DNA of 64,000 bases from Roseibacillus sp. Lineage in GTDB: Bacteria; Verrucomicrobiota; Verrucomicrobiia; Verrucomicrobiales; Akkermansiaceae. Positions within the stretch are counted from its first letter, which is position 1; each line of letters opens with the position of its first letter. A program made the translations under genes and the position numbers. Location: assembly GCA_965242925.1 (NCBI GenBank), contig CBDEUM010000022.1, positions 1-64,000 of the forward strand, read 5' to 3'. The notes beneath the pieces are model-generated. The model had not been told where the DNA came from and did no database searches. It saw nothing but the letters and a program-made list of their open reading frames with translations. Shown here one piece after another: positions 1 to 64,000 of the stretch.

Positions 1-403
1 TGAACTGGTCGAGGGAGATCGAATTCCTGAGCCCGGTGGCACCAAGGCTGAGCTCCTCCCCGGTCAGAAAAGTATCTCCACTGTCATGCCCGCCAATCCG
101 ACGCACCTTGGGATGGGAAAGCCCGCCCAGAACCGTGACCTGGTCACGAAAGGGCTCCAGCACCTCGAGGGATTTATTGAAGGTGAAGTCCCTGCCCGAA
201 CCCTTGGGAAACCAGTTCCACTGGCCATATTCCCCATCCTGTTTGGGCAGGCTCACTCCATAAGGAAAATAGATGGAGCAGAATCTCCTTGGCGGCGACT
301 TCGTCCGGGGCCCCGCAAGGGACTCCATCCAGGGCAGGGCAAGCGAGATGCCCGCGGCCTTGAGCATGGTCCTGCGATTCATCTGGTAGGTGTTCTTGCT
401 CAT
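1..403 (-). CDS. DUF1552 family protein, N-terminal part (runs off the window)
   Basis: Not in the ORF track. Manual translation from ATG at 403: MSKNTYQMNRRTMLKAAGISLALPWMESLA...RRFCSIYFPYGVS...SLEVLEPFRDQVTVLGGLSHP...GHDSGDTFLTG...NSISLDQF, with a twin-Arg-like leader and DUF1552-type motifs. AGAAAGGAGA RBS upstream; follows the DUF1592 gene as usual. Confidence 0.88.
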   Translation of the reverse strand, partial: MSKNTYQMNRRTMLKAAGISLALPWMESLAGPRTKSPPRRFCSIYFPYGVSLPKQDGEYGQWNWFPKGSGRDFTFNKSLEVLEPFRDQVTVLGGLSHPKVRRIGGHDSGDTFLTGEELSLGATGLRNSISLDQF

Positions 404-451
404 CAGTGGATCTCCTTTCTGGCTCTCGATATATATCAGGAACGCCGCCCG

Positions 452-2872
452 TTATCGCGACAAAAAAGGTTGGCTTGTAACAATATCCGCCATCAGGGAA
501 GGGAGTCGATAGCCGTCCCTCGCGAAGGATTCACTTAATTCCTCGATCAGTGGTGAGTCTCGCAGTTCAACGCTGCGACCCAGTGCATAGATGAATATTT
601 TCGTGACGAGGGCCCGGACGAACTGGTCACGCCTTTCTGTCAGGAGATACTTCTGGAGGTCGCCCAGCCCACCTGCCGGATAGTTGCCGGGCAACACCGT
701 ATCGGTGGAGACAGGTTTCTTGCGACGGGCTGTTTTCTCCCTTGGCAACCCGATCGCGTCGAAGCGTTCCAAGGCGATGCCCCATGGATCGATGTTCCGA
801 TGACAATCCGCACATGCCTCTTTCTCCCGATGCACCTCCATCTGCTCACGGATGGAGAGCTTTTCGAAATTGGGCACACTTTTTTCCACACTGGGAACAT
901 CAGGTGGAGGAGGATTGGGCGGATCGTGCAGGAGATGTTCCCTGATCCAGACCGCCCGCTTGATGGGATGAGAATCGGCTCCATCCGATCCTGCCAGGTG
1001 AGTGGAAGCATGACCGAGCACCCCGCCGGGCCTGTCGGTGCCATGCAGGGAAACACGTTCAAAATTCTGGGATCTGGGCCCTTTCAACCCGTAGTGTTTC
1101 GCCAACCTGGCGTTGAGCATGGTGAAGTCGGCATCCAGAAACTGCAGGGCCGAGGTATTGCTGCGAAGGATCTCCCGGAAAAAGGCCTGGGTCTCAGCGA
1201 TCATGTCCGGCTTCAGGGCATTGTCGAAATCCTTGTAGTATTGCGGGTTGACGGCCACCCGGTCCACCCCCTCGAGGTCGAGCCACTGCATGCTGAATTG
1301 CCCGGCAAACCGGTCAGCCTTATCATCGGCAAGCATCCGCGCGAACTGTTCCCTGAGAACCTTGGATTCCAGCAGGCGCCCGGAATCAGCCAGGGCGGAG
1401 AGCTCCTCGTCCGGCATCGAACTCCACAGGAAGTAGGACAGGCGGGTGGCTAATTCGTGCGCATTGAGCTTTCTGGGCTGATCGGACCTGAAGGGTTCAC
1501 TGAGATACAGGAAGTGAGAGGAGGCCAGGGCCGCAGACAAGGTTTCCCTGAGGGCCAAGACAGGCGTGTCCGCCTGCTTGCGCATCCTTTCATAGTGCGC
1601 CAGCCACTTGTTTACTTCATCCCCGTTGGCCGGTCGTCGCCAGGCCCGCCGAAGGAAACGGGCCAGTATCTTCTCGAGCGCCTGCGGATCGGACAGCTCC
1701 TCCCCTTCGCGAATGATTCTCCGGTGTGGCGGTGGAGGCCAGGAAGGATAATCGTTACGGATGATCTCAACCGACTCGATGATGATGCGGGGAAAATCAG
1801 GGTCCTCGGGGAAGACCTTGACCTTCTTTTTCCTGATCTTTCCTTTCTTGTCTTTCTCCTCAATCACCTTGTTGACGGCCTGGGCAGGTGGCTCGCCATC
1901 GTCGAGGGCGTTTTGCAGGGTGATGATTCCGTTGAGCTTGCTGCCTGGCACATGGGCTTCGGGGAGGGGGAAAAACTCGGGCCATCCGGAAATTTCATAA
2001 TACTCCGGAGTGCTCGAGGTAACCGCAGCCTCTCCGGCATCACCCATGATGTTGAGGTTTAATCCCGAAACGAAATACCCGTATTGGGCAGAGAGGATGG
2101 GGGTTGGCTGGCCGGGCTTGCGATCCGTGTAGGCCTTCACGCGTATACTGAACCTGCCTGTCCGGGGCAGATCCTTGAAGGACCCGTGCCAGAAGTTCAC
2201 TCGCCCCAGACGCTCGGAGGAATCTCCGGCAAAACGCCTGCTGTTGGGGCCTTTCATGCGGCCTTTGTTTCTATCAAGAACCGTGACTTTCCTTTCCCCC
2301 TGTTCTCCTTCCACGAGCACGAAATCCAGGGCCTGCCGGGCGATCTTGAGATAATTCTCGATCTGCAGGGCAGTCATGCCCAGGGAAGCGCCGTTGTTCT
2401 TGAACCCTTCCGGGGACCGGGCATCGGACGGCAGGTCCTTGCTGTAATCCATCTCCAGGCCCAACAGGTCTGTCATGGTGTACTGATACTCGACCCGGTT
2501 GAGCTGGCGCATCACCACTTGTCCGCCGGTGGCGTGCTGGGCCTCAGCCGCTCGACGCAATTCACTGGTTAACCACCCAACGAGCTTGCGGCGCTCCCCC
2601 GCTGATAATTGTGGCTCGTCCTCGGGCGGCATTTCACCGCGGTTGAGCATGTTCAGGGCATCGTGCCAGGTCTCGGCGGCATTCCCGTTCACCATGTCCG
2701 GATCCAGCACATCGAGCCTGATCTTCCCCTTCTGCTTTTCAGGCCCGTGGCAACCAAAGCAATGCTGTTCCAGTAGCGGTCGCACGTCTTCCTGGAAGAC
2801 ATCCCTGCCAGTTACAGTGGATGGCAGAAGGAGTAACGTGATGAGGCGTATGATCATTTCCATCAAGGGCAA
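452..2872 (-). CDS. Planctomycete cytochrome c / DUF1587-DUF1595-DUF1592-DUF1588-DUF1585 domain protein
   Basis: Signal peptide, CFGCH and CADCH heme motifs, MRQLNRVEYQYT, LNAHELATRLSYFLWSSMPDEEL, SHPIKRAVWIRE, IDPWGIALERFDAIG. True start may be 2863 or 2857. Confidence 0.92.
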   Translation of the reverse strand: MPLMEMIIRLITLLLLPSTVTGRDVFQEDVRPLLEQHCFGCHGPEKQKGKIRLDVLDPDMVNGNAAETWHDALNMLNRGEMPPEDEPQLSAGERRKLVGWLTSELRRAAEAQHATGGQVVMRQLNRVEYQYTMTDLLGLEMDYSKDLPSDARSPEGFKNNGASLGMTALQIENYLKIARQALDFVLVEGEQGERKVTVLDRNKGRMKGPNSRRFAGDSSERLGRVNFWHGSFKDLPRTGRFSIRVKAYTDRKPGQPTPILSAQYGYFVSGLNLNIMGDAGEAAVTSSTPEYYEISGWPEFFPLPEAHVPGSKLNGIITLQNALDDGEPPAQAVNKVIEEKDKKGKIRKKKVKVFPEDPDFPRIIIESVEIIRNDYPSWPPPPHRRIIREGEELSDPQALEKILARFLRRAWRRPANGDEVNKWLAHYERMRKQADTPVLALRETLSAALASSHFLYLSEPFRSDQPRKLNAHELATRLSYFLWSSMPDEELSALADSGRLLESKVLREQFARMLADDKADRFAGQFSMQWLDLEGVDRVAVNPQYYKDFDNALKPDMIAETQAFFREILRSNTSALQFLDADFTMLNARLAKHYGLKGPRSQNFERVSLHGTDRPGGVLGHASTHLAGSDGADSHPIKRAVWIREHLLHDPPNPPPPDVPSVEKSVPNFEKLSIREQMEVHREKEACADCHRNIDPWGIALERFDAIGLPREKTARRKKPVSTDTVLPGNYPAGGLGDLQKYLLTERRDQFVRALVTKIFIYALGRSVELRDSPLIEELSESFARDGYRLPSLMADIVTSQPFLSR

Positions 2873-2920
2873 CAGCGTTTATCTGCGGGCATATTCACCC
2901 GTCCTGGCTTCGGAAAGACA

Positions 2921-3533
2921 TTACCCGCTTTTATCAGGCAACTCCACAATAGTAATGTTTCTCAACTGTACCGGGGAGCCGTGACCACAGAAACAGATGT
3001 GTCCACTGCGCCTCTTGACCCCCTTGTGTTTTGGATTCTTTTTCTCAAGTTCATCCAGGTTGGCCTCGGTGATCTTTGTGCCGTTCAACTCTACCACTAC
3101 CAGGGGGCCGTTGACGGTGACCTTCTGGTGATTCCATTTTCCAACAGGCTTGAGGAAGCCGCGCCTGGCCGCCTTCAGCTTGTAGATCGGATCCGTGATA
3201 CTGCGAGTCCTTCAGCTTGGCATATTTCGGGTGACTGTTGTCCAGGATCTGCAATTCCATGCCTGCGGAGGCTGGTCTGCCCATGCCCGGGTAATGAATA
3301 CCGAGACCGTTGTTGCCGTGTGGAGGCAGGAGGAAGTCAAACTCGAAGACATAGTTACGGTACTGCTTCTTGCTCACCAGGTTCCTGCCCTGGCAGATGA
3401 TGACACCGTCCTTGACCTCGTAGGCAGCCCCTGTCCATCCGGTCAGGTCCCGACCGTTAAAAAGGCTGACGGCCTGCTGTGCGCCTGAGGGAGCGGCCCA
3501 GGCCAATAGAATTACGATGAGCAGGGTTTTCAT
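2921..3533 (-). CDS. DUF1080 (3-keto-disaccharide hydrolase-like) protein with one frameshift near 3189
   Basis: SLFNGRDLTGW, GNNGLGIH, MELQILDN, QYHGS. Removing one base at about 3189 continues IYKLKAARRGFLKPVGKWNHQKVTVNG...GHICFCGHGSPVQLRNITIVEL to TAA at 2921 (203 aa). Confidence 0.85.
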
Positions 3534-3606
3534 TATCTACTTTTAAGTATGATTTGAATTGTGAGGTGTGGCCCCAGTTCTTCTTTGCCCAATGGAGAGA
3601 ATAAAT

Positions 3607-3635
3607 TGGTCGGGATGACAGGATTCAACCTACGG
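3607..3635 (-). other. 3' fragment of a tRNA-Pro-like gene (T-arm, 3' acceptor strand, CCA); att-like remnant, not a complete tRNA
   Basis: The minus strand reads CGTAGGTT-GAATCCTGTCATCCCGACCA, matching the common tRNA-Pro 3' end GGTTCGAATCCTGTCATCCCGACCA with one C missing. No 5' half is present. Confidence 0.7.
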
Positions 3636-3696
3636 CTTCCTGGAAGACATTCTTGCCGATTACCGTGGAAGGCAGAAGAAACAGGGTAATCATTTC
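3636..3696 (-). pseudogene. Diverged duplicate of the 5' end of the DUF1592 gene (direct repeat of 2788-2860)
   Basis: CTTCCTGGAAGACAT is identical at 2788 and 3636 and similarity continues. It encodes EMITLFLLPSTVIGKNVFQEAV versus EMIIRLITLLLLPSTVTGRDVFQEDV in the intact gene. Confidence 0.75.
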
Positions 3697-3797
3697 AATT
3701 CGGAAACAACCCGATAACCCTCTGGACAACAACATTAGCAGCACGGCAATGAGTCCTCCCTGGCACCCCCGGCCAGACCTGGTTTCGCCCCTCCTCA

Positions 3798-6700
3798 TTA
3801 TTCCTGCACCGGCTTCACCCCGAGGGTGATCAGGAACGTCATCAGGTCAACCAGTTCATCCCGGCGCAGGGAGGAGGTCAGGCCCGGCGGCATGAGGGAC
3901 ACCGGGCTGGTATCGACCTTGGTCACTTCCCCGGACGGGATAGAGACCACTTTGCCTGAGGGATCCCTCACCAGCACGGAGGTGTCCGTCTTACGCTGCA
4001 GCAATCCGCTCACCACGGTCTGGTCCTTGCGGGTCACCACCACCGTTTCGTAACCCTGCTTGATGTCGGTGCTGGGGTTGAGGAGCGACTCCAGGATCGA
4101 CTCCGGGGTCATGTAGGTTCCCACCGTGCTGAGGTCCGGACCCAGCTTTCCACCCTTTCCGTTGACGAGGTGACAGGTCGTGCAGGCCATCGCGGTGCGC
4201 TGGTAGATCTGCTCACCCCGCTGCGCCGACCCGCTGGCCTGGACGTCCGCAATCAGCTTACGACGGTCCCCGGGGCTCATGTTGGAAGAGACCGGTTTGA
4301 GTCCCCCCGCCTTGTTAAGGGCGACCAGAAGATCCGGGACATTACGACCGGAGGCGGAAGCACTACGGTTGGCCGCCAGCGCAATCGACTCCTTGAGCCT
4401 GCTCTCCTGCAGGGCCTTGGTAAGCAGCTCCGGGCCTTCCGGACGACTGAGAAAGGCTTCCACGAGTACGACGGCGAGGACCGGATCCTCAAGGGCGGCG
4501 AGAAGTTGGACCGCCTTGGCGGCATTGGCAGACGGGTTGACCCGGGCTGCGGCCGCGACCGCGGCCACCTGCTGCAACGGATCCTGTCCCACGCCGGAAA
4601 GCTGCCCGAGTCGGGTGGTGGCCCCGATTCCGGCGAGAGCTCCTGCCATGGCCTGGGCCTCCTCGATCGTCTTTGCCCTGCTCGCTCCCTTCACCAGAAG
4701 ATCCTCCGCCGCATTGACCTTCCAGACCCCACAGAGATCGGCCGCCGCAATGCGTACATCTGCAACCTTCGAATTCAGGAACATCATGGCCCGGCTCTTC
4801 AACGGGGGCTCCTTACGGTTGTAGTCGACCCCCTGCGCAATGGCCGGCAGCCAGGCTGGATTATCCTGTGCCTTCTGCAGCAGCGACCCAACCTGCTCGG
4901 GCGAACCGAGCGAAGCCACGGTGGTGACTGCGTTGTCGAGCGCCTCGCCCTTCAGTTCGCCCTTCGAAATGACTTCCACCAGCCCATCGATGGCCCGCTT
5001 GTCCTTCACCTTGTTCAGGGCATAGGAAAGGCTGTTGGCATCACCACCAAAAACCTTTTTCCCGGCCTGCATGGCCGGCAACCAGGCATCGCGGGTATCG
5101 CGCACGGCCATCTCAAGGGCAAAATCGAGATTGAGGTCGATCTCATGATCAAGGGCCCCGAGGACGACGTCGGTCGCCTCCTTGGTCCCCAGTTCGCGCA
5201 GCGCACAGACGGTAGCCAGTCGCACCCGCGGATGGTCATCGTGCACCGATGCAGCGAGATGATCCAGTCCCTCTGCCGTTCTGCCCACCGCCCGCACAGC
5301 CGCCGCCCGGATCCGCGGATCCGCTGAGCGCAGGGGAGCGGCCTCCAGTCCATCGCTCTTCAGGTTGAGTGCAATTGCCAGCCAGAATGCCTCCAGTAGA
5401 TGGTGATCGTGGTTGGGGTCCTTGGCATCGAGAGTCCTGACCCAGGCCTCAATGTCCGTACGGGCAACCTTCCGCCGGACCAGTTCCCGGTTAGCCTGGG
5501 TGCGGGTGTACTGCTCGGGAGACGTCAGGTGGGTGAAAAGTTCCTCCCGGGTGGCCTCCGCAATGACCGGCCAGTCCAGCAAGGGCTGGTCGATAGCGGT
5601 CAGGCGCCAGATCCGGCCATGGGACTTGTCCCGGAGGGGATGATGAAAGTCCACCTCCCCGTGGTCGATAATGGGATTGTACCAGTCCACGATATAGACC
5701 GCCCCGTCAGGGCCCATCTTGATATCCACCGGGCGATAGGATCGGTGACTGGAGTGCAGGACGGTCTCCACCTCCTGCGACTTGAAGCCACTCCCACTTT
5801 CCTCGATCGAGTAACGCACCGTCCGGTTGGCCCGGAAGTCGTTGCCGAGCATGCTCCCGTGCCAGCGCGACGGAATGTGGCGCCCGGTCATGAATTCCGC
5901 GCCCGTGTTCTTGGGCTTGCCCGGAACAAGTCCCCGCAGCACCCGTGGAGCGCCCACCGCGGTCCCAAAGGCGGATCCCGGAAAGAGGTCGTGCGGTCCC
6001 TGCCCACCCGCGCCGTCAGTGCCGAAACTGTTGCCATGGTAATCGAGGGCGTGCCCCCAGGGATTGACCCGCCCGCGGGAGAAAACATCAATCCGCTCGG
6101 TCTCGGGACGGAAGCGCCAGACCCCGCTGCCGTTCAGTCGCCGCGGACCGTGAACGGTCTCAATGAAGCTGTTGATGTAGATCGACTGCGTGAAGAACAT
6201 GTCACCCCACGGCGACCAGCGCAGGCCGTGGATCATGTGGTGCACGTCCGCATTGCCGAAACCGGAGAAGATCACATGCTTCTCGTCCGCGCGGTCGTCC
6301 CCGTCGTGGTCGGCAAGGAAGAGGACCTCGGTCGTGCTGCAGACGTAAGCTCCTCCTTCCACCGGCATGACGGAATGCGGAACCGTGAGGCCTTCCGCAA
6401 AGACGGTGTGCTTGTCGGCCACCCCGTCCCGGTCGGTATCCTCCAGGATCACGATCCGATCATTCGGGATCCGTCCGGGCTTGATGTGGGGGTAGGTCGA
6501 GGAGGTCGACACCCAGGCCCGGTTGTGCCGGTCCCAGTTCATGTTGATGGGATTGAAGATGACCGGGTTCCGGGCCCAGAGATTGACCTTGAACCCTTCC
6601 GCAACCTTGAAGGCCTTGAGCTCGGCTGCCACGTCGGGAGCCGGGATGTCCCGGGGCACTTCGTGGTCCGGGTAGTTCCGCGGGGGCTTCCACTCCCTTG

Positions 6701-8183
6701 AATCCTCGTGCTCGTAACGGTACTGACGCGGCCCCCGCAGGTTGGCAATGGCCTGCTCCTTTCCCTTCACCAGTTCGTCGAAGTCCTTCATCTCGTAGGC
6801 GAGGTGCCCCATCTCATGACGCCGGAAGAGGAAGATGTAGGCCTTGTTGATGGGGTTGAGCTTGTAGCGGTGCAGCTTGTTTTTCTCGATGATGACGTCC
6901 CTCAGCTTGCTCGACTGTTCATAATCGGGTCCTGAACGGACCGCGCCGTCCCGGGCGTCGACCACGACTTCCTCCCCATCGATCCAGATACGGGTCGTAC
7001 CTTTTCCAGCTAAAGCCACTGGCGCATGGAGGAGGGACGGCAACTGGTGCAGGGCAAGATCATAGCGAACCCCCAGGCGCGTGCGTTCAAGGTTCACGGG
7101 AGTCCCGCGCAGGGGTTCCGTGGCCACGCTCTCAAGCCCCAGCTTCTGTCCCACATGGGCGGCCAACCTGCGGTAGCCATCCCCATTGAGATGGAGCCCG
7201 TTCTGGTAAAAGGAAGCCGCCTCCTTCCCGAAGGGGCTCTCGCTCAGCAGGTCGATGGCAAGGTGACCGCGCTCCTTGCCGAGGGCCAGGATGAAGGCGG
7301 ATGCCTTTGCCAATCTTGCATTATGAACGTCCGCCTGATCTGCGGTGAGAACGGCCCCACTCGGAACCTGTGCAATCGGAGTGAGCAGGATCAGCCTGGC
7401 CCCGGTCTTCTCCAGCTCCTCCACCAGGCCCCGGTAGCCGGCTTCGAAGAAGGCCATCTTCTCCCCGGTATCCGCAAAGGCGGCCTCGGCGCCGTAACCG
7501 ATCATGATGGTAGAGGGCTGGGTCTCCGCCAGTTGACCCTTCAACTTCTCGAACCCGAATCCGGTCTGCCCCTTGGGCGGCTGCCATGACCGTGTGTTAT
7601 GAGCTGATCCAAACTCGCTGCGGGCGGTCCCGAACACGTCGTCGGCCGGCCACCCAAGATTGCGGAAGCTGATGTCATGACCCGGCCAGTTCACCGTGAT
7701 GGCGTGCTCAAGGTAGCTGTGCTTGTCCATCCGCGAGACGAGGGTTCCGCCGACGAGGACCACCTGGTTGCGACCGGTTTCCTCCCTGTCTGGCACCTTG
7801 AGCTCCTGCGATTCGCTCCAGGGGCCAGCTTCCTCCTTCTCATTAAAGCCCCGGACTTTCCACCACACGGTGGTTCCACTGGAGAGGGCCTGCCCGCGAT
7901 AACGCACCGGAGGCGATCCCTCCCCGACCCAGTCTGAAAATGGCATGCCGCGTCCGCTGTCCCACAGGTCTCCCACCTCCGCGGCCAACCGGGCCTGGTT
8001 GCTGGCCACGAGGACCCGCCAGGACTGGAATCCTTCTCCCTTCCAGGACAGGCCATACTCGTTGAGATGCAGTCCGATTTTGTTCGGAAGCGCATTCGCC
8101 TTCAGGTCGGTCGGGGCCACCGGGACAGCCAGGGCCAATGATCCCGACGCCCCAAGACACGCAAGAGAGAGGATGGGCTTCAT
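3798..8183 (-). CDS. PVC-type heme-binding CxxCH protein (FN3-like + SGNH-like + beta-propeller dehydrogenase-like + HEAT repeats + cytochrome c)
   Basis: Signal peptide; LWDSG/YRGQAL..WWKVR FN3-like region as in rhamnosidase N-termini; FRNLGWPAD SGNH-like block; AFKVAEGFKVNLWA..NPINMNWD, DRIVILEDTDRDGVADK, RPVDIKMGPDGAVYIVDWYNPIIDH; HEAT-like repeats; CTTCH...GPDLS...ESLLNPS...SLMPPGL. Confidence 0.92.
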   Translation of the reverse strand: MKPILSLACLGASGSLALAVPVAPTDLKANALPNKIGLHLNEYGLSWKGEGFQSWRVLVASNQARLAAEVGDLWDSGRGMPFSDWVGEGSPPVRYRGQALSSGTTVWWKVRGFNEKEEAGPWSESQELKVPDREETGRNQVVLVGGTLVSRMDKHSYLEHAITVNWPGHDISFRNLGWPADDVFGTARSEFGSAHNTRSWQPPKGQTGFGFEKLKGQLAETQPSTIMIGYGAEAAFADTGEKMAFFEAGYRGLVEELEKTGARLILLTPIAQVPSGAVLTADQADVHNARLAKASAFILALGKERGHLAIDLLSESPFGKEAASFYQNGLHLNGDGYRRLAAHVGQKLGLESVATEPLRGTPVNLERTRLGVRYDLALHQLPSLLHAPVALAGKGTTRIWIDGEEVVVDARDGAVRSGPDYEQSSKLRDVIIEKNKLHRYKLNPINKAYIFLFRRHEMGHLAYEMKDFDELVKGKEQAIANLRGPRQYRYEHEDSREWKPPRNYPDHEVPRDIPAPDVAAELKAFKVAEGFKVNLWARNPVIFNPINMNWDRHNRAWVSTSSTYPHIKPGRIPNDRIVILEDTDRDGVADKHTVFAEGLTVPHSVMPVEGGAYVCSTTEVLFLADHDGDDRADEKHVIFSGFGNADVHHMIHGLRWSPWGDMFFTQSIYINSFIETVHGPRRLNGSGVWRFRPETERIDVFSRGRVNPWGHALDYHGNSFGTDGAGGQGPHDLFPGSAFGTAVGAPRVLRGLVPGKPKNTGAEFMTGRHIPSRWHGSMLGNDFRANRTVRYSIEESGSGFKSQEVETVLHSSHRSYRPVDIKMGPDGAVYIVDWYNPIIDHGEVDFHHPLRDKSHGRIWRLTAIDQPLLDWPVIAEATREELFTHLTSPEQYTRTQANRELVRRKVARTDIEAWVRTLDAKDPNHDHHLLEAFWLAIALNLKSDGLEAAPLRSADPRIRAAAVRAVGRTAEGLDHLAASVHDDHPRVRLATVCALRELGTKEATDVVLGALDHEIDLNLDFALEMAVRDTRDAWLPAMQAGKKVFGGDANSLSYALNKVKDKRAIDGLVEVISKGELKGEALDNAVTTVASLGSPEQVGSLLQKAQDNPAWLPAIAQGVDYNRKEPPLKSRAMMFLNSKVADVRIAAADLCGVWKVNAAEDLLVKGASRAKTIEEAQAMAGALAGIGATTRLGQLSGVGQDPLQQVAAVAAAARVNPSANAAKAVQLLAALEDPVLAVVLVEAFLSRPEGPELLTKALQESRLKESIALAANRSASASGRNVPDLLVALNKAGGLKPVSSNMSPGDRRKLIADVQASGSAQRGEQIYQRTAMACTTCHLVNGKGGKLGPDLSTVGTYMTPESILESLLNPSTDIKQGYETVVVTRKDQTVVSGLLQRKTDTSVLVRDPSGKVVSIPSGEVTKVDTSPVSLMPPGLTSSLRRDELVDLMTFLITLGVKPVQE

Positions 8184-8302
8184 GGGGGTCAGTTAAGAAG
8201 AGCTCTGGGGGCATGAAAAGCCCTCTTCTCCTCAAATGTGCCCGGTTGGGGACAAACCCGGAAGAGAGGACTGACAAGGGAGCTCTCTTCCCTCATCCTC
8301 CC

Positions 8303-8519
8303 TGCAGCAACATCATCACCCCCCTTCAACCCCTACGTCGTCATCATCCTGGTCTTCATGCAGAAGGACATGCCCAAGGGCGGGATCGGAACCCTGATCG
8401 CCCTCATGCTTCCCTACGCCCTGGTCATCGCAGTGGTGTGGACCGGTCTGCTCGTCCTCTGGATGTCCACCGGGATGGACCTCGGACCGCAAGGGCCGCT
8501 CTGGCACAGCCAACAGTGA
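8303..8519 (+). pseudogene. abgT: C-terminal remnant of an AbgT-family (p-aminobenzoyl-glutamate) transporter
   Basis: CSNIITP (frameshift near 8325) NPYVVIILVFMQKDMPKGGIGTLIALMLPYALVIAVVWTGLLVLWMSTGMDLGP matches the AbgT C-terminus (TNIITP..PY...GIGTL...MLPY...LGP). The upstream body of the gene is absent. Confidence 0.8.
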
Positions 8520-8563
8520 CACGGTTCCCTTGATCTCACTACTGGCCCTACCCCGGAGAACAG

Positions 8564-10285
8564 ATGTCCGACCAGAAGTTCCATCAATTCTTCAGCGAGT
8601 ATCTGGAAGACTACCTGCGCCAGTGCCCGGTCCATGCCAGCCAACTGGGAGACCACCGCTATGACGACCAGCTCGGGGACTTTTCCAGGGAAGCACGACA
8701 GACCCGCACCGCGGCCCAGCGGCAAACCCTCCAAAGATTCACGGACCAGATCGACTACGAAAGTCTCAGCCGCCCCGCCCAGATTGACCATGAGGTCTTC
8801 CGGCACGATCTCGAAGAGCAGATCTGGCTGGCAGAAAATATTCCCGGATTCGAGGAGGATCCCCGGAGCTACAACCACTACCTGAGTGGCAGCGTCTACA
8901 GCCTTCTCACCCAGTCGAGCCTTCCCCACGAGGAGAACATTTCCAATGTCATCGCACGCATGCGGCAACTCCCGGGAGTGATCGCCGAGGCCCGGCGCAC
9001 GCTCACCAATCCGCCCCTCCCTGTGCTTGAAACAAGCATCGGCCAGAACCGCGGGGTGATCAGTTTCTACGAAAAGGGCATCTACGACCTGATCGGAGAC
9101 TCCCCGCTGCAGGAGGATGTGCGCCAGGCCGCGGCGGATCTCCTCCCCCACCTGAGAGATTACCAGCAGTTTCTTGAAACGGATCTACGCGAACGTGCCA
9201 CCGGGGACTGGCGGATGGGAAAGGAGAAGTTCGATCGCAAACTGCAGTTCGCCGTCAATGCTGGCATCACCGCCGACGAGGTCCTCACTCGGGCCGAGAA
9301 CGAGTTCCGCCGTGTCACGGACGAGATGTATGTCACCGCCCGACAACTCTGGAGCAGGTATCACCCCGGAATGCCCCTCCCTCCCGATGACGAAACCGGA
9401 CGCCATGAGACCATCACCCGGGTTCTCGCCTCCATCGGCCGGGAACACGGCGACCCCGGGAGCCTTCTTGCCGACGCCCGGGCCACCGTGGACAAGCTGA
9501 AAAAATTCATCACAGATAACGACATCCTGCGCCTGCCGGATCCCGACCAGTGCGAACTGATGGAAATGCCGGAGTTTCACCGCGGAAACTCGCTGGCCTA
9601 CATCCAGGCCGCGCCGCCCCTCGACCCCGAGAACAGGACGATCTACGCGATCAGCCCCCCGCCTGCCGACTGGGACCCCGAACGGGTGGAGAGCTTCCTG
9701 CAGGAATACAACCGGCACATGCTGCAGATCCTCACCATCCACGAGGCCTACCCCGGCCACTATGTGCAACTCGCCTATCACAATCGCGAGACCTCCCCTA
9801 TCCGCCGCCTCCTGCTCTCAGGTGTCTTCATAGAGGGATGGGCGGTTTACACCGAGCAGATGATGCTCGACCAGGGCTATGGTGAAGGAGATCTCGCCCT
9901 GCGTCTCACTCAACTCAAGTTCTACCTTCGTGCGGTGGCCAATGCCATTCTCGACCACCGCATGCATTGCACCTCCATGAATGACGAGGAGGCCCTCGAC
10001 TTTCTCATGAATCAATCATTCCAGTCCGAGGGCGAGGCTCGCCTCAAGATCATTCGCTCCAAGCAGTCCACCGTGCAGTTGAGCACCTACTTCGTGGGCC
10101 GGATGGCGCTCTGTGAATTGCGCCGGGAGATCCAGCGGGAACAGGGCGGGGACTTCGATCTTGGACGCTACCACGAAGCCGTCCTCGCCAACGGCTCCCT
10201 GCCGGTGAAATACCTGGCAGAAGTAGTCCGGGAGCGACTGCGGAAACCACGCCAGGACTCCGGCGCAAAAAAGAGGACTCCCTGA
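8564..10285 (+). CDS. DUF885 family protein (putative metallopeptidase-like)
   Basis: ASQLGDHRYDDQLGD, HEAYPGHYVQL, FIEGWAVYTE, LRAVANAILD, QLSTYFVG, FDLGRYHEAVLANGSLP. Confidence 0.93.
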   Translation: MSDQKFHQFFSEYLEDYLRQCPVHASQLGDHRYDDQLGDFSREARQTRTAAQRQTLQRFTDQIDYESLSRPAQIDHEVFRHDLEEQIWLAENIPGFEEDPRSYNHYLSGSVYSLLTQSSLPHEENISNVIARMRQLPGVIAEARRTLTNPPLPVLETSIGQNRGVISFYEKGIYDLIGDSPLQEDVRQAAADLLPHLRDYQQFLETDLRERATGDWRMGKEKFDRKLQFAVNAGITADEVLTRAENEFRRVTDEMYVTARQLWSRYHPGMPLPPDDETGRHETITRVLASIGREHGDPGSLLADARATVDKLKKFITDNDILRLPDPDQCELMEMPEFHRGNSLAYIQAAPPLDPENRTIYAISPPPADWDPERVESFLQEYNRHMLQILTIHEAYPGHYVQLAYHNRETSPIRRLLLSGVFIEGWAVYTEQMMLDQGYGEGDLALRLTQLKFYLRAVANAILDHRMHCTSMNDEEALDFLMNQSFQSEGEARLKIIRSKQSTVQLSTYFVGRMALCELRREIQREQGGDFDLGRYHEAVLANGSLPVKYLAEVVRERLRKPRQDSGAKKRTP

Positions 10286-10294
10286 AAGGAGTCC
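10267..10294 (-). terminator. Intrinsic terminator between the convergent DUF885 and FKBP genes
   Basis: GGACTCC-CTGAAA-GGAGTCC hairpin at 10275-10294, preceded by an A-run that is the U-tract on the minus strand. Confidence 0.6.
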
Positions 10295-10322
10295 CCTGCA
10301 ACAAATCGTCCAGGAACGAACC

Positions 10323-11045
10323 CTACTTCAACTTGGGGACCGCTTCCTTTTCCTGCCCCTTGATCGAGAGCAGTTCCACTTCGAAGATCAGGGTGGAATT
10401 TGGTCCGATGTCCCGCCCTGCCCCAGCCTTGCCGTAGGCGAGGTTGGCAGGGATGAAGAGCTTGTATTTCGCACCCACCTGCATCAACTGGAGAGCTTCG
10501 GTCCAACCAGCGATCACCCCATTGACGGGGAAAGTGGCTGGCGACTTGCGTTCGACGGAACTGTCGAAGACCGTGCCATCCATCAGGGTTCCGTGATAAT
10601 GAACCGAGACCGTGTCAAGCGGAGTGGGCTTCTCTCCCTTCCCAGCGGAGAGGACTTCATACTGCAGGCCGGTTTCCGTGACTTTCACGCCCTCACGCTT
10701 CTTGTTGTCATTGAGGAACTTCGTGCCCGCTGCGAGGTTGTCCGCCCCGGCTGAGGCCGCCTTCGACTCCGCCTGCTTCTGCATCTCAGCCTGGAACTTC
10801 TCCATGACTTTCATGGCATCCGCTTCCGTGATCCTGGAATCCTTCCCGGTGAGCCCCTCACGCAGACCAATGACAAGATTCTCAATGCTCAACTCGATGC
10901 CGTCCCGATTGATGGTCTCCCCGATATTGCGCCCGATGAGGTAGGAGGCCTTCTCCCGGTCGGATTCCAACTTTGGTTCTTGTGCCGGAATCCACGTGGC
11001 CAGGGAAGCCGTGAGCAAACAGGCCGCAATTGTGCGCTTGATCAT
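10323..11045 (-). CDS. fkpA: FKBP-type peptidyl-prolyl cis-trans isomerase (FkpA/Mip type, exported)
   Basis: Signal peptide, KASYLIGRNIG dimerisation region, GVKVTETGLQYEVL, VHYHGTLMDGTVFDSS, VIAGWTEALQLM, IPANLAYG, STLIFEVELL. Confidence 0.95.
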   Translation of the reverse strand: MIKRTIAACLLTASLATWIPAQEPKLESDREKASYLIGRNIGETINRDGIELSIENLVIGLREGLTGKDSRITEADAMKVMEKFQAEMQKQAESKAASAGADNLAAGTKFLNDNKKREGVKVTETGLQYEVLSAGKGEKPTPLDTVSVHYHGTLMDGTVFDSSVERKSPATFPVNGVIAGWTEALQLMQVGAKYKLFIPANLAYGKAGAGRDIGPNSTLIFEVELLSIKGQEKEAVPKLK

Positions 11046-11137
11046 GGCTGGGAGACTTGGCTCGGAATTATCAATGTCAACTCATTCCTCCCTCCGGAGT
11101 ATTGAAACACCCGGAGAATCATCGATACTCTGTCCCG

Positions 11138-11668
11138 ATGAAGATCCTAATCGTTTCGTGCAGTCTGCATGCCGACAGCAAGAGTCGCCGACTGGCCAGC
11201 AAACTGGAATCCCTTTGGCGAACTGACGGGGACGTGGCAATCTCCACCCTCGACCTGCGGGAACTCGCATTGCCTCCCTGCGACGGAGGCGCAGCCTACG
11301 GAGACCCCGCCACGCAGAGATTGCAGGAGGCTTTCACCGCGGCTGATGCCGTCGTCTTCGCAGTACCGATCTACAATTACGACATCAATGCGGCCGCCAA
11401 GAATGCCATTGAACTGGCGGGCCACCAGTTAACCGAAAAGGTGGCAGGATTTCTCTGTGCGGCCGGGAGTGATCGCAGCTACATGTCCGTCATGGCGGTG
11501 GCCAACAGCCTCATGCTGGACTTCCGCACCATCATCCTGCCCCGCTTTGTCTACGCAGGAGGGGATGACATTCCCGAGAGTGGAGAACTGAGCAGTGAAA
11601 TTTGCGACCGGATCGCCCAGTTTGGTGCCGAATTCCAGCGTCTCGCCCGGGCGATTCATACCGCGTAG
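11138..11668 (+). CDS. NADPH-dependent FMN reductase (flavodoxin-like fold)
   Basis: MKILIVSCSLHADSKSRRLA, ADAVVFAVPIYNYDINAAAKNAIE; start re-placed at ATG 11138. Confidence 0.9.
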   Translation: MKILIVSCSLHADSKSRRLASKLESLWRTDGDVAISTLDLRELALPPCDGGAAYGDPATQRLQEAFTAADAVVFAVPIYNYDINAAAKNAIELAGHQLTEKVAGFLCAAGSDRSYMSVMAVANSLMLDFRTIILPRFVYAGGDDIPESGELSSEICDRIAQFGAEFQRLARAIHTA

Positions 11669-11678
11669 GATGGGAATC

Positions 11679-12170
11679 CTATTCAGACTTACGCACGAGG
11701 ATCATCTCCCCCCCTTCGTCGGTCTCAACATTCTTGAGTCCTACCACGAGTTGCTTGTTGTCAACGATCCGGTGGGTGATCTTGAGTGCCATTTCTTCCT
11801 TCTCTGCGTTGGCAACCTTGAGAATCAGGGTGGCCACACCATTCTCCTCGACCCACTTTCCACGGCCCATTCCTCCCTTTTCATTCGCCGTAACATGCAC
11901 GACCTCACCGGTCTTGGGATCGACCGCAATCATGGCCTCCGAGTTGTTGTTGGGCCTCTTTACGCTCAAGGCCAGAACGTAATTCTCAATACGCCAAGCG
12001 TAAGTAAGCGAAATCGCTTCGCCGTTGGAATCCTCGTCCACCCAGGTTCCTACCAGAGCGCCGAGTTCGGCCCTTTCGAGGATTTCACCGAGATTTTCCG
12101 CCCGGACAGAGACGGTCACACAGAGCAACAACGAAGAGAGAATGATGGCAAGACGAGTGTTGGTTATCAT
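11679..12170 (-). CDS. Exported hypothetical protein (beta-barrel/lipocalin-like pattern)
   Basis: MITNTRLAIILSSLLLCVTVSVRA signal peptide; LGALVGTWVDE and alternating beta-strand pattern. Confidence 0.7.
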   Translation of the reverse strand: MITNTRLAIILSSLLLCVTVSVRAENLGEILERAELGALVGTWVDEDSNGEAISLTYAWRIENYVLALSVKRPNNNSEAMIAVDPKTGEVVHVTANEKGGMGRGKWVEENGVATLILKVANAEKEEMALKITHRIVDNKQLVVGLKNVETDEGGEMILVRKSE

Positions 12171-12225
12171 GGCGCGCGCGGTACAACCAACCAGCAGGTG
12201 ACGCAAGCCCACGATGATCGCGACC

Positions 12226-13224
12226 CTACGAATTCTCCTGCCAGTCAGCATCCGTCGAGGCTTCCTCGCGGGGTGGGCGGGCACGCCAGATACTGGCCAA
12301 CACACTGCCTATCAGGCAGTGATAGAGGGCGGAAATGGCGCACACCATGGCCGCCCCCGGCAGGGCCGCAAAATGCAACTTGGCCAGGGTGGCTCCGAGT
12401 CCTGAGTTCTGCATCCCCACCTCAATCGAGACCGTCCGCCGCTCGCTCTCGCCCAGTCGCAGGAGACGGGCCAGGAGATATCCCAGGAGAAACCCAGCCA
12501 TGTGCAGGACGAAGACCGCCAACAGGAGCATGTCGAAGTTCTCCAGGATGAGGTCCCTGCTCGCCCCCACAATGCCACCGACGATGAGGACGATCACCGC
12601 GATGGATACCAGCGGCGAAACTTCTCCCACCACCACGCGGGCCCTCGCACCGAGGAAGCGGTTTGCCACCACCCCTGCCACCACCGGCAGCAACACGATG
12701 GCAAGCATGTTGAGCAGCATGGCCCAGGCATCGACCGGAATCGAGACTGAGAGGGCGGCATAGCCCTTGGTGAGGTAGGGCGTGAGCACGATGGCCAGCA
12801 CCGTCGAACACATCGTCATGAGTACGCTCAGGGCCACGTTGGCGCGCGCGAGATAGCTCACCACGTTGGAGGCCGTTCCGCCCGGACAGCAACTCACCAG
12901 GATGAGACCCAGCTTGAGGCCCTCGTCCAACCCGAAGAGCGTGGCCACGCTCCACCCGAGGAAGGGCATGATGAGAAACTGTGCCCCCACTCCGATGGCC
13001 GCCGCCCTCGGCAGGGCCAGTGCCCGCCTGACGTCCTCGAAGCTCAGGGTGAGCCCCATCCCCAGCATGATCACTCCGAGACCAACCGGAACGAGCCTGA
13101 GATCTGTTCCAGGCACGGTCTCCTTCACGAACCAGACAAAGTGAGCGGGATAGAACCAGGCCCACAGGGTTCCGAGCACGGTCCACAACCAGAAGAGCCT
13201 TGCAACTGTTCGTGCCCAGGACAT
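12226..13224 (-). CDS. Bile acid:sodium symporter (BASS) family transporter
   Basis: LGVIMLGMGLTL, AQFLIMPFLG, CCPGGTASNV, SIEVGMQNSGLG; many transmembrane segments. Confidence 0.95.
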   Translation of the reverse strand: MSWARTVARLFWLWTVLGTLWAWFYPAHFVWFVKETVPGTDLRLVPVGLGVIMLGMGLTLSFEDVRRALALPRAAAIGVGAQFLIMPFLGWSVATLFGLDEGLKLGLILVSCCPGGTASNVVSYLARANVALSVLMTMCSTVLAIVLTPYLTKGYAALSVSIPVDAWAMLLNMLAIVLLPVVAGVVANRFLGARARVVVGEVSPLVSIAVIVLIVGGIVGASRDLILENFDMLLLAVFVLHMAGFLLGYLLARLLRLGESERRTVSIEVGMQNSGLGATLAKLHFAALPGAAMVCAISALYHCLIGSVLASIWRARPPREEASTDADWQENS

Positions 13225-13581
13225 GCATGCGGAGGCTCTGACATTTCTCTCACCCCGTCACGGATAAGTTTTGTCTCCTCCGGAAGGGATCTCTCCCCAG
13301 CGAGCACACGGACCTACCGCTTTGGATTAGGTTGTTCCGGACTTTCCTGCAATCGAGAGTCGTCCCCTTGCCTCTCCCGGAAATCGGCGCCATCATTATC
13401 AGGCAACTCCCCTTCCCGGCTCACTCAAGTTCCCGCAGGCCATCCACCCACTGGGACGCCGGGGGGGGAGGCTAACCCGGCGAGCCAGCTCGTAATCGCC
13501 CGCCCTCGCAGAACGGAGCTCCCCCAGGGTGCAGGACAAGTGGATTGCATTGCCTCGATCTGCCCCCCAGATTGCACCCCG

Positions 13582-14247
13582 ATGGAGCTGAGCTTCCCGA
13601 TCACCCAGATTGCCCTCGACTATCCTACCACCGCGGAGGCTCTGGAGATGGCCGCCACGGCGGTGGAGGCCGGCTTCGACTGGTTGGAAATCGGCACACC
13701 CCTCGTGACCTGCCAGGGTCTCGCTCCCATCGGAGAACTGGTCCGCGCCTTCCCTGAAATGCCGGTGATTGTCGACTACAAGACCATGGACTCGGGTTTC
13801 AAGAATGTCCGGCATACCAGGGATCAGGGGGCCCATCTCATGACAGTCTGTGCCAATGCCTCCGACGCAACCGTCCGCTCCGCCATCGAGGAAGGAAAGA
13901 AGCTCGGCATCGGGGTGGTGGCGGACACCATCGGCGCTACCGACCAGGCCGGACGGGCCAGACAATGCCACGACTGGGGTGCCGATCTCGTCTATCTTCA
14001 CTACAGTGCCGACGAACGACGCGCCGATCCCACCCGTAACTCCACCCAATGGCTGGCCGCGACCCTGGAAGCGACGGCCGGTCCGGTGGGCGTGGCCACT
14101 TTCGGAGTGGAAGATGCGGTGCAGGCAGCCCGCATGGGGGCGGACTATTTCGTGATCGGTCATCCACTAACCGAAGCCGACGATCCCCTCGCCGCCTTCA
14201 CGCACTACGTCGAAGAAGTGAAGGCCAACTACCATCCCCGCCACTAG
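13582..14247 (+). CDS. OMP-decarboxylase/HUMPS superfamily enzyme (hexulose-6-phosphate synthase or 3-keto-sugar-phosphate decarboxylase-like)
   Basis: QIALD, DWLEIGTPL, VDYKTMDSG (DxKxxD), GAHLMTV, GADYFVIG; start at ATG 13582. Confidence 0.88.
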   Translation: MELSFPITQIALDYPTTAEALEMAATAVEAGFDWLEIGTPLVTCQGLAPIGELVRAFPEMPVIVDYKTMDSGFKNVRHTRDQGAHLMTVCANASDATVRSAIEEGKKLGIGVVADTIGATDQAGRARQCHDWGADLVYLHYSADERRADPTRNSTQWLAATLEATAGPVGVATFGVEDAVQAARMGADYFVIGHPLTEADDPLAAFTHYVEEVKANYHPRH

Positions 14248-14261
14248 TCACAGACTCAGAG

Positions 14262-15296
14262 ATGTCCGATTCCAGAGCCGATCTTGCCCTCGTCAACTAC
14301 GCCGCCGACCCCCTTAGCGTGGAGCTCCGGGAAATCCCGAAGGCCACCATCAGACCGGACGAGGTTCTCCTTGAGGTGGCGGCGGTAGGCGTCTGTGGAA
14401 GCGATCTCCACATGTGGCAGGGTGGCATCAGCTGGGAAATGAACTACCCCGTAGTCCTTGGTCACGAGTTCTGCGGAGTCATCCGCGAGATCGGTGCCGA
14501 CGTCAACGGATGGCAGGAGGGCGACCGGGCCATCAGCGAAACTTCCGCAACCATCGATCCACACAGTCCCCTCAGCCGCCGCGGGCTCTACAACCTCGAT
14601 CCCGCCCGACAGGGCTACGGTGCCCTCGTCGACGGCGCCATGCGCAGCTTCGTTGCCGTGCCCCAGCGCATCCTGCATCGCCTGCCCGAAGGGGTTCCCT
14701 TCGAGCACGCAGCCCTCACTGAACCGTGCTGCGTGGCCTACAACGCAGTGATCAACAACGGGAAGGTCAAGCCCGGCGACCGCGTCCTTGTAATGGGACC
14801 AGGACCGATCGGCATCTTCTCGGCCCACCTCGCCAGACTGGCGGGTGCCGAGGTGGCAATAGCTGGTCTGCCCTCGGATGCCTCCCGCCTCCGCATTGCA
14901 GAGAAATACGGCTGCACTCCTCTCGTCGAGGGAGTGGAGGAATGGGCCCGCGAACGGGACGGACTGGGTTGTGATGGCGTCATCGATGCCGCCGGGGCCT
15001 CCGCTGCTCTCAAGGTTGCCATCGATGTGGTGCGACCGGCCGGATGGATCAGCAAGGTGGGATGGGGCCCCCAACCCCTCAACTTCAGCCTCGATCCGCT
15101 GGTCCAGAAGAATGTCACCCTGCAGGGCAGCTTCAGTCACAACTGGCCCATCTGGGAAGCCGTCGTCGCCATGATGGCCAGCGGTCAGATCAATGTCACC
15201 CCGGCCCTCGGCGGCACCTGGCCGCTGAAGCAATGGCACACCGCCTTCGAAACCATGCACTCCCGTGAGATCGTGAAAGCGGTATTGACGCCCTAG
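14262..15296 (+). CDS. Zinc-binding medium-chain alcohol/polyol dehydrogenase
   Basis: GVCGSDLH, VLGHEFCG, ALTEPCCVA, GPGPIG, LQGSFSH; 14 nt after the upstream gene. The structural-Zn Cys cluster is absent. Confidence 0.93.
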   Translation: MSDSRADLALVNYAADPLSVELREIPKATIRPDEVLLEVAAVGVCGSDLHMWQGGISWEMNYPVVLGHEFCGVIREIGADVNGWQEGDRAISETSATIDPHSPLSRRGLYNLDPARQGYGALVDGAMRSFVAVPQRILHRLPEGVPFEHAALTEPCCVAYNAVINNGKVKPGDRVLVMGPGPIGIFSAHLARLAGAEVAIAGLPSDASRLRIAEKYGCTPLVEGVEEWARERDGLGCDGVIDAAGASAALKVAIDVVRPAGWISKVGWGPQPLNFSLDPLVQKNVTLQGSFSHNWPIWEAVVAMMASGQINVTPALGGTWPLKQWHTAFETMHSREIVKAVLTP

Positions 15297-15593
15297 CCGT
15301 GCGCCCGATGGCCCGGACTCTTCCGGTTTCCCGGCCGCGGCATACCGGATCCTCACCTCCGATCACGGTCCCCCTTTACTCAGGTTTCGCATTGCGCCCG
15401 ACCCCGTCCCTCGCTTCCTTTTCACCATGCTCCGGATCCTCCGTATTGGTCTCCTGCTCTCCGCCCCAGTGAAGGCATCATCTACATGCCCTCCTGGAGC
15501 AATACCCTCATACGCTTCAACCTGTCCCGGGTCCAACAGGGCATCCCAACGGACACCGAATAATTGAGAACCAGCAACCGGGATTCCTCTTCC

Positions 15594-16577
15594 ATGAACA
15601 TTCTCGTAACCGGAGCAACCGGCAAGGTGGGCCGGACCTTTATTGATCGCATCCTCGACGGCAACGAACTGCCCGGGGCCACCATCCGTGCCTTCTGCCA
15701 CAACCGTGTCCTTCCTGGAAGTGATCGCCTTGACGTCGTTCAGGGAAACATGGCCGTCCGCGCCGACGTTGAGGGCGCCCTCGACGGCGTCACCCACGTT
15801 CTCCATCTCGCCACCTGCAAGGAGACTCCCGACGACGTCATGGACGTTACCGTGAAAGGGCTCTTCTGGCTCCTCGAAGGCTGCCGTTCCAGCGCAACTT
15901 TCGAACAGTTCATTCTCATCGGAGGCGACGCCGGGATGGGGCACTTCTTCTATCCTCATCCCATCCCGGTCACCGAGACCCAGGCTCACAGCGCCTACCC
16001 CGGCTGCTACGCCCTCTCCAAGGTCCTTGAAGAAGTCATGCTCGAGCAGTATTGCATCCAGTACGACTTCGCCGGTTGCTGCCTCCGCGCTCCCTGGATC
16101 ATGGAGAAGGACGACTTCAAGCACACCCTGAGCTTCGGGCCCGACGTCTTCGGAGGACCCCGCTGGAGCGATCTGGTAAACCCGGAGCAGGCTGCCGCCT
16201 ACGCCGCCAATGGAACGATCCCCGTCATGCTCGATCCCGCGGGGACCCCGGTGAAGCGCAACTTTGTCCATCTTGATGACCTCGTTTCCTCCATGATCGC
16301 CGCCCTTCTGCATCCTGAAGAGGCTCGCCAGGAAACCTTCAACATCTGCATGGATGAACCGGTCGACTATCGCGAGGTCGGCAATTACCTGGCCGAGTCA
16401 CGTGGGCTTCCCACCGTCGATCTCGCCACCGAATTCCACAGCACCTGGCTTGATAACTCCAAGGCCAAGTTTCTTCTTGGCTGGCGCCCGCGGGTAAACC
16501 TGCCGCAACTCATTGACCGCGCCTGGGACTACCAGCGCGCTGAAGATGATCCCCGCAGGATCTGGTATCCCGGCTAA
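15594..16577 (+). CDS. NAD-dependent epimerase/dehydratase (extended SDR)
   Basis: MNILVTGATGKVG, VLHLA, YALSK (YxxxK), RNFVHLDDL, AKFLLGWRP. Confidence 0.92.
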   Translation: MNILVTGATGKVGRTFIDRILDGNELPGATIRAFCHNRVLPGSDRLDVVQGNMAVRADVEGALDGVTHVLHLATCKETPDDVMDVTVKGLFWLLEGCRSSATFEQFILIGGDAGMGHFFYPHPIPVTETQAHSAYPGCYALSKVLEEVMLEQYCIQYDFAGCCLRAPWIMEKDDFKHTLSFGPDVFGGPRWSDLVNPEQAAAYAANGTIPVMLDPAGTPVKRNFVHLDDLVSSMIAALLHPEEARQETFNICMDEPVDYREVGNYLAESRGLPTVDLATEFHSTWLDNSKAKFLLGWRPRVNLPQLIDRAWDYQRAEDDPRRIWYPG

Positions 16578-16586
16578 GCCGGATCC

Positions 16587-16830
16587 TCAACCACCGAGGC
16601 CCACCCGAAGCCGGAAAACCCGCCGTGGGGATGCAGTGAGAGCAATAAGGGTGCGAACCGTGACCGTCTCCGTCCCATCCCTGTTGTCAACAGGCACTCC
16701 GACCTGCCAGGTGAATCCCTCGCCCGTCTCCCAGGAGACAAGATCCTCGGAAGTTTCCACCGTGTAACCGATCTCGGAGACCCCCCCGGCGGACCCGATA
16801 GCTCAAAGCGGCATAGGGAATCCCGCCATG
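16587..16830 (-). pseudogene. Orphan remnant of a Verrucomicrobia-type extracellular-protein C-terminal domain
   Basis: With one frameshift in the C7 run at 16781-16787 it reads GGIPYAALSYRVRRGVSEIGYTVETSEDLVSWETGEGFTWQVGVPVDNRDGTETVTVRTLIALTASPRRVFRLRVGLGG*. No start codon or N-terminal body. Confidence 0.65.
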
Positions 16831-16913
16831 AGGAACTCCCGCCCCCGCGTGACCCGGTCGACAACCGGGCCCCGCCGGTCGCGCGAAGCGGTGGAACTCA
16901 GGAGGAACCGCGG

Positions 16914-19900
16914 TCAGTCCGCATCTACTCCCACATTGTCGATCGAGAATCCGCTGAAGGAATCCAGACTCCCGTCACTGACGAAGTTCCATTCGATGAT
17001 GACATTCTCTCCGATGGCTTCCGGGACGACCGCTATGTTGAGCGTGACCCAGTCGATGTCAAAGATGGTCATATCCATGACAATTTCTGGGCCCAATTGA
17101 ACCTCATCTGTAGCACGCAGGAATCGCAGAACAGCCGTGTCGGCAAATCCATCGGCATCGCGGTAGACATCGAAGGTCACCTGCGCCGACGGCACGTTAC
17201 CCAGGTTAATCGCGGGCGACCGGAGGGAGATATCGGAATTCGGACCATAGTCTCCCAGATTCGTCGACCAGGCGTTGGCCGAGTTGCCCGCCCCGCTGAG
17301 CGGACCAGTCGTTCCCGACGGGATTCCCAATTCCCACAATGTATTGCGCTCCTGGTCGTCCTCCCGGGTTGTCCAGCCACCCTGCCCCGACTCGAAATCA
17401 TCAAAGAACAGAGGCGGGATGGGGCCTCCAATGAGCTTGTAGAATCGCACGGGATCCAATGGCTTCGGAATGGAGAGCACATTCCGCGGTGGGGTGCCTG
17501 CAATACCCTCCAACCCGGGAACCACCGACCAGGTGGAGGAATTGGGATTAGCCGCCAGGTCATTGGTGCTCACAATCGAGTACTCCTGACCAGCAAAGCT
17601 GTTCCAAGAAAACTCGAGATTCACACCACCGTCCGGACTGCTCACCTTAAACTGGTAGGCATCTATGGTTTCCGGAACGATGATAAGCGAACCCCAGCTA
17701 TCCCCGTTGGCATCGGTGTCGAATTCGGCCGGATCCCCGCTGCTCGCTCCAAAGACACCGGCATAACCAATCCCCCCGAAGTCGCTCACCGCGGAGGAAT
17801 CCCCATTGTAGTAACCGAAACCGATATCCGCGGCCGACTGGGCCCCGCCCCCGTCCTCCGACATCAGGATCCTGGCGTCAAACCAGCCCCCTCTTCCGAA
17901 GTTGTAACTCGCAAAACTGCGCTGGTTCCAGCCCGTGTTCTGGTGAACCACCGGAGCCGCGGTCTCGGCCAGATCCCTTGCACTGGCAATCGGAGTGACG
18001 GTCACCTGAACCCGGTCGTCATAGTTCTCGGTGAAGGTGAAGGTGCCATCGGTATCGTAGAACTGGAAGGTGAAGGCCAGGTCATGGTTGTCACCGGTGA
18101 GGTCAATGCCCCCATTCCCCGGTTCCCGGTCCACATCGATCGCAGTAATGATGGACGTATCCGGGTCATCGATCTCCCCTCTTGGTTCTTCCTCGTCGAT
18201 ATTCTGCGGCAGTTCCCCGGTAAAATCAGCTCCGGGCAGACCATCCGTCCGCCGGTAGAGAATGGATTCCGGAAGATGGAGCGCCCCGCTGGGAGCAAGT
18301 GGTGATCGCGGATGTGAATCCTCGTCGTTCGGATCGAAACCGACTGAAACCTCGTCACCATCCGTAAACGTGTCACCATCGGTGTCCGGATCCAGAGGAT
18401 CACTTCCCGTGTCAGTCGGTCCATTGAAGACAGTCGTGTTCGTCTCTGCTCCATCCAGGAGACCGTCATCGTCGGTATCGGAATCCAACGGATTGGTTCC
18501 GGTGTCGTTGGCGTCCACGAAGGTCCCTGTCCCAGTCTCCACTCCATCCAGCAGCCCGTCGTTGTCGCTGTCCTCCAGAAGCGGATCGGTTCCGTTGCTC
18601 TTCTCCTCTCCATCACTGGAGCCGTCCCCGTCGGAATCCACCACCGTGGGATCGGTCCCGTCGGCAAACTCCACCGGATCATTCACCCCGTCACCGTCGA
18701 AGTCCCCAGAACCCAGCTGGGTCAGGTCATCCGGGAAAAACTGCTCCTCGTAGGAGTCGTCAATGCCGTCGCCGTCAGAGTCAGGACCAGGACCTGCTTC
18801 GGTCTCGATGGCCGAACCCCAACTCTCACCACTAGCGTCGGTGTCGAAGACCGCCAGGCCAGCACTGGCGCCGAAGCTAGGAACGTAACCGATGCCACCG
18901 AAGTCACCAGCACCGCCATTGCTTCCGGTTGCGTTGAATCCAAAACCGATGTCAGCCGCGGACTGGGCCCCGCCCCCGTCCTCAGTCATGATGATCCTGG
19001 CATCAAACCAGCCCCCACTTCCGAAGTCGTAGACAGCGTTGCTGCGCTGGTTCCAGCCCGTGTTCTGGTGAACCACCGCAGCGGCGGTCTCGGTCAGATC
19101 GGTGGAACCGGCAATCGGGGTGATGGTCACCTGAACCCGGTCGTCATAGTTCTCGGTGAAGGAGAACGATCCATCGGCATCGTAGAACTGGAAAGTGAAG
19201 GCCAGGTCATGGTTGTCACCGCTGAGATCAATGCCCCCGTTCCCAGGCTCCCGGTCCACATCGATCGCCTCGATGATGAAAGAATCCGGATCATCGAGCT
19301 CCCCGGCGGGGGCCTCAAGATCGATATTCTCCGGCAGGGCCCCGGTGAAATCCGCCCCGGGAAGATTGTCGGTGCGCCGGTAAAGAATCGCTCCTGGCAC
19401 GTGACTGATCCCGGCCACGCCCCCCGCACCAGGATTGGAGGCAGGGTCGGTGGGATCAAACCCGCCCGCAACCTCGGCACCGTCCAAGGTAAGGTCATCA
19501 TCAGTGTCCGCGTCCAGGGGATTGGTTCCGGTGTCGTTGGCGTCCACGAAGGTCCCTGTCCCAGTCTCCACTCCATCCAGCAGCCCGTCGTTGTCGCTGT
19601 CCTCCAGAAGCGGATCGGTTCCGTTGCTCTTCTCCTCTCCATCACTGGAGCCGTCCCCGTCGGAATCCACCACCGTGGGATCGGTCCCGTCGGCAAACTC
19701 CACCGGATCATTCACCCCGTCACCGTCGAAGTCCCCAGAACCCAGCTGGGTCAGGTCATCCGGGAAAAACTGCTCCTCGTAGGAGTCGTCAATGCCGTCG
19801 CCGTCAGAGTCAGGACCAGGACCTGCTTCGGTCTCGATGGCCGAACCCCAACTCTCACCACTAGCGTCGGTGTCGAAGACCGCCAGGCCAGCACTGGCGC

Positions 19901-21533
19901 CGAAGCTAGGAACGTAACCGATGCCACCGAAGTCACCAGCACCGCCATTGCTTCCGGTTGCGTTGAATCCAAAACCGATGTCAGCCGCGGACTGGGCCCC
20001 GCCCCCGTCCTCAGTCATGATGATCCTGGCATCAAACCAGCCCCCACTTCCGAAGTCGTAGACAGCGTTGCTGCGCTGGTTCCAGCCCGTGTTCTGGTGA
20101 ACCACCGCAGCGGCGGTCTCGGTCAGATCGGTGGAACCGGCAATCGGGGTGATGGTCACCTGAACCCGGTCGTCATAGTTCTCGGTGAAGGAGAACGATC
20201 CATCGGCATCGTAGAACTGGAAAGTGAAGGCCAGGTCATGGTTGTCACCGCTGAGATCAATGCCCCCGTTCCCAGGCTCCCGGTCCACATCGATCGCCTC
20301 GATGATGAAAGAATCCGGATCATCGAGCTCCCCGGCGGGGGCCTCAAGATCGATATTCTCCGGCAGGGCCCCGGTGAAATCCGCCCCGGGAAGATTGTCG
20401 GTGCGCCGGTAAAGAATCGCTCCTGGCACGTGACTGATCCCGGCCACGCCCCCCGCACCAGGATTGGAGGCAGGGTCGGTGGGATCAAACCCGCCCGCAA
20501 CCTCGGCACCGTCCAAGGTAAGGTCATCATCAGTGTCCGCGTCCAGGGGATTGGTTCCGGTGTCGTTGGCGTCCACGAAGGTCCCTGTCCCAGTCTCCAC
20601 TCCATCCAGCAGCCCGTCGTTGTCGCTGTCCTCCAGAAGCGGATCGGTTCCGTTGCTCTTCTCCTCTCCATCACTGGAGCCGTCCCCGTCGGAATCCACC
20701 ACCGTGGGATCGGTCCCGTCGGCAAACTCCACCGGATCATTCACCCCGTCACCGTCGAAGTCCCCAGAACCCAGCTGGGTCAGGTCATCCGGGAAAAACT
20801 GCTCCTCGTAGGAGTCGTCAATGCCGTCGCCGTCAGAGTCAGGACCAGGACCTGCTTCGGTCTCGATGGCCGAACCCCAACTCTCACCACTAGCGTCGGT
20901 GTCGAAGACCGCCAGGCCAGCACTGGCGCCGAAGCTAGGAACGTAACCGATGCCACCGAAGTCACCAGCACCGCCATTGCTTCCGGTTGCGTTGAATCCA
21001 AAACCGATGTCAGCCGCGGACTGGGCCCCGCCCCCGTCCTCAGTCATGATGATCCTGGCATCAAACCAGCCCCCACTTCCGAAGTCGTAGACAGCGTTGC
21101 TGCGCTGGTTCCAGCCCGTGTTCTGGTGAACCACCGCAGCGGCGGTCTCGGTCAGATCGGTGGAACCGGCAATCGGGGTGATGGTCACCTGAACCCGGTC
21201 GTCATAGTTCTCGGTGAAGGAGAACGATCCATCGGCATCGTAGAACTGGAAAGTGAAGGCCAGGTCATGGTTGTCACCGCTGAGATCAATGCCCCCGTTC
21301 CCAGGCTCCCGGTCCACATCGATCGCCTCGATGATGAAAGAATCCGGATCATCGAGCTCCCCGGCGGGGGCCTCAAGATCGATATTCTCCGGCAGGGCCC
21401 CGGTGAAATCCGCCCCGGGAAGATTGTCGGTGCGCCGGTAAAGAATATCGCCTGCAGAGTGAGTGAGGTCTGCCAGAGCGATCGGAGAGAACGTAATCAG
21501 AAAAACCGAACCAAGGGTAATATAAGATTTCAT
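16914..21533 (-). CDS. Large exported acidic repeat protein: four PA14-like domains with thrombospondin-3-like Ca-binding (DxDxDG) linkers and a C-terminal beta-sandwich domain
   Basis: Signal peptide MKSYITLGSVFLITFSPIALA; units with FQFYDADGSFSFTENYDDRVQV...GGWFDARIIMTEDGGGA; DSDGDGIDD, DFDGDGVND, DSDNDGLLDG repeats; C-terminal LFFDDFESGQGGW...WELGIP...LRSPAINL...GFSIDNV. Confidence 0.85.
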   Translation of the reverse strand: MKSYITLGSVFLITFSPIALADLTHSAGDILYRRTDNLPGADFTGALPENIDLEAPAGELDDPDSFIIEAIDVDREPGNGGIDLSGDNHDLAFTFQFYDADGSFSFTENYDDRVQVTITPIAGSTDLTETAAAVVHQNTGWNQRSNAVYDFGSGGWFDARIIMTEDGGGAQSAADIGFGFNATGSNGGAGDFGGIGYVPSFGASAGLAVFDTDASGESWGSAIETEAGPGPDSDGDGIDDSYEEQFFPDDLTQLGSGDFDGDGVNDPVEFADGTDPTVVDSDGDGSSDGEEKSNGTDPLLEDSDNDGLLDGVETGTGTFVDANDTGTNPLDADTDDDLTLDGAEVAGGFDPTDPASNPGAGGVAGISHVPGAILYRRTDNLPGADFTGALPENIDLEAPAGELDDPDSFIIEAIDVDREPGNGGIDLSGDNHDLAFTFQFYDADGSFSFTENYDDRVQVTITPIAGSTDLTETAAAVVHQNTGWNQRSNAVYDFGSGGWFDARIIMTEDGGGAQSAADIGFGFNATGSNGGAGDFGGIGYVPSFGASAGLAVFDTDASGESWGSAIETEAGPGPDSDGDGIDDSYEEQFFPDDLTQLGSGDFDGDGVNDPVEFADGTDPTVVDSDGDGSSDGEEKSNGTDPLLEDSDNDGLLDGVETGTGTFVDANDTGTNPLDADTDDDLTLDGAEVAGGFDPTDPASNPGAGGVAGISHVPGAILYRRTDNLPGADFTGALPENIDLEAPAGELDDPDSFIIEAIDVDREPGNGGIDLSGDNHDLAFTFQFYDADGSFSFTENYDDRVQVTITPIAGSTDLTETAAAVVHQNTGWNQRSNAVYDFGSGGWFDARIIMTEDGGGAQSAADIGFGFNATGSNGGAGDFGGIGYVPSFGASAGLAVFDTDASGESWGSAIETEAGPGPDSDGDGIDDSYEEQFFPDDLTQLGSGDFDGDGVNDPVEFADGTDPTVVDSDGDGSSDGEEKSNGTDPLLEDSDNDGLLDGVETGTGTFVDANDTGTNPLDSDTDDDGLLDGAETNTTVFNGPTDTGSDPLDPDTDGDTFTDGDEVSVGFDPNDEDSHPRSPLAPSGALHLPESILYRRTDGLPGADFTGELPQNIDEEEPRGEIDDPDTSIITAIDVDREPGNGGIDLTGDNHDLAFTFQFYDTDGTFTFTENYDDRVQVTVTPIASARDLAETAAPVVHQNTGWNQRSFASYNFGRGGWFDARILMSEDGGGAQSAADIGFGYYNGDSSAVSDFGGIGYAGVFGASSGDPAEFDTDANGDSWGSLIIVPETIDAYQFKVSSPDGGVNLEFSWNSFAGQEYSIVSTNDLAANPNSSTWSVVPGLEGIAGTPPRNVLSIPKPLDPVRFYKLIGGPIPPLFFDDFESGQGGWTTREDDQERNTLWELGIPSGTTGPLSGAGNSANAWSTNLGDYGPNSDISLRSPAINLGNVPSAQVTFDVYRDADGFADTAVLRFLRATDEVQLGPEIVMDMTIFDIDWVTLNIAVVPEAIGENVIIEWNFVSDGSLDSFSGFSIDNVGVDAD
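18490..21446. repeat. Intragenic tandem repeat, 1029-bp unit (343 codons), about 2.9 apparently identical copies
   Basis: Identical shadow ORFs recur at 1029-bp offsets (19127/20156; 18722/19751/20780; 19195/20224/21253). Identity begins at 18490 and ends at 21446. A diverged fourth PA14-like unit lies at about 17680-18280. Confidence 0.95.
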
Positions 21534-21997
21534 CAGGTCTAAGGAATTTGAGATTCACAGGCACATCGAGACATGGGCAACTGCGCATTTATGGACCAAA
21601 GCCAATTGACCGACACCACGACATTCAAGGCAAGAGCAATCTTGCTCCTTCCAGCTTCGATTCAGGCGGGGAGGGGGCCAGGGCTTCCCGGGGGGAACAA
21701 GCCCTCTCACCGGCCCCGTCACTAAACGATGCACGGAAAAAAGGCACCCCCCCTATGAGGTAAACCTTTCTGGAGAAATTGCCCCCGGGACAGCAGAAAG
21801 ACCTTCGCCTGCTCTCCTCACCCAGCTTCTTCCCCCGGTCTGCCTTCCTCCCGAACAGATCTCCTCCCCTTCATCGGGAACTGGAAGGCCATCGCAGCGC
21901 ATGACATTACCCATCAGGCAGATCCAAGAGGGCCTGCACCTGCAGGCAAAATCCAACGTGGCATCCCGGTCTTGCTCACGCTAGACAGGGTCACCGC

Positions 21998-22981
21998 ATG
22001 AGCCGCCCGAGAATTGCCGTTACAATGGGAGACCCCGCCGGGGTCGGTCCCGAGATCTGCCTCGACCTCCTGCAGAACGGGCAGGTAGCGGATCGCTGCA
22101 TTCCCATCGTCTTTGGCGATGCAAGGGTGCTGGACCGGTGCGCGGAAAAAACCGGAAAACCGGCACCTTCCAGGCTCCTTGAGTTGACGGAGTTGACCTC
22201 CGTGGACGCTCCCGCCGTTCTCGACCTGGAGGCCATCCATCCGGACCAGGTTGCTCCCGGGACGGTCAGTCCCGCCACCGGCGGAGCCACCTACCGCTAC
22301 CTCGTGGAGGCCATCGATGCCTGCCTGCGCGGTGAGGTTGACGCCATCACCACTGCTCCGGCCAACAAGGAAGCCCTCCACGAAGCCGGGATTTCCCAAC
22401 CGGGACAGACCGAGATTCTTGCCGAACGCACCGGAACGAAGCGCGCTTGCATGATGCTCACTTCCGATGTCCTCACCTGCAGCTTCGTGACCGTGCACGT
22501 CGGCTACCACGAAGTTCCGGCACTCCTCAACATCGAACGCATCCTCGACGTCATCGAACTCACTCACCAGTCCATGAAGCGACTTCGAGAGCGGGAACCG
22601 AAACTGGCGGTCTGCGGCCTCAATCCCCACGCCGGCGAAGGCGGACTCTTCGGGAACGGAGAAGAGGAGCGAATCATTACGCCTGCGATCGAGATGGCCC
22701 GATCCCGCTCCATCATGATCGAAGGGCCCCTTCCTCCCGACACCGCCTTCCTCGAAAAACGCCGCGAGACGACCGATGCCTTCATCTGCATGTATCACGA
22801 CCAGGGCCACATTCCTCTCAAGGCCCTCGCCTTCGACCGGGGCATCAACTGCACCCTTGGCCTGCCCATCGTCCGCACCTCGGTCGATCATGGCACTGCC
22901 CTCGACATCGCCTGGCAGGGAAAGGCCAATCCACGAAGCCTGGTGGAGGCGGTGACCCTCGCGGCCCGGCTCTGCCGCTGA
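21998..22981 (+). CDS. pdxA: 4-hydroxythreonine-4-phosphate dehydrogenase family (PdxA/PdxA2)
   Basis: IAVTMGDPAGVGPE, TAPANKE, VTVHV, GLNPHAGEGG, GPLPPDT, MYHDQGHIPLK, RTSVDHGTALDIA. Confidence 0.95.
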   Translation: MSRPRIAVTMGDPAGVGPEICLDLLQNGQVADRCIPIVFGDARVLDRCAEKTGKPAPSRLLELTELTSVDAPAVLDLEAIHPDQVAPGTVSPATGGATYRYLVEAIDACLRGEVDAITTAPANKEALHEAGISQPGQTEILAERTGTKRACMMLTSDVLTCSFVTVHVGYHEVPALLNIERILDVIELTHQSMKRLREREPKLAVCGLNPHAGEGGLFGNGEEERIITPAIEMARSRSIMIEGPLPPDTAFLEKRRETTDAFICMYHDQGHIPLKALAFDRGINCTLGLPIVRTSVDHGTALDIAWQGKANPRSLVEAVTLAARLCR

Positions 22982-23139
22982 CAGTCTCGCCTGTCCGGAA
23001 TCACTACAAGGACAGGGATTGCGGAGTCCGTGGCCCGATCACGCATGAAAGATTACCGGCCCCATAACCGTCTTCTTTCCCAGACAGAAGTTTGAACTCG
23101 GAAAACTTCCTCCCTTCCCTGAAAATCGACTCGGTTCCT

Positions 23140-23835
23140 ATGAAACTATCAATCAAGCAATGTCTCATCATGGCCACGGCCCTGGGGCTGGGATTCCTTC
23201 CTGCCCGGACGTGGACAAGCGCAGATGGATCAAAGTCCTTCGAGGGAAAACTCAAGGCCTATGATACCACCGCCGGAAAGGTCTCGGTCGCCGTCCGGAA
23301 TGGAAAAACGCTCACCTTCTCCATCGACAAGCTGTCGGAGGCGGACCGGAAGTTTTTGGCCGAGGAGGCGGGGAAACTGGACGGCACGGCGGAGAACAAG
23401 GCCGCGATGGAGGAATTTACCCGCACCGATATCGGCAAGGCCTTCACCAAGATGCAGATCCTGGAGGGCGAGGCCTTCGCTCCGCATGAATTTGAAAGCG
23501 TCCCGGATTACTTCATCCTCTACTACTCGGCCAGCTGGTGAGGCGGATGCGTGCAAGCCGCTCCACAGTTGGTGGAGTCCTACCAGAAAGACGTGGTCCC
23601 CAATCCCAAGGTTGAAATGATTCACCTCAGTCGTGACCGGGACAACGCGGCCGCGCTCAAATGGGCCAGGAACGATAAGCTCCCGTGGCCTACCATCATG
23701 AGGGATCAAATCGATGCGTCCCTCTTGACACACTACTCCAACAGGCTCCCGACCTACATCCTCATTGACCACGAGGGCAACAAGGTCGCGGAGGGAAAAG
23801 GGCCGGTCTGGTCCAAGCTCAAGACCATCAAGTAA
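23140..23835 (+). CDS. Predicted selenoprotein: signal peptide + SHD1-like domain + thioredoxin-like domain with a UxxC motif (Sec at 23539-23541)
   Basis: The two track ORFs 23092-23541 and 23551-23835 are in the same frame, separated by TGA GGC GGA TGC. Readthrough gives FILYYSASW-U-GGC-VQAAPQLV...VEMIHLSRD...LPW...RLPTYILIDHEG (231 aa). N-terminal RTWTSADG..FEGKL..GKV..KLSEADRKFL is SHD1-like. A downstream hairpin is present. Confidence 0.85.
23560..23578 (+). promoter_or_regulatory. Putative bacterial SECIS element of the thioredoxin-like selenoprotein
   Basis: G-CTCCAC-AGTTG-GTGGAG-T: six Watson-Crick pairs plus a G-U pair; the loop starts 25 nt after the UGA, with G at loop position 2. 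Confidence 0.7.
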
Positions 23836-23985
23836 GTCGCCCGTAGAAGCTATTGAGGAGGGTGCGATCCCGTCAGGGCAGCGACCCGGAACGGACTCCG
23901 TTTCACGCGCCCGGGGCAGGAACCCCTTCGCCATAACCTGTAAAATCCCTTCCGCTCTTCCTCCAACATGCTAGAACCAGCCATC

Positions 23986-25236
23986 ATGCATCGCCCCTGT
24001 TTTCCCGCCGGCCTCCGCCCTCTCCTTCTCACTCTGGCCCTCCCCGGCCTCTCCCTTCCCGCCTCCGCGCATGACTGGCCACAATGGCGCGGTCCCAATC
24101 GCGACGGACGCTCCCAGGAAACCAACCTCCTCAGGAAGTGGCCTGCGGATGGACCACCCCTGGCCTGGAAAGCCCGCACCGCTGGGACCGGTTTCTCAAG
24201 TATTTCAGTATCAAAGGGAACCATCTATACGCTGGGAGATCTCGCGGACGGCTGCCACGTGATCGCCCTCAAGGAAGCAGACGGGTCGCAGATCTGGAAG
24301 ACGAGGACCGGTGAATCAGGGGGACACAGGGGCTACCCCGGCCCGCGCAGCACTCCCACCGTGGACGGCGGCCAGATCTTCGCCCTCGACCAGCATTCCA
24401 ACCTCGTCTGCCTCGATGCCACGAACGGAGAGAAGGCCTGGTCGGTCAACCTGCAGGACAACTTCGGGGGTGAGATGATGTCGGGGTGGCGCTGGAGCGA
24501 GTCCCCCCTCGTTGATGGAGAGTCGGTGATCTGCACTCCCGGGGGGGCCAAGGGGACTGTCCTCGCTCTCAGTCGCAAGACCGGCAAGAAACTCTGGCAG
24601 ACCAGTGAATGGACCGACCCCGCCGGTTACTCCTCGGTCATCATTGCCACCATCCATGGCGTCCGCCAGTATGTCCAACTCACCGGCAAGAGTGTGGCGG
24701 GAATCGATCCCAAGTCCGGCAAGGTCCTCTGGAGAGCCGGGCGTTCCGGCAAGACAGCGGTCATCACCACCCCGGTGATCCGCGAAAACATCGTATGGGT
24801 GACTTCCGCCTACGGCGTGGGCTGTAACGCCTTCCGCATCGACAGGAAGGACGGGGAGTGGTCGACCGAGGAAATCCACTCCAGCCGGAAATTTGCCAAT
24901 CACCATGGCGGCGTGATCGAACTGAAGGGACACGTGTTCGGATCAAGTGGTGGAACCTTCGCCTGCATGGACATCAAGAGCGGCGAACTCGTCTACCGCG
25001 AGCGGAGCGCGGGCAAGGGAGCCACCGTCTACGCAGACGGGCACTTCTATCTGCGCAGTGAAAACGGTCCGGTGGCCCTTATCGAGGCCTCCTCCCAGGA
25101 ACTGAAGGAGGTGAGCAGCTTTGAACAGCCCGGACGCAGCGACAAGAAGGCCTGGCCCCACCCCGTGATCTCCAACGGCAAACTCTACCTCCGCGACCAG
25201 GATCTGCTTCTCTGCTACGACATTTCCGCCAAATAG
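23986..25236 (+). CDS. PQQ-binding-like beta-propeller repeat protein (exported)
   Basis: Signal peptide, DWPQWRGPNRDG, LLRKWPADGPPLAW, GPRSTPTVDG, SESPLVDG, WPHPVISNGKLYLRD; alternative start at 23968. Confidence 0.92.
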   Translation: MHRPCFPAGLRPLLLTLALPGLSLPASAHDWPQWRGPNRDGRSQETNLLRKWPADGPPLAWKARTAGTGFSSISVSKGTIYTLGDLADGCHVIALKEADGSQIWKTRTGESGGHRGYPGPRSTPTVDGGQIFALDQHSNLVCLDATNGEKAWSVNLQDNFGGEMMSGWRWSESPLVDGESVICTPGGAKGTVLALSRKTGKKLWQTSEWTDPAGYSSVIIATIHGVRQYVQLTGKSVAGIDPKSGKVLWRAGRSGKTAVITTPVIRENIVWVTSAYGVGCNAFRIDRKDGEWSTEEIHSSRKFANHHGGVIELKGHVFGSSGGTFACMDIKSGELVYRERSAGKGATVYADGHFYLRSENGPVALIEASSQELKEVSSFEQPGRSDKKAWPHPVISNGKLYLRDQDLLLCYDISAK

Positions 25237-25278
25237 CCGGAGACGCCCGGACCCTTCCCTGCTCCCCGTCCGAAAGGA

Positions 25279-26499
25279 TCAGGAACCATCCGCCAACCCG
25301 TCTCCGTTCTCGTCACGCACCCCGGAAAAGGGGTGCCAGGTCACGGCCTGCCAGGCAATCCGGCGGAAGGTCTGGTCCAGCTTCGCTCCCGGGAAGTCGC
25401 CCAGGTCGATCTTCTTCTTGATCAACTCCGGGGACCGCCGGTAGAGAGTGGCGTAAAACACGTAGCCTTCGAGCCACTCAAAACCAGGGCCGAGGTGCCC
25501 CAGTTTGTCTCTCCAGAGGGAACGCTTCTTGCCTCCCAGGGCGCGATGAAGTCCCTCCACGCCCGGAAGTTCGCCCCGCTCGAAGTATTGCGAGGCCAGG
25601 ACCATGGCATCACTGGTAGGAAGGACAAACACCCTGCCGGGATGCTTCCTGTTCAAGGCGGTAATAATCTCGCCATACATCTCATTCTTGAGTTTGCCCA
25701 GGCTGGCAATGGTCTCGGCCACAAATCCCTTTTCCGAATCGGGGATCTCTTCCAGGTGTTCGATCTGCGGCCAGGCATCGGAAAGATAGAACTTCATCCC
25801 GGGGTTGTGTTTCAGACAAAACTCCATCCAGCACAGGTAATATTCCGGCCGATCATGGAAGTAGGGCCCCCACATCATGGCCTCCCACTCCGCATTCGCA
25901 ATGGAGGCCAGCAGCTTGGGTTTGGGCTTTCCCTCGAACTGGAAGATTCCGTTCTCCTGTTCCCACTTGAAACGGGCGCTACCCGTCATCCCCCCCCCCG
26001 TATGCAGGTGAAGTGGTTGCTGGAACCCGGCCGCCTGACAGATTCTGGGGAGGGTCTTGTAACCGGGGCCCATGAAACTGTGGCCGGTCCCGACAATACG
26101 CAGGCCTCCGTCCTTCGGCTTGGGAAAGGAGGTCACCGGATTCCGTCCGGACCCGAGGACCTTGGCGTAGATTTCCCTGATCCTTGCCGGTGACTGGTAG
26201 CACACCGCGTGATCCGGGAACTTTTCCTTTTCCCATCCGGGATTCACCGGGAACGACCGCGCGGCCCCCCGCCGGGCCTGGGACCCGTCCTGTCCGCCTC
26301 CGCCCTGCACCTTGGCGCGGTATGCCAGGGCTTCCTCTATCGTGAGGATTCCGTCTCCATCGGCATCGGCCTTGGGAAACTGCTTCAGCAGGCGGGCCAG
26401 CTGCTCCTTGGAAGGATTGGCACGAGCCTCCCCGCCCAGTCCCACAAGAACGATCGAGCAGGCAGCGAAAAAGGCACAGAATCGAGGGTTGGGAGTCAT
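25279..26499 (-). CDS. Exported EF-hand + SGNH-like domain protein
   Basis: Signal-like MTPNPRFCAFFAACSIVLVGLGGEARA; EF-hand DADGDGILTIEE; IVGTGHSF and RDKLGHL SGNH-like blocks; start re-placed from 26856 to 26499. Confidence 0.7.
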   Translation of the reverse strand: MTPNPRFCAFFAACSIVLVGLGGEARANPSKEQLARLLKQFPKADADGDGILTIEEALAYRAKVQGGGGQDGSQARRGAARSFPVNPGWEKEKFPDHAVCYQSPARIREIYAKVLGSGRNPVTSFPKPKDGGLRIVGTGHSFMGPGYKTLPRICQAAGFQQPLHLHTGGGMTGSARFKWEQENGIFQFEGKPKPKLLASIANAEWEAMMWGPYFHDRPEYYLCWMEFCLKHNPGMKFYLSDAWPQIEHLEEIPDSEKGFVAETIASLGKLKNEMYGEIITALNRKHPGRVFVLPTSDAMVLASQYFERGELPGVEGLHRALGGKKRSLWRDKLGHLGPGFEWLEGYVFYATLYRRSPELIKKKIDLGDFPGAKLDQTFRRIAWQAVTWHPFSGVRDENGDGLADGS

Positions 26500-26689
26500 T
26501 TCCGCTCCATGCTCCATCTCTGGGGTCCGGCGTCCAATCAATTTGGCTGAATCGGGGCCCAATGCAGCCCACCCGGACGGCGGAAATCTGTTTCCTGCAA
26601 GTTCCCGACCCAGGGATGCCAAACGCCCGGCATTATTGGCTCGCCCCTCCGGATACCAGGAATCCAGAATCCGGCTCAGTCCCCACCCC

Positions 26690-29600
26690 ATGATTCCCCG
26701 TCCCCGACTCCTTCTCCTGACATCACTCTTCCTTCCGCTCGCACTGGGAGCTTCCCTCGTTTCAGCCGCTCCCCGGATCACTGAGTTCATGGCTAGCAAC
26801 GACGGGATCATTACCGATGAGGACGGACACTTTTCGGACTGGATCGAGGTCCACAATCCCGATCCGGCCTCCCTCGATCTAGCTGGTTATGCTCTCACCG
26901 ATAACCCCTCCGATTTAACCAGGTGGATCTTTCCCACGGGTTCCACCGTGGCCGGCGGCAGCCATCTTCTCGTCTTTGCCTCCGGAAAGAACCGGGGCTC
27001 GACCGATGCGGAATTGCACACCAACTTCCAGTTGGATGCCACCGGTGAATACCTTGCCCTGGTCGCTCCGGATGGCACCACGATTCTCACCGAATTCGGT
27101 TCCGCGGCCCTGCCCTTCCCCAGGCAACGGACCGACATCTCCTACGGATCCGGGGAGGCGGCCCTGGAGACAGTCCTTCTTGGAGAGAATGCCACCCTGC
27201 GCTATCTTGTTCCATCCGACTCCGGGGCGCTCGATCCGGTTTGGGCGAGCAATTCCTTCGACGATGCCCAGTGGAGCACCGGCTTTTCCGGTATTGGTTT
27301 CGACGTGAACGGAGGCGGCGGAATCACCAGCACGCCGCTGGATCACTGGCCGTTCGATGACGGATTCGGCACCGTGACGCGCGACACCGCAGGCACCTTT
27401 CCCGGATCCCTCGTCGGAGCGGGAGACGGCTCAGCCTTCTGGGATCCGGACTCTCCGCAGGTTCCCGGTGGACCGGAGTCCTCGCTGCGCTTTGACGGCA
27501 CAAGCAACCATGTGCAGACCACCCTCCCCGGAATCGGAGGATCGGCTTCCCGCACGGTGGTTTTCTGGGTGAAATCCAGCAACACCGCTGACCACGGCAT
27601 CGTTTCCTGGGGTGACAGCACCACCAGCTCCCGCAGGTTCCACATCCGCCTCAACAGCAATCCTGGCAGCGGGACGACGGGAGCCATCCGCTGCGAAGTG
27701 GGCGGCGGCAACACGGTGGGATCCACCGTCCTCTCGGACAACCAGTGGCACCACGTCGCAGTCGTTTTAGAGGAAGACGCCACCCCCACCATCTCCGACG
27801 TCCGTTTCTATGTCGACGGAGTCCTCGATCCCAAGAGCGGAGCCGGGATCCTCGCGGTCGACACTGATATCTCCGGTCCCGATGCCGTCCCCGTGGTAAT
27901 CGGCCGCCGGGTGCAGGGAGCACCCCGCTACTTCTCGGGCAGACTGGCAGATGTCGCGATCTACGATGTCGCCCTGAGTCCGGACGCCGTCGCTCAACTT
28001 GCGGATGGTACTTCCAGACCGTCCAGTCCGATTGGCCTCGGCAACTACATCACCACCAACGTGGAAAACGTGATGCTCGACCGGAATGCCTCCCTCTTCA
28101 CCCGGACCACCTTCGACCTGCCAGCGACCCACCAACTGGATCAACTGCGCCTCTTCCTGCGCTATGACGATGGCGTCAGCGCCTTCCTCAACGGAGTGGA
28201 GGTGGTGCGAGAGAATGCTCCACCGGACAATCCCTGGAACGCAACTGCCCTGACCGGGCGTTCGGATCGCGAGGCGGTCACTCCCTCCGAGTTCAGTGCC
28301 TCCGCGGCCCTGCCAGCGCTTCGCCCGGTTGACAACGTGCTCGCCCTGCACGGAGTCAACCTCAGCGGTGCTGATGGGGACTTCCTCCTGCAGGCCCGCC
28401 TCACCGCCCTCGACCTGGAACGCCGGGCCGCCGGTTACTTCCTGAATCCGACCCCGGGAGCTCCCAATTCCGGGGAACCGGATGCCGGGGCCTTCGTGGC
28501 CGACACCGAATTCGCTCCCAACCGCGGATTCCGGGACCGCCCCTTCCAGCTTGAAATCACCAGTGCCACCGTCGGAGCCTCCATCTACTACACCCTTGAT
28601 GGCAGCGAACCCTCCCCGACCAACGGCACCTTCTACACCGCCCCCCTGACCATCAACAAGACGGAGACCGTTCGCGCGGCGGCCTTCAAGAACGGCCAGG
28701 TCCCCACCAACGTCGATACCCACACCTACATCTTCCCCTCCAGCGTGCTGGCACAGAGCACAACCCCTCCGGGCTTCCCCACTACCTGGGGAGCCCGCGC
28801 GACCGACTACGAGATGGACCCCGACCTCATCGGCAATGTCTATTCCGAGCAGCAAGTGATCGAATCGCTACGCTCCCTGCCCACTATCTCGGTTGTAATG
28901 AAAGTCGACGATCTCTTCGACGGCACCTCGGGATTCTATGCCAACTCCGGTCAACGCGGAGACCAATGGGAAAAGCCCTGCTCCTACGAGTTCTTCGACT
29001 TCCCGAACGGGGCGCAGACCCAGTTAAACGGCGCCATCCGCGCGGTGGGACGCGCCAGCCGCAATGCCAACCGGGGCAAGCACAACCTGCGAGCCGTCTT
29101 CCGTTCCGAATATGGACCTACCAGGCTCCGCTTCCCGCTCTTTCCCGAATCGGAAGTCACCGAGTTCAACTCTCTCATCCTGCGCGGAGGCAACGGTGAT
29201 TCCTGGCTGAACCCGGGCGTGGTGGAGCGCGCCCAGTATATCCGGGACCAGTGGCACCGCGACGCCCAGCGAGCCACCGGTCAGCCGTTCCAGCACCAGA
29301 TTTACGCCCACCTCTACCTCAACGGTCTCTACTGGGGCATGTATCACCTCTTCGAGCGCTTCGAGGACGACATGCTGGCCGCAGGTTTCGGGGGACGGGA
29401 AGAAGACTGGGACGCCATCAAGGATGCCGGGAGCGCAAGCGTCCTGGAGGTGGTCGACGGCGATCTCAGCGCGTGGAACCGGACCCTGGCTGTCACCCGA
29501 CGCGACATGAGCAACCCCCGGAACTACGCCAATGCCCTCATCTTCATCGATCCCGACACCTGGATCGATTACTTCCTGATGAACTTCTATTCCGGCAATA

Positions 29601-31675
29601 CCGACTGGGACCAGTCCAACTGGCGGGCAGGACGGCGCCGCGAGCGGGACGCCAAATGGATGCTCTTCGCGTGGGATTCCGAACGCACCGACCGCAATGC
29701 CACCCAGGGCACCAACTCCAGCACCAACAACGCCACCCTTGAGAATACCCCGAACTTCCCCTCCAGCGTGCACCAGAAGTTGACCGCCAACGAGGAATAC
29801 AAGTTGCGCTTCGCCGACCGGGTGCGCCTCCATTGCTTCAATGGCGGCACCTTTACCCCGGAAGGGGCCGAGCACCTCTGGAGTGCCCGCGCCCACGAGA
29901 TCTACGAACCGCTCATCGCGGAAGCAGTGCGCTGGGGTGATCGCCACCGCAATCCTCCCGCCCGCCGCGAAACCTACTGGCAGGACATGTATGACACCAT
30001 GCGCCGCAGCTTCTTCCCCCGGCGGACCGACACCCTCCTCTCCCAACTCCGCGCCCGTGGCCTCTACCCCTCGGTGGACGCCCCCGACTTCACACCTCAC
30101 GGCGGCGTCTTCGCCAGCGTGGCGGAAGTGACCATGGAGGCTCCTACCGGCGGATCCATCTACTACACCCTCGACGGAAGCGACCCGCGTCGCCCCACCA
30201 CTGCCGGGGCTGAAACCATCCTCCTCCCGGAGGGATCACCGGCACGGGCGTTCATCCCCGGAAACGATGCCCTGGGCCTGGACTGGACCGGCATGAATTT
30301 CGACGATTCTGACTGGTCCAGCGGAGCGAGCGGGATCGGATTCGAACTCGACAGTGGCTTCGAGGGATTGTTCGGAATTGATCTCAGCGCCATGCACGGC
30401 GTCAACGGCTCAGCCTACGCCCGCTGGGAATTTGATATCCCGGACCAGGCGAAACTCGATGCCATCACCTCGCTCACCCTGCGTGCCCGCCATGACGACG
30501 GCTTCATCGCCTACCTCAACGGTCACGAAGCAGCCTCTGCCAATCGGCCTGTCTCCCCCTCCTGGAACTCCACCGCCCCGGTCGCCCATCCCGACGGCGC
30601 CGCCACCGAGTTTTCCGGATTTAACCTCGCGAGTGTCATCGGCCACCTGCGTCTCGGCACCAACGTCCTGGCAGTGCACTGCCTGAACCAGGAAATCGAT
30701 AGCAACGATCTCCTCTTTATTCCCGAACTCACTGCCGCCACCGGAGTCATCACCTCGGGAATCTCGCCTGCTGCACTTGTCTACCAGGGACTTCCTCTTT
30801 CCCTCGACACAAGCACGCGACTCAAGGCACGCGTCCTCGAAAACGGAACCTGGTCCGCGATCACCACCGCGGTCTTCACCGCTGGGACACCCGCCACTAT
30901 CGGACATCTCGCGATCAGTGAAATTCATTACCACCCGGTCGACGATGCTCCCACCGAGTTCCTGGAACTGATCAACATCTCCAACGAACTCATTGACCTG
31001 ACCGGACTCACCTTCACCAACGGCATCGACTTCACCTTCCCGGAAACCACCATGCTCGCTCCAGGTGAACGCATCCTCGTGGTGGAGGATATCACCTCCT
31101 TCGAGATCGCCTATGGCCTCGGACTGCCCATTGCAGGATCTTTCGAAAACAACACCCGCCTCGCCAACAATGGAGAGCGCCTCACCCTGATCGCCCGCGA
31201 CGGCTCCATCATCCTCAACTTCCGCTTCCGCGATCAGCATCCCTGGCCTGAAGCCCCGGACGGAACTGGACGGAGCCTCGTTCCGGTCACCCCCGGGAAC
31301 ACCTTGAGCACCGATCCCCTGGAATGGCGGTCCAGCCTCTTCCCGGGGGGAAATCCTGGCTGGTCCGATACAATTCCCTTTCCTGTAGATGGAGAGGAAA
31401 CCTTGCTGACCTACGCTCTTGCAGGTTCCGGAACCCCCCGTATCATTGTGGAAAACGACATCCCCCTTCTCCTCTTCCGGAGATCCACGGCCGCCGATCA
31501 TGCAACGGTCTGGGTGGACTTCTCTCCCGATCTGCAGAACTGGTTCCCGGCCAAGCCGGAGGACTTCCTCTCCCGGGAAGACCACCCCGACGGCACGACG
31601 ACCTACCGCTTCGCCATGCCCACCACGCAACCTCTCACCCATCACTTTGCCCGCCTTCGTCTGGAGACACGGTAA
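26690..31675 (+). CDS. Exported CotH-kinase-like protein with lamin-tail, LamG and chitobiase-C/Fn3-associated domains
   Basis: Signal peptide from ATG 26690; ITEFMASN..DWIEVHN lamin-tail; LamG WHHVAV..FYVDG; IYYTLDGSEP; CotH HLYLNGLYWGMYHLFE, NTDWDQSNW, WDSE; second lamin-tail ISEIHYHP; C-terminal SPDLQNW...HFARL. Confidence 0.9.
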   Translation: MIPRPRLLLLTSLFLPLALGASLVSAAPRITEFMASNDGIITDEDGHFSDWIEVHNPDPASLDLAGYALTDNPSDLTRWIFPTGSTVAGGSHLLVFASGKNRGSTDAELHTNFQLDATGEYLALVAPDGTTILTEFGSAALPFPRQRTDISYGSGEAALETVLLGENATLRYLVPSDSGALDPVWASNSFDDAQWSTGFSGIGFDVNGGGGITSTPLDHWPFDDGFGTVTRDTAGTFPGSLVGAGDGSAFWDPDSPQVPGGPESSLRFDGTSNHVQTTLPGIGGSASRTVVFWVKSSNTADHGIVSWGDSTTSSRRFHIRLNSNPGSGTTGAIRCEVGGGNTVGSTVLSDNQWHHVAVVLEEDATPTISDVRFYVDGVLDPKSGAGILAVDTDISGPDAVPVVIGRRVQGAPRYFSGRLADVAIYDVALSPDAVAQLADGTSRPSSPIGLGNYITTNVENVMLDRNASLFTRTTFDLPATHQLDQLRLFLRYDDGVSAFLNGVEVVRENAPPDNPWNATALTGRSDREAVTPSEFSASAALPALRPVDNVLALHGVNLSGADGDFLLQARLTALDLERRAAGYFLNPTPGAPNSGEPDAGAFVADTEFAPNRGFRDRPFQLEITSATVGASIYYTLDGSEPSPTNGTFYTAPLTINKTETVRAAAFKNGQVPTNVDTHTYIFPSSVLAQSTTPPGFPTTWGARATDYEMDPDLIGNVYSEQQVIESLRSLPTISVVMKVDDLFDGTSGFYANSGQRGDQWEKPCSYEFFDFPNGAQTQLNGAIRAVGRASRNANRGKHNLRAVFRSEYGPTRLRFPLFPESEVTEFNSLILRGGNGDSWLNPGVVERAQYIRDQWHRDAQRATGQPFQHQIYAHLYLNGLYWGMYHLFERFEDDMLAAGFGGREEDWDAIKDAGSASVLEVVDGDLSAWNRTLAVTRRDMSNPRNYANALIFIDPDTWIDYFLMNFYSGNTDWDQSNWRAGRRRERDAKWMLFAWDSERTDRNATQGTNSSTNNATLENTPNFPSSVHQKLTANEEYKLRFADRVRLHCFNGGTFTPEGAEHLWSARAHEIYEPLIAEAVRWGDRHRNPPARRETYWQDMYDTMRRSFFPRRTDTLLSQLRARGLYPSVDAPDFTPHGGVFASVAEVTMEAPTGGSIYYTLDGSDPRRPTTAGAETILLPEGSPARAFIPGNDALGLDWTGMNFDDSDWSSGASGIGFELDSGFEGLFGIDLSAMHGVNGSAYARWEFDIPDQAKLDAITSLTLRARHDDGFIAYLNGHEAASANRPVSPSWNSTAPVAHPDGAATEFSGFNLASVIGHLRLGTNVLAVHCLNQEIDSNDLLFIPELTAATGVITSGISPAALVYQGLPLSLDTSTRLKARVLENGTWSAITTAVFTAGTPATIGHLAISEIHYHPVDDAPTEFLELINISNELIDLTGLTFTNGIDFTFPETTMLAPGERILVVEDITSFEIAYGLGLPIAGSFENNTRLANNGERLTLIARDGSIILNFRFRDQHPWPEAPDGTGRSLVPVTPGNTLSTDPLEWRSSLFPGGNPGWSDTIPFPVDGEETLLTYALAGSGTPRIIVENDIPLLLFRRSTAADHATVWVDFSPDLQNWFPAKPEDFLSREDHPDGTTTYRFAMPTTQPLTHHFARLRLETR

Positions 31676-31717
31676 CCCGTTGACAGCAAGGTCGATGAAT
31701 AACCTGTAACCTGCCTG

Positions 31718-32468
31718 ATGATGATCCTTCTCAATCGCTCATGCCGCCCTTCCCTCCTTTTGATCACCACTCTTGGGACAACCGCCATCCTGCCCCTTGT
31801 CGCGATCGCCGATGAATCCAAACCCAACACCTTGTCCGCCGGGGAAAAGGACGACGGATGGCAACTCCTCTTCGATGGAAGGAAACCGACTTCCTGGCGC
31901 AGTTTCGGGAAGGCGTCCTCGCCCGGGAACGGATGGGAAGTCTCGGAAGGCTGGCTGGTCAAAAAGGGCGGACAGAAACCCGGAAATCTCGTGACCCGCC
32001 TTCCCACAGGAGTTCACCGACTTCGAGTTTTCCTGGGAGTGGCGCATGGCCCGGGGAGGCAACAACGGGGTGAAATACTTCGTGGACGAGAAGCGTGGCA
32101 ACCTGGGCCATGAGTACCAGATGCTGGCCAGCCCCGGGGGGAAGGCCAGCAAGGGCGCCACCGCCGGATTCTACGCCGTGCTGGCCCCGCACGATCTCCC
32201 GGCCATCAAGGCGGCTCCGGAAATCAACCACTCCCGCATTTCCGTCCAGGGTCGGAACGTTCGCCACTGGCTCAACGGCAAACTAGTCCTCGAGTATACC
32301 TGCGGCAGCGAAAAGGTCCTCGCCAACGTCGCCCTGAGCAAGTTCAAGAACGTTCCCCATTTCGGCAAGAAACTGACCGCCCGTATCATGCTCACCGACC
32401 ACGGCAGCGAGTGCGCCTTCCGGAACCTCAAGATCCGCGAATTGCCCGCCGGTGCCGCCCGAGAGTGA
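31718..32468 (+). CDS. DUF1080 protein with a frameshift near 32000-32006
   Basis: NTLSAGEKDDGWQLLFDG, GWEVSEG, GNLVTR, then a shifted frame QEFTDFEFSWEWRMARGGNNGVKY..HEYQM..HWLNG..LTDHGSECAFRNLKIREL. Confidence 0.85.
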
Positions 32469-32815
32469 ATTCTCGGTCTCCTGCCGCCCCGGCACTCCCC
32501 GGCACTCCCCGGACCCTGATTTTCCTGTGGGCGGGAGACCCCAGCGGCCCCACCTGTCAAGCTCGCCACAATGGACGGCGAACTGGCTGAAAGGAATGCC
32601 TTTAAGACTGCGACCCTGATTCTGGGTCGCCCTTTTCCTCCTGCAATCCGACACCGAAAAACAATTTCCTTAGGCATTGTGTATATCTTCGTCAAATAAC
32701 GGCACGCGACCTTGACCAGCCACCTGTAATCTCCAAAGTTTCCACAATCGTGTGAGGGCCTGAATCCCAGCGGAATTCTTCGGCCTTTCCCCAACAAACC
32801 ACCTCCCTCAAATAG

Positions 32816-35800
32816 ATGAAAACCCTGTGTTCCCGGATGCTGGCCCTGCCAGTGATCGCAGTGCTCGTATTGACCTGCCTGCCCCTTCACGCGCAACTGA
32901 CCGCCACCGCCGGTGAAATCGCAGTTCGAAGCAACCAGAACGCCGCCAACCTGGCGACCAATCCGGGAGACGACATCGCGATTCAGTTCGACCGCGATGT
33001 CCTGGACGGCTCCGACTTCGCCGCCTCCGCAGACCATGTCCTCAGCCAGGGCAAATACCTCGTGCTCTACAGCACGCGGTGGGATCACAGCGGCGGTCAA
33101 CAACGCGCCGAGATCAGTACCCGCCTCACCCTCGAACCGGCGGGAGGAGGCGCCCCGGTCGATCTCAAATACGGCACCGCGCAGGGGTTCATCCGGACCT
33201 CCAGTGGCGCCAACGAGGCCGTGGTCTCGGGCGGCACCATCGTGGAAGCGGCCGCCACCGGCGACATCCTGCGTCTGCACGGCACTCGCACCGACGAGAA
33301 CGCCACCAGCGTGAAAAACCTCCGTGGGACCGGGCTCTCCTCCATCCAGTTCCTCAAGCTCGATGACAGCTGGGACTACCTCAGGGTCAGCCGCACCACC
33401 GATACCGCCGCGCCCACAAATGACACTTTCGCGAGTGTCAGTTACGAGCTTGAGGATGAGTCCTCCCTCGGCGCCATGAGCCTCAGCTCTGGCACCGACA
33501 TCACCTTCAACCAGGATGGCAGCTACCTCGTGATGGCCAACACCTCCCTTCTCAGCACCAACCTCGCCAGCACCGCCCGCACCGGCTACGGGCAGCGGCT
33601 GACGCTGGATGGTACGCTCGTTGCAGGATCCACCACCACCAGTTACGTGCGGGGTCACGTAAACGCTGACGGATGCCACGACGGCGTGCTGGCAATCGGA
33701 ACGATTGTGCAGGCCACCGCCGGCCAGGTCCTCAATGTGCAGACCCGCAAGGAGCAGGGCATCAACTGCACTATCACCAGTGCCGGTACCGGTCTGGCGA
33801 TCGTGCAACTTCCCTCCACCGGAAGTTACCTCAGCCTCAGCGACAATTCCGGCCAGAACCTCAATGCCGCCGCCCCCGGAGCATCCGTAAATTTCGACAC
33901 CACGGTCAACTCGACGGGCCTCGCTTTCAGCCACACATCCGGCACGAGCGCGGTGACCGTGAATAAGACCGGCACCTACCTCTTCCTCTCCGGCTTCTTC
34001 TGTCTCGAGGACACCGCCGACCGCCAGGTCCCCTGGCAGACTTGGAAGGTCAACGGGACCACCGCCTACGGCGGGTCGGCCCGCTACTCCCGGAACAACC
34101 AGATCGACCGGAACGGGAACTGGTCCGGCCTTCTGGCCTCGCTCACCGCCACAGACACGGTGGAGGTCAACTCCCAGGCCCTCGGCGCGGGCGGCAGCGT
34201 CCCGGGCAACGACCTCGGCCTGCAGGGTGTCCACATCGAGTCTCTCTTCCCCTCCGACGACCCGGCAATCACAGCCAACAGCCCGCTCAATGCGGTGGTA
34301 AACTCCCTGGGCAACGTGATCACTGACGACACGCATCTTCTCACCACCGACAACAACACCGGGGCCGACGGGCTCACCTACACGATCGACACCGCCATCA
34401 CGGGCGGGATCCTCAAACTCAGCGGCACCGCCCTCGCGGTGGGCGGCACCTTCACCCAGGCTGACGTCAATGGCGATCTGCTGACCTTTGACGCCGGAGC
34501 CGCAGCGGTAAACGGAGGATTCGACTTCACGGTCTCGGATGGCGGAGGTGGTCCCGCTTCGGGAACCTTCTCGATCAATGTAGGCATCGCCACTGTTCTG
34601 GTTGCCGATGCCGGAACCACCGATGAAGATACCGGCGCCACCGAAGCCGATCTCACCACCGGGGCCGACCTCCTGGCCAACGACACCGGAAGTTCCCTGG
34701 TCGTGACCAGCTTTGATTCCACCAGCACCAATGGCGCCGCCGTCACGGTGAGCCCGACCGGGACCTTCACTTACGATCCGACCGGATCCGCAAGCTTGCA
34801 GGTATCCGCAGTGGGGGAATCCCTCGCGGACACCTTCGATTACACCGTCACGGACGTCTTCGGGATCATGACCAGCGCGACCGTGACCATCACGGTGGAC
34901 GGCGTCAACGATGTCCCGGTGGTGGTGGCGGAATCTCACCGAACCTTGGGTGGAGCGATCACCAACAACCTCCTCGCCAACGATAGCGACGCCGATGTAT
35001 CCGACACGCTGACGGTATCCAATTTTGATGCGGCGGGCAACGGAGGGGCTGTTCCGGTCCCCGGTCCCCTGGTTTTCGCCAGTGCACAGGGTGCCACGGT
35101 CTCAATTTCCTCGAATGGGGCCTTCAGCTACGACCCCAGCACCTCGGCCGCCATCCTGGCCCTCGCCGACGGCGCGACCCTTAGCGAGACCTTCAGCTAC
35201 GACGTCTTCGATGGCACCTCTGCGGTTGCCACCACCGTCACGGTCACCTCGGTGGGGACCGTCGGTGCCTCAGGCGACCTTGCGGCGGTTGCGGCCAATG
35301 CCACCGTCAACTTCAATGCCCTGACCAACGACAGCCGCTACAGCGGAACAGTCGGTTCTCCCACCGCGGGGGCGGAACTGGAGTTTCTCGCCGATGGTGT
35401 TGGCAATTCCAGTGCCACGTGGCTGAACACGGGAACCGCAACCGTGGCCTCCATTCCCAACGGCGGAACCGCCTTGATTGACGCCACCCACAATCTCACC
35501 CCGTCGAATCCGCTTCCTGGAATGGCGGCCACCTACGATTTTGCCGGGACCGAAGGGATCGAGCACGACGGCTTCGATGCTGTCCCTTACGGTCAATCCG
35601 ATCTGGGCAATGCCTCCATCGAATTCCTCTTCCGCCCCTCGGACCAGGTTGGCGACGAGGTCCTCCTGGAAGTCGGCGGGAAGACGGACGGGGCGTCCAT
35701 CTGTCTGGTTGACAACCTGGTGGTGTGGTCCGCCTGCGACAATGGAACCCAATCCGCCCAGGCGGTGGCCATCCTTCCGCCCGGAGCAGTGGCAGGGGGA

Positions 35801-38800
35801 GAGTGGGTGCACATCGTCTGCAAAATTGATCTCGCCAGCGACAACGCGGAAATCTGGCTGAATGGCGTCCTGACCGACAGCAATGGGGCAGTGAATGTCA
35901 ACAATGGCGCAGCGGGCAATCTCGCAGACTGGTGCGGCACGGACGCGGGCGGCATCGGTCGCCGGCTGACTGATGTGGGCGGCGATCTTAATGGTCTTGG
36001 CAATTTTGGAACCACTGATCTTGGAGACCAGACCGACTATGCGGGTGAGGTCGCGCTTCTGCGCACCTACGAGTCTCTCCTCACCTCGGCCCAGGTGATG
36101 GCCAACTTCCAGGCTCTGGTGGGCGCCACGGTGGGAGCGCCGGGGGCAGGAGATGTCACTGATCTCAACGGCACAGCATCCCCAGTCCCGGGAACCACCG
36201 TTGTAGTGCTCCCGTCCGGCGCGACGGTGGCCTTCGAACTCGACGGCTCCTTCACCTACGACCCCAACGGAGCCTTCGACGACTTGGGGGTGGGGCTGAC
36301 TGCGCAGGAGAGTTTCACCTACACCATCGACAATCACCACAATGCCTCCACCACCGTCGTAATCACCATCGACGGCACCAACACTGACGCCCAGCTCAAC
36401 CTCGCCGCCGACCAGGCCAGTGTGACCGAGGGCAACGACGCCTCCTTCACCATCACCTCGAGCCTGGCCCTCCCCTCCGATGTCGAGGCCAGCCTGAGCT
36501 ACAGTGGAACGGCCCAGGATGGTAGTGACTTCAACGGGAACGCGACAGTCACCCTCTCCAGTGGCGGCACGGAATTCGACCTGACCCTCTCCGCGATTGC
36601 CGATTCCCTCTACGAGGGCTCGGAAACCCTCACCGTGACCATCGACAGCGTGACCGGCTCCGCGGTCTTGGGCGCCAACCCGGCGGCCTCCACCACCATT
36701 GCCGATTCCGACAGTCCCCCCGTCCTTTCCATCGGCACCCCGGCTGGAAACACCACCGAAGGCAGCAGGGTGGACTTCACCGTGACTGCCAGCGTGGCCT
36801 CCAGCGTGGCGGTCACCGTCGACGTGGCCTACTCCGGCGCAGCCGGTCCCGAGGACTTCTGTGAGCAGGAGCAGATCACCATCCCGGCCGGACAGACCGC
36901 CGCCACCGCAAGCCTGTTGGTGCTCGACGACGCCGTGGCCGAGGGGAATGAGACCCTCACCGCCACCATCAGCAACCCGTCGCTCGGGTCGTTGGCTACA
37001 ACGGAAACTGATGGCCTGATTGCCTATTATGACTTCAACTCGGACACCGCCGCTGACACCTCGAGTGCGCTCGGCGGCAGCACCTCGGCCAACGATGGCT
37101 CGTGGACCGGAACCGCCGTCTACAAGGACGGCGCCTTCGGCCGCGCGGTGGAGGTCGGTGATGGTGCCGGATCCAACTTTATCACCGCCAGCGGGGCAGA
37201 ATATGAGTTCGGGACGGCCACCAGTTTCACCGTGGTCTACTGGCTCAATACCGAGGATGCCATCCCCGGGGACCCATCAGTCATTGCCGGCGGCGGCAAG
37301 AACTGGTCGGCAAGCGGCGGTTCGCTCGGTTGGGTCTCGGCGATTGCCGGTGATGACCTCGACGCCAACATCGGCGACGGTTCAAACCGCGGCGACGCGG
37401 CGGTGATCGACATCGACCATGACACCTACTGGACCAACCGGGGAGAGCCGGGGGATCACTGGAACTTTGTGGCCATGGTCATCGACCGCGACGCGCAGAC
37501 CCTCACCAACTACGCGGCTGATGAATGGGTCACCGTGTCCGGCACCTCCTGGGCATCGGGAGTCACGGGCCAGGACTTTGGACAGGATTCCTCCTCCCCG
37601 ACCACTGATTCAGATATCTCCAATGTGGGTGATCTCACCGCAGGCAACCTCGACATCGTCATGGGACAGGACGGCGACGGGGCCGGCTACAGCCTGCCCG
37701 CCTCCGGCCTTGATGATGTCTCGATCTGGAACCGCGCTCTCACCCGGGCTGAGCTGTGGGAGATTTACGCCGAGGGCCGCTCCAATGCCACCTCACTCGG
37801 TGCAATCGTCGCGGCCAGGACCCCCCCCAATACCGCCACCGCCACCATCGCCGATGGCGCCGGCCAGGTGGTCTTCAACGCCTCCTTCGAAGGAATTGAT
37901 CCGGCCGCTACGCCGGGCGGCACCCTCCTCAACGGGGACGCCCCCTTCGCCGCCAATCTGGGGACCTCGGTCGGCAACTGGGCCAACGTCTTTACCGCTG
38001 ACGCAGCCGGCAACGACCCGGGCGTCATCGCCGAGACCGGAGCCGACGCGAAGGGAGACGGCGTCGACAATGCCCTGCGCCTCGATCGTCCGGCGGCAAC
38101 GCAGGATGTCTGCGCCCAGTTCGACGGAGCCATCGATATCAGTGGATCCAACACCGGGATGATTTCCTTCGATCTCGCCACCCGGCGGACGCAGGGCAAC
38201 TCTGCCGCCAAGAGCACCACCATCATCGGTCTCGATGAGGCCGGGAACAAGTCCTTCGAACTCTTCCTTGATGCCAACAACAACGGGACGACCCACGAGC
38301 AACTCTTCCACGTGGACAGCAGCGGCACGAAGACTGCCCTCGGAAACGTGCAAGACTTCGACAACAGTGGCGGTTGGAACGAGGACCGCATGTCGAACGT
38401 CCGGATCGGACTCACCAGCACGGGCTACTGCGTCCAGATCGAGAAGTTCCCGCTCGGCACCACCCCTGCCCCGGACACCACCACCGGTGGACTCTCCTAC
38501 GCCGGCAATGCCACTACCATCACACAGGTGGTCTTCCGGGTCTCGGGCAGCGCCGACACCGGTATCAGCGGCGGGATCTACCTCGACGATGTCAGGGCCG
38601 CAGGCAGTGCTCTCACCACCCAGGAGGCCTGGCGCCTCGCCTTCTTCGGCAGCGGAGACAACTCCGGTGACGGGGCCGACGGCAATGACGCCAATGGCAA
38701 CGGACTCTCCAACCTGCTCGACTTCGCCTACGGATTCAACCCGGACGGGCCCAACAGCTCCGCCGATTCCCTCGAAGTGAGCAACCCCGGACCCAACGGA

Positions 38801-39094
38801 GAAATCACCCAGCACGGAGGACTCACCTTCTGGGCTGATCCGGCCACCGGGGAAGTGTTCATGCGCTACGCCCGCCGCACCGATTACGCGGCGGTGGGGC
38901 TTGCCTTCACGGACCAGTTCAGTCGTGACCTGGACACCTTCGAGAACGCCGCCGAATCGCCGGAGGTGATCGCCACCGGGACCGGAGATGACGGCACCAG
39001 GATCGAAGCGGTCCAACTCAAACTGCCCCTTGTCCTGCCGGACAGCGGAGGCAAGGCCCGCTTCGGACGAAACCAGGTCCAGATCAACCCATAA
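32816..39094 (+). CDS. Giant exported adhesin-like protein (2092 aa): three C1q/BclA-like domains, cadherin-like, Ig-like/VCBS, LamG, Calx-beta, LamG and a C-terminal domain
   Basis: Signal peptide; three TNF/C1q-like beta units; LTYTI..GGTFTQADV..FDFTVSDG; LLANDTG..GTFTYDP..DTFDYTV..VDGVND; WVHIV..IWLNG; ASVTEGN..DSLYEGSETLTVTI; LIAYYDFN..LDDVSIWNRAL; C-terminal QEAWRLAFFG..DANGNG..FSRDL..RFGR. Confidence 0.85.
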   Translation: MKTLCSRMLALPVIAVLVLTCLPLHAQLTATAGEIAVRSNQNAANLATNPGDDIAIQFDRDVLDGSDFAASADHVLSQGKYLVLYSTRWDHSGGQQRAEISTRLTLEPAGGGAPVDLKYGTAQGFIRTSSGANEAVVSGGTIVEAAATGDILRLHGTRTDENATSVKNLRGTGLSSIQFLKLDDSWDYLRVSRTTDTAAPTNDTFASVSYELEDESSLGAMSLSSGTDITFNQDGSYLVMANTSLLSTNLASTARTGYGQRLTLDGTLVAGSTTTSYVRGHVNADGCHDGVLAIGTIVQATAGQVLNVQTRKEQGINCTITSAGTGLAIVQLPSTGSYLSLSDNSGQNLNAAAPGASVNFDTTVNSTGLAFSHTSGTSAVTVNKTGTYLFLSGFFCLEDTADRQVPWQTWKVNGTTAYGGSARYSRNNQIDRNGNWSGLLASLTATDTVEVNSQALGAGGSVPGNDLGLQGVHIESLFPSDDPAITANSPLNAVVNSLGNVITDDTHLLTTDNNTGADGLTYTIDTAITGGILKLSGTALAVGGTFTQADVNGDLLTFDAGAAAVNGGFDFTVSDGGGGPASGTFSINVGIATVLVADAGTTDEDTGATEADLTTGADLLANDTGSSLVVTSFDSTSTNGAAVTVSPTGTFTYDPTGSASLQVSAVGESLADTFDYTVTDVFGIMTSATVTITVDGVNDVPVVVAESHRTLGGAITNNLLANDSDADVSDTLTVSNFDAAGNGGAVPVPGPLVFASAQGATVSISSNGAFSYDPSTSAAILALADGATLSETFSYDVFDGTSAVATTVTVTSVGTVGASGDLAAVAANATVNFNALTNDSRYSGTVGSPTAGAELEFLADGVGNSSATWLNTGTATVASIPNGGTALIDATHNLTPSNPLPGMAATYDFAGTEGIEHDGFDAVPYGQSDLGNASIEFLFRPSDQVGDEVLLEVGGKTDGASICLVDNLVVWSACDNGTQSAQAVAILPPGAVAGGEWVHIVCKIDLASDNAEIWLNGVLTDSNGAVNVNNGAAGNLADWCGTDAGGIGRRLTDVGGDLNGLGNFGTTDLGDQTDYAGEVALLRTYESLLTSAQVMANFQALVGATVGAPGAGDVTDLNGTASPVPGTTVVVLPSGATVAFELDGSFTYDPNGAFDDLGVGLTAQESFTYTIDNHHNASTTVVITIDGTNTDAQLNLAADQASVTEGNDASFTITSSLALPSDVEASLSYSGTAQDGSDFNGNATVTLSSGGTEFDLTLSAIADSLYEGSETLTVTIDSVTGSAVLGANPAASTTIADSDSPPVLSIGTPAGNTTEGSRVDFTVTASVASSVAVTVDVAYSGAAGPEDFCEQEQITIPAGQTAATASLLVLDDAVAEGNETLTATISNPSLGSLATTETDGLIAYYDFNSDTAADTSSALGGSTSANDGSWTGTAVYKDGAFGRAVEVGDGAGSNFITASGAEYEFGTATSFTVVYWLNTEDAIPGDPSVIAGGGKNWSASGGSLGWVSAIAGDDLDANIGDGSNRGDAAVIDIDHDTYWTNRGEPGDHWNFVAMVIDRDAQTLTNYAADEWVTVSGTSWASGVTGQDFGQDSSSPTTDSDISNVGDLTAGNLDIVMGQDGDGAGYSLPASGLDDVSIWNRALTRAELWEIYAEGRSNATSLGAIVAARTPPNTATATIADGAGQVVFNASFEGIDPAATPGGTLLNGDAPFAANLGTSVGNWANVFTADAAGNDPGVIAETGADAKGDGVDNALRLDRPAATQDVCAQFDGAIDISGSNTGMISFDLATRRTQGNSAAKSTTIIGLDEAGNKSFELFLDANNNGTTHEQLFHVDSSGTKTALGNVQDFDNSGGWNEDRMSNVRIGLTSTGYCVQIEKFPLGTTPAPDTTTGGLSYAGNATTITQVVFRVSGSADTGISGGIYLDDVRAAGSALTTQEAWRLAFFGSGDNSGDGADGNDANGNGLSNLLDFAYGFNPDGPNSSADSLEVSNPGPNGEITQHGGLTFWADPATGEVFMRYARRTDYAAVGLAFTDQFSRDLDTFENAAESPEVIATGTGDDGTRIEAVQLKLPLVLPDSGGKARFGRNQVQINP
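32925..34256. repeat. About 1.3-kb inverted-repeat arm (partner at 50069-51397) encoding the shared N-terminal triple C1q-like block
   Basis: High nucleotide similarity from TTCGAAGCAACCAGAAC to TCTCTCTTCCCCTCCG with the reverse complement of 50069-51397, including identical runs of about 100 bp (e.g. 33202-33302) and diverged patches. Confidence 0.9.
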
Positions 39095-39131
39095 GTCCCC
39101 TTTCACAGGAACCCTGCAAACCCAGATTCTC

Positions 39132-39749
39132 ATGAGAAACACACTGTCCGCCATTTTCCTGCTTGGAGTTGCCACCACGGCACCGGGAGCCATCCTCTGG
39201 TTCCCGCACCAGAACATCTCCATCCCCACCACCTTCGAAGGCATCGCGGTGGATCTTGAAACCGGGACCACCTCAAGCGCCGCCGCAGGACTTCCCGGAG
39301 GCGATGCCAACTTCCTCCTCGGAGGCGGAGCGATCACCAACGACGCCGATCAGGCGGCCGCCAGTGCGAGCTGGCAACCGGTCCGCACCGGCACGAGCAA
39401 TATTGATTCCCTGCAGCAGCTTGGCATCGGCGACACGGTGGACGCCAGCAGCACCACTTCCACGGGCTTCGGTGCATCGGGAATACCCACCTCCCATTTC
39501 CCGGAGTTCACCCCGGGAACACCCGGTTATGTAGGCTTCTCCCTGATCCTCAACGACAATAGCACGGCCTACGGGTGGATGCGAGTGACCCTGCAGAACA
39601 ACAATCAGGCCGGTGGCCTCATTCATGAATGGGCCATTCAGGATGATGGGGGCGCCATCGTGGTAGGTGTTCCTGAACCCGGTTCCCTTCTCCTCGCCTT
39701 CCTGGGACTCGGCAGCCTTTTCCTCCGTCGCAAACGGCAGACCGGGTGA
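39132..39749 (+). CDS. PEP-CTERM sorting-domain surface protein
   Basis: Signal peptide MRNTLSAIFLLGVATTAPG; YVGFSL..YGWMRV..IHEWA; C-terminal VPEPGSLLLAFLGLGSLFLRRKR. Confidence 0.92.
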   Translation: MRNTLSAIFLLGVATTAPGAILWFPHQNISIPTTFEGIAVDLETGTTSSAAAGLPGGDANFLLGGGAITNDADQAAASASWQPVRTGTSNIDSLQQLGIGDTVDASSTTSTGFGASGIPTSHFPEFTPGTPGYVGFSLILNDNSTAYGWMRVTLQNNNQAGGLIHEWAIQDDGGAIVVGVPEPGSLLLAFLGLGSLFLRRKRQTG

Positions 39750-39995
39750 TCCGGCTGCAAGCAGGGAAAAGGCGAACCGATTCCCCGGGTAGTGCTGAAA
39801 ACCGGGCTCGCCAATCTGCGACCCTTCCCGGAACGGGAGCAACTGGATGGGATCTTCCCCATTCAGGCAACCCATATCAATTTGGAGAAACCAGGCGTAG
39901 CAACGCTCCCCCCTCTCGCCATCTTAGGGGTTGACCATCCCCCAACCGATGGGACCATCACTATCCGGGAGTGATCTCTCCAGGAAAAGCTCTTC

Positions 39996-42900
39996 ATGAC
40001 CCCCCTTTCCATGGCCCACCCCCTGGCCAAGGCAGAGAGCCCGCCCCTGCGCGGCCTCGTGGTTGCCTGTGTTTTCCTTCTCCTCGGCGCCTTTCCCACC
40101 CCTGCCGATCTGGTTGCCCATTATGCCCTTGATGATCCTCCCGCAGGCGACGACACCGTCATCGACTCCCTGGGCAGGAATAATGGGGTCCTCATCAACC
40201 CCGCCAGCGTCACCCGGGGGGTGGCCGCCCACGACCCGGCCTTCGGAACCGCCTGCGACTTCGCCCTGCGGGGCGGGATAAACCTCGGAACCCGGACCGA
40301 GGTCCGGCCCGTCGATCAATTCACGATGACCTGGTGGATGCGTCCCACCACCCTCAATGCCTTTGACCGCATCTACGAAACGATGACCGGGACCTCGAAC
40401 GGTGCTAATGGCATCCGCATCGACCTGGGTGCCAATCCCGGCGACAGCGTGCGCGTCCTTCTGCGGGACGGGAACGGGGCCACCAGTACCCAGCACACTC
40501 ACTCCCTCACCCTGCGCACTGATGGAACGTGGTACTTCGTGGCGGTCCGCTACGACTCTACCACGGGGGACGGATCTGCCCTGAAACTGACCGTCCTGGA
40601 AGATGGCGGACCCGTCTCCCCCGCCGCCATCACCGCCGCCACCAGGTCTCCAGCCTCCCTCGGCACCGGACCGATCGACCTTCACTCCAACGGCGCCTTC
40701 CTCGCGGCCGATGATGCCGCCGCATCGGGTTCCAACGATTTTGGCGGAGCCCTCGACGACTTCGCCATCTTCCAGACCGGCGATCACTTCGGAATCCTCT
40801 CGGATGAGGATCTGGCCACCGTCTGCAACCAGGGCGCCCTGGCCCTTGACCCCCCGGCACCCCTGCCTCTCATCAACAGTTTCACGACCAGTGCTTCATC
40901 CGTCACCCCGGGCTCGCCGGTCACCCTTTCCTGGGATGCAAGCAACGCGGAAACACTCTCGATCGCACCCGGAATCGGACCGGTCGACAGTCAGACGGCG
41001 GACGGCAGAGGCTCCCTTGAACTCACCCCGGAAAAAACCACCTTCTACACCCTGACCGCCACCAATGGTGAGGGCACTGCCAGCGCCGGTGTTCAGGTCG
41101 TCGTGGGCGGACAACTGCTGCCCCCGGTCATCAGTGAGTTTGTGGCGCTCAACCGGGCGAGTCTACTCGATGGCGACGGGAACAACCCCGACTGGATAGA
41201 GATCCACAATCCCAACCTCGTCCCCCTCGATCTCGAGGGCTATTTCCTGACCGACGATGCTTCCGAACTCACCCGTTGGCCCTTTCCAGCTGCTACTCTC
41301 GTGCCCGGCGGCGGCTACCTCGTGGTCTTCGCCTCACAACAGGACCGCAATGACTACGTCGATGCAGGCGGCAACCTGCACACCAACTTCGCACTTCGCT
41401 CGGCTGGAGACTACCTTGCCCTGGTGGCTCCCGATGGAGCAACCGTGGTGAGCGGGTTTTCCCCCGACTATCCGGAGCAGAAGGAAGATGTGGCCTACGG
41501 CCTCAACGGTTTCTTCCTCGCTCCCACCCCGGGAGCGCCCAACGACGGCGGAGGCGTAATCGGCTTCGTGGAGGACACCACCTTCAGCATGGACCGGGGA
41601 TTCTACGAGACCGCGATTTCGGTAGCGATCACGACCGCCACCCCGGATGCCGGGATCTACTACACCACCGACGGAACCGAGCCCTCCCCTGCCAACGGCA
41701 CCCTCTACCACACCCCGTTGACCATCGAGACCACCACCACCCTCCGGGCGGCCGCCTTCAAGGAAGGACTCGCCCCCACCAACATCGACACCCAGACCTA
41801 TCTCTTTCTTGAGGATGTCGTCCGGCAACCCGCCGTCATCCGCGGCTATCCCCGCACCTGGGCCGGTGAACCCGCCCACTACCACATGGATCCCGAGGTG
41901 GTGAACCATCCTCTCGACGGCCCTCAGATGCTGGAAGCCCTCAAGGCCTTCCCCACCCTCTCCATTGCGATCGACCCTGACGAAATGTTCGGAACCTCGG
42001 GGATCTACCAGAACCCGCAGAGTCAGGGAGACCCCTGGGAGCGGTCGGTCTCAGCCGAGTTCATCAGCCCGGATGGCTCCGAACCGGGCTTCCAGATCAA
42101 TGCCGGCATGCGGGTCCAGGGCGGGAGCAGCCGCAATCCGGACATCCCCAAGCATAGCCTGAGCCTGCGCTTCCGCCGGGACTACGGATCCGGAAAACTG
42201 AACTATCCTCTCTTCAAGGATGCTCCCTTCGGCGAGTCGGCGGTCGAGGAATTTGATTTTCTCCAACTACGGGCGGGATTCAATTTCGCCTGGACGCACC
42301 GGCACTACTACCAGGCCCGCCACGCTCAGTACAACCGGGACCAGTGGGTGAACGATCTCTACCTCGCCATGGGGCAACCCGGCACGCACGGGCGATGGGT
42401 TCACCTCTACCTTAACGGACTTTACTGGGGGCTCTACCATGTGCACGAACGCCCGGACGGAAACTTCATGGCTTCCTACTTCGGCGGAGAGAGCGAAGAC
42501 TACGATGCTCTCAGCTCCGGCCAGGCCCGCAGTGGCGATACGGCGGCCTGGAACACCATGATCGCGATTGCCAACGGTAATATTGCCGATCCAGCCCGTT
42601 ACCGCCGCGATCCAGGACTACCTCGACGTGGACTCCCTCATTGACTACATGCTCCTCAACTTTTTCGTGGGAAACACCGACTGGGACGGACACAACTGGC
42701 GGGCGGCCCGGAAGCGCAGGAGAGGCGCCGGCTACCTCATGCTACCCTGGGATTCGGAATTCGCCATTTCGCCGAATGGAGCCGGTGTCATCAACAATCC
42801 GCAGCCTCTTTCCAACGCCCTTAACACCAACGTGACCGGCCGCAACGGAACGGGGCGCCCCAGCGGTCTGCACCAGGATCTCGTTGCCAATCCCGAATAT

Positions 42901-44325
42901 CTCATGCGCTTCGCCGACCGCACCCATCGGCATCTCTTCAATGGCGGAGCCCTCTCGCCAGCGACCGCCGGTGCGATCTGGAGGGCCCGCTCGGACCTGA
43001 TGGACCGGGCCGTGGTGGCGGAATCCGCACGCTGGGGGGATTTCCGCTACGACGTCGACCCCGGACGATGGCAGCAATCGGACTTTGATCGCTACACCAG
43101 GAACGACCACTACCTGGAGAACCAGTCCTGGATTCTCCGCACCTACATCCCCCGGCGTGGCGGCGTGCTCCTGAGTCAATTGCGCAGCCGCGGTCTCTAT
43201 CCCGCCACCAATGCCCCCCGCTTTCGCCAGCATGGAGGTAACGTGGCACTCGGACAGGCGCTCACCATCAGCAATCCCAACCCTGAAGGGATCATCTACT
43301 ACACCACGGACGGCTCCGACCCCCGTGATCCTGACGCAGGTGGCAACTTAGTCTCCCCAAGTGCCGTCCCCTACACCACCCCCCCCGTCTTCACCGGGAG
43401 CGCCCTCCTGCGGGCCCGCGTCCTCAAGGGCACGGAATGGTCGGCCCTGAACGAAGCCCGTTTCCTCGCCGGCGCTCTCGCGGACTCCTCCACTCTTGCT
43501 CTTTCGGAGCTCATGTACAACCCGCCCGGACCATCCGAAGACCACGAGTTTGTGGAACTGGTCAACCACTCGGACACGGAAACCATCGAACTGGGCCAGG
43601 CGGAATTCATCACGGGGATCGCCTTCACCTTTCCCCTCAACACCCGCCTCGCCCCGGGAGAACATCTTCTCCTGGTCTCCAACCGGACCGCCTTTGAAGC
43701 AACCTACGGATCCGACCTTCCCGTGGTGGGCGAATATGCGGGCCTGCTCGACAACGACGGCGAACAACTTGTCATCGCAGACTCTCTCGGCAACATTCTG
43801 CTGGATTTCACCTACAATGACGGCCCCCAATGGCCCGCCCAGGCCGACGGGGCAGGCCACAGCCTGGTGCTGCGGCGTCACGATCCTGCCAGCGATCCCA
43901 GCGACGCCCTGAACTGGCGCAACAGCTCCGAATCCATGGGAACCCCGGGAAGCTCCCACCGCACCACCTTCAACGGCGATCCCTCCGCCGATAACGATCA
44001 GGACGGTCTGGAAGCCCTCCTGGAGTATGCAACGGGAAGCAGTGATTCCATCCCGGGGCCTGACACGGGAAGTCCCCTCCTGGCCCTTGACCAGACGGGA
44101 CATCTCACCGTGACCATCCGGCTCAATCTGCTCGCTTCCGACCTCGGGACAACCCTCGAGCGAACCAGCGACCTGGCCTCCTGGGAGGCCCTCACGGGAT
44201 TCGAACGCACTGCCATCATACGAGACCCCCTACAGGGCACCGCCCTCGTGGTCTACCGTGCGACCGCTCCCCTTCCGGACGGACCGGACCGGGCCTTCCT
44301 CCGCCTGCGGGTGACCAGACCTTGA
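39996..44325 (+). CDS. Second exported CotH-kinase-like protein (LamG, Ig-like, lamin-tail, chitobiase-C) with one frameshift near 42602
   Basis: Track ORFs 39996-42644 and 42568-44325 join if one C is removed (ADPARY-AAIQDYLDVDSLIDY), giving 1442 aa. HLYLNGLYWGLYHVHERPD, GNTDWDGHNW, WDSE, LSELMYNP; C-terminal RTSDLASW..AFLRLRV. Confidence 0.88.
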
Positions 44326-44356
44326 GGAACTGGAAGGAATAGAGCTCAGCCCCTTC

Positions 44357-44389
44357 CCTGCCAGGATCCCACGACGGGAACCTGGCAGG
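44357..44389. terminator. Strong hairpin between convergent genes (possible bidirectional terminator)
   Basis: CCTGCCAGG-A-TCCC-ACGAC-GGGA-A-CCTGGCAGG; no clear U-tract. Confidence 0.55.
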
Positions 44390-44415
44390 AGGATCTGCGA
44401 GATGGACATGCCCCT

Positions 44416-47400
44416 TTACGGAGCAGGAACCGTCACCAGCAGGCGGTAAATCTCCCGCGCTTCCCCGCCAGTGGTGTCGGTGGCGGTGTTGGCGGCACCA
44501 TCCGCCGCTGCGGTAAAGCTGTCCATGACCGGCACCTCGGGAAGTCCACTGGTGGAGGAGAGCACCTCGTAGGTCCGTCCCGCAAGGATCGGCCCATAGG
44601 TGATCTCAACCTGCGTGTCGCTTACGTGGACGACCTCGAACACCGGTCGTTCACTTCCATCGCTGGCGCTGGTTCCCATGAGATACTCGGAAAGAGCATC
44701 CCAGCTGTCGTTATCACTATCGCTCCCGGCATCAGCGGGATCGTTCGGGTTGAGGCCGTTCGCGAGTTCGTAATCGTCCGGGATCCCATCATTGTCCGAG
44801 TCCCCGGCCACGAGAGTAGCGACAGTGATCGCACCCGTGAGTGGGCCACTCCCGTCTTCGTCACCATCATCAACAAGGACATCAATGACAACCGGGGAGG
44901 TGCCATTGGGCAGGAATTGCACAGCCGCCAGGGCTGCATTCACCGCCCGGACAGTCCCGGTGATGGTCCAGATTCCAGTGGCCGGATCGTAAGTCGCACC
45001 CGTGGGCTCGGTGAGATTACCATCCCCGGGGCTGAGGCTCAGGGTGGCGGTCACCTCCTCGGGTGCACTCGAGGCCAAGATCGAGAAGGGACTCGCATCA
45101 ACCGCATGCCAGAGACGTGCGGAACTGATGGTCCCCTCCATCGGGAATGAGCCAGTATCGTCGAAGATCCCGTTGGAGTCGGTTCCAAGTCCACCACGGG
45201 CCCCATCCGCATTCTGTCCCACCCGGATCGTGTCGTCCCCGCTCCAGTTGGACCGGGTCCCACGACTCGTCAGGTTCACGGTGGCCTGCCCCAATCCGTT
45301 CACCGAGTAGGTGATCGCGTCCAGACTGGCGACCACTGCAAGCTGGACCGGCGAATCGAGCGGCAAGACCGCATCTGCGAGCGGCACGCACACGTTTCCA
45401 TCCGTCCAGTCGGTGTCGTTGAAGCTGGAGGGAATATCCGCAGGAGCGGAATTCATCTTGCTCACGAAATATGGAATACCATCGATGAGATAGATTCCGG
45501 TCCCGTTGCTGGTGCCACCGATCTCAGCCACCCGCACCGTTCCGAAGTCGTCAAATCCGGACGGCTGGAAGGTGATCTCAAACGCAAATCCGGCATCGGC
45601 ATCCGGGTCTGGGACGAGATTAAGGGAGTCCTCATGGTTTGCCGGGTGGTCATACTGCGGCGCCTGCCCGGTGGTGATCACCGAATCGTTGGGATCGGTG
45701 ACCACGATATCGTCAAGATCCACCGGCCCAGCCTCGTATCCGATGTTCTGCACGAGGTTGGTGGCACTCGGGGCCAGTTGCGGAATATAGAGGACGGAAT
45801 CATCGATCGACACACTGTCCTCCGTCACCGCACCGCCCGCGACCGCGTTGGCCGCTCCCTTCGCAACGGAGATGACGACCAGGCCTCCGCTGGTCATGCC
45901 CGTGATCGATACGGTGTAAGTGTCTCCCGAACCGCTCACGCTGGCGGAAAGGGGACCCGTGTCGGTGCTGGCGGAGAGATCGATATCCCCCGCCTCAAAT
46001 CCGGTGACCGCCTCACTGAAGACGACCGAGAACTCAATGGGTGAACTACCAGCCGGGTCGTCCTGCCCTGCTGCCTGGTCGATGGCCACCGTCGGTCCTT
46101 CGTTGACGTAGAAGACCAGATCGTGGGTCATGGACTTGGGGCCTCCCGGTCCCGTACTTCCCCCGTCATCAATGGTGAAGGAGATCACCGCATCCCCCCC
46201 GGTCACCCCGTCGGTGGTGGAGATGACACCTGCGGCCAGGCTGGCATTGATATCGTCCAGAGTCCCCGTGAGGGTGAGGGTAGCCGTTCCACTGCCTCCC
46301 ACCACCGCAGGTCCACCCGCGGAGAAGGTCAGGGGCGCCCCTCCGCTACTCTGGAAGGTGGCCGTGAGTTCTCCCGTCCCGGCGTCAACATCATCCACCT
46401 GCAGGGTGTCCAAGGTGGTCCCGGTGGCAATGAAGGTGGCGGGCAGAACCGTGGATCCCCCGTCCCCCAGCGCCTCTCCCGCGAGGGTGGCGGTGGGGGG
46501 AGCGTTTCCAGCGATCCCCCCAACCGTGAGATCGTCGATGAGGATTCCGCTGCTTTCCGTGTCCTCCTCACTCGCATTGAGACTGAAGAGGATGGAACTG
46601 ATCTGGCTGGCCCCGCCGGCATAGGGCAGAACCCCGCTGGTGGAGTCGATGACCCCGTCCATGGGCCAGCGGTCAATGGCCACCCGGAAACCGCCGGAGG
46701 TCAGGGAGAGAATCAACCGGCTCTGCTTGGTCTCCAACTCATTGGAGCCGGTATTATCAAAGTCAGCTGCCTGGCCCAGGGGAGTCAGCTCCCCGGCCGA
46801 ATCAACATGGTGCAACTGTTCATTATGCGGCGCGGTATTGTTGGCACTGACGTAGAGTTCGAAGGATTTCTCGCCCGCATCATCGAGCCCGATGATGCGC
46901 CAGCTCTTGGCTTCCGAATTGCCCACCGTCCGGCGGTTGCCAAGGTTCATCGAGATGAAGGCCGCGTTGGACCCCGAAATATCGGCCGGGGAGGCAAGTC
47001 GTGCCTTGATCTCACCCGATCCCGGCACGACGCGGTCAAGGACCAGGGCTTCGTCGATTCCATCACCATTCGCGTCGTCAGTCTCAAAATAGATTCCGGG
47101 CAGTTTACCCGAGACGTTGAGAACCGGAATATCTTCCCATGATCCAACCGCGGTTCCGAGATTGGCGGCAAAGGGCGCATCCGAACCCACCTTTGAACCG
47201 TTCGGAGTGCCTGGGTCTCCGAAGGGATCGACATTTTCGAAATCGGCCAGGAAGAGAAGGACTCCCACTCCGTCAGTGACCTCGGTGCTGGCCGAGGACG
47301 CCCCGCCAATCGATCCGCGGTCCACCGATTCGAGAGTGAGCGTGATCGTTTCGGCACCCTCAGCGACGCCATCGTCTATGGGGATGAAACTCAGGATCCC

Positions 47401-50400
47401 GGATGCCTCACCCCCGGGAATGACAAACGAGGTTTGTCCGAAGAAATCCTGCCCGTTCACAGCCGTTCCGGAATAACTGACGGTGATGGAGCGATCCGCC
47501 TGGGAGGCCACATCGGGGGTAACGGTGAATCCGAGGACCGATCCTTCCGGACCGCTGGCCTGGTTTTCGGCAACCGAGAAGACCGGATCGGACTGAACGT
47601 CGTTCAAAAGGGTCTCGGCGACCACCGGAACGCCCACCACCGCATTCCCATTGACGCTCTCAATGGTCACGATGATATTTTCCAGTTCCTCGTAGAGGTT
47701 GTCATCAAGGGCACTGATGGTCATCTGGGCAGAGTTTCCGCCATTAGGAATCTGCACGGTGGCAGCAGCGGAGAAGTCATCCCCTGCAGCAGCCAGCCCA
47801 CTGAAACTGAGGTTTACATCAACCGCACCGGAAACTGCCGCACTGGAGGAGAGGCTGAAGGTCGCGGAACCACCTTCGTCAACTTCGACCTGATCGGCCA
47901 CCAGCGAGATCTGGGGATCGGGATTGGTTCCCTCGACATCCACATTCACCGTCACGGTGGAGTTCACTTCCGTGTCGAGGCGGTAGGTATAGCTATCGCG
48001 CCCGCTGAGTCCCACCCCGACGTGATCGAACGCGTTGTTCGGGTCGTAAGTGATCGAGCCATCGGCCTGGAGAGTCACGGTGGCCCCGGAAGGAAGATCG
48101 ATGGGATTTCCGATCCCCGGAGATGCCGTCCCAGCGATCTCAAGAATGTCGCCCGGGACCGCTGGGATCGACGAACCGAAAATGGAATCGTAATTTGCGC
48201 TGATCTCCGCGGGCGTGAGGAGGAACGGGTAAGTCCGGGCCAGTGAGATCTCGCCGTCATAGTCGGTCAGCGTCCCCAGACTGAGGGTGCCAAAATTTCC
48301 CAGATTGGGATCGGCTCCACCAACGTCGGACTGCCGGCGGCCGAGACCACCGTCATCCGTGCCACACCAGTCGGCAAGGTTGCCGCCGCCCCGGTGTCGA
48401 TATTGAGCGCAATCCCGGTGTCAACCAGTTGGCCGTTGATGAAGATACTGGCGGTGTCGTTGGTGAGATTGATCTGAGCTACAACGTGAACAAAGTCACC
48501 GCCCGCAACCGCTCCAGGCGGAAGTTGGCCCACGGCCTGCACGACTTGGGTCCCATTGTCGAGGGAACTCCAGGCCACCTTGTCGTCAACGATCGTGAAG
48601 GACGACCCGTCGGTAAGACCGCCAACCTCCCAGAGAACCTCATTGCCCACATGGTCGCGGGGGCGAATAAGCATCTCGAGAGTGGCGTCGACCGTGTCGA
48701 TATCGCCGTAAGTGGCCTGCTCCATGTCGAGGTGAACGATGCCCTCTACCCCGGCAAAGTCATAGGTAGCGGCGATTCCCGCCGGGGCATTCACCGCAGC
48801 CGGATTGAAGGTCGCATCGATCACTCCGTTGCTGGGGATGGATGCCACGGTGGCCGAGCCGGTATTGAGCCACTGCGTGCTCGAATTTCCAATCGTGTCG
48901 GCGTGAAATTCCAAATTGAACCCGGGAGTAGGCGTGCCAAGCACACCGCCCGGCCTGCGGACCTGATCGTTGCCCAGGACCTCTAAGTTGACCGCGTTAT
49001 TGGCATCCGTGGAGACGTGGTCGTTGGTCGGCAACCCGGCCCCACCCGAAGTGATGGTGATGAGACCGGCCACCGCGCTCGTTCCATCGAAGATCGTGTA
49101 TCCAAAGCTTTCCGAGAGAGGGACTCCGGGAACCAGGCTCAGCAGAAGGGACGAGGTGCTGACATCGTAGTCAAGAGTTCCGTCCGAGGAGACGCTCACG
49201 GTCGCGCCAAACTGCGAAGTGAAAACCAGCGGCACCAATTCAAAGTTGAGCGTATCACTGGTGACCGCTCCCCCACCTCCGAAGATCTGCTGGGTGACAT
49301 TGGAGACGGTGAGGATATCCGAGGCATCAACGTCATTCTCATTGCTGAGCAGGTTAAGGGTTATTCCCGATCCGTTGATACTGGTGACGCTTTCGTTGAC
49401 CGCCACGGGGTCGTCATTCACTCCATTCACCAGAATGCTCACCGTTGCCACCGAGACATTTCCCTGGAAGTCACCCACCGTATACGTGAAGGTATCGACA
49501 CCCTGTTCTCCCACCGCAAGAGCCTGGAGAGCACCCGCCGAACCGGGATCATAGCTGAAGGTTCCATCCTGGGCCACGGTTACTGCAGCACCCTCCGCAC
49601 TGGTGGCATCGAAGTTGATCACTCTGAGCGCGGTACCGGTATCATTGTCAAGCAGGCTGAAGGACGCTCCAGGCTCGAGGAGAAACAGGTTGGTGTCTTC
49701 ATCCGTGATGCCGCTGTCATCGGCAAGAAGGGTAGTGATGCCTAGATTGATGACAAAGGTCCCGGCATCCGGGTTCGCCCCACCATCCGAAACGCTGAAG
49801 TCGAAACCCCCGGTCTGCTCGGCCGCATCGGCGTCAAAGGTGAGCAGATCGTTGTTCACGTCCTCCTGGGTGAAGGTCGCGCCCTCCCCGAGAGGGTTTC
49901 CTCCGAGGTTGAGCACCCCCCCGGTGATTACGCTCGTGATGGTGTAGATGAGACTCTCCGGTCCGGTGTTCGCATCGGAGGCAAGGAGGGAGGTCTCATC
50001 CGTAATGACAGTGCCGATTGATCCCACCAGGACATTGAGGGATGCATTGAAGCTGATCTGCGGGTCAACGGAGGGGAAGAGAGACTCGATGTGAACACCC
50101 TGCAGGCCGAGGTCATTGCCCGGGACGCTGCCGCCCGCGCCGAGGGCCTGGGAGTTGACCTCCACCGTGTCTGTGGCGGTGAGCGAGGCCAGGAAGCCGG
50201 ACCAGTTCCCATTCTGATCGATCTGGTTGTTCCGGGAGTAGCGGGTCGACCCGCCGTAGGCGGTGGTCCCGTTGACCTTCCAAGTCTGCCAGGGGACCTG
50301 GCGGTCGGTGGTGTCCTCGAGACAGAAGAAGCCGGAGAGGAAGAGGTAGGTGCCGGTCTTATTGACGGTCACCGCGCTCGTGCCGGATGTGTGGCTGAAA

Positions 50401-51560
50401 GCGAGGCCCGTCGGGCTGACCGGGGTGTCGAAATTCACGGATGCTCCGGGGGCGGCGGTATTGAGGTCCTGGCCGGAATTGTCGCTGAGGCTGAGGTAAC
50501 TTCCGGCGGAGGGAAGTTGCACGATCGCCAGACCGGTGCCGGCACTGGTGACAGTGCAGTTGACGCCCTGCTCCTTGGAGGTCTGCACATTGAGGATCTG
50601 GCCGGCGGTGGCCTGCACAATCGTTCCGATTGCCAGCACGCCGTCGTGGCACCCGTCATCGTTCGGGTGACCCCGCACGTAATTGGTGGTGGTGGATCCT
50701 GCAACGGGCGTGCCGTCCAGCGTGAGGCGTTGGGTGTAACCAGTGCGGGCGGTGCTGGTGAAATTGGTGCTGAGAAGGGAGGTGTTGCCCATCACGAGGT
50801 AGCGGCCACCCTGGTTGAAGGTGATGTCGGTGCCAGAGCTGAGGCTCATCGCACCCGCGGAGGCCTCATCGACCTGGTCGTAGAAGACTTCCAGAAAAGT
50901 GGCGTTCCCGGCGGCGGCCTGGTCGAGAGTGTTGGAGAGGCGCAAGCAGTCCCATGTGTCCTCCAGTTTCAGGAACTGGATGCTGGTCGCGCCGCCGATG
51001 AGGTTTTTCGCGCTGCTACCGTTCTCGTCGGTGCGAGTGCCGTGCAGACGCAGGATGTCGCCGGTGGCGGCCGCTTCCACGATGGTGCCGCCCGAGACCA
51101 CGGCCTCGTTGGCGCCACTGCTGGTCCGGATGTAACCCTGCGCCCTACCGTATTTCAGATCGACCGGGGCACCTCCTCCCGCTGGTTCGAGGGTGAGGCG
51201 GGTATTGATCTCGGCGCGTTGGTCGCCACTGCTGTGATCCCACCGCGTGCTGTAGAGCACGAGGTATTTGCCCTGGCTGAGAACATGATCTGCGGAGGCG
51301 GCGAAGTCGCTGGCGGCCAGGACATCGCGGTCGAACAGGATAGCGATGTCATCGCCAGGGTTGGTGGCGAGGTTCGCGGCGTTCTGGTTGCTTCGAAGCA
51401 CGATGTCGCCGGGCGTTCCACTGATCTGGGCATTCAGGGAGGAGCAGGACAGCGCGAATACCGTTGCCGATCCTGCGGTGCAGCTAAAGAGGCGGATGAG
51501 TGAACTGAGGTTCAAGGGCATGGATTGACGTAGGTTTGATTGTTTGGCGAACGATGCCAT
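44416..51560 (-). CDS. Giant exported adhesin-like protein (about 2380 aa), paralog of 32816-39094, with one frameshift near 48383
   Basis: Track ORFs 48267-51560 and 44416-48078 join by adding one base (DTGAA-GNLADWCGTD, matching the paralog NNGAAGNLADWCGTD); the frame from 48380 to 44416 is open. Same C1q-like/cadherin/Ig/LamG/Calx-beta order with extra Ig-like and LamG modules and a DSDNDGIPDDYE tail. Start may be 51521. Confidence 0.85.
50069..51397. repeat. About 1.3-kb inverted-repeat arm (partner at 32925-34256)
   Basis: Reverse complement of the 5' block of the 32816 gene; near-identical shadow ORFs (33673-33966 versus 50359-50652) confirm it. Confidence 0.9.
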
Positions 51561-51770
51561 CTCAAGAGTCCCCGGAGTCTCGGGATCCTGCAGATCGGCA
51601 CCTTTTTAGTGTGCCCCTAACTCATCCAAAAAGATGACCCCCTGCAAGCACAGGATGTGAACAAGGTCACCCCGGAGAACACCTCTTCTGACAATCAACC
51701 TTTCAAGATTTCACAGGGATTCCAGGTTTTCCGAGAATGAATCCCCACCCATCCATCCCGAGAGCGAATT

Positions 51771-54700
51771 TCAAACCTCCTCCGCGGAAAGCCACCGAAA
51801 CTGGATCACCCGGAAGCGCCGACCGAATCTCCGGTTGGTCTCATTGACCAGCTCCGACTGTTTTCGATGGGCGGGGTCTCCCCGGTCACCGGTCGCCTGC
51901 AGATACTCCGGGACACGTTGCACCACGGCCTCACACCAGGCCCGAGCCTGGACCTCCCCCGCGGGGTCAAGGGAATCGCCGTAGGCGCGCACTACAAAGG
52001 TGTCCCCCCGGGGCGTCAGTTGCCCCCCGAAATTGCGCAGGATGTCCGCCTGATCGACATAGGCGGCACTACCATAGGCCACGGGCCCCTCAAGCGCTTC
52101 CGGGAACGCCGGATCGAGCCGCCCGATTTCCTCCTCGGAAAAGGTCCGCACGGAGTTGCGGAATCCTTCGTTGATGCGGACATCCGGGTCATCAAGGGCG
52201 GATTGGAGAGCCCCCTTGACGCTCAGGCTCCGGTTCCCGCCGTCCAGGCGCCGATTGACGAACTCCGAAAGGGAGAGGAAGGGACCACGCCGTTTGACCT
52301 GCTTCACCATCGCCCGGGCAAGTTCCTCGATCTCTCCGTCCGTCAGCGAACGCCAGGCGATCCACTGTTCCACTTCGATCGGGTCTGCAGAGCTGCCCTC
52401 GTAGGCAGTTCCGTTGGCCATGCTGCCCGGAGCGACCGGCAGGCCCTCGGCCGTTTCGGCCCGGATGGGCACACCTTGTCCGAGCGATTCCTCCAGCGCA
52501 AGGGTCGCCACCGCTTTGCCCCGCAGGCTGGAGAAAAGTGCCCGCCAGGCATCCACCGAGGTCGAGTTCACATTGAAGGGTCCCTCCACGAGCAGGTGGG
52601 AGGCCATCGATTCCGCACGCTCCAGAGCGGCATCACCCGGTCCGAAAAGCTCGCCCAGAAGATTCTCGGTGATCCCGCGGCGATAAGGAACGAGACGCCG
52701 GTTGGGGAGCTCCTTGTCTTCGAAGAAGGCTCGATGGGCCACCTCCTCTGCCGAGAACTTCCGGTCCCCCTCGTAAATCTCGACCAGGTGCGGGGCAATG
52801 GAGGAGAAAAAGTAATCGTCCCAGAGCGCCTTGTTCGCGAGATAAGAATGATCAACCATTGGAATGTTTCTCGGTCCGTTCGCCTGGGTGTAGTGACGGG
52901 TCCACGAACCCACCGCTTCCTCCGCCCCCAGGTAGGGGTGGGCATAGGAATTCCCGATGGCCTGGACCATCTGCGGGAACAGCCCGTTCGCTCCGGTGGC
53001 GGTGGTGAACTGGTAACTGACGCGCGTCTCTCCCGCCCCGGGACCAAGGTGGTCGTTGGCCAGACTGTAACCCCCGAGTCGCGCGTGACTGAGGGAGGCG
53101 ATCGAATGAAGGGGCGTGAGAGGCACCTCCTGCTGGACCAGGTGCGTGGTGCCATACTCGGCGGAGTAGCCGCCACCGTAGTAGGAATTGACATTGTTGG
53201 GATCCACCTGCACGGCCGCTTCGAGAACGGAATTGATATCCTGCACCCACCAGTTCCAGCCATGGTGGTAAAATGAGTCATGATCCTCGCGATCCACGAA
53301 GGGGCACGCGACAATGGGGGTGGAGTGGAGGAAGGGCCGGGAGGCGAAACGACGTCCGTGTGCGTCACCGGTGGTAGCATGATAGACCTCGCAACCCGCG
53401 GTCAGGCTCACCAGCAGGAAGGGGCGGGTCTGACCGATGATCTCGCGGCCCGGAATGGGAGGGAACTCGATTTCGTCCCGTTCCCCGGGAAAGCCCTTTC
53501 TCATCAATTCCCGGTGGAAGTCGATCGCGGCCTCGCTTTCCCTTCCGCCCGGCCCCTTTTCATGCATCCGGGATATCATCTGGAATTGACGCCGCATCCA
53601 CCTGTTGTCGCCCGGCCCACCCTCACCCTGCCTTACAACGCTGGACTGGCGAAAAAGAACTGGAGGGCTGCTCCATTGGCCAGGTCGGGGTTTTCGGCGG
53701 CTGAGATACTGAAGGAGATCTGGTCATTGGCATCAAAGCTGAGAGCCCCGCCGATCCCGTCGTCATTGCGTCCACCTGGTCCCTGTCGTTCCTGCTCAAC
53801 GTGGGCCCGGTTGCCATTTCGATCAGAGCGTGGGAGTTCCAGCCATTTGTTGGGATCCCACCCGGCTTCCACTTCACGAATCGGGCGGTACTGGTTGGTG
53901 TCCTCGATCAGGGCGCCTTCCGCCGGTCCGCTGGTCTGCTGCAACGAGAAAACCCGCACTTCCCCCGGGGCGAAGACGATAGGATTCTGTCCCCCCACGA
54001 ACAACTCGAAGCCCGTGTGACGGTCCCCACCACCGGTGCGGAAAACCCCCGCCCCGTAGCGATCGCGGTTGGTGATCCACGATAGCGAGGTGGGCCGCTG
54101 CGATTCATAGGATCCGTTCGCACCCACTTTTTTCCAGCGCAGGGCAATGGGCAGGTTGAAAAAGCGGATCTGGGTCGCGCGATCCGGCCCATGGTTCAGC
54201 ACGAGCGGCACGTTGTAGGGATTCCAGAGCGTGACCGCGGGGGTGATGCCGATGTGGACCTTGTAGCGACTCTGATTCGGATCCGTCCGCGGAGGACGCT
54301 GGCGCTGCTTACCGATGTAGCTCAGCAGAAACTGGATCTTCACCGGAACGGGCATGCGGTAGAGATTGGTGTATTCCCTCTTGAACCGGGATCCGGGGGT
54401 GAAGTCGGGATTGTTGACCTGGAGACGGTCCCGCCCGAGAGGATTACGCGCCTTCTGGCCCTGGTAGTCGACCTGCTCGCGATACAGCTGGTAGTAGGCC
54501 GCGAGATCCTGCAGGGGAACCCGATCGGAATTGCGGCCGAAGCGGTAGAGCATGAAATCGTTGCGCTGCTCGCGAAGCTCGATCGGTCGCTCGAGAAGCG
54601 CATTGAGGTCGCGTTTCAATCCCCCTTCCCGCACGTCAGCCAGCACCCCGTATGAATAGGGCGTGACATCGTGAAAGGTGCCCCGCACACGCTGCAAGTC

Positions 54701-55633
54701 ACCGGAAGGTAATTCCAGAGACCGACGGGTATGAATCCGGCGCAGAACCCCGGAGTCGTTGAGCCCCTCGAAGGCCTCAAGAACGTCATGGCCAGTCGAT
54801 CCGGCACTCATGGCACGGGCGAGCAACTCGTCCTTGCGAAGTTCCTCCCCGGAATCGAAGGCATCCGGGAGAATACGTGCCTTGGTTGATTCATCAGCGA
54901 CCCACCATGCATAGCGCCCGGCAGGATTCGCACCGGGACCGGGTTGGGAACCAATCCCCAGCAGAGCGCCGGACACCAGTTCCGAGTCCTGTGCAGCCGC
55001 GCCATAGGTGCCACGCCCCATCAGGAGGACCCCTTCACTGTCCTTGCCCGGGAAGCGTTCCCCTTTGAGGGGCAGGTTGCGGGCACTGTCGAGGGAGCGC
55101 CGCTGCTCCCTATTCATCGAAACGAGCCACGACCGGAAGTGGTCCCTGCGCTTCTCCTCGTAGGCCGGGGCCAGTCCCCGGTTCGCCGCCCCGGCGATCG
55201 TGCGATGCTCGCTGGGTTCGTCGCCTCCAAAACTCCGCCCTCCCGCAGCCCAGGCGTCCCACACTCCGGTCCAGTGCGGGTGAGCCACATCCTCGTCATC
55301 AGAGGTTTCCACCGAATCGTCCAGGATCGCGGCCGTAGCGGAGATGCGCTGGTCCGGTCCCAACTGCCGTTGCAATTCGCCCAGGGCCAGCATCAACGCG
55401 AGGCGCGCATTGGCGCGGGCCTCGGTTTGTGCATCAAGGAGCGTATTGGACCGCAGGGTGACCGTGGACAAGCTGAGAAGGCCCAGCGCGATCAGGACCA
55501 GCAGGGTCAGAATCATCACGGTAGTGATGAGCGAAAACCCCGGTTTGCCGGAGGCCTCTCCGATGGGTGCCAACCCTGCAGTGCATCGAACCATGGGTGT
55601 AAATACTGCGCTGCGCCCTGCGAGCGCATTCAC
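51771..55633 (-). CDS. Verru_Chthon cassette protein A-like giant PilX/GspK-type pilin-like protein, one frameshift near 53652
   Basis: Prepilin-like PG-FSLITTVMILTLLVLIALGLLSLS, ARANARLALMLALGELQRQLGPDQRISATA, YAWWVADESTKA, GVLADVREGGLKRDL; C-terminal RRGPFLSLSEFVNRRL, QADIL, RGDTFVVRAYG, RFGRRF..FRWL. Adding one base joins the two track ORFs (about 1287 aa). Start uncertain (55633 or 55594). Confidence 0.85.
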
Positions 55634-55783
55634 ACTAATTGGTTACCCCGCGTAATGACATTGTCAATGCGAATGTGGCGGGCTTCGACTGGCTTCTGTG
55701 ACGGTTTTGTGTCCGGAATCGGCACGGAAAAGAGATTCCCTGCCCGGCATTGACGCGGAGAAGAAGAAGAGGCCAAATGCGGC

Positions 55784-56498
55784 ATGGTCTTCGGTGGGAA
55801 GAGTTTCACAAGAGTGGTTTTAGCCACCACCCTGCTCGGAGCAGGCATAGTGACCCCGCGGGTCCAGGCCCAGGAAGTGGCGATTACCTGCCTCTCCTTT
55901 CCGAAGCGGACCCCGGCCTCCATCGAGTTGCTGGTGGGTCCTGGGAAGACGGTGCCGATCAACCTCCAGAGCCACACCCTCACTGACCCTCTGAAAGTTC
56001 CTCGCCTCGCGGTCTGGAAGTTCGGCAAGAGTGGCACCAACGCGGCAGGAGAGTTCCGTTTCAAATCCTACGGGCAGATCAGGCCGGGAACTGCCAGGAA
56101 GCAACTCCTTCTCTTCGTCCATAAGGGCGCCTCCCCATCGGATGGCTTGAACATTCTTGCCCTCAACGACGACAAGACAGCCTTCGGGGCCTCCCAAATG
56201 CTCTTCGTCAACCTCGCTCGCGAACCGGTGGCCGGACTGGTGGGTGGGAAGCAGTTTCGTCTCGATTCCGGCAAGCATATTATCATCAAGCCCAAGGCCG
56301 ACCGGGGGAAAGAATCTCTGTTTTGCCTCTCTCAAGTACTTGCGTGCCAATAAGTGGCGCACCTTCTTCTCCACCAACTGGCCTACCCTGACCACGGCTC
56401 GGGGCCTGGTCTTCCTTTACAACGACCCCGGCTCCAGGTCCGTCAAACTTCACTCGGTTGTTGATTCCCTCGTCCGCGTCCCCCCACCCGGGGAGTGA
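55784..56498 (+). CDS. Exported hypothetical protein, one frameshift near 56309
   Basis: Signal peptide; MLFVNLAREPVAGLVGG; removing one A joins KPKADRG-KNLCFASLKY..WRTFFSTNWP..GLVFLY (237 aa). Confidence 0.7.
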
Positions 56499-56566
56499 CG
56501 GGAAGAACCCGGGGGGCGAGCGGGCTCGATTGACAAACCGTGACCTGCCGTCAAGGATGCTGCTTC

Positions 56567-57286
56567 ATGAAAGCGCTCACGAACTCCCTTCTGTCCGCAC
56601 TCCTTGCTCTGCTCACCCTCTGCCCGGCCTTTGCCGAGCACCACGAGAACATCAAGGTCCTCTACATGGGTGGCCGCGGGCATGACTCGAAGGGCTACGA
56701 GAAATTCCTGACCGGATTTCTCGCCCGGCAGGGCGGATTCGACCTTGTCATCAGCAACAAGCTGGATGACCTCAGGGCGGAAACGATCGGGAAATACGAC
56801 GTGGTTTTCTTCTTTGGTTCGGGAGGAGACTTCACCGATCCGGCCCAGGAAAAGGGGTTTGAGAGCTATATAAGCAATGGCGGCGGAGTGGTCGGGATCC
56901 ATGCCACCGACGCCTTCAAGAAATCAGACGTCTACTGGAAGATCTTCGGCGGACAGTTCATTGGCCACGGCGGCGGCACATTCCCGATCGAGTTCACTGA
57001 CACCAAGCATCCTATCACCAGGGGGATGAAGGGCTTTGAGATTTCAGACGAATCCTATCGCGACAAATTCCACCCTGCCACCATCGACAAGCTGCACCAC
57101 CTTGGACGTATCAACCGTGGCAACGAGAAACACTCCATGATCTGGATCCACGAGTACGGCAAGGGCCGCCTCTTCAACACCGGCTTGGGACACGACCAGA
57201 AAGCCTGGGACAACCCCGCCCTGCAGAAGCTCACCCTGCGGGCCCTCTACTGGGTCGTGCGGAAACCTGTCAAGGATCCCAGGTAG
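56567..57286 (+). CDS. ThuA-like (class I glutamine amidotransferase-like fold) exported protein
   Basis: Signal peptide; GGRGHD, NGGGVVGIHA, FGGQFIGH, HPITRG..DESY, YGKGRLFNTGLGHD. Confidence 0.9.
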   Translation: MKALTNSLLSALLALLTLCPAFAEHHENIKVLYMGGRGHDSKGYEKFLTGFLARQGGFDLVISNKLDDLRAETIGKYDVVFFFGSGGDFTDPAQEKGFESYISNGGGVVGIHATDAFKKSDVYWKIFGGQFIGHGGGTFPIEFTDTKHPITRGMKGFEISDESYRDKFHPATIDKLHHLGRINRGNEKHSMIWIHEYGKGRLFNTGLGHDQKAWDNPALQKLTLRALYWVVRKPVKDPR

Positions 57287-57298
57287 CCGGATGCGCGT

Positions 57299-58404
57299 CT
57301 ACTTCCCGATCCTCTCCCTCCAGGCCGGGTAGTCGACCTTCAGGAGTCGTGCGGGCCACCTGCCCCCGATCCACCCGTGACCGACCCGGTGGGAGTGACT
57401 CAGTTCTGCGAGGGTGTATTTCACGACCCCCTGTTCGATGAAGAGGGGCCTGTTGGTTCCGATTTCGTGATAACGCGCCCAGATCGGATCCGCCTCTGCA
57501 TCCTCCACCACCCGTCGGTCCCTGCCGCCCGGAAGCGAATCATCCTGCACGGTCACCACGCGTACTCCCTTGATGCTGGCCCGTTCAAACCAGCTCACCG
57601 CACCTTCCACTGCCCTGACCACACCGGGTGACGGACGCTCGATCGACATCAGGAACCGCACCACGTCCACGCTCTCGGCCCCGGAAATGGAAGGGAGTTC
57701 CGAGATCCTCCCCTGTGCGGGAGCGAGGGTCCGCTCATCGTGTTGCTGGCACCAGGCCGTCTTTCTTCCTTTCACCTCGATCTGGCACTTGAGGACACAT
57801 GCGATGCCCTTCGCAACCGCCTGTTTGCATTCTGCCCGGAGTTCCTCGTCGACCAGGTCCATGGAAGCCCGGCCATCCGCCACCTCATGAAGAACCGAGA
57901 GGGCTCCGGTCATGGCCCCGTCGTTAAAGGTGATACGGCTGGAGTAGCCCGGCCTGAGAGGGTAAAACTGGGCCCACCCCCCACTTGGATACTGCGCCTT
58001 CAGCAGGTAGCGGACGCCCCTTGGCAAAACCCTCCCGGAACCGGGCCTCCCCGGTGGCGCCGTGAACCGCCGCCAGGTAGCGCATTTCCGTGTGGGTCGC
58101 CCCGTTATCAAGGGTGCAGGGAAACGTTCGCTTCCGGAGCGCCTCCCTGTGGGCCTTGCGCTGTTCTTCGGTAAGATCCTCGGTGGCGGCGTGACCCGAG
58201 GGATGCACGCTGGCGTCGTTCTTGTACCACCCGCCGATCCCGGACTGATAGTAGAGCACGTTGTCGGCAATCCGGATCGCCTCTTCCGTTTCATACCACG
58301 CGGCCTCCTGCACCTGGCACTCGCGCCAGGTGCGACTCCACGACGGCGACGCACCCAGAGCAACCATCAGGACCACCCCGAGCCCCCATCTACCCGGAGA
58401 GCAT
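57299..58404 (-). CDS. pelA: Pectate lyase, PelA/PL10 family, with probable frameshifts near 58018 and 58394
   Basis: ADNVLYYQ..GGWYKN, TLDNGATHTE, (shift) GVRYLLKAQYPSGGWAQFYP, ITFNDGAM, WCQQHDE..PAQGRISELPS, WARYHEI. Removing two bases gives MLSGRWGLGVVLMVALGASPSWS... (367 aa). Confidence 0.88.
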
Positions 58405-58413
58405 CCGCGGCGC

Positions 58414-59214
58414 TCAATCCCGCTTCTGCGAGAACATCCAGTCATACATCTCCGTGGTGGAAAACACGATCCGGCCAGCCCCGTGCCCTTCGTCCGCGTA
58501 AACCTTGAGTCTGGCCAACTTCCCCCCGACCTTCCTGATGGCGGCGATCATCCGCTCGGAACGTTCGGCCGGGACTACCCGGTCCCTGGCACCGGCAAAG
58601 GCGTAGACGGGAACCCGGGCCAGATTGGCGGCCCACTTGGCGAGATCCTCCGTGACGGCCTTCGGTCCTCCCCGGCCGATTCCACCCACCACCGGAGCGA
58701 TGGCGGCAAAGTGCTCCGGACGGTGACCGCCCCAGACCCAGCAACCGTAGCCTCCCATGCTGTTTCCGGTCAGGTAGATCCTCTTCTCGTCGACTGGCAG
58801 CGTCGCCTTCACGTGCTCAAGGAAGACATCGAGATCTTCCGGGGTCCAGGTCCCCCTGCCTGCCGGTGTGACCCTGAGGCATTGCGGAGCCACCACCAGG
58901 CAGGGCCCCTTCCGGAACTTCCGGATTCCGCTCACTACCCGACGGGCCTGCCCCCTGATCTTCCCCAGATCATTTCCCACTCCGCCAGCGCCATGAAGAT
59001 AGATCAACACCGGAAGTTTACTGCCTTTCTTCGCCTCCGCCGGGAACAGGAGAAACTCCGGGTTGAGATAAGTCGTCTTGCCCCCCACTTCCTTCCCCAC
59101 GGTTTTGACAACCGGGTTCTCCTTTTGTCCCCAGACGGGAGCCATCCCGCCCAGGAGAAGAAGGAGGATGCCCCGTCCAATGGCGGCACGACGAAGAAGA
59201 CAGAAACGATTCAT
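58414..59214 (-). CDS. Exported alpha/beta-hydrolase (predicted peptidase/carboxylesterase, dienelactone hydrolase-like)
   Basis: LPVLIYLHGAGG, VVAPQC, VDEKRIYLTGNSMGGYG (GxSxG), FAGARDRVVP, GH; start re-placed at ATG 59214. Confidence 0.9.
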   Translation of the reverse strand: MNRFCLLRRAAIGRGILLLLLGGMAPVWGQKENPVVKTVGKEVGGKTTYLNPEFLLFPAEAKKGSKLPVLIYLHGAGGVGNDLGKIRGQARRVVSGIRKFRKGPCLVVAPQCLRVTPAGRGTWTPEDLDVFLEHVKATLPVDEKRIYLTGNSMGGYGCWVWGGHRPEHFAAIAPVVGGIGRGGPKAVTEDLAKWAANLARVPVYAFAGARDRVVPAERSERMIAAIRKVGGKLARLKVYADEGHGAGRIVFSTTEMYDWMFSQKRD

Positions 59215-59403
59215 GGAGGCGCAAAGGATAGACTCGAAGGGTAGGCGTGACAGATCTTTCTCAATCAATTCCGTGAACGTGTAAGCGTATGAAGATAGCG
59301 TCAAAAGGAATTAGCGCATGGTGAGGCGGCATGGGAACCCCGTCACCCGGTTCCCCCCTCCAGCAATCCATCGACGCGCCGGCGATGAGTGGACACTCCG
59401 CCC

Positions 59404-59700
59404 CTACGCCGCGTTGCACGCACAAAGGAGCTCCGCGCAACCACATTGGCTGCACAGCCCGAAACGACCACAGTTCGGCGAAAGTCCACAGAGCATGCGG
59501 TTGAGCTTGCAGTGACAACTCATACATCCGCTCCCTGCTTTTGTCCGCAGGCTGATTTCCTCAAGGGAGGCCGCCCCGATCTCGTCGATGGCAACATGCA
59601 GTTCAGCTTCAGTGACCTGGTGGCAGTGACACACGATCTCTCCTCCCAGACACACGGAAGAGTTCCTCGTTTCTGCAGGTCGCACCTTTGCCGAAATCAT
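59404..59700 (-). CDS. BFD-like [2Fe-2S] protein with a Cys-rich C-terminal extension
   Basis: IVCHCHQVT....I.......EI...TKAGSGCMSC BFD motif; tail CGLSPNCGRFGLCSQCGCAELLCAC. Confidence 0.82.
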   Translation of the reverse strand: MISAKVRPAETRNSSVCLGGEIVCHCHQVTEAELHVAIDEIGAASLEEISLRTKAGSGCMSCHCKLNRMLCGLSPNCGRFGLCSQCGCAELLCACNAA

Positions 59701-59772
59701 TTGATCAGTTTTTTGATCGTTACTCTCTAGGAAATACGATGGCTCGGAGGCATTTCAACCACGTTATTGCTA

Positions 59773-59789
59773 TTGAGACTTATTCTCAA
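59773..59789. promoter_or_regulatory. Fur-box-like inverted repeat upstream of the BFD-like gene
   Basis: TTGAGA-CTTAT-TCTCAA in an AT-rich island about 73 bp upstream of the start; bfd genes are commonly Fur-repressed. Confidence 0.6.
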
Positions 59790-59831
59790 GGAAAAATGCT
59801 GGCCTGACTTGCCTCCTGGCAACCTCACTTC

Positions 59832-60422
59832 TCACCTCCGACGTCTTCCCCCGACGATCAGGAGGGCGCCACAACCAACAAGCCCGCCCACGGCAGGCTC
59901 CGGCACAACCTGAATGGAGAGAGAATAATCGACCACAGTCGGGTTCGTCTCCTGCAGCCAGAACGCGTGCTGGCCCGCGGCCAGGGAATCCCGGCCCAGA
60001 TCAGGCAGCAGATTCAGGCCCACCTCGAAAAACAGGGCCCAGGCATCGATATCATCGAACCCTTGCCCTGCGAAATCAGACCCGGAGCGATATCCTAGAA
60101 AAGATCCCCCTCCCGGATTTCCATCAACAAAGGAGTAGGTCTGGACCGAAATCGAGACGATCTCCAGCCCGTCTGGAACCATGAGGGACAGATAGTCCGC
60201 ATCACCTCCGTCGGTTGCTCCAGTATCGCCGGTATCCCCAATACTGCCAGAGAAGGTATGTTCCCCGGGGGTGACGACGAGAGCCTGCGGCGAATTGAAA
60301 TCTCCGGGCAAATCGCCATCCTCCCCTTCGTTCCAGAGGATTGCCCCCTTCACGGATGGCGATCCGATCATGCAGAGGGAAAGGGCCAGGGCTGCGGGGG
60401 CGAGGAGTAGTCTTGGGGTCAT
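59832..60422 (-). CDS. PEP-CTERM sorting-domain surface protein
   Basis: Signal peptide; WNEGEDGDL...DADYLSL; C-terminal VPEPAVGGLVGCGALLIVGGRRRR. Confidence 0.88.
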   Translation of the reverse strand: MTPRLLLAPAALALSLCMIGSPSVKGAILWNEGEDGDLPGDFNSPQALVVTPGEHTFSGSIGDTGDTGATDGGDADYLSLMVPDGLEIVSISVQTYSFVDGNPGGGSFLGYRSGSDFAGQGFDDIDAWALFFEVGLNLLPDLGRDSLAAGQHAFWLQETNPTVVDYSLSIQVVPEPAVGGLVGCGALLIVGGRRRR

Positions 60423-60820
60423 TTCCAGGCTCAGCGTTGAAGGCTGGATGCACAGGTTCCCCGCCGACGGCGAAAAATAGCAGAGTGCCCCTGGGCGCGC
60501 TAACCGTTTCTTTTTTCAGTCCGAGGTCACTACTCCCGTCCCCGGGCGGGTAAATTGGGAAGCGCTACTCCTTCCGGGCTACCCAGCGGGAAACCCGGGG
60601 CGCTGCCTGCTGGGTAAGACGCATCCCGGCTTGAATACTTTCCAGAAATACAACGAGCCCCTCCCGGTCCATCCCACTGGTGTTACGGAATGCTTCGCCG
60701 CCATGCCAGAAAACGGCCGCTTTGACTTCACTCGCTCCCGCTCCGGGTTTGGCGAGGGACTCGCGCAGAACCTGCCGCTGTAAGGTTGACTCAGTCACAA
60801 GCGAAGGATACTCAAGGGCC

Positions 60821-62476
60821 ATGCCGTCGCCCACCGACGCAGAGATTTTCACCCGATGGGCGAACACGGAGGCCCCGCTTTTGCCGATCCTTCATGCATT
60901 CCACGACCGCGACGGGTTCCTGGGGGAAAAGGCCATACATGCCATTTCGGAGGCACTTCGAACCCCGATTGCGGATCTCTACGGGACGGTCACCTTCTAT
61001 CACCACTTCGCACAGCAGGCTCCCGGACAAAGCGCCCCAAGGGTGTGCACCGGACCGATCTGCAAGTTGAAAGGTGCTGACGCCCTCCTCGATGCAATGC
61101 GTGCGGAGGGCGCCACCCCGATGGCGTGCTCCGGTCGATGCGACGACCCGGTGCCGGTCCTCAAGGGACACCAGACCCTGGTGGCCTGTGATGGCCAGAT
61201 GACGCCCTGGTACTCTCCCATTCCGATCCCCAACCCGGGCGGCCTCGAGGAGTGCGTGTTCGCCTCCATCCGGGAACCGGATCGCGGCACGCACGACGGC
61301 TACCGGCGCACCGGCGGCTACCTCGGCCTGGAAAAAGCGTTGGCAACCGATCCCGCAGCCGTGCGCCAAACCATCAGCGACAGCGGACTGGCGGGCCGCG
61401 GAGGCGCCGGATTTCCCACCGGTCGCAAATGGGATGCCGTTGCGGAGGACCCCCGTGGACCAAAGACAATCGTCTGCAACGCCGACGAGGGCGAACCCGG
61501 ATGCTTCAAGGACCGCACCCTGATGGACCTGGATCCGCACGCGGTCATCGAAGGGATGGCAATCGCAGCCCACGCAACAGGTGCCACACGGGGCTTCATC
61601 TACCTGCGCTATGAATACCCGGAGACTGCGCAGATTCTCGAACGGGCCCTCAAGGAAGCCCGGGCGACCGGTCTCCTGGGCGGCCAGACTGGCTTCGATC
61701 TGTGGGTGCGGCGTGGCGGCGGAGCCTACATCTGCGGCGAGGAAACGTCGCTGCTGAACAGCCTGGAGGGCAAGCACCCATTCCCCCGCAATCGTCCCCC
61801 CTTCCCGGTCACGCACGGATACGAGAATCTTCCGACCGTCGTTAATAACGTAGAGACCCTGGCATCGGTCCCGCCCATCCTCTCCAACGGTGCCGACTGG
61901 TATCGCCAACTCGGCACCGGCGAGCACGCCGGCACCAAGGTCATCAGCCTCTCCGGGGACGTGCTCCGCCCCGGCAACTACGAGGTTCCGCTCGGTTTAC
62001 CGCTGTCCAAGCTCCTCCATGAATGGGCCGGGGGCGTCCCCGAGGGGCGCGCAATCCAGGCTGTCACAATGGCCGGCCTGTCTGGCGGCTTCCTCGCCAG
62101 GGAGGGCCTCGATGTGACGCTGGACGAGCCGAGCATACGCGCCCAGGGGTCATTCCTCGGTGCCGGCGGCATCATGGTCCTGGACGATTCCCGTGACATG
62201 GTGGCCGTTGCTCACTCCGCCATGGAATTCTTCGCACACGAGTCATGCGGCAAGTGCTTCCCGTGCCGGATTGGCACCGCCCGGTTGACGGAGCGCCTTG
62301 GCAGTGGCGGACCCGCTTCGTTCGAAAGCTGGCGGGAGGAAGTCGATGACATTGGCTCCACCATGAAGGCCACCAGTGCCTGTGGTCTGGGGATGGCAGC
62401 GCCCCTCATCACCGAGAGCCTGGCCCGATGGTTCCCGGACCAGGTAGAAACGCACCTCAACAGCACGACCTCATGA
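60821..62476 (+). CDS. NuoE-NuoF-like fusion: diaphorase (NAD/FMN, [2Fe-2S], [4Fe-4S]) subunit of an NAD-dependent formate dehydrogenase
   Basis: NuoE part LLPILH..GFL..GTVTFYHHF..CTGPIC..CSGRC; NuoF part GRGGAGFPTG, NADEGEPGCFKDR, GGGAYICGEET, NNVETL, ESCGKCFPCRIG..SACGLG. ATGA overlap with the next gene. Confidence 0.93.
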   Translation: MPSPTDAEIFTRWANTEAPLLPILHAFHDRDGFLGEKAIHAISEALRTPIADLYGTVTFYHHFAQQAPGQSAPRVCTGPICKLKGADALLDAMRAEGATPMACSGRCDDPVPVLKGHQTLVACDGQMTPWYSPIPIPNPGGLEECVFASIREPDRGTHDGYRRTGGYLGLEKALATDPAAVRQTISDSGLAGRGGAGFPTGRKWDAVAEDPRGPKTIVCNADEGEPGCFKDRTLMDLDPHAVIEGMAIAAHATGATRGFIYLRYEYPETAQILERALKEARATGLLGGQTGFDLWVRRGGGAYICGEETSLLNSLEGKHPFPRNRPPFPVTHGYENLPTVVNNVETLASVPPILSNGADWYRQLGTGEHAGTKVISLSGDVLRPGNYEVPLGLPLSKLLHEWAGGVPEGRAIQAVTMAGLSGGFLAREGLDVTLDEPSIRAQGSFLGAGGIMVLDDSRDMVAVAHSAMEFFAHESCGKCFPCRIGTARLTERLGSGGPASFESWREEVDDIGSTMKATSACGLGMAAPLITESLARWFPDQVETHLNSTTS

Positions 62477-64000
62477 TCCAGCAAGGCCAGGAAGAACCCG
62501 CTCCGATCCCCACCGTCAACATCGACGGAGCGAACGTCCCGTTCACAGAGGGGGAAACGCTTTACGAGATCTGCTCCCGCCAGAAAAAAGATATCCCTAC
62601 CCTCTGCTACGACCCGAGGCTGGACCCCTTCGGGGGATGCCGACTGTGCGTCGTGGAACTTGAGGGCGCGCGCAACCCGGTGGCCTCCTGCACGACCCGG
62701 GCCACCGCAGGAATGAAAGTCCGCACGAAAACCGAAGCCATCGAGAACCACCGCCGAACCCTGCTGGAACTCGTGGTATCCGAGAATCGCCAGGTGGAAG
62801 TGGACGAACTCGCAGGCTACGCGTCGCAGGAACTCAAGACCCTCGTGGAACGATACGACGCCAACCGCGGCCGCTTCAAAGGCAGGCAATCCGGAGAGAG
62901 CCGTGACGACGATGACAACCCCTTCATCCTGCGCGACTACGACCAGTGCATCTCCTGCTACCGATGCGTCCGGGTCTGCGCCGAACAGGAGGGCGACCAC
63001 GCCATCAGTGTCATGAACCGCGGCTTCGATACCCGGATCACGACCGAATTCAATGGGCTTCTCCGCGACTCCGACTGCACATTCTGTGGCCAATGCGTCC
63101 AGACCTGCCCGACCGGGGCCCTGGCGGACAAGAAGGCCCTCAAGCACGTTGACGTCCCTGGCAAAATCGAGAAGACGCGCTCCGTCTGCCCCTACTGCGG
63201 GGTCGGATGCTCGGTCGATTTGTTAAGCAAGGGCGACAAACTGGTCGGGGTTCTGCCGGCGATGGATGGTCCCGCCAACGAAGGGGCCCTGTGCGTGAAG
63301 GGGCAGTTCGCCTTTGGGTTCGTCCAGCACGACGACCGACTCAAGACTCCCATGGTCCGGGGCGAAGACGGCAAACTCCATGCCACGAGCTGGGACAATG
63401 CCCTCGACCGGGCCGCCGAGGGACTGCGTGCGGTCGTCGAACGCCACGGCCGGGAAGCACTCTACGCCATCGCCTCCGGTCGCGCCCCCCACGAGGCCGC
63501 CTACACAATGCAGAAGATGATGCGCGCGGGGTGGGGGCTCAACCACATCGACAACTGCTCCCGTGCCTGACACGCCCCCACCGTCGCCGGTCTGGCGGCA
63601 ACCATCGGACGCGGAGCCATGTCGAACCCCCTCGCGGACATGGACAAACCCGACGTCTTCTTCTGCATCGGCACGAACATGACCGAGTGTCACCCCGTTG
63701 CGGCAACGAGAATCAAGAAGGGAGTGGCGGCCGGAGCAAAGCTGATCGTCGTCGACCCGCGGCAGATCGAACTGGCAAAGCGGGCGGACCTGCACCTGCC
63801 CATCCGGGTCGGATCGGACACCGCCCTTCTCCTCGCCATGACCCACGTCATCGCCCGTGATGACCTGGTCGACCAATCCTTCACCGCGGAGCGGACTACC
63901 GGTCTTGAGGAGTTTATCGAACACGTCCGGGACTTCTCCCCCGAATGGGCCGCCGGGATCTGCGAGGTCCCCGCGGAGGACATCGAAGCGGCGGCCCGGA
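62473..64000 (+). CDS. fdhF: Selenocysteine-containing formate dehydrogenase alpha subunit (FdhF/FdsA-like with N-terminal Fe-S domains), runs off the window
   Basis: [2Fe-2S] CYDPRL..GGCRLC..SC; two [4Fe-4S] motifs CISCYRCVRVC and CTFCGQCVQTCP; CPYCGVGC..LCVKG. IDNCSRA-TGA(63568-63570)-HAPTVAGL..GRGAMSN..IGTNMTECHPV..LIVVDPR continues in frame, like E. coli FdhF CARV-U-HGPSVAGL. Confidence 0.95.
63583..63599 (+). promoter_or_regulatory. SECIS element of the formate dehydrogenase alpha subunit
   Basis: GTCGCC-GGTCT-GGCGGC hairpin with the loop 18 nt after the UGA; same position and GGUCU core as the E. coli fdhF SECIS. Confidence 0.85.

Follow-up and report, generated by a model that had tools for sequence, protein, structure and literature searches.

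Selenoproteins that combine a thioredoxin fold of the Thioredoxin_8 type with a UxxC motif, in which selenocysteine (Sec, U) takes the place of the first cysteine, are already known and catalogued in reviews. As far as the available text of the sources goes, a 'thiol-disulfide isomerase-like' family of this kind was described from the Sargasso Sea in 2005 (PMC1088965) and is listed in reviews under pfam13905 (Thioredoxin_8) / cd02966 with its UxxC motif (PMC9312934, PMC13188914). The gene analysed here lies in a 64,000-nucleotide stretch of DNA from Roseibacillus sp. (contig CBDEUM010000022.1, positions 1 to 64,000; hereafter the window) and encodes a protein that, by those partial descriptions, has in common with the family a marine bacterial origin, Thioredoxin_8, UxxC and widespread Cys homologues, the two being likened by domain and motif only. 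The available parts of the three papers describe the family with no SHD1 domain, signal peptide or member from the Verrucomicrobiota (PMC1088965, PMC9312934, PMC13188914). Other thioredoxin-fold selenoproteins likewise carry Sec at or beside the CxxC site, in the sections of one review that could be consulted (PMC13188914), and in those same sections their motif is U-G-C, unlike the U-x-x-C that follows S-A-S-W in the window protein.

When solved structures were searched by PDB sequence and with Foldseek, the nearest proteins were the 16-kDa nematode thioredoxin, tryparedoxins, ResA, StoA, TlpA and pneumococcal surface thioredoxins. The closest by sequence were tryparedoxins and nucleoredoxin-like 16-kDa thioredoxins (4fyu, 2lus, 1o7u, 3s9f; from 6.8e-22 for 4fyu to about 1e-18 for the tryparedoxins), bearing out the likeness that the original prediction for this locus had proposed. 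These proteins have the context S-A-x-W-C-x-P-C and a domain length in common with the window protein but, unlike it, are eukaryotic, cytosolic, Cys-only and single-domain, and have neither a signal peptide nor SHD1. The top Foldseek matches were ResA, StoA, TlpA and pneumococcal Etrx (1st9, 3erw, 1jfu, 2yp6, 4hqz; E about 1e-7, target TM 0.6-0.69), which are exported or anchored thioredoxin domains kept reduced by DsbD/CcdA. All use Cys, are 19-26% identical to the window protein and are usually encoded beside client or ccm genes, none of which is conserved here. SHD1-less paralogues of the window protein carry a lipobox-like L-L-A-S-C and are predicted to be lipoproteins, as Etrx is.

The N-terminal module recalls SHD1 (Sla1 homology domain 1, PF03983), with which it has in common a small SH3-like barrel and an R-x-W-T motif. 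In yeast, SHD1 works in the cytosol, where it recognises an endocytic signal, whereas the module found here forms the N-terminal part of proteins predicted to be exported. A literature search for SHD1 selenoproteins, for SHD1-thioredoxin combinations in Verrucomicrobi-, for thioredoxin-like selenoproteins of Verrucomicrobia with SECIS elements and for selenocysteine in Roseibacillus returned nothing relevant.

Gene integrity and domain architecture

The original prediction described a frame that crosses a TGA at the site of the nucleophilic Cys and runs on via VEMIHLSRD, LPW and RLPTYILID, and we found it to be so (Table 1). The frame opens with an ATG at 23140 and closes with a TAA at 23833-23835, and its sole internal in-frame stop is the TGA at residue 134, in the context LYYSASW-U-GGC. 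The concern that this codon might in truth be TGC or TGT was dispelled by independent contigs that give TGA: a DNA contig (X7 record 15, covering 23114-24100) and two RNA-library contigs that bridge the TGA (X17 record 4 and X18 record 7) showed no difference at 23539-23541. The RNA-library contigs, which leave parts of the gene uncovered (23351-23391 and others), are no proof of transcription.

Table 1. Features of the selenoprotein gene, in window coordinates.
Feature	Position	Strand	Remarks
Selenoprotein gene, whole	23140..23835	+	231 codons and TAA stop; Sec encoded by a single in-frame TGA
Probable Sec-pathway signal peptide, residues 1-22 MKLSIKQCLIMATALGLGFLPA	23140..23205	+	Inferred from N-terminal sequence
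SHD1-like small beta-barrel, about residues 23-80	23206..23379	+	Invariant R23-T-W-T26; AF2 strands
Thioredoxin-fold domain, about residues 103-231, TlpA/ResA/tryparedoxin type	23446..23832	+	Pfam, PDB sequence and Foldseek matches
Sec codon UGA (U134)	23539..23541	+	N-terminal nucleophile position of W-U-G-G-C; aligns with the invariant Cys of Cys forms
Resolving Cys137 codon TGC	23548..23550	+	Column C137 invariant in 15-sequence alignment
SECIS-type hairpin within the ORF, 7-bp stem, loop AGUUG	23560..23578	+	Encodes A-P-Q-L-V-E of helix alpha-1
Pro204 codon, R-L-P-T-Y	23749..23751	+	P204 invariant in 15-sequence alignment

Public gene calls terminate at the TGA, as had been anticipated, and 66 of the 67 database matches of at most 175 aa end in x-x-S-W. 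That gene callers finish at SASW, and that a GTG-started ORF of 94 aa follows, would be in keeping with TGA as a true stop, in which case a split gene or pseudogene would leave a 133-residue SHD1-only protein followed by an unrelated or decaying ORF. This is highly improbable. Among the matches listed, exactly one in-frame TGA is crossed in at least 58 homologous places in 25 of 61 related genomes, the downstream frame staying in phase while identity falls from 92% to about 40% over the full length, and to about 26% in tandem paralogues that match over the domain only. A true stop is also contradicted by the thioredoxin domain that crosses the TGA, by Cys orthologues in which the frame is unbroken, by synonymous sites in a downstream hairpin that are frozen only together with the TGA, and by the presence of Sec machinery (both described below). 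Matches to homologues span residues 1-231, across the TGA, and M1 is invariant in an alignment of 15 family sequences. Since the Thioredoxin_8 alignment crosses the TGA and the TGA is kept in dozens of homologues, the arrangement is beyond chance. The interval 23140-23835 is a real gene, routinely mis-annotated, for a thioredoxin-like enzyme that is predicted to be exported and in which Sec very probably replaces the active-site Cys.

The modules are arranged in the order signal peptide, SHD1-like barrel, long helix and thioredoxin domain. The putative signal region has a hydrophobic core after K2 and K6 (Kyte-Doolittle mean 2.2, residues 9-20), and the AF2 pLDDT is below 50 at residues 1-18. 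Judged by this N-terminal sequence, the signal peptide would be cleaved before the invariant R-T-W-T and the protein would be exported by the Sec pathway. The SHD1 label given in the original prediction could be upheld only in part: in the window protein itself PF03983 is sub-threshold (E 0.039, 14.2 bits against a cut-off of 23.7), but four of the 15 aligned family members match it at E <= 0.01 (best 8.1e-6). Because of these relatives and of the AF2 model, which has strands at 23-27, 33-42, 47-52 and 57-61, the module is SHD1-like by transitivity and fold. It is also found on other exported proteins, including fusions to SASA esterase-like proteins.

For the second module, Pfam Thioredoxin_8 (PF13905) matched residues 123-214, across the TGA, with 38.7 bits against a cut-off of 27 (1.3e-9), and it matched all 15 aligned family members; the Thioredoxin model PF00085 gave E 0.003, under its cut-off. 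A search of NCBIfam returned no selenoprotein-specific model, the best being ResA with 25.1 bits against a cut-off of 170. The AF2 model has a mean pLDDT of 86.3, rising above 90 around U134 and C137, and places U134 at the N-terminal end of helix 135-152. P204 would occupy the cis-Pro position of the thioredoxin fold.

Probable selenocysteine decoding

Relatives were expected to alternate between Cys and TGA at this site, and both forms were found: in the 15-sequence alignment the residue-134 column contains Cys and Sec only. Other genomes, for example G030, G060, G059 and G021, have no stop at the Sec site and carry Cys there. At the loci fetched, 33 of 34 TGA genes read A/G-S-W-U-x-x-C and the remaining one S-F-U-x-x-C, and the Cys genes (n=5) read A-S-W-C-x-x-C. 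Sec forms fix A-P-Q-L-V-E/K, whereas Cys forms are free there. This genome encodes three thioredoxin-like selenoproteins that are predicted to be exported.

The machinery for Sec decoding that the original prediction called for was recovered in this genome with the exception of selA. We identified selB (287.5 bits, above the cut-off), selD (366.6 bits, with an in-frame TGA of its own in the motif SSCAGUASK) and tRNA-Sec (59 bits; ARAGORN anticodon tca). No selA was found with TIGR00474 or PF03841 in this 89.87%-complete assembly, and the gene is present in 18 of 19 genomes of the same genus. Across the TGA-bearing genomes selA occurs in 23 of 25, the misses being this genome (G000, 89.9% complete) and G006 (70%), and the other 14 selA-less genomes had no TGA form among the matches listed. 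The second Sec gene that had been claimed for the window is real: an FDH-alpha-like frame has a TGA at 63568-63570, in the motif NCSRAUHAPT.

These data also bear on another reading, that translation passes the UGA but inserts Trp, Cys or Gly in place of Sec, whether through a suppressor or near-cognate tRNA or because the genome uses a variant code. One public gene call (P0002) does have W at the Sec position, explained most simply as a call made under TGA=Trp, and Cys can be misinserted at Sec codons when selenium is limiting. However, TGA terminates ordinary genes of these genomes, including paralogues of the family, of 37 uninterrupted homologues the 35 with the motif all have Cys in this column, rather than Trp, and the TGA forms sit in selA genomes, bar the two incomplete assemblies. 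We see very little chance that the codon is read as anything other than Sec.

The hairpin claimed downstream of the TGA, GCTCCAC/AGTTG/GTGGAGT, is present, its loop starting 25 nt past the TGA. The bacterial SECIS model, as given in the available text of one review, has a loop of 3-9 nt, a stem of 4-16 bp, a G in the first two loop positions, a spacing of 16-37 nt and an MFE <= -7.5 (PMC13188914). The window hairpin agrees with the model as described in that text (loop 5 nt, stem 6-7 bp, spacing 25 nt, -9.8 kcal/mol), loop positions 2-3 being G then U as in the published version. Folded alone, the 19-nt hairpin (-9.8 kcal/mol) has a z of -3.53, with one of 200 shuffles as good, while in wider context the fold energy is indistinguishable from shuffles (z -0.24 for 65 nt, -0.01 for 47 nt).

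Conservation points the same way. In 31 distinct TGA forms the block GCUCC-N-C/G-AGUU-R-G/C-UG-R-AG recurs at one fixed distance, with 85.3% of stem cells paired, versus 30-52% with partners slid. Synonymous sites within the hairpin are frozen in the TGA forms, with third positions T in 32/32, G in 32/32 and G in 32/32, and the Ala131 codon directly upstream varies (C13, A7, G11, T1). Of 6 stem pairs, 5.41 are retained in the 32 TGA forms, versus 2.61 in 23 Cys forms, and a hairpin of SECIS type was found in TGA forms only, in line with the original prediction. Mismatches in the stem among the 31 TGA forms are C.A in 12 (the GUGAAG forms) and C.U in 6. One compensatory change, from C-G to G-C, occurs in the putative lipoprotein paralogues; covariation proper is thin (a two-sided change in one of seven pairs, 2 cells, a level attained by 213 of 500 shuffles), and the hairpin is supported by conservation and by the contrast between Sec and Cys forms. 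Some paralogues narrowly miss the SECIS energy limit, and the best hairpin of the SHD1 paralogue in this genome has only -7.1 kcal/mol. Rfam at the gathering threshold gave 0 matches over the whole window, a null that is uninformative because the SECIS of the FDH gene was missed as well.

Proposed function and significance

Taken together, we consider it very probable that this single gene yields, by hairpin-directed UGA decoding, an exported two-module selenoprotein whose U134 selenolate would reduce extracytoplasmic disulfides. SelB and tRNA-Sec would decode the UGA at 23539-23541 as selenocysteine, directed by the hairpin that starts 19 nt past it, inside the codons for A-P-Q-L-V-E. Following export by the Sec pathway, the U134 selenolate would attack a disulfide (or sulfenate) of an extracytoplasmic substrate, C137 would resolve the mixed selenenylsulfide, and a DsbD/CcdA-type electron shuttle in the membrane would reduce the resulting intramolecular Se-S bond again; this genome encodes a DsbD_TM protein (G000:C4:127864-128520). 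The SHD1-like module probably docks the enzyme to a partner or to some component of the envelope.

A role towards the exported proteins encoded nearby, which the original prediction had entertained, found no support, since the neighbours are not conserved across genera. The window gene lies between pdxA and a PQQ_2/BamB-like propeller, an order that recurs in two same-genus loci only, and the neighbours of the C14 paralogue are a dienelactone hydrolase and ribosomal L21. When a redox partner was sought in 77 flanking frames at 23 loci, nothing was conserved across genera, and no ccm, cytochrome or copper-chaperone genes were conserved beside the gene in the flanks of these loci.

This last result weighs on the question of whether a true selenoprotein might carry out another chemistry here, as a DsbA/DsbC-type oxidase or isomerase, a scavenger resembling peroxidases, or a maturation factor dedicated to cytochrome c or copper centres, like ResA and TlpA. 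Such alternatives are rather unlikely, though they draw on weak Pfam matches to AhpC-TSA (5.2e-5) and Redoxin (1.8e-4) and on the nearest bacterial folds, ResA, StoA and TlpA, being dedicated maturation reductases. Against them, W-[U/C]-G/P-P/G-C is a reducing motif of the thioredoxin/tryparedoxin type, the peroxiredoxin PxxxTxxC motif is absent, genes for ccm, cytochromes and copper chaperones are not conserved alongside, and the presence of several gene copies per genome argues against one dedicated client. A peroxidase-like role would fit the greater peroxide reactivity that Sec confers in other families, according to the portion of a review available (PMC13188914). Most likely the protein reduces disulfides outside the cytoplasm, with a selenolate as its nucleophile.

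More tentatively, and with the balance of our judgement somewhat against it, these genes may constitute an uncatalogued, lineage-restricted family of exported selenoproteins of marine Verrucomicrobiales, distinct from the 'thiol-disulfide isomerase-like' family. SHD1-tethered and lipoprotein Sec-thioredoxins, with at least three genes per genome and often two or three in tandem, would then form a selenium-dependent extracytoplasmic redox system, and the stretch A-P-Q-L-V-E that opens helix alpha-1 would have been the raw material of their SECIS and have been held fixed by it ever since.

These findings leave the principles of Sec decoding and thioredoxin chemistry as they are known. They correct a systematic annotation error, in which dozens of distinct public calls end at the Sec codon under the label hypothetical, and they provide a clean natural case of a SECIS in a coding region that constrains protein sequence. 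They also add thioredoxin-like selenoproteins, predicted to be exported, to the selenoproteome of marine Verrucomicrobiota, a phylum that goes unmentioned in the available text of two reviews (PMC9312934, PMC13188914). The family offers both Sec and Cys orthologues for comparison and is tractable for asking how selenium benefits an extracytoplasmic reductase in oxic seawater.

Reading frame and public annotation

The frame at 23140-23835 on the forward strand opens with an ATG, closes with a TAA and contains a single in-frame stop, a TGA at 23539-23541. As the original prediction had described, this codon lies within LYYSASW-TGA-GGC and is followed by the downstream strings quoted there; when it is read as selenocysteine (Sec, U), the product has 231 residues, with ..LYYSASW-U-GGC.. 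at residues 127-137. Table-11 ORF calling yields two pieces instead, an ORF of 149/133 aa and another of 94 aa. A profile search of 5.8 billion public proteins (E <= 1e-10) returned 363 matches, and among the best 120 of these, 67 were no longer than 175 aa. An x-x-S-W ending was found in 66 of the 67 (SASW in 60), and the R-T-W-T motif likewise in 66; the public calls P0035 (89% identity) and P0036 (97% identity) end exactly at ..YYSASW. Judged by their sequences, these short entries are genes that the callers ended at the Sec codon. Those that carry a name are 'hypothetical protein' entries assigned to Roseibacillus sp., Akkermansiaceae, Rubritalea or Verrucomicrobiaceae; the names given to full-length Cys forms are 'thioredoxin-like domain-containing protein' and 'thiol-disulfide isomerase/thioredoxin'. 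One full-length public homologue, P0002 (235 aa), has a tryptophan in place of Sec (SASW-W-GPC); the likeliest source is a gene call made with TGA read as Trp.

Sequencing runs were also compared. Of 24 runs listed, 14 contained half or more of the sampled words, and the contigs of four were set against the gene. An independent marine DNA contig (run X7, record 15) covers 23114-24100, and RNA-library contigs from two studies extend more than 31 nt to either side of the TGA (X17 record 4, 23412-23793; X18 record 7, 23405-23684); a third (X15 record 2) stops 22 nt beyond it. Across the compared DNA and RNA-library contigs, no alternative letter was listed at the TGA. The RNA-library contigs are no proof of transcription, DNA carry-over being possible. 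We take the gene to be a real selenoprotein gene that public annotation gets wrong, and decoding of its TGA as Sec to be highly probable.

Sec machinery and the SECIS-type hairpin

The window's own genome (4.58 Mb, 42 contigs) encodes SelB (287.5 bits, above cut-off), a tRNA-Sec (59 bits, anticodon tca) and a selD with a G-U-C-loop hairpin about 29 nt past its own TGA. Neither TIGR00474 nor PF03841 matched a selA in this assembly, which is 89.87% complete. Because 18 of 19 same-genus genomes carry selA (the one without it is 70% complete), this absence is likely to be an assembly gap. The gene was present in all six TGA-bearing genomes tested from other genera, and overall 23 of the 25 genomes with a TGA form have it. 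In the 14 further genomes without selA, none of the listed matches was a TGA form (76 weaker matches lie outside these); one genome, G030, has selA, yet carries a Cys form. The FDH-alpha-like frame at the window end is, from its sequence, a second selenoprotein gene.

Features of the Sec-thioredoxin gene, its predicted product and other Sec genes
Feature	Position	Strand	Remarks
SECIS-type hairpin, GCUCCAC-AGUUG-GUGGAGU	23560-23578	+	UGA-to-loop distance 25 nt
FDH-alpha-like molybdopterin oxidoreductase	63181-64000	+	runs off window end; TGA 63568-63570, motif NCSRAUHAPT
selD	G000:C14:573853-574776 (L009)		one in-frame TGA in ..SSCAGUASK..; selenoprotein gene itself
Lipoprotein form without SHD1	contig C14, L084:7192-7761		peptide APELLE; stem with compensatory C-G -> G-C
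SHD1 form	contig C14, L084:7820-8539		in tandem with lipoprotein form
Disordered stretch	residues 1-18		AlphaFold2 model
Four-stranded barrel	residues 23-61		AlphaFold2 model
Long helix	residues 67-94		AlphaFold2 model
Thioredoxin domain	N-terminal hairpin 106-115; U134 opening helix 135-152		AlphaFold2 model

The hairpin that the original prediction placed with its loop 25 nt past the TGA was confirmed. It fits the bacterial SECIS model quoted in PMC13188914 (legend of Fig. 2) on each of its four constraints. The apical loop of the selD hairpin likewise starts with G-U; folding of the FDH element in the window was ambiguous. In isolation the hairpin folds at -9.8 kcal/mol (z -3.53), with one of 200 shuffles equally good, and inside a 47- or 65-nt context its fold energy is ordinary, with no excess over shuffles.

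A gap-free alignment of 31 distinct DNA segments covering TGA-9 to TGA+54 showed GCUCC-N-[C/G]-AGUU-[G/A]-[G/C]-UG-[G/A]-AG to be nearly invariant between variable flanks. When the 7-bp stem was imposed, 85.3% of cells were paired, as against 30-52% with the 3' partners slid by one to three columns. Three stem pairs do not vary at all, mismatches occur as C.A in 12 of 31 segments and C.U in 6, and one pair changes from C-G to G-C in two paralogues, a change shared by the own-genome lipoprotein paralogue. Since 213 of 500 shuffles reached the observed level of pairs changed on both sides, strict covariation is slight. Within the hairpin, the third positions of the TGA forms are frozen (Ala T, Gln G and Val G, each 32/32) and the Leu codon is UUG or UUA only, in contrast to the codon of Ala131, which lies nine bases before the TGA (C13, A7, G11, T1). 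At homologous columns, 5.41 of 6 stem pairs are kept in 32 Sec forms versus 2.61 of 6 in 23 distinct Cys forms; the peptide there is A-P-Q/E-L-V/L-E/K in Sec forms and variable in Cys forms (APDLVK, TPKLVS, APHSVE and others). The frozen synonymous sites, the Sec/Cys contrast and the fit to the published model argue for an RNA element more strongly than does covariation.

In the 12 forms with GUGAAG (Lys for Glu, e.g. L084:8228), the canonical stem has a C.A mismatch (columns 25-30 and 46-51 of the nucleotide alignment A2), and RNAfold favours an alternative register pairing UGCUUC with GAAGCA.

Sec/Cys alternation and paralogues

A six-frame search of 61 related genomes with the window protein gave matches in 60, with 76 weaker matches outside the table counted. 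Exactly one in-frame TGA was crossed at at least 58 places in 25 genomes, the full-length TGA forms ranging from 92% down to about 40% identity, and uninterrupted homologues occur in other related genomes. At the loci retrieved, the motif is A/G-S-W-U-x-x-C in 33 of the 34 TGA genes (S-F-U-x-x-C in the remaining one) and A-S-W-C-x-x-C in five Cys genes. In the 15-sequence alignment of 11 Sec and 4 Cys forms, only Cys or Sec occupies the U column, and W133, C137 and P204 are invariant. One Cys-form homologue of another genus (G178:C6:124848-125504) contains an in-frame TAG and may be a pseudogene or an error.

In a phylum-wide sample, 97 of 301 genomes had matches at E <= 1e-15, and the two-module Cys form was common (for example in 22/22 genomes of one genus). 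The TGA form occurred in this sample only in the window's own genome, so Sec forms are confined to its genus and a few neighbouring genera; among the matches listed for the 61 related genomes, they span two GTDB families within one order. A quick maximum-likelihood tree was built from 58 distinct domain sequences, 35 from Sec and 23 from Cys forms. Explaining the Sec label on it takes three changes, of which well-supported branches force only one, and none of 500 label shuffles was as good as the observed distribution. The tree is compatible with a single Sec origin followed by duplication.

The own genome has three Sec-thioredoxin genes, including that of the window; the tandem pair on C14 is flanked by genes for a dienelactone hydrolase and ribosomal L21, and tandems of two or three are found elsewhere (e.g. 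G009:C122, G014:C58, G041:C1). On the quick tree, the window gene falls in a minor subclade that comprises G000 (the own genome), G012, G015, G003 and G002, with G029 beside it, separate from the main SHD1 subclade present in most genomes of the genus.

Domain architecture, proposed mechanism and known relatives

Pfam Thioredoxin_8 matches residues 123-214, spanning the TGA (38.7 bits, cut-off 27), while SHD1 (PF03983) matches at E 0.039 only. The AlphaFold2 model, built from the 15-row alignment, has a mean pLDDT of 86.3. The N-terminus resembles a signal peptide, K2 and K6 being followed by a hydrophobic core whose window mean reaches 2.2, and the SHD1-less paralogues open with a lipobox-like L-L-A-S-C. 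An SHD1-like module also forms the N-terminus of many further open reading frames, 130-1000 aa long, in related genomes, and appears to be a shared part of exported enzymes in these bacteria. In P0122-P0124 (413-417 aa), it is joined to a SASA domain (PF03629, sialate O-acetylesterase-like).

Among solved structures, the closest in sequence are a 16-kDa filarial thioredoxin (4fyu, 6.8e-22), 2lus and tryparedoxins; the pneumococcal surface thioredoxins 2yp6 and 4hqz come next, and ResA and StoA after them. Comparison by fold puts ResA, StoA, a secreted mycobacterial oxidoreductase, tryparedoxins and TlpA at the top. Taken jointly, Sec decoding, this fold and an oxidoreductase class are very probable for the product.

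The chemistry of W-C-G/P-P-C thioredoxins is known. By analogy, and from its sequence features, the protein would be an exported disulfide reductase in which the U134 selenolate would attack the substrate, C137 would resolve the intermediate and a DsbD-type membrane protein would recycle the enzyme. A DsbD-type gene is present in the own genome (G000:C4:127864-128520, 70.5 bits). We regard this specific mechanism as somewhat favoured. The gene neighbourhood gave no clue to substrate or donor. The order pdxA, Sec-thioredoxin, PQQ_2/BamB-like beta-propeller (pdxA at 21998-22981 and propeller at 23968-25236 in the window) recurs in two same-genus genomes (loci L021 and L022), which are too closely related for functional inference.

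Marine selenoproteomes are dominated by thioredoxin-fold UxxC proteins, 82.3% of the sequences in the GOS survey being thiol-oxidoreductase-like (PMC2398784). The catalogued 'thiol-disulfide isomerase-like protein', a UxxC protein of pfam13905/cd02966 first found as four Sargasso Sea sequences (PMC1088965, PMC9312934, PMC13188914), resembles the window protein, by description, in domain, motif and habitat. The relevant passages of these four papers make no mention of SHD1, export or Verrucomicrobiota; a literature search on combinations of this kind, with subscription papers mostly outside it, found nothing relevant, and none of the NCBIfam selenoprotein models matches the window protein. Thioredoxin-fold UxxC selenoproteins are already known; the variant features here are the SHD1 module, the expansion into tandem genes and a SECIS within helix alpha-1.
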